From the NCBI GenBank assembly GCA_001724265.1, contig MEDY01000093.1, positions 61,984 to 81,983 on the forward strand: DNA of 20,000 bases, in the 5' to 3' direction. The position numbers and the translations under genes are program-made. Below are positions 1-20,000 of the stretch, one piece after another. The notes beneath the pieces are model-generated. The model saw only the letters and a list, made by a program, of their open reading frames with translations, was not told the origin of the DNA and did not search any database. Source of the DNA: Rhizaria sp. SCN 62-66. Lineage: Eukaryota. Position 1 is the stretch's first letter, and every line of letters starts with the position of its first letter.

Positions 1-860
1 TCACCTTCTGAGATGTTGTTGTGTGCCCCCTTGCGTGCTTGTCGACATTAACTATATTCGAGAGAGATTCACAAGGTGTGTCTCTGGACTCAACTCAACT
101 TTTATCACTGCTGTGAGCAGTGAGATTTCAAATTTTTAAAGCGGGTATACCCGCATGCTGATCTCCAACCTGTGTCTCAATCGAATGCTATACTGTTGAA
201 TATTCTGCATACATAGTCATATTACTTGTGATATCTTTATTCCACTCAACTTCACTTGAATACATCTTGAATAACGCATGATAACTTCAGTGTGCTCACG
301 GTCACTGGCTGCTGACAGTCGAGTCGGGCGAATCGACCGACGTGTCGGCGGGTGAACGGCAGCTTCGAACCTGCACAGTCCGTCTTGTGGCCATGAAATA
401 AGCATATTCTTGTGTGCATCAGTCTACTTCTGGTGGGTCCTTTATGTAGCTTCTTTAATCTTCTCAAATGTGGGTCCTGTGTGCGGTATCACGATGCCGA
501 AGTCAGCCCTCGCCCAGCGACGGCGTCTTCGCCTCGATATGGGGTGAACTTTCCAGCGATGGCGACATATATGAATGCAGTAGCGTGTCAAACTTAACCA
601 TCAAGATTGAACCGTTGCGTTTTGCTGTATGGCTTTGGTTTTATTGCTACCTCGACTTGATTTGCGCGAGAACAGCTTGGGTGAAAAGCCCTCCACGCAT
701 TTTTTTCAACCTCAACCAGCCCCACCTTATTCTTGTAACACGATGCATGCCCACTCTGCGCCGCTCGGTAGCCAGCAGCTCGCTGCATCTTATTGCAATT
801 GAACGCATTTTCTTATTATTTTGCTACTGTTTTTTCTTTACCTGCATCTTCTAGCCCGCG

Positions 861-2264
861 ATGTCTGCCCCGCACATCACAGAGAACCCCTCCCCGTCCG
901 ACCTGGCGATGGACAAGTTCGCGGCGCAGGCCAAGGCCACGCTCGCGCAGCTCGCCGAGCTCAACGACGACGAGTTCGCGACGTACCTTCTTACTGCACC
1001 CACGCTGCCGCAGCTGCAGGGCTGTATCTTCGTAGGCCACAAGGCCACTGACCTGGACTCGATTGCGTCGGCAGTGGCCTGCGCCGAGCTCTTCGGCGGC
1101 ACCGCGGCGCGCGCGTCCGAGGTCAACTCCGAGACGCGCTGCGCGCTCGACCTCTGGCACGTCCCGCTGCCCGAGACCTTCTCCTCGGCCTGCGAGCGCC
1201 TGCCGAACGCCAAGATCGTGCTGTGCGACCACAATCAGATGTCTCAGTCGCCCGACGGGCTGGATCTGACGCGCTTGCACGGGTGCATCGACCACCACGC
1301 GATGCAGGGCCGCACCGTAATGACCTCGGCGCCTATCTACGTCTGCATCCAGCCCTGGGGCTCAGCGTGCACGATCGTCGCGCACATGTTCTTTGCGGCC
1401 CGCCGCAAGATGACGCGCCACGTCGCCGGCATGCTGCTGTCTGGCATCGTCTCCGACACGCTCAATCTGCGCTCGCCGACGACCACGGACCCGGACCGCC
1501 ACGCTGTCACGCTGCTCGCGCGCCTCGTCCACGACTCTCCCGTGGGTCGCTGTGACGTCACGGCGCTCGCGCGCACGCTCTTTAAGGCTAAGTCGCGTGA
1601 GGTTCTGCTGTGCACGCCGCACCAGCTTGTGCGTGGCGACCTCAAGACGTTCGAGTGCCGCTGCAACGCGCCTCGCGGCGCGCTCGTCGCGCTCGAGGGC
1701 GACGGCGCCCCCGCCGCTGACGCCGCGGCCGCCGCCGCTATCGACGCCGCCGCCGCTGCTGCTGCCGGTGCGGAGACAGTGCTGTCGATGGCGTTCGGCG
1801 TGATCGAGACCACCGATCTCTCGACGCTGACGCCGCTCAAGGCCGAGCTGCAGAAGGAGCTGCGTGCGCTCAAGCGCGAGGAACGTCGTGACCTTGCCTT
1901 TCTTGCTCTCGTGGACATTGACCGGCTGCATTCGCTGCTCGTCACTGCCGGCGAGCGCGAGCTGTCTCTCGCGATGGCCGCTTTCCCGGGCGCCAAACAC
2001 GACGAGGCGTCCGGTCTGCTGGACATCGGGTCCCGCGTGTCACGCAAGAAGGATCTGATCCCGTTCATCGAGGCGTGTCTGCGCGACGGCTCGGGCTGGG
2101 TCCCGCCGCCGCTGTCGGCCGCCGAAGCGCGGCTTGCCGCCACGGAGCAGTTCGGCCGTGTCGCCATTGAGTGCACGGACCACGGCTGCCAGCTCGTGCG
2201 CCATGAGGTCGAGGAGGACGCCAAAACCGCTGATGTGCCCGCCGTCGCTGTCACCGCTGACTGA
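861..2264 (+). CDS. Family II (Mn-dependent, DHH/DHHA2) inorganic pyrophosphatase, PpaC-like, 467 aa, intronless
   Basis: The ORF carries the family II PPase motifs in order: GHKATDLDS (GHxxxDxDS), DHNQ, IDHH, GSACTI, SDT, SPTTT, C-terminal SRKK. Codon usage is strongly GC3-biased. Confidence 0.88.
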   Translation: MSAPHITENPSPSDLAMDKFAAQAKATLAQLAELNDDEFATYLLTAPTLPQLQGCIFVGHKATDLDSIASAVACAELFGGTAARASEVNSETRCALDLWHVPLPETFSSACERLPNAKIVLCDHNQMSQSPDGLDLTRLHGCIDHHAMQGRTVMTSAPIYVCIQPWGSACTIVAHMFFAARRKMTRHVAGMLLSGIVSDTLNLRSPTTTDPDRHAVTLLARLVHDSPVGRCDVTALARTLFKAKSREVLLCTPHQLVRGDLKTFECRCNAPRGALVALEGDGAPAADAAAAAAIDAAAAAAAGAETVLSMAFGVIETTDLSTLTPLKAELQKELRALKREERRDLAFLALVDIDRLHSLLVTAGERELSLAMAAFPGAKHDEASGLLDIGSRVSRKKDLIPFIEACLRDGSGWVPPPLSAAEARLAATEQFGRVAIECTDHGCQLVRHEVEEDAKTADVPAVAVTAD

Positions 2265-3191
2265 GCTGAGAACGCCGCCTCAGCACGGTGTGTGGACGTG
2301 CTATCCGCTGAGGAGTCTTTCCTGTTGACTGGTGTCTCATGTACGTCTGCGCTGCGACGCGCAGCTGTCGTATGTTGCTGATTGCGTCAGTATTACTGTG
2401 GCGAAGATTCTTGTCGTTGTTGTTTAGCAGTGTTGCGTGTGTGCGTGTGTGTGGATGTGTGTGTTAGTAGGGTGGCCAACACAGTGTATTTCTGCTCTCT
2501 GGTCGAGGCTCGGCACTGGCGCTGCGCCAGTCGACCCCGCACTTCGCCACCAGTCAGACTGCGCTCGCTGTGTGTGCTGACTACTGATCCCATCTCTATG
2601 TGCTTTCTTATTTTGCTTGTCCCAGCTGTGTATGTGTGTCTGACTGCGCTGCGCTGCGCTGTGTGTGCTGCGTCGTGCGGCTCCGGGTGCGGGGTCGTGC
2701 CGTTGCAAATAACACGGGACTAAGACTCGCTCCAATACAAAGATTCTTAAAATTGGTAAATCAATGCTTAGCTCGTCACACGAGTTGAACTCAATGAAAC
2801 TTCTTCATTAACTTCCGCAGTTCTTGCGGAGAGCAAGTTTATCAATGAGTGGATCAATGATAGCGAATGAAAAACGTGTTCATGGCAACCTGAGATATAA
2901 ATAAGGTGAAGCACAGTTAATATATTAAGGGTTTGTATTGCTGAGTATTCGTCGGACCGGGGGTGGGGCCGCTTGCGCACCTTTACCGGGAGTAATGCGA
3001 AAAGATAAACTATGTACGAGGGGGCTGGGCTGGAGTAGCAGTAGCAGAGACAGGGAAGAACACATGCGGTGCAAGTAGCAGCGCTTTGCAGCAGTGATAT
3101 GTTACAAGCAAGCATGACGCTAGAGTGCGCAGTACAGCGCACGTGCGTGTTGTGTGTTCAGTTGACAACATGTGCTAGGATGGACACGTAC

Positions 3192-5519
3192 TTACGCGTC
3201 GTCGGCGTAAACCTCAGCGCTGCCGGCGTCGGCGGCGGCCGCGGCGGCGTCCGCGACGGGGGCCGCGTTGACAATGGCACGGAGCACGGCCTGCTTGTTG
3301 TATGACTGCGAAGCAAGGGAGCGGATGTCCTTGCAGTGGCTGTCGATGCGGCACGTCATTAAAACAGACTCCAGACGGGAGGGCTCCTGCACCTTGCTGT
3401 CCACATCCTATTGAGAGGGAGGGGAAAAGTCGACGAGACATAATAATGGGCGGTGAGATAAAGGATCAGGGGAGAGTGTCGATGGGATGAAACGCGTAAT
3501 AATAAGATGTAAAAGTTGTTATCAGAGCCAACAGGCAAGTCAATCAGCACCATATCTAAGACTGGGGCGACAATTAAAGATCATCATTGAACAACGCAAG
3601 CGAGAGAGCCAATGGGGAGGATGTGCGTACCTAAAAGTTACCAAGGGAAACGAAGTGGGTTGCGAGAGAGTAAAGCAAGAGAGAAAAGACGAGATAGCGG
3701 GAAAAGAGAACAAAGTGAGGAAAGTTCAACAAACAGCGAACGTGGAAGCACCTCAAACAAAAAAGGATACAATAGAAAGTATTTTTTTGGTTGTTATCAG
3801 AGCCAACAGGCAAGTCAATCAGCACCATATCTAAGACTGGGGCGACAATTAAAGATCATCATTGAACAACATAGATACACAGTGTGTTCGGAAATGAAGC
3901 GTACCTAAATAGAGTCAATATGCGAAGCAAGAGCGAATGGATGCGAGACAAACAAGAGATATGAAGAGAGAGCAAGATAACGAGGTGAGAATGAAACAAG
4001 AGCGTATATGCATTTGTTGAGAGCAACAAAGCAAAAGGGGGTTTAAAAGTTATTATCAGAGCCAACAGGCAAGTCAATCAGCACCATATCTAAGACTGGG
4101 GCGACAATTAAAGATCATCATTGAACAACATAAAGATTGAAGGATCACACTACAGAAAGGAATCGCACTGTACGTCACACCATGCTCCGAGAGCACAGCA
4201 GTCAGCGGGAGAGCCAACGCAAAAGCAAAACAAATAGGTGTGTAACATACCTAAATGTGCACAAACAGAAGAATAGAATAATCGATATTGTGTGTGAGCG
4301 AATCGTGTTGCGTGATAAAAACGAAGGTATGAAAAGAGAAAAACATTGTTATCAGAGCCAACAGGCAAGTCAATCAGCACCATATCTAAGACTGGGGCGA
4401 CAATTAAAGATCATCATTGAACAACTAATCGAATTTAATCGAACGATTGGATAAATCGAGTCAATGAAACGTACCGCGTAGATAGGGTTGAGACCGAGCT
4501 TCTGACGGCGACGGTTCTCATCCTCCGCCTGCTCAAGCTTGCGAGCGGCGTCCATCTTCTGACGGTTCGCCACGGCCTGGGCCTGCTTGTAGCGGTCCTG
4601 CTCAGTGATGTACTCATCAATGCCGCCGTTGGTGCCAGCGACGAGCTGGACAAGCTTGGCGAGCAGCGCAGAGTTGTCCGTGTCGAGGCGCGAGTAGGTG
4701 CAGTCCATCACCTTACTCTCACGTAAGTTGTACAGGAAGCCGTGGATGAGGTGCGAGTTGTGCACACGGACGGGAACCTCCTCGAAAATGCTCGTCGAGT
4801 TGATGTTGAACTTCTGCATCGCCTTGGGGACGAACTTGCCCTGCGCGTAAAGCTGCATGAAGTTCTCCGTCAGCCGCACGGCGCGCAGCGAGAGGCGGCC
4901 CTTCTGGGACTTGAACGGGTCGAAGACGACGCAGACCGAGTTGGGAGTGTCAAGCTGGTAGGTGAACTGAGCCTGGATGAGGTCCAGCGTGAAAAGCGGC
5001 TCGGAGAAGTAGGTGGTGTGGAAAAGACCGACGACGTTGGCGTCCTCCTTCTGCGAGTTAAGAGCGCGGAGCATATCAACCTGGTACGAAGAGCCGTCCT
5101 CGCGCTCGTCGTCGTTGTCGAGCGGGAAGGGAAAGAAGTGGGACACCTCGAGCACGTTGCCGATGTCCATGCCAAGCAGCTGGCCGAACGCGAGCTCGTT
5201 AATGTGCTCCGAGCTGTGCTTGATGATCTTGAGCAGCACCTGCACACGGGAGAAGCGCAAAGTGGGACAAAACATGGCGGGAAAGATGAGTGAGAAGAAC
5301 GATACGGTAGAAAAGACAGTGATCTATCTCATATCAAAACGCTAGTGCTATTCCACCCAATATGACGCGCAAGCAGAAGGCGCGAAGGGAGCATGGATGG
5401 AATGCCGCATTTCGCGGGTCGAAGCAATCTTCTCAAAAAGGGTCGCGTAGAGCACGTACCGAGCCGTCAATCTGAACAACGTTTGTAGTGGGAGCCTTGG
5501 GCTCCTGAGTAGTCGACAT
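3192..5519 (-). CDS. EIF3H: Eukaryotic translation initiation factor 3 subunit H (MPN domain), ~346 aa; exons 5519-5460, 5239-4475, 3407-3192
   Basis: Manual splicing gives MSTTQEPKAPTTNVVQIDGS|VLLKIIKH...GQLLG...LEVSHFFPFP...FEEVPVRVHNSHL...NPIYA|DVDSKVQEPSRLESVL...HCKDI, matching eIF3h hallmarks (VQIDG..LKIIKH, GQLLG, EP.RL). Both introns (5459-5240, 4474-3408) start GTACGT, end in YAG after a pyrimidine tract, and are phase 0. Confidence 0.93.
3516..3594 (-). ncRNA. Box C/D snoRNA, U31/SNORD31/snR67-like; copy 4 of 4 in eIF3h intron 2
   Basis: Minus strand: UUGUU terminal stem, box C AUGAUGA (3587-3581), guide UGUCGCCCCAGU, box D' CUUA, box C' GUGCUGA, box D CUGA (3525-3522), closing AACAA. 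The guide is complementary to the conserved LSU P-loop (ACUGGGGCGG). Confidence 0.88.
3625..3635 (-). other. Putative recursive splice site 3 (zero-length exon), junction 3631/3630
   Basis: Minus strand GGTAACTTTTAG|GTACGC, with a branch-like GTAAC; the only other AG back to the snoRNA is a GAG ~120 nt upstream. Confidence 0.75.
3791..3869 (-). ncRNA. Box C/D snoRNA, U31/snR67-like; copy 3 of 4
   Basis: 79 nt identical to 3516-3594, with the same C, D', C' and D boxes and terminal stem. Confidence 0.88.
3899..3909 (-). other. Putative recursive splice site 2 (zero-length exon), junction 3905/3904
   Basis: Minus strand TATTGACTCTATTTAG|GTACGC, with a branch-like TTGAC and no AG in the ~145 nt back to the upstream snoRNA. 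Confidence 0.75.
4050..4128 (-). ncRNA. Box C/D snoRNA, U31/snR67-like; copy 2 of 4
   Basis: Identical to the other copies except at 4052 (g->a on +), which turns a terminal-stem G-C pair into G-U in the minus-strand RNA. Confidence 0.88.
4245..4255 (-). other. Putative recursive splice site 1 (zero-length exon), junction 4251/4250
   Basis: Minus strand TTTAG|GTATGT, preceded by a U/C-rich tract with no AG back to the upstream snoRNA (~95 nt). Confidence 0.75.
4346..4424 (-). ncRNA. Box C/D snoRNA, U31/snR67-like; copy 1 of 4
   Basis: 79 nt identical to 3516-3594; starts 50 nt after the exon-2 donor at 4474. Confidence 0.88.
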
Positions 5520-5768
5520 CTTTAATTAACGTGGGAACGGGACGTTCACAAATACACCTTAAATTTGCCCTCAAAAGCTGGCCCACAGCGCACCGAGTGC
5601 GTCGAGACCAGCCAGCCGGCCGACCGAAACTAAGCCGCTCGCGAGAAGTCGAGCTTTTTTCGACCCACCGCCCGACCGACTGCAAGCGGCAGAGAGACGA
5701 CCAGAGAGGTGGACCGAGGGTTTGTTGCGAAGAACGAATTTGCCTCGGAGCGAACGTAAAGACCCGCA
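5520..5768. promoter_or_regulatory. Probable compact bidirectional promoter / 5' UTR region between EIF3H and MRPL47
   Basis: Only 249 bp separate the divergent start codons (5519 on -, 5769 on +). Positional inference only; no specific motif identified. Confidence 0.5.
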
Positions 5769-6597
5769 ATGCTTGCTCGGTTTGGTCCTTCGCTTTCCCG
5801 CGGAATTTCTTCTGCTTTTACTGCGCCCGCGACGAGCGCGTCTCGCCTCCTCAAGGTGGGTCCTGTCTCGTCGGCCGCCACCACCAGCTCGACCGCCCTT
5901 CTGAGCTCTGCCACCCCTACCGTGGCCGTGCCCGCGCGCAGCTTCTTCCAGGCGTCGCGCCCGGCGCGCAGCCTTGACGACTTCTTCACGAACCAGCAGG
6001 CGAAGCACGTGGGCCGCTCGTGGGAGTGCCGTGAGCTGGCCAACAAGTCGTTCGAGGACCTGCGTCAGCTCTGGTTCGTTCTCCTCAAGGAGAAGAACAT
6101 GCTGCTCACCTACCGCAACCTCTGCCGCCAGACCACGACGCAGATGAAGAACCCCCGTCGCATGTCGCTTGTCCGCAAGTCCATGGCCAACATCAAGTCG
6201 GTCCTCCACCAGCGCAACCACGAGCACAAGATGGCCAGTACGTTTTACAAAGCTTTCCCATGCCTCTCTATTTTCGCCTATATACATGCTCATATCGTTG
6301 TATAGCGACTTTTAGTGTGTTTTCTTACTGTCCAGCCTCTCACATATCCTCACACTGATCCACCTTTCTATACCCCCTTGTTTTGTTGTTCTATTTTGCC
6401 GTGCAGCCAACAAGGGCTACCGCAAGCACGCACTGAAGAACCGCGAGCAGCGCGAGATCGACTACGAGCTCGAGTACGCCGCCACGCGCTTCGACCACAA
6501 CCTCAACAAGCAGAACCCCAACAACAAGACCGACTGCCGTCGTGTGCGCCACCTCATGCTGTCGCCCCGCGTCAAGGCCATCGAATCCCCTCAGTAA
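5769..6597 (+). CDS. MRPL47: Mitochondrial ribosomal protein uL29m (MRP-L47), ~219 aa; exons 5769-6237 and 6407-6597
   Basis: GRSWECRELANKSFEDLRQLWFVLLKEKNMLLT and VRKSMANIKSVL match the MRP-L47 signature. The N-terminus is Ser/Ala/Arg-rich and acid-free, like a mitochondrial presequence. Phase-1 intron 6238-6406 (GTACGT...GTGCAG) restores the frame to TAA at 6595-6597. Confidence 0.9.
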
Positions 6598-7202
6598 GTC
6601 AGTCACTGCTTGCCAGAGAGTCGCAAGTGCGATTCAGACGACGTGGTGTGAAGACTTAGGCGAGTGACGACGCACGCGATGTATGTAGAATGTGCGTGTG
6701 TGTGGATGGGGAATGTATTTAAACCCGGCTGTGGTGTGCTGTGGCGCCCCGCTGTCTTCGCTTTCTTTGGCGAGGCAGGTTGCTCCAGTGCGCAGTCGGT
6801 CAAGGATGTGTGCTCACCAGCGTGGGTGAGAATTGTTTCATAGATCGAGTTTTAAAAAAATATACAACACTCTTTATTACCATGCTTCTCTAGTTTTAAC
6901 CACACTATCCTGTCCCCCTGTGTCGTCTGCTCCGGTGATTTATGCTGCTGTGGTCGATTGTCCTAGTGTGATAGGCGACAGCTCCAACTATAATGAGGCC
7001 TAAAGCTAAACTTCAAGACTGTCGATATCCATCACCAATCGTCATATAGAGCTAAGAAGCATTAGATACGTAAAACTCTCACTTTTTTTCTATGCAATTG
7101 AATTAAATTCTCTGTTTCGTTCATATAGCTTTCGTTCTGTGCGTGCCGCAAACGAAACGAAACACTGCAAAAACCTCTAGACTTGCGCACTGACTTGCGA
7201 GG

Positions 7203-10200
7203 ATGAGTAAGAAGCCCGGAGGCAGCTCCGGTCCTGTGGCGGCCAGCGCCAGCACGGGCGCGGGCGCCAAGGGCGCTGGCGGCAAGGGCAGCGCTACTGC
7301 GGCGGCCCCCGCGACGGGCGCGGCTGTGGGCGGCGACGACTGGAAGCCTGTCGGCAAGAAGAAGTTGAAGCTTCTCTTCGGCGGCATCGCGCGCTCGTCA
7401 AAGGCGCGCGTGATCGGCGACTGGGAAGTGCAGGAGTGGCAGCGGCTGCCGATGCTTGTGCTGCAGGAGTACTGCAAGGGCAAGAAGATCCCGCGGCCCA
7501 ACGTGACGCTGTGCCGCGTCTCACGCTACAACCCTACGTTCAAGCAGGAGAAGCAGGAGGGCGAGGAAGACGACGAAGACGAAGATGAGGACGAGTCCGA
7601 GCGCAGCGACGGCTCCGAGGACGAGTCCGCCGCCGCGCCGGCCGCCTGGGAGTACAAGCCGTACGATCCCAACGCCAACGCCGGTCCCCCGCGCCGCTAC
7701 CGTGCGCGCGTTCGTCTGCCCGACCCCAAGCGTCCTGAGAAAGACATCATCGTCGAGACGCACGAAGCCTTCTACGCGCAGCGCGAGGCTGAGGAGATGA
7801 CCGCGCTGCTGGTGCTGTACCAGCTGCAGCCGACGCTGCCGCACGAGAAAACGCTTCCGTCGCCGTTCAAAGAGCGCTGGCTCGCTATGCGCGGCGCCGC
7901 CCCTCCCGTGCGCGCGGCGTCGCAGTTCCTCACTCAAGCCGCACAGAAGCAGCACGCCGAGAACAAGCGCGTCGCGCGGCTGCGCGTGGAGCGCGCGCGC
8001 GAAGCCCGGCTGCAGCGCGCGCTCGACCGCTACGCCAGCGTCGCCATGTCCGACCCCGTGCGTCGCCACTTGGAGCAGCTCCTCCGCACGATCGCCGTCC
8101 TGCGCCGCGGCGCGCGCCCGCACGACCTCGCGCCGTCGTCCTCCGCGCTTGTCCCCGCGGGCGGCGCGGGGGACGCCGCGCGGGCGGGCGTTGTGGCGCG
8201 CGCATTGCAGGCGCGACTGGCGGCCGAGGGCTGGTCGTCTGGGGACGCGCGCGCGGCGGCGACGCACACTGTCGCTCTTGCTGCGCCAGCCACGCTCGCG
8301 CAGGCAGCGATTGACGCTGCTAAGGACGCCAACGCGGTGACTGCAAACAAGCACCGTTTCGGCGCCGGTGTGGCGCTGGGTGAGGTGAGCACTGGGCTCG
8401 AGCTGTTGCTCGAAGCGGCCGTGAACCGACTCGTGCTTGAGGTGCCCGAGTCTCGGCTGCCGCAGCGGTACGATCCGCGCGGGCAGCAGCTCGAGGTGCT
8501 GAACCACAACACCACTTCGGCCGGCACGGACACCAGCGACACGAGCAGTCTCGGCGGTGACGGCACCCCCACAGGTACCGTCGCGGGTTCCGTCGAGAAG
8601 GCGGTGAAGTTGGGCGAGCTGACTGCGGACCAGATGCGGCGACTGCGCACCCACGTTGCGACGCTGCGGCGGCACGCGGTCGGCGACGAGACTGACTTTG
8701 GTCTCGGACTCTACGATGACGACAATCCTGACGACGCCGACAAAGACGACATCAACGACGCCAACGACGATGACGACGAAGACGGAGCCGGGCCTGAGGG
8801 CAAGGGCCGTAATGGTAATGTGAGCAACCACGGTTCCCGCGGTCCTCGTGGACGCGGCGGCGGCGGTGGTAACCCGTTCGCGCGTTTTCTCCCCTCTGCA
8901 CCGGGCCGTCTCTCGGCCGCGCTGGCCGAAGAAGAGGAAGCCAAGCGCCGCGGCAGCAGCGCGTGGGCCGACATGCAGGCTGCGCGCGCGCGGCTGCCGT
9001 CGATGCAGCAGCGCGAGGGCGTGCTGGCCGCGATCCGTGCCAACCAGGTCATGGTACTTACCGGTGAGACGGGATGCGGAAAGTCGACGCAGCTGCCGCA
9101 GATGGTGCTCGACGATGCCGTTGCGCGCGGCTCCGGTGGCGACGTGCTGATCATGTGTACGCAGCCGCGCCGCATCTCGGCCGTGGGACTCGCGGAACGC
9201 GTGGCCGCCGAGCGCGCGGAGAAGTGCGGCGACGTCGTGGGTTATCAGGTACGCATGGACAACTGCACCTCGGCGCGCACGCGGCTTGTCTTTGCGACGA
9301 CCGGCGTGCTGCTGCGGCAGCTCGTGGCGATGGCGCATGACGCTGTGCCGTTGCGCGGGCTCACGCACCTGTTTATCGACGAAGTGCACGAACGCTCAGT
9401 TGAGATCGACTTTTTGCTGCTGGTGCTGAAGAAAGTGCTCCCGCGCAGGCCTGACTTGCGCGTCGTGCTCATGTCCGCTACGGTCAACGCTGAGGCGTTC
9501 CAGCGGTACTTCACCACTGAAGGCATGATGATCCCGCCCAAGGAGCTCCTCGCGCGCGCCGCCGCCGCCAACGGCAATAGCGGTGCATCGCTGACTGAGG
9601 GCGGCGGTGACGATGAGGAGGATGACGGTGGTGTTGGTGATGGTGGCAAGAAGGATAAGAAGGACAAGAAGGAGAAGAAGGACAAGGATGACAAGAAGGA
9701 TAAAAAAGACAAGAAGGACAGCAAGGAGTCCGATCAGCCTGAGTCTGCCACCGCCGCCACTGCCACGATCGCTGCCACTACAGACAGCGGTGATGGCAAG
9801 AAGGACAAGAAGGACAAGAAAGACAAAGACGATAAGAAGGACAAGAAGGATAAGAAGGACTCAGCCGCTGCCAAGCCTGCCGCGGCTTCCGGTGTCGGCT
9901 CTGCCTTTGACGCGTTTTTCGGTGACGACGATGATGACGCCGCCGCCACACCTGTTGCCATTACCCCCGCTGCCGCCGCCGCGGCCGCTGCTGCGAAGGA
10001 ATCCAAGTCGACTGCTCTTGTGCCTCCCGCCAAGCCCGCCAAGGAGTATCGTTCTAACAACTCTAGCTCTAGTAGTTCCGGCTCTAGCTCTAGTGGCTCT
10101 AGCTCGGGCTCTGGCTCTAGCTCTTGGCAGCCGTCATCTGCGTTCTTGCCCTTGCCTGCGCGCCTCACCTGCCCCATCGTTCACGTGCCCGGCCGCACCT

Positions 10201-13007
10201 TCCCCGTCACCGAGCACTACCTCCCCGAGCTTCTCGCGGCGACGGGCTACCGCCCGGACGCGCGCCACCGCCGCGCGCGCCCTGTTGAGGCGCACCAAGC
10301 CGCTGTTGCCGCGCTGCTTGCTGCCGAGAGCGCGACTGCCAAGGCCGCCAAGAAGGATGACGCAGCGCGCGCCGCGTGCCCCGGTGAAGGCGCTGTGCCC
10401 GTTGACGCCACCTCTGCCCGCTTTGGGTCAAACCGCGCACACTCTGCGATCGCAGCGATTCCCGATGACGACGATGGCGATGGTGCGAGCTACGACGCCA
10501 CGGCCACTGGCGCCGCGGGTGCGCCCGACACCGAACCCGACTCCGAGGAGGAAGCCGCCGCCGCCGCCGCCGCCGCTGGTGAGGCTGCGGAGGCTGAGAT
10601 CGTGCGGTATGACGTCGTGCGCGGCGCGTCCGGTCCGTTCTTCCGCTCCCCGCCCGCAGTCGCCGACGCCGCGGTCTCCTACCGCGACGACGCGCCGTCT
10701 GGACTGGACCTCGCGCTGGTTGAGGCCGCGGTCTGGCACGTCTGCCGCACGTTCGCTCTCCCGGCCGACGGCGCGGGCGGCGCTGTTCTGGTGTTCCTGC
10801 CCGGCGCGGGGGAGATCCAGGCCGTCGCGGACCGGCTCGACCGCGCGCTCGCCGCGGGACGTGAGGCCTCAACCGGGCTGTCGGTCCCGGCCGCGCGCGA
10901 GGTGATGGTGTTGCCGCTGCACGGTGCGATGCAGACTGCGCAGCAACGGCGCGTGTTTGACCGGCCGCCGCGCGGGGTGCGCAAGGTTGTTCTGACTACG
11001 AACATTGCCGAAACCTCCGTGACCGTGGATGATTGCGAGTATGTCATCGATACAGGCCGTGTGAAAGAAACGCAGCTCGACGCCGTGCGCCGTATGGCGA
11101 TGCTCGTCGACACGTGGTGCTCGCGCGCGAGCTGCAACCAGCGCCGTGGCCGTGCGGGACGCGTGCGCGCGGGTCACGTGTTCCGGCTGTTCACGCCACT
11201 GCGCTGGGAGGCGTTGCGCGCGCACCAGCTGCCCGAGATCCAGCGCGTGCTGCTTGATCACGTGTGTCTGCTGGTTAAGACGCTCAGGCTCGACGTGCTC
11301 GACGCCGCCGCCACCGACGCAAGCAAGATCTATACTGCCAAGGGCGGCAAGGACAAAGACAAGGACAAGGAGAAGGATAAGAGCAAGAGTAGCAGCAGCA
11401 GCAGCAGCAGCAGCAGTAATGGTGCGGTGACGGCGCGCGAGCGCGAGCAATTGCGCGCTGCATACGGCTCAGTAATGACAGTGCTGTTTGACTGCGTGGA
11501 GCCGCCGACGCCGGTGTCGGTTCAGGCGTCTTTGTCTGACCTCAAGCGGCTGGGCGCGATGACTGCGAGCGAAGCGCTGACTCCGCTTGGCGAGCTCTTG
11601 GCGCGGCTACCTGTGCAGAACACGCGCATCGGCAAGCTTCTCATCCTCGGTGCTGTGCTGCGGTGCGCGACCCCCGTTGCCGTCATCGCCGCCCTGGCCT
11701 CAGAGCGGTCGCCGTTTGTGGCGCCGATGGAGAAGCGCGCCGAGGCCAACGCGGCGCGCGCGCGCTTCGCGGTGCCTGGGTCTGATCACCTGACGCTGTG
11801 GCGCATGTTCCAGGCCTATGTGCGCGCCAAGCGGGGCGGGCGACGCGCGGCGGGCGAGTTCTGCCGTGACAACTTCCTCTCGCTGCTGACGCTGCAGACG
11901 GTGGAGAAGCTCGCGCAGCAGTACATGGACGCGTTGCGCGATGTCGGCATTGTGCCGCGGCCTCGTGGTGGCGCGCGCGGCGGGGGCATGGCGGCCGATA
12001 TCGACGCCCTCGTCGGGTCCGTCGCAGCGGTCAAGGCGATTAATCTTGACGGCGCGGTGACGGCCGCGGTCGAAGGCACGGCCAGCGAGCCCCCCGTCGC
12101 CGCTGCCGCCGTCACGCGTGCCGCAGCGAATACCGCACAGGTTCCCGCGCATGAGTTGCCGTCGTGGGACGCGAACTCGAGTGACTGGCGCGTGGTTCTA
12201 ACGACCGTGTGTGCGGGACTTTACCCCAATGTAGTCAAGATCAAGGCGCCGCCGGAGACGTACGTCAAGACAGCGCACGGCATGCTCCCGCGGCCGACGG
12301 ACCCGGCGCAGCTCAAGTTCTACCTCCGCACGTACACTAGCACCGCCGCCGGTCAGACCAGTACTGGCGACAGTGCGAGCGTGACGCCCGGTGGCGCTGG
12401 TGAGGACGACGGGTTCGAGGTCAGCGACGACGACGACGCGCGCGCAGACGCCGCCGTCGGCGACACCGGCGACGGCGCCGGCGATGATGGTGATAACAAT
12501 CCCACTACTAATGCAAACGCCGCGTCTTCGCCCGTGGTTGACGCCCGCGCCGCTGCCCGCGCTGAGCGCCGCGAGCGGCACGAGGCGGCCGTGGCGCGCG
12601 CGGCGCTTATCAAGGCGCAGGAGCTGGTTGACCGCGGCGGACGCGTGTTCGTGCACCCGCGCTCAGTGAACCACCGCACGCGGGGCTGGGAGTGCCCTTG
12701 GATGGTGTTCCTGCAGGTGATGCACACGAGCAAGGCGTATGTCATGGACTGCTCGGCGGCGAGCTCGTACGCGCTGCTGCTTTTTGGCGGCGCGCTGAGG
12801 CTGCGGCACGGCGGGCAGGTCGTCACCGTGGACGACTGGATCCGGCTGCGGCCCAACGGCGGCAAGGTCGCGGTGCTGGTGAGGCAGTTACGCGCCGAGT
12901 TAGACCGTGTTTTGGCGCATCTGATCGCGCGGCCTGGGGATACGGCGCTGCTTGAGTCGCCCGTGCTTGAGGCGATCACGTCGCTGCTTCGCGGCAACGG
13001 CTACTAA
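7203..13007 (+). CDS. DEAH/RHA-family ATP-dependent RNA helicase (DHX57/DHX29/DHX36-like), 1934 aa, apparently intronless
   Basis: Motifs GETGCGKST, TQPRRISA, TTGVLLR, DEVH, SAT, PGRTFPV, LVFLPG, PLHG, TNIAETSVT, QRRGRAGR; HA2 region (LTPLG..LARLP, SDHL); OB-fold region (AGLYPNV, VFVHP.SVN, LLLFGG); N-terminal dsRBD-like segment (PMLVLQEYCK). Confidence 0.92.
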   Translation: MSKKPGGSSGPVAASASTGAGAKGAGGKGSATAAAPATGAAVGGDDWKPVGKKKLKLLFGGIARSSKARVIGDWEVQEWQRLPMLVLQEYCKGKKIPRPNVTLCRVSRYNPTFKQEKQEGEEDDEDEDEDESERSDGSEDESAAAPAAWEYKPYDPNANAGPPRRYRARVRLPDPKRPEKDIIVETHEAFYAQREAEEMTALLVLYQLQPTLPHEKTLPSPFKERWLAMRGAAPPVRAASQFLTQAAQKQHAENKRVARLRVERAREARLQRALDRYASVAMSDPVRRHLEQLLRTIAVLRRGARPHDLAPSSSALVPAGGAGDAARAGVVARALQARLAAEGWSSGDARAAATHTVALAAPATLAQAAIDAAKDANAVTANKHRFGAGVALGEVSTGLELLLEAAVNRLVLEVPESRLPQRYDPRGQQLEVLNHNTTSAGTDTSDTSSLGGDGTPTGTVAGSVEKAVKLGELTADQMRRLRTHVATLRRHAVGDETDFGLGLYDDDNPDDADKDDINDANDDDDEDGAGPEGKGRNGNVSNHGSRGPRGRGGGGGNPFARFLPSAPGRLSAALAEEEEAKRRGSSAWADMQAARARLPSMQQREGVLAAIRANQVMVLTGETGCGKSTQLPQMVLDDAVARGSGGDVLIMCTQPRRISAVGLAERVAAERAEKCGDVVGYQVRMDNCTSARTRLVFATTGVLLRQLVAMAHDAVPLRGLTHLFIDEVHERSVEIDFLLLVLKKVLPRRPDLRVVLMSATVNAEAFQRYFTTEGMMIPPKELLARAAAANGNSGASLTEGGGDDEEDDGGVGDGGKKDKKDKKEKKDKDDKKDKKDKKDSKESDQPESATAATATIAATTDSGDGKKDKKDKKDKDDKKDKKDKKDSAAAKPAAASGVGSAFDAFFGDDDDDAAATPVAITPAAAAAAAAAKESKSTALVPPAKPAKEYRSNNSSSSSSGSSSSGSSSGSGSSSWQPSSAFLPLPARLTCPIVHVPGRTFPVTEHYLPELLAATGYRPDARHRRARPVEAHQAAVAALLAAESATAKAAKKDDAARAACPGEGAVPVDATSARFGSNRAHSAIAAIPDDDDGDGASYDATATGAAGAPDTEPDSEEEAAAAAAAAGEAAEAEIVRYDVVRGASGPFFRSPPAVADAAVSYRDDAPSGLDLALVEAAVWHVCRTFALPADGAGGAVLVFLPGAGEIQAVADRLDRALAAGREASTGLSVPAAREVMVLPLHGAMQTAQQRRVFDRPPRGVRKVVLTTNIAETSVTVDDCEYVIDTGRVKETQLDAVRRMAMLVDTWCSRASCNQRRGRAGRVRAGHVFRLFTPLRWEALRAHQLPEIQRVLLDHVCLLVKTLRLDVLDAAATDASKIYTAKGGKDKDKDKEKDKSKSSSSSSSSSSNGAVTAREREQLRAAYGSVMTVLFDCVEPPTPVSVQASLSDLKRLGAMTASEALTPLGELLARLPVQNTRIGKLLILGAVLRCATPVAVIAALASERSPFVAPMEKRAEANAARARFAVPGSDHLTLWRMFQAYVRAKRGGRRAAGEFCRDNFLSLLTLQTVEKLAQQYMDALRDVGIVPRPRGGARGGGMAADIDALVGSVAAVKAINLDGAVTAAVEGTASEPPVAAAAVTRAAANTAQVPAHELPSWDANSSDWRVVLTTVCAGLYPNVVKIKAPPETYVKTAHGMLPRPTDPAQLKFYLRTYTSTAAGQTSTGDSASVTPGGAGEDDGFEVSDDDDARADAAVGDTGDGAGDDGDNNPTTNANAASSPVVDARAAARAERRERHEAAVARAALIKAQELVDRGGRVFVHPRSVNHRTRGWECPWMVFLQVMHTSKAYVMDCSAASSYALLLFGGALRLRHGGQVVTVDDWIRLRPNGGKVAVLVRQLRAELDRVLAHLIARPGDTALLESPVLEAITSLLRGNGY
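9648..9860 (+). repeat. Two coding blocks of imperfect (KKD)n repeats, ~9648-9720 and ~9798-9860
   Basis: AAG AAG GAY units with synonymous variation; both blocks are preceded by GGTGATGG and encode G(G)KKDKKDKK...KDDKKDKKDKKDS. Confidence 0.85.
11391..11417 (+). repeat. (AGC)8 coding microsatellite encoding poly-Ser in a helicase insertion
   Basis: Direct reading: agcagc...agcagt, following a (KD)n tract. Confidence 0.85.
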
Positions 13008-13244
13008 GTGAATGAGCGAGTGAGCCGACGAGATGGATGTCGATACGAGTTTCGTTGTGTTGTGATAAGCTGATCAGATTAATTGGGATATAAGAGTGGT
13101 AGTTTGGGTCATTAGATACAGAGTTGTTTTATTGTTGTGTTCGTGCGATTGAACGAGTTTTTGTATTGAAATGGTACATGTATCAACAAAATAGTGATGA
13201 AATAAAGAAGACTACGTAGGAAAGTGTAAATGTGGCGAGATGGA

Positions 13245-14184
13245 TCACTGGAAGCGCGAGCGCTTGACTTGATTATTGGGGTTAAAACCGCCGCCATTGC
13301 TGTTATTGTTGTAGCCGCCGGGGCCGGGGCGCTGGTACTGTCCCTGCTGGCCCTGGCCCTGACCTTGGCCTTGATAAGGAGGCCGCTGGAAGCCACCTTG
13401 TTGCTGCTGCATCTGCTGCATCTGTTGTTGCTGTTGCTGCGCGGCGGCCGCGGCGGCGCCCGGGTGCGTCTGCAACGCGGTGGGCATCAGGCCCGCCCCC
13501 TGCGCGGCGGCGTGAAACGTTGGCACCTTCTCATCAGACCCGGGGGCAAACTGCTGCCGCAGCGCGAGTTGGTGCTGGCAGTACGCGCGCCAAGTCCGCT
13601 CGTCGAACCCGTAGTTGAAGTAGTCCGTGCGGTCCGCGCCGGGGCGGCGCCACGGCGCGTCGTCAAACTGCGCGAAGTCGAGGTCGAAGACGCTGTCGTC
13701 GGCGTCGGGCAGCCCGCTCGCGGCGGCGGCGGACTTGGCAGCGGCGGCGGAGGCGGCGGCGGTCGCGGCGGCCGCGGCGGTCGCGGCCTCCTGCTCGGCT
13801 GTCTTGAGCACTGCGGCGGGGCGGCGCTTCGAAGGCGTAATGGCGGCGGCGGAGCCGGGCGCAGGGGCTGTGAGAATGACGTTGAAATCGTCGTCGTCTT
13901 CATCTTCTTCCTCTTCGGACTCCTCCTCGGACTCGGACTCGTCCACAACGCCGCTCACGGGCGCCGCGCCGGGGGCTGCATCCAATGCTCCGGGAGCCGC
14001 AGCGTCGCTGCATAAGGGAAACAAAGACGTGGGTACGTGGTGAGATAAGGCAAAGTGAAAGCAGGCTTACGGATGTGGGGATAGGGTCTGGCAAGAAGTG
14101 GGGATAGACGTACCTGGGGGTATCGGCAGCAGCGCCACTGCTGCCATAGAGAGACGCGAACTCGTCGTTCTGCCCACGATCCAT
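13245..14184 (-). CDS. FIP1: Pre-mRNA polyadenylation factor FIP1, ~277 aa; exons 14184-14114 and 14007-13245
   Basis: Fip1 motif FDLDFAQFDDAPWRRPGADRTDYFNYGFDERTWRAYC, acidic N-terminal tract and Q/G/N-rich tail. Phase-2 intron 14113-14008 (GTACGT...TGCAG) joins the two ORFs in frame. Confidence 0.92.
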
Positions 14185-14541
14185 TTTAAAAAAAATAGTA
14201 TGTCGTGTTCGTGTTCTATTACTAGTCGCCGTGTGATTTCCTGATGACGGACTATAGAGCTCGAAATCGGGGTTTCAAAAGTGCCTGATCATCTGGCCGC
14301 TCGAGAAAACGGACCTCGCGCCTCCCATGGTGAGATTTCATGTGAAGTCGGCAAAATCAACTCCACAGACTTGAAATTGTGTGGTTCTTCACTAAATTGT
14401 GTATTTATAAGTATTTTATCAACTAATATATCATGTTCGTCTATCTAGATAGACCTTCATATCTGACTTATTCCCTCGTTGCGCCAATGCATCTCCGTAA
14501 CTCAGCTTAGCCGCTAGCTTAGAGCTCAAATCAGCTCGAAC

Positions 14542-16211
14542 TCAGCCCTTGGTCTTGTCGTGAATCTGAAGCCCGCCCAAACGGTTCACAAGCGCCACAG
14601 CCGCCGCCGCACCCTCCGGCGCAATGCCAGTCGCAGCAGATGCAGACTCAAAGGCACCGCCAGCTTCAGCCGCGTCCGCCGCCGCAGCCGCAGCCGCTGC
14701 CACTGCCAGCGCTGCCGCCGCCGCTGCATTGGCAGAATCCGTGGCCGCGCGGATCGCCGCCGCCTCGGCCTCCTTTTCCGCCTTGCTCATCAGCAGCGGC
14801 TTACTGTCCGCTGCCGCAGCAGTCCCTGCCTCGTTACTATGGTTGGATTCAGACGGTGCGAGTGATGCGGCGGCTTGGTCGTAGCCGAAGACGAGGTCCG
14901 CGAGCGCTGCAGAGGACGCGTAATCAGCGAACGCGTCGCCGGCCCGTACACCGGCGACTTCTAAGGGGGAAACTGTAGCCAGGTCGACACCACGGAACAT
15001 ATAGCCATTGGCGCGGTCAATGGCGACCAACAACCGGTGCATAGCGGCCTTGTCGGTCACCGAGAGCGGGCGGAACGAAACCAACGAGTAGTCTATAACA
15101 TATTGAAGAGATATCGACATATACATCAAAACACAAAGAAAACAAAACATAATAAAGTAGATGGTAAGGTTTTGATGTGATTGCCACAAATATGATTGAA
15201 CATTTTCTCGGTATCACTTTTCATATCAAAAGAGCGGTACATTTGGTGTGACGTACTGTGGATGAGGTCCGCGATGGCTTTGTTAAGCCGGCGGTGGCCG
15301 CGGATGGCACGGCGCACGCGGCGTTCACGCGCAATAGCGGGATCCTCCTGTTTTTTCTGTTTATCACGAGCTCCGCCCTCGTTATCTTCATAGTCATCGT
15401 TATCGCTTTCCCCAGTGTCGCTGTCGCTGTCGCTGTCCGCGTCGCCGCTCTCCGCGTCGTCATCTTCGTCCTCGCCATCATCATCATCGTCGGCGGCGTT
15501 GTTGTCACTGGAATCGCGGTGCATGGCAGAGATATCGTTGCGCTCGCTCTTGTTCGCGTACTTACCGAGCTTCTTAGTCTTTCCGACAAGGTGAAACGGG
15601 TCGATAAGCCGCGTGAGAAAGCGTAGATCGAGCACTTCAGTGTAAAAGTCAAGCCGGAAAGGGAGCCGGCCCAGCGCGGGCGCAAGGTCGACCTTAGACA
15701 GCACGTTAACGTGGGGGAGTTCGAGGTGGCACATGACTGAGAGCGACATGAGCAGCGCTGAGATAAAGTTGGCAGGATCTGCGCAGAGGTGCACGTCAGC
15801 TAAGTGAACTGCAACGGGGCGGAATCCCCAGTCTTGCTGCATCTGCGTCACCACGGAGCGCAACGCGGCATTGTGCGTGTACAGCTCGGCCTGACCGGGG
15901 AAGTCAAACAAGATGTACTTGTCTTCGAAGGGCCGCAGGCGAGCGCGGAGGAGGTCCATGTTCTTCTCGAGCCATTCGACGCAGAAGATGAGCGCGCCGT
16001 TGGGTCCCAGTCCGTGCTCGCGCATGACGTCGTCGACGGTGATGAGCTCGGTGACCGAGAGCGCGGCTGTGTACTGAAGCGACTCGTTCGCGGGGTCTAG
16101 GTTCACGATGACGGCTTCGCGGCCAATCGCCTTCATGAACTGCTGCATCGCGTTGCAGTACGTCGACTTGCCCGCGCCGGGCGCGCCTACCACAATCTGG
16201 CAGAAAGACAT
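14542..16211 (-). CDS. GPN2: GPN-loop GTPase 2, ~501 aa; exons 16211-15257 and 15092-14542
   Basis: GAPGAGKST P-loop, VNLDPAN, GLGPNG (GPN loop), DFPGQAELYTH, LELPHVNVLSKVDL, LDFYTEVLDL. Phase-1 intron 15256-15093 (GTACGT...TATAG) yields LNKAIADLIHNYSLVSFRPL...IDRANGY, typical of GPN2. Confidence 0.9.
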
Positions 16212-17322
16212 CCGCTGAAGGGTTTAGTGTGCGTACAGTCCAGTGGGAACAGAAAAGGCTGAGCAGCGGAGGGATTCGCAAGCGCGAAACAGATAAGTTC
16301 GTGAGCACTCGGGTCTGCAAGCAAGGTCCGCACTTGGAGGGGAAGTAAATCTCTGCAGACAATATTATTACGGGGCCAAAGGTATATAACGCGTTATGTT
16401 TAAGAAATAGTATTTGATTGCTATTCAACGGCGAAGGTGGACAACACGGAAGTGAGCCGTGAAAAGCCGATCTCCTCTCTGTTTCTTTCCTCGCCGGTGG
16501 GGCCGAAAAAAGGCGGGCAGGCGCACACTCCTTGCTTGCGGTCAGCCTCAAGTGTGGATTTGGAAATATCTAGCGCCGCGATTGAGCCCTGGGGAAATTG
16601 TCCGACACTTGCAACGGTGCGGGTCTCTACCAAACTTGGCTGACGCGCCGTTTGCGGGTCGCTGGAGCATTCTGACGCGGGTGGGAGGCCCGTCGAGGTG
16701 ACGTCACAACATGATCTCAGAGCTGTGGCCTCCACGAAGCATGTGCCTTTCAGGCGGGGCGCTCGCGCGGCCGCTGCGGCACCATGGCGCGCGGATAATT
16801 AATATATGAAGTAAAGTGTCTATTTATGTGCTGTATAGTGTTGGTTGCATGCCGCCCTGATGACCATGCGCGCGGCATGGGCATGATTCTTGAACGCTCC
16901 CCGACTGACCAATGCCTTTCTCCTCGCCCATTGCATTTTGTTCCTGCGTCCTTTTCCTGTACTACATTCAGGTCGTTCAACACTCCCAAGCCTTTGCATT
17001 TTGCTGAAAGTTATTGGCTGCGCTTGCTTTGACTCCTGGTGGTCATTTCTGATACCCCTAGGCCCGAGCGGAGAATCACGCCTCCAAGCAGCCTCGTCTG
17101 CCTCGTGCCTTTCAAGCCCACCACGCCTGCGCGCGTCGCTCCTGTCTCTCCCCGGCACACAGTTCCAGCCCCACGCCAGCCACGAGAGCCCCCGTGCGGT
17201 CCCGCCTTACCCCCTGCTCTGCGTTTGCACTTCATTTTCAGCGCCCCCCTCTTCCCTCCTCTCCATCCCACTTTTTTACCCCTAAACACACACACACCAC
17301 ACCTTTCTTCTGACCGACGACG

Positions 17323-19416
17323 ATGCCGCGCGCCCGCTACGTGGCTCCCACGCCGCGCTCGGCGCTGCAGCTCACCCCCGATGAGCTCGCCCGTCTCCAC
17401 TCGGCGTTCAAAACCTCCGTGGCCAAAATCGTCTCATCAAAGCGCATGTGGGCTCAGCTGTGGACCGAGCTCGATAAGGCGGAAGAAACCGACATCCGCT
17501 CCAAGTTCGAGCTCAAGCGCGACATCCTCCAGGCCGTGGGCGCGCTTAAGGCCTCGGGGCTGCCCGCCGCGGCGCCCTCACCCGCGCCCGCCGGCGTGGG
17601 CTGCTCTGGCGCGACTCTGGACGGCGACGGACGCCTCGTCGCACTTACAGACGACATGGCGCGCCGCCGCCGCTCGTTCGCGCGCAAGACGGTCGACGCC
17701 AACGTCTGCGACTTGGACATCTACAACGACATCCCGGGCGTCGGGCTCCACTTCCTCTGGGATTTGACCCACTCGCAGCACACGGCGCGCCAGCGCATCA
17801 AGGTCCACCCGACCCACGGCCGCAATACGCAAGACTTCGAGATCGCGCGTTTGCCGCCGCTTACCGACACAGAGCCGCTAACGCTCGAGTGGGTCGAGCT
17901 CATGATCTCGGAGTTCAAGCAAGAGCGCGTGCTCGCGTACAACGACGCGTTCCAGATCGTGCGCCGCGCCGCCGCGACCTTCATCCGTGAGCCCAACGTT
18001 GTGCCCGTCAAGGTCCCGCGTGGCCAGTCCATCGCCGTCGTCGGCGATCTTCACGGACAGCTTGACGACCTGCTGATGATCTTCCGCGAGGCCGGGAAGC
18101 CGTCCGAGGGCAACCGCGTGCTCTTCAACGGTGATTTCGTCGACCGCGGTGCCTACTCGTGCGAGATCGTCCTCACGCTTTTCGCCTACCGCGCTCTGTA
18201 CCCGCATTTCCTGTTCCTTAACCGCGGCAACCACGAGTGCGCCGACATGAACTCTGTAGACGGTTTCCAGCGCGAATGCGAGGCCAAGTACGACACGGCG
18301 TTGTACACACTCTTCAACCACGTCTTCGCCGCGCTGCCCATCGCGCATCTCGTCTCGGTCGGCCAACAGCGCGTGTTTGTGGTCCACGCCGGTCTGTCGT
18401 TTAAGGACGTGACGATCGCGGACGTCAACGCGGAGAACCGGTACCAGCTCGTCTTCCCGATGAACTCGATCCTGCAAGACCTGCTCTGGTCCGACCCCTA
18501 CGACGGCATGGGACGCGTCGTCTCCAAACGCGGCGCCGGGTGCCAGTTCGGCGCCGACGTCGCCGCACGCTTCCTCGTCAAGAACAACATCCATCTCATC
18601 ATCCGCTCACACGAGTGCGAGGACAACGGCTTTGCACTGTGGTTTGAGAACAGGCTGTACACGATCTTTTCAGCCTCGGACTATTGCGGTGACTCGAACA
18701 ACTACGGCGCCTTTTGCGTGCTGTCCGACGCCCCAGCGCCGCAGATCCGCGTCTACATGGCGCGCAAGCAAGTGCTGCACTACGCCGACCGCATGCAGCG
18801 GCAGCGCCAGAGCATCATCTCACGCCTGCTCGTCCGCATCGTCGGCAAAATCGATGACATCGAACGCCGTCTGCTCGCGCTGGCCGAGAAGCGCGGCACA
18901 CCTGGCCGCGTGCCCCGCGCCGTGTGGTCGCACGTGCTGCAGGTTGAGCTCGCGATTGACGCGCCCTTCTCGCTCATCGCCACCCGACTGGGCGTGCCCG
19001 CGGCGTGCGTCGCGCGGTTCAGCACGCTGCTCGACGTGCGCCAGTGGGTCTCCCGCTTCCGCCCGCGCCTGCCCACGTCACCCGGCGGGCTGGCTGGGCT
19101 CAGCAAGGCGGATGATCTGCGTCGGCACCTCTCCGCGCTGTTGTTCGACCCCGCTTCGCCGTTCCGCGAGGGGCTCGAGGCGCTGTTCCTGCACTTCGAC
19201 GTGAACCGTGACGGGTCGATCACACCTGAGGAGTTCAAGGCGGGCGTGTCGGGCCTCATGAGTTACCTTGGCAAGCAGTATGATGAGGCCGCGATGGACG
19301 CGCTCGTGCTCGCGGTTGATGCTAACGAGGACGGTGAGATTGACTATAATGAGTTCTTCTCGGCGTTTGCGTACGGTGACGTCGATGTCGAGCGTGAGGT
19401 TCAGGTTGACACCTAA
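17323..19416 (+). CDS. PPP-family Ser/Thr phosphatase with C-terminal EF-hands (PPEF/rdgC-like), 697 aa
   Basis: PPP motifs GDLHG, GDFVDRG, LNRGNHE, HAG, DLLWSDP, RGAG, IRSHE, TIFSASDYCG, plus two canonical EF-hand loops (DVNRDGSITPEE, DANEDGEIDYNE). The start codon is less certain. Confidence 0.88.
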   Translation: MPRARYVAPTPRSALQLTPDELARLHSAFKTSVAKIVSSKRMWAQLWTELDKAEETDIRSKFELKRDILQAVGALKASGLPAAAPSPAPAGVGCSGATLDGDGRLVALTDDMARRRRSFARKTVDANVCDLDIYNDIPGVGLHFLWDLTHSQHTARQRIKVHPTHGRNTQDFEIARLPPLTDTEPLTLEWVELMISEFKQERVLAYNDAFQIVRRAAATFIREPNVVPVKVPRGQSIAVVGDLHGQLDDLLMIFREAGKPSEGNRVLFNGDFVDRGAYSCEIVLTLFAYRALYPHFLFLNRGNHECADMNSVDGFQRECEAKYDTALYTLFNHVFAALPIAHLVSVGQQRVFVVHAGLSFKDVTIADVNAENRYQLVFPMNSILQDLLWSDPYDGMGRVVSKRGAGCQFGADVAARFLVKNNIHLIIRSHECEDNGFALWFENRLYTIFSASDYCGDSNNYGAFCVLSDAPAPQIRVYMARKQVLHYADRMQRQRQSIISRLLVRIVGKIDDIERRLLALAEKRGTPGRVPRAVWSHVLQVELAIDAPFSLIATRLGVPAACVARFSTLLDVRQWVSRFRPRLPTSPGGLAGLSKADDLRRHLSALLFDPASPFREGLEALFLHFDVNRDGSITPEEFKAGVSGLMSYLGKQYDEAAMDALVLAVDANEDGEIDYNEFFSAFAYGDVDVEREVQVDT

Positions 19417-19921
19417 CTCAGCAAGCGAGAAAAGAAAAAAAGTGATTATTTAAGCACAAGAAAAGTGCTCGCTCGCTCACTAAGAACACTGCAGCGCTGC
19501 TTTATGAAGTTCATAACTACTACAACGATTACCCTGATTTGACCTCCCCGTCTGCCCCCCCTCCCATTTCGCCATGTCTGTCTGACTCCGCCGCCTCGTC
19601 TCACTGACTCGACCTCGTGACTTCTCTCGTGAACGCATCTTTTCTGAAGCAAGTTCCCTCTGTCACTAATTCACCACACACTCACACACCCACACACATT
19701 CACAGGCCGCACCTCTGAACCCGTGCGGCCCACTGCCCCCCCTGCTGTGCTCCTTGACCACCGTGCTGTCTGTTGCTAACCGATAACTTCACATCTGCAT
19801 CTCAAACACACGGTGTCCGCACCTGTACCGCCGTATGATACGCGCTTATACTGCTTATCGCATGTCGCGACGCCCACCTTTGTCTGTCTTCCGTCTTCGT
19901 CTTTGTTTCTGTCCCTGTCTC

Positions 19922-19922
<1 letters not shown>

Positions 19923-20000
<78 letters not shown>
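19923..20000. repeat. (CTGT)n tetranucleotide microsatellite running off the window end
   Basis: Perfect ctgt repeats from 19923 to the end, with degenerate copies just upstream. Confidence 0.97.

Follow-up and report, generated by a model that had tools for sequence, protein, structure and literature searches.

Introduction

In Ascomycota, some snoRNA clusters have an "intron-intron-intron" structure, in which introns are juxtaposed without exons in non-coding hosts and are removed stepwise from 5' to 3' (Luo et al., 2013, PMC3596301; Donovan et al., 2016, PMC5033589). This is described for clusters II and III, also with reference to Mitrovich et al. (2010). Fungal ESTs in section 8 of Luo et al. 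(PMC3596301) lack intron I, then introns I and II, then all three (18, 14, and 10 of 42), and in that section intron II or III is never removed first. In Schizosaccharomyces pombe, the 336-nt host intron of snoRNA61 (SPNCRNA.445) contains a zero-length exon that is reported to be conserved across Schizosaccharomyces (Chen et al., 10.1101/226894). Recursive splicing through a zero-nucleotide exon has also been described in the 375-nt intron of Cryptococcus neoformans BOT1, which is divided into sub-introns of 210 and 165 nt (Burke et al., 10.1101/224170). Zero-nucleotide ratchet points are described for long introns of Drosophila, including Ubx (10.1101/006163). An earlier note on the DNA studied here had placed ratchet points mainly in very long animal introns; the two fungal reports (10.1101/226894, 10.1101/224170) extend them to short introns. 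That note had also known of no described example of the arrangement discussed below, which was wrong, because the Ascomycota clusters, the S. pombe snoRNA61 host, and the C. neoformans coding-gene intron all precede it.

Vertebrate recursive splicing works through a recursive-splicing exon. In plants and flies, intronic snoRNA clusters reside in single introns and are released by endonucleolytic cleavage. Yeast polycistronic snoRNAs are processed by RNase III (PMC10557570).

Here we describe an intron of an eIF3h gene in a 20,000-nt stretch of DNA (the window) from an uncultured microbial eukaryote. Intron 2 of this gene is likely a compound intron, spliced stepwise and made up of four complete spliceosomal introns in head-to-tail order. 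Zero-length exons would separate these introns, and every one of them carries a single U31-type snoRNA.

Results

Host gene and gene model

The eIF3h coding sequence lies on the minus strand and is interrupted by an intron of 1067 nt (4474..3408). The reading frame is kept across this intron, from the end of exon 2 at 4475 (..TAC GCG) to the start of exon 3 at 3407 (GAT GTG). Identification as eIF3h is based on exons 2 and 3, which match Pfam JAB and eIF3h_C; an MPN/JAB domain is followed by the eIF3h C-terminal region, with PF01398 and PF19445 above their cut-offs in exon 2. Among named eIF3h proteins the best match is 33% identical, and the lineage lacks near relatives among named organisms, fungi included. 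The joint between exons 1 and 2 is present in X9 contig 24, which skips 220 nt, and intron 1 (5240..5459) has no Rfam match.

The 1067-nt intron is absent from X9 contig 20, a cDNA contig (614 nt, depth 19.3) with a clean joint 3407/4475 and GT..AG ends. This mature mRNA retains zero nucleotides from the ratchet sites. In-frame joining of exons 2 and 3 over 1067 nt had been claimed from the sequence, with a clean GCG/GAT joint in mRNA as its proposed check; the coordinates hold, and the joint in the contig is exact. Features of the locus are listed in Table 1.

Table 1. Features of the eIF3h locus in window coordinates; a slash within a motif marks the splice junction.
Feature	Position	Strand	Description	Evidence
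eIF3h exon 1	5460..5519	-	ATG 5519-5517; 20 codons	Sequence; joint to exon 2 confirmed by X9 contig 24
Intron 1	5240..5459	-	220 nt, GTACGT..CAG; CTCAC branch-like motif (A at 5291)	Joint in RNA contig
eIF3h exon 2	4475..5239	-	255 codons; JAB/MPN and eIF3h_C	PF01398 E 2.5e-08; PF19445 E 4.8e-24
Intron 2 (likely compound)	3408..4474	-	1067 nt, GT..AG ends	Complete removal from mRNA; X9 contig 20 joins 3407 to 4475
Unit 1	4251..4474	-	224 nt: GTACGT, 53 nt, snoRNA, 98 nt, TTTAG	Removed alone in X7 record 19
snoRNA copy 1 (U31-type box C/D)	4349..4421	-	C box TGATGA 4416-4411; D box CTGA 4355-4352	RF01285, 38.4 bits; fold
Terminal stem of snoRNA copy 1	within 4349..4421	-	GTTGTT/AACAA (two strands of stem)	
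Candidate branch site, unit 1	4294..4298	-	CTCAC, A at 4295; 44 nt upstream of 3' splice site and 54 nt downstream of snoRNA	Predicted
Putative zero-length exon 1	4246..4255	-	TTTAG/GTATG, junction 4251/4250	Acts as 3' splice site in X7 record 19
Unit 2	3905..4250	-	346 nt: GTATGT, 125 nt, snoRNA, 148 nt, TTTAG	
snoRNA copy 2	4053..4125	-	Identical to copy 1	Rfam, alignment, fold
Candidate branch site, unit 2	3985..3989	-	CTCAC, A at 3986; 81 nt upstream of 3' splice site and 67 nt downstream of snoRNA	Predicted
Putative zero-length exon 2	3900..3909	-	TTTAG/GTACG, junction 3905/3904	Sequence and shuffles
Unit 3	3631..3904	-	274 nt: GTACGC, 38 nt, snoRNA, 163 nt, TTTAG	Sequence signals
snoRNA copy 3	3794..3866	-	Identical to copy 1	Rfam, alignment
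Candidate branch site, unit 3	3715..3719	-	CTCAC, A at 3716; 85 nt upstream of 3' splice site and 78 nt downstream of snoRNA	Predicted
Putative zero-length exon 3	3626..3635	-	TTTAG/GTACG, junction 3631/3630	Sequence and shuffles
Unit 4	3408..3630	-	223 nt: GTACGC, 39 nt, snoRNA, 111 nt, AATAG	3' splice site used in mRNA
snoRNA copy 4	3519..3591	-	Identical to copy 1	Rfam, alignment
Candidate branch site, unit 4	3453..3457	-	CTCAC, A at 3454; 46 nt upstream of 3' splice site and 65 nt downstream of snoRNA	Predicted
eIF3h exon 3	3192..3407	-	71 codons and TAA 3194-3192	X9 contig 20 continues through 3' UTR

U31-type snoRNAs

An Rfam search of the window assigned all four snoRNA copies to snoU31b (RF01285), with a score of 38.4 bits that exceeds the gathering score of 37 by a narrow margin. 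The copies are 100% identical over about 80 nt, and their flanks are unalignable. Folding predicts a terminal stem of 5-6 bp that brings the C and D boxes together; copy 2 has T instead of C in the 3' flank of the stem, where pairing is preserved as G-U. The guide stretch UUGUCGCCCCAGUCUUA is common to the array snoRNA and the RF01285 consensus in the Rfam alignment. With these family features, the array snoRNA is classified from its sequence as a U31-type box C/D snoRNA, and it is predicted to guide 2'-O-methylation of large-subunit rRNA.

Putative ratchet sites and intron units

Ratchet points are intronic sites at which a 3' splice site abuts a 5' splice site (YAG/GTRNGN), and intron 2 holds three sites of this form that are predicted to act in this way. 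In the 20-kb window, the minus strand has three occurrences of the motif TTTAGGTAYG, all of them at internal junctions, and the plus strand has none. Each spacer between snoRNAs, otherwise unalignable, holds exactly one; the earlier note had stated this count for TTTAG/GTAYGY between each pair of snoRNAs. For YAGGTAYGY, five sites were observed in the window versus 0.57 expected, a count reached in 1 of 200 shuffles; the two sites outside the array are an ordinary exon-intron donor of the Fip1-motif gene (14116) and a site inside a DEAH-helicase ORF (9246). Dinucleotide shuffling of the three spacers between snoRNAs gave probabilities of 0.004, 0.0004, and 0.001 for one AGGTAYG, and in 0 of 20,000 shuffles did every spacer contain one. 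The architecture of the intron is non-random.

The three sites divide the intron into units of 224, 346, 274, and 223 nt; these sizes had been given before, and all coordinates and counts hold. Unit sizes (223-346 nt) are similar to that of the RNA-verified 220-nt intron 1. Every unit starts with a GTAYGY donor and has an AG-poor zone as well as a branch-like CTCAC motif, which lies 44-85 nt upstream of the YAG. The internal donors match those of RNA-verified introns and of other inferred introns, and the resemblance to GTAYGY donors elsewhere in the window, also noticed earlier, extends to GTACGT shared by intron 1, unit 1, the Fip1-motif gene intron, and the GPN gene intron.

CTCAC is present in all four spacers 3' of a snoRNA versus none of the four spacers 5' of a snoRNA, and it also occurs in intron 1 and the Fip1-motif gene intron; by itself it is weak evidence (P 0.26-0.32 per spacer, product 0.006). 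Between snoRNA and junction, the 3' spacers contain one AG versus about 9.6 expected from base composition. No YAG is present between snoRNA and junction in any unit, and one GAG is found in unit 3. At the sequence level, each internal AG is preceded by a candidate branch site, a pyrimidine tract, and an AG-poor zone. The distance from snoRNA to candidate branch site is 54-78 nt, near the optimum of about 50 nt that PMC8162545 reports for splicing-coupled C/D snoRNP assembly. A micro-exon reading was rejected, as the mRNA junction is exact and the YAG that would define such an exon is missing upstream of every junction, in agreement with the earlier note.

RNA and DNA read evidence

A metatranscriptome contig of 151 nt and depth 2.3, X7 record 19, connects 4475 with 4250; it has 0 mismatches, and its short side is 35 letters long. 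Exactly unit 1 (224 nt) is absent from this contig, exon 2 stands directly against GTATGT, and the 5' part of unit 2 is kept. This contig is best read as the predicted splicing intermediate with unit 1 removed, seen as a single contig in one run. Joints from 4475 to 4250, 3904, and 3630 had been proposed as a check in RNA; the joint to 4250 was found, and those to 3904 and 3630 were not seen in X7 or X9, whose contigs cover the stretch in part, so that gaps in their cover carry no weight. RNA support for internal junctions is therefore one of three (4251/4250), from this one low-depth contig. In the same run, X7 record 18 spans 4002-4151 unspliced.

The joint from 4475 to 4250 was not seen in X1 or X2 (DNA or unclassified runs), and X1 contigs are collinear across both of its ends (exon 2 end and unit 2 start). 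Four nucleotides (GGTA) are common to both sides of the joint, which is unavoidable at any ratchet site, and a reverse-transcriptase template switch or a DNA variant without unit 1 could therefore also have produced X7 record 19. Unit 1 is not covered by any X7 contig, and DNA may be present in RNA libraries. Strain variation exists, with 18 differing positions in an X2 contig that spans 4892-5700. Unit order and number are taken from the window assembly alone; the short DNA contigs end within the repeated snoRNAs. An X2 joint from 3572 to 4052 (skipping 479, ends AT..TT) was rejected as splicing; both ends lie in identical snoRNA copies and are non-canonical, so the joint is a repeat-mapping effect.

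Relatives and conservation

Two eIF3h relatives (P0002 and P0003) have 63% and 51% identity. Their ORFs each read into an intron at one shared codon position, and the intronic part begins with VR, in keeping with GTNCGN. A metagenome scan with the eIF3h alignment returned 80 loci, all at most 43% identical and mostly transcripts of about 1 kb, and P0002 and P0003 were not among them. Rfam analysis of the 12 longest of these loci found only a 5S rRNA and no snoRNA. Spurious ORFs called across snoRNA arrays of relatives were sought with the antisense intron ORF 3457-3831; among 1.84 billion representative proteins it had two matches, neither of which was a relative's snoRNA array. One was the window's own ORF, and the other was an unrelated 251-aa repeat protein (E 6.3e-4) without the snoRNA-derived stretch. 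The U31 guide pattern had 0 matches among the viral contigs scanned.

Discussion

Proposed mechanism

The signals in each unit, the clean mRNA, and the contig with unit 1 removed make stepwise splicing through zero-length exons the best reading of intron 2; it is seen at one of the three junctions, and we infer it at the other two. The earlier note had proposed recursive splicing from sequence, and its claim has gained full splice signals for each unit and RNA support at the first junction, with the remaining two still resting on their signals. In the proposed mechanism, the spliceosome would take out the units singly, most likely from the 5' end. Use of the first internal AG as acceptor for the exon-2 donor would bring exon 2 against the next GTAYG and recreate a donor, and rounds would repeat through the second and third junctions until exon 2 joins exon 3 with zero extra nucleotides. 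Each snoRNA would get its own lariat, presumably formed at the candidate branch site, and its own splicing-coupled snoRNP assembly. Release would then proceed in the usual way, by debranching and exonucleolytic trimming, and the spliceosome may be the only machinery needed to free the snoRNAs from one another. Unequal recombination between identical snoRNA blocks probably enlarged the array once one AG/GT spacer existed, and the copies are probably held identical by gene conversion or strong constraint.

Alternative explanations

Intron 2 could also be one ordinary 1067-nt intron removed in a single step, with the snoRNAs freed by endonucleolytic cuts between copies and the internal AG/GT sites used only occasionally as cryptic sites. 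The full 1067-nt skip has far greater depth than the partial product (19.3 versus 2.3), and cutting of multi-snoRNA units by an RNase III-type endonuclease is well known (PMC10557570). However, the fully spliced contig is compatible with both one-step and stepwise removal and does not reveal the route. Single-step removal also leaves aside three exact TTTAG/GTAYG sites, each after CTCAC and an AG-poor zone; their survival in spacers without other similarity points to selection on the AG/GT sites, and we regard single-step removal as unlikely. A related explanation is that only the exon-2 donor works and can use any of four acceptors, so that products of the internal acceptors are dead ends, perhaps regulatory or NMD-targeted, that are never re-spliced. 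Luo et al. raised alternative 3' splice sites as a possibility for fungal clusters (PMC3596301, section 8), and X7 record 19 shows acceptor activity toward the exon-2 donor for the first internal AG only. Such a use of acceptors leaves unexplained both the consensus GTAYG right after each internal AG (chance P at most 0.004 per spacer) and the complete-intron size and signals of every unit, and it seems quite improbable.

The contig itself might be misleading, as a template-switch artefact at GGTA or as DNA of a strain lacking unit 1, in which case the AG/GT sites would be relics of whole-intron duplication with no present role. The 4-nt microhomology at the joint, the reliance on one low-depth contig, the real strain variation, and the possibility that the X7 library, with unit 1 uncovered, holds DNA are all in keeping with this. 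Yet the sole canonical-ended internal joint in the RNA run hits the predicted site out of about 1000 positions, the joint is absent from DNA runs X1 and X2, and relic sites would be expected to decay like the remaining spacer sequence. We consider an artefact or relic very unlikely.

Implications

The layout supports the view that a box C/D snoRNA needs its own intron and a set distance to the branch site, and it suggests that snoRNA dosage can increase while the host mRNA is unaltered. In eukaryotes with short, intron-defined introns, intron cassettes with zero-length exons may even be a general means, favoured by selection, of multiplying a snoRNA within coding genes; we offer this broader proposal tentatively and hold it possible but doubtful. 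On this proposal, a snoRNA, branch site, and AG/GT site together would form a module that could expand or contract by unequal recombination between identical snoRNA blocks with the mRNA untouched, and each snoRNA copy would have to be spliced out separately for its snoRNP to assemble. The eIF3h locus would then be the first coding-gene example with a single repeated snoRNA and a natural test of why the "one C/D snoRNA per intron" rule exists. For genome annotation, it is advisable to look for internal AG/GT in long snoRNA-bearing introns of protist and fungal genomes, and not to interpret partially spliced reads that end at such sites as retained introns or micro-exons.

Comparison with known systems

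Plant, fly, and yeast clusters have several snoRNAs per intron or transcript, as does the eIF3h array, but they are described without splice sites between the copies. Drosophila ratchet points work as proposed here, in that AG/GT recreates a 5' splice site once the upstream segment is out. However, in the available text the Drosophila introns are tens of kilobases long, the presumed role is accurate removal of that length, and no snoRNA is described per segment, whereas the eIF3h intron is 1067 nt. C. neoformans BOT1 is closer in scale, with a short intron in a protein-coding gene, ordinary-sized sub-introns, and a zero-nucleotide exon; it has one pivot point compared to three in eIF3h, and the accessible part of its report mentions no snoRNA. 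In the S. pombe snoRNA61 host, as in eIF3h, a short snoRNA-host intron is split by an internal 3' and 5' splice site. That host is non-coding and has a single ratchet point, and the available text describes no repeated snoRNA array.

The Ascomycota clusters share the most with the eIF3h array. Both have one box C/D snoRNA per sub-intron and no intercalating exon; in Ascomycota the sub-introns abut with an exon size of zero (or 1 nt, or negative), and the size is likewise zero in eIF3h. Stepwise 5'-to-3' removal recreates the next donor in the fungal clusters, as is proposed for eIF3h, and the fungal intermediates with only intron I removed have their counterpart in X7 record 19. The systems differ in host and content. 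Ascomycota hosts are non-coding polycistronic snoRNA transcripts, and clusters I-III carry different snoRNAs (snR57/55/61, snR41/70, and others), whereas the eIF3h array lies in a coding sequence and has four copies of one U31-type snoRNA. Orthology to clusters I-III is not indicated, given this one snoRNA type and an eIF3h protein with at most 33% identity to a named match. Zero-length exons in Ascomycota arose by loss of non-coding exons; between the eIF3h units exons can never have existed. A compound intron inside a reading frame requires an exon length of zero (or a multiple of three without stops).

The combination of a protein-coding host with a four-unit array of the same snoRNA appears to be new here, although the supplements of Luo et al. 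(2013) and Chen et al. (2018) may list further zero-exon cases, possibly coding. The eIF3h locus extends a splicing trick of yeast non-coding snoRNA hosts into the coding part of a gene for an essential translation factor, where the exons between units must be exactly empty, and repeats it three times in a row to carry four copies of one snoRNA.

Host gene and source organism

Pfam identifies the host gene as eIF3h: exon 2 matches JAB (E 2.5e-08) and eIF3h_C (E 4.8e-24), and the last part of eIF3h_C aligns to exon 3. The source is a metagenomic eukaryote that occurs in sequencing runs from bioreactors and wastewater. Judging from protein matches, no named organism is closely related to it; for its eIF3h, Aspergillus comes nearest among named matches (33% identity). 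Metagenomic relatives of eIF3h share 63% and 51% identity, and their prokaryote-style open reading frames (ORFs) pass the same codon position and then read Val-Arg, which fits a GTNCGN donor; therefore, the position of the long intron appears to be conserved.

The product of a 700-codon ORF (17314-19416, plus strand) is a phosphatase of the PPP family; it has a PPP5-type linker and, in a PPEF-like layout, EF-hands at its C-terminus. Its metagenomic relatives have 92%, 83%, 69%, and 67% identity, while the best named match that shares its arrangement of EF-hand domains, from Amorphochlora, reaches only about 40%; these matches mark a poorly sampled lineage. An uninterrupted 1937-codon ORF (7194-13007, plus strand) encodes a DEAH/HA2/OB-fold helicase; between its DEAD and Helicase_C matches lies a stretch that resembles BUD22 weakly, scoring under the Pfam cut-off. 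Introns appear to be few in this genome and short, at about 100-220 nt.

Features of eIF3h and introns of two other genes in the window
Feature	Position	Strand	Details	Basis
eIF3h start ATG	5519	minus		sequence
eIF3h exon 1	5519-5460	minus		sequence
eIF3h intron 1	5459-5240	minus	220 nt; donor GTACGT	X9 contig 24 (RNA)
eIF3h exon 2	5239-4475	minus		Pfam JAB and eIF3h_C
eIF3h long intron	4474-3408	minus	1067 nt	X9 contig 20 (RNA)
Unit 1	4474-4251	minus	224 nt; donor GTACGT; candidate branch A 44 nt upstream of 3' splice site	
Unit 2	4250-3905	minus	346 nt; donor GTATGT; candidate branch A 81 nt upstream	
Unit 3	3904-3631	minus	274 nt; donor GTACGC; candidate branch A 85 nt upstream	
Unit 4	3630-3408	minus	223 nt; donor GTACGC; candidate branch A 46 nt upstream	
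eIF3h exon 3, TAA at end	3407-3192	minus		matches end of eIF3h_C
Fip1-motif gene intron	14008-14113	minus	106 nt; GTACGT..CAG; ATCTCAC 33-38 nt before acceptor	inferred from sequence
GPN-loop GTPase gene intron	~15094-15256	minus	~163 nt; GTACGT..TAG	inferred from sequence

In size, intron 1 of eIF3h falls in one class with the snoRNA-bearing units. Rfam gave no match in it, and TGATGA/CTGA boxes were not seen in it by eye; an unrecognised small RNA may lie there, or the intron may once have hosted a snoRNA. A consensus donor directly follows the eIF3h stop codon (TAA/GTACGT, 3186-3194, minus strand), and a contig of the cDNA library X9 (contig 20) crosses it unspliced, reaching 3004. In X2, a DNA or unclassified run, a 909-nt contig over 4892-5100 and 5653 (exon 2 and upstream) shows 18 differences from the window, and most of those listed are spaced by multiples of three, fitting synonymous changes in a second strain or allele. 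Intron pieces from X2 (3566-3820 and 4100-4375) are identical to the window.

Architecture of the long intron

At the gathering threshold, Rfam returned four matches in the whole window. All are to snoU31b (RF01285), with 38.4 bits where the cut-off is 37, and all fall within the long intron on the minus strand. Alignment revealed a guide stretch common to these snoRNAs and the family consensus, and in the fold of every copy a terminal stem of 5-6 bp joins the C box (TGATGA) and D box (CTGA). The copies are 100% alike over about 80 nt, and their flanking sequence is not alignable; copy 2 has a single flank change, and the stem still pairs there as G-U. In X1, a DNA run, the collapsed snoRNA repeat contig (4349-4425) has a depth of 186.5 against 32-48 in unique spacers (about 4-6x), consistent with four copies, and in X2 the depths are about 35-41 and 6-9. 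Together they suggest 4-6 copies per genome, so one or two may lie outside the compound intron.

The four-unit architecture with AG/GT junctions is real and non-random. The 20-kb window contains TTTAGGTAYG three times, always on the minus strand, and the three sites (4251/4250, 3905/3904, and 3631/3630) fall one between each pair of snoRNAs. Per inter-snoRNA spacer, the probability of AGGTAYG is 0.004, 0.0004, and 0.001 in dinucleotide-preserving shuffles, and none of 20,000 such shuffles had it in all three. YAGGTAYGY has five matches in the window against 0.57 expected (at least five in 1 of 200 shuffles); the fourth (14116) is the ordinary exon-intron donor of the Fip1-motif gene, and the fifth is within the DEAH-helicase ORF. 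The earlier note had described this arrangement from sequence, and its observation holds throughout, unit sizes included.

Each unit carries the signals of an intron. Its donor agrees with that of RNA-verified intron 1 and with the consensus of the putative Fip1-motif and GPN-loop GTPase introns, and unit size is comparable to intron 1. All four spacers that follow a snoRNA contain CTCAC, which fits yUnAy, and none of the four that precede one does; the motif also occurs 51 nt upstream of the intron 1 acceptor and inside the Fip1-motif gene intron. Its chance probability is 0.26-0.32 per spacer (product 0.006), and CTCAC alone would be modest evidence for branch sites. The downstream spacers contain one AG (GAG) against about 9.6 expected from base composition, and no YAG. 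From the snoRNA 3' end to the candidate branch A is 54-78 nt in every unit, while donor-to-snoRNA distance ranges from 38 to 125 nt. According to a review, box C/D snoRNP assembly coupled to splicing has its optimum about 50 nt ahead of the branch point (PMC8162545); were the 1067 nt a single intron, copy 4 alone would be at such a distance. The pyrimidine tracts of units 3 (3673-3694) and 2 (3925-3946), upstream of internal acceptors, have a weak 22-nt similarity (77%), which could be left over from spacer duplication or reflect nothing more than a shared pyrimidine-tract composition.

RNA and DNA evidence

Contigs of four runs were compared with the window. In contig 20 of X9 (614 nt long, at depth 19.3), 3407 is joined directly to 4475, skipping exactly 1067 nt with GT..AG on the gene strand; therefore, the mRNA has no micro-exon, and the clean GCG/GAT junction predicted in the earlier note was found. 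That note had also predicted a 4475/4250 intermediate, which was observed in X7, a metatranscriptome from a different study: record 19, a mismatch-free contig of 151 nt at depth 2.3, joins 4133-4250 to 4475-4506, skipping exactly unit 1 and setting exon 2 against the GTATGT of retained unit 2. Record 18 of X7 (4002-4151) is unspliced and spans snoRNA 2 and both flanks. Among X7 and X9 contigs, one of the three internal junctions (4251/4250) thus has RNA support. The proposed interpretation was largely right, with thin support at the RNA level (one low-depth contig).

Short DNA contigs end within the snoRNA repeats, so how the internal spacers, three in number, are ordered depends on the window assembly; the architecture is unaffected.

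Discussion

The compound intron probably consists of four juxtaposed introns with zero-length exons, removed one at a time. Removal of unit 1 would set exon 2 (..GCG) against GTATGT, recreating a donor, and rounds would repeat until GCG/GAT forms. Any order is chemically possible because each junction is AG/GT and removal recreates AG/GT, exon/GT, or AG/exon; by analogy with fungal precedent, and from the single intermediate, we favour a 5' to 3' order. Each snoRNA would have its own lariat and branch-proximal assembly, and could be released by debranching and 5' and 3' exonucleolytic trimming, the standard route (PMC10557570).

Removal of the 1067 nt in one step, with endonucleolytic snoRNA release and cryptic internal sites, is unlikely; it leaves full splice signals in otherwise scrambled spacers unexplained. 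The exon 2 donor might instead be the only functional one, choosing among four acceptors, as Luo et al. (PMC3596301) raised for fungal clusters; GTAYG immediately after each AG is then unexplained, and we consider this quite improbable. Very unlikely, in our judgement, is that record 19 is an artefact or DNA variant and the AG/GT sites are relics. The joint has 4 nt common to both sides, which is inherent in ratchet sites and is also what a template switch requires. No X7 contig covers unit 1, and a DNA haplotype lacking this unit is possible; the 224-nt joint is absent from X1 and X2 contigs, and contigs of X1 remain collinear with the window where exon 2 passes into unit 1 and over 4251/4250.

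An origin can be proposed for the array. Exons are impossible between units of a coding-sequence intron; therefore, a spacer with AG/GT probably had a single origin, after which unequal recombination between snoRNA copies would have multiplied the module. Spacers may later have diverged past alignment, splice signals excepted. The identical snoRNA blocks suggest gene conversion in addition to constraint.

The earlier note knew of no described example, but published cases exist. In an intron-intron-intron cluster with 42 spliced ESTs, 18 had lost only intron I, 14 I and II, and 10 all three, and none had lost II or III first (Luo et al., PMC3596301). Candida snoRNA polycistrons are spliced in classical, nested, and recursive (exon size zero) modes (Donovan et al., 2016, PMC5033589), and ordered splicing in C. 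albicans is cited there (Mitrovich et al., 2010). In S. pombe, the host RNA of snoRNA61 has a 336-nt intron with a genus-conserved zero-length exon (Chen et al., 10.1101/226894). In C. neoformans, a zero-nucleotide exon splits the 375-nt BOT1 intron into 210 and 165 nt (Burke et al., 10.1101/224170); the host is protein-coding, as eIF3h is, but the account of BOT1 there mentions no snoRNA. Zero-length exons in snoRNA hosts and in coding genes are therefore both already in print. Our full-text literature search found no case of several zero-length exons in one coding-sequence intron with the same snoRNA in each sub-intron; supplements, outside this search, may list more. The underlying kind is already known, and what is new is the combination of a coding-sequence intron, several zero-length exons, and one identical snoRNA per sub-intron.
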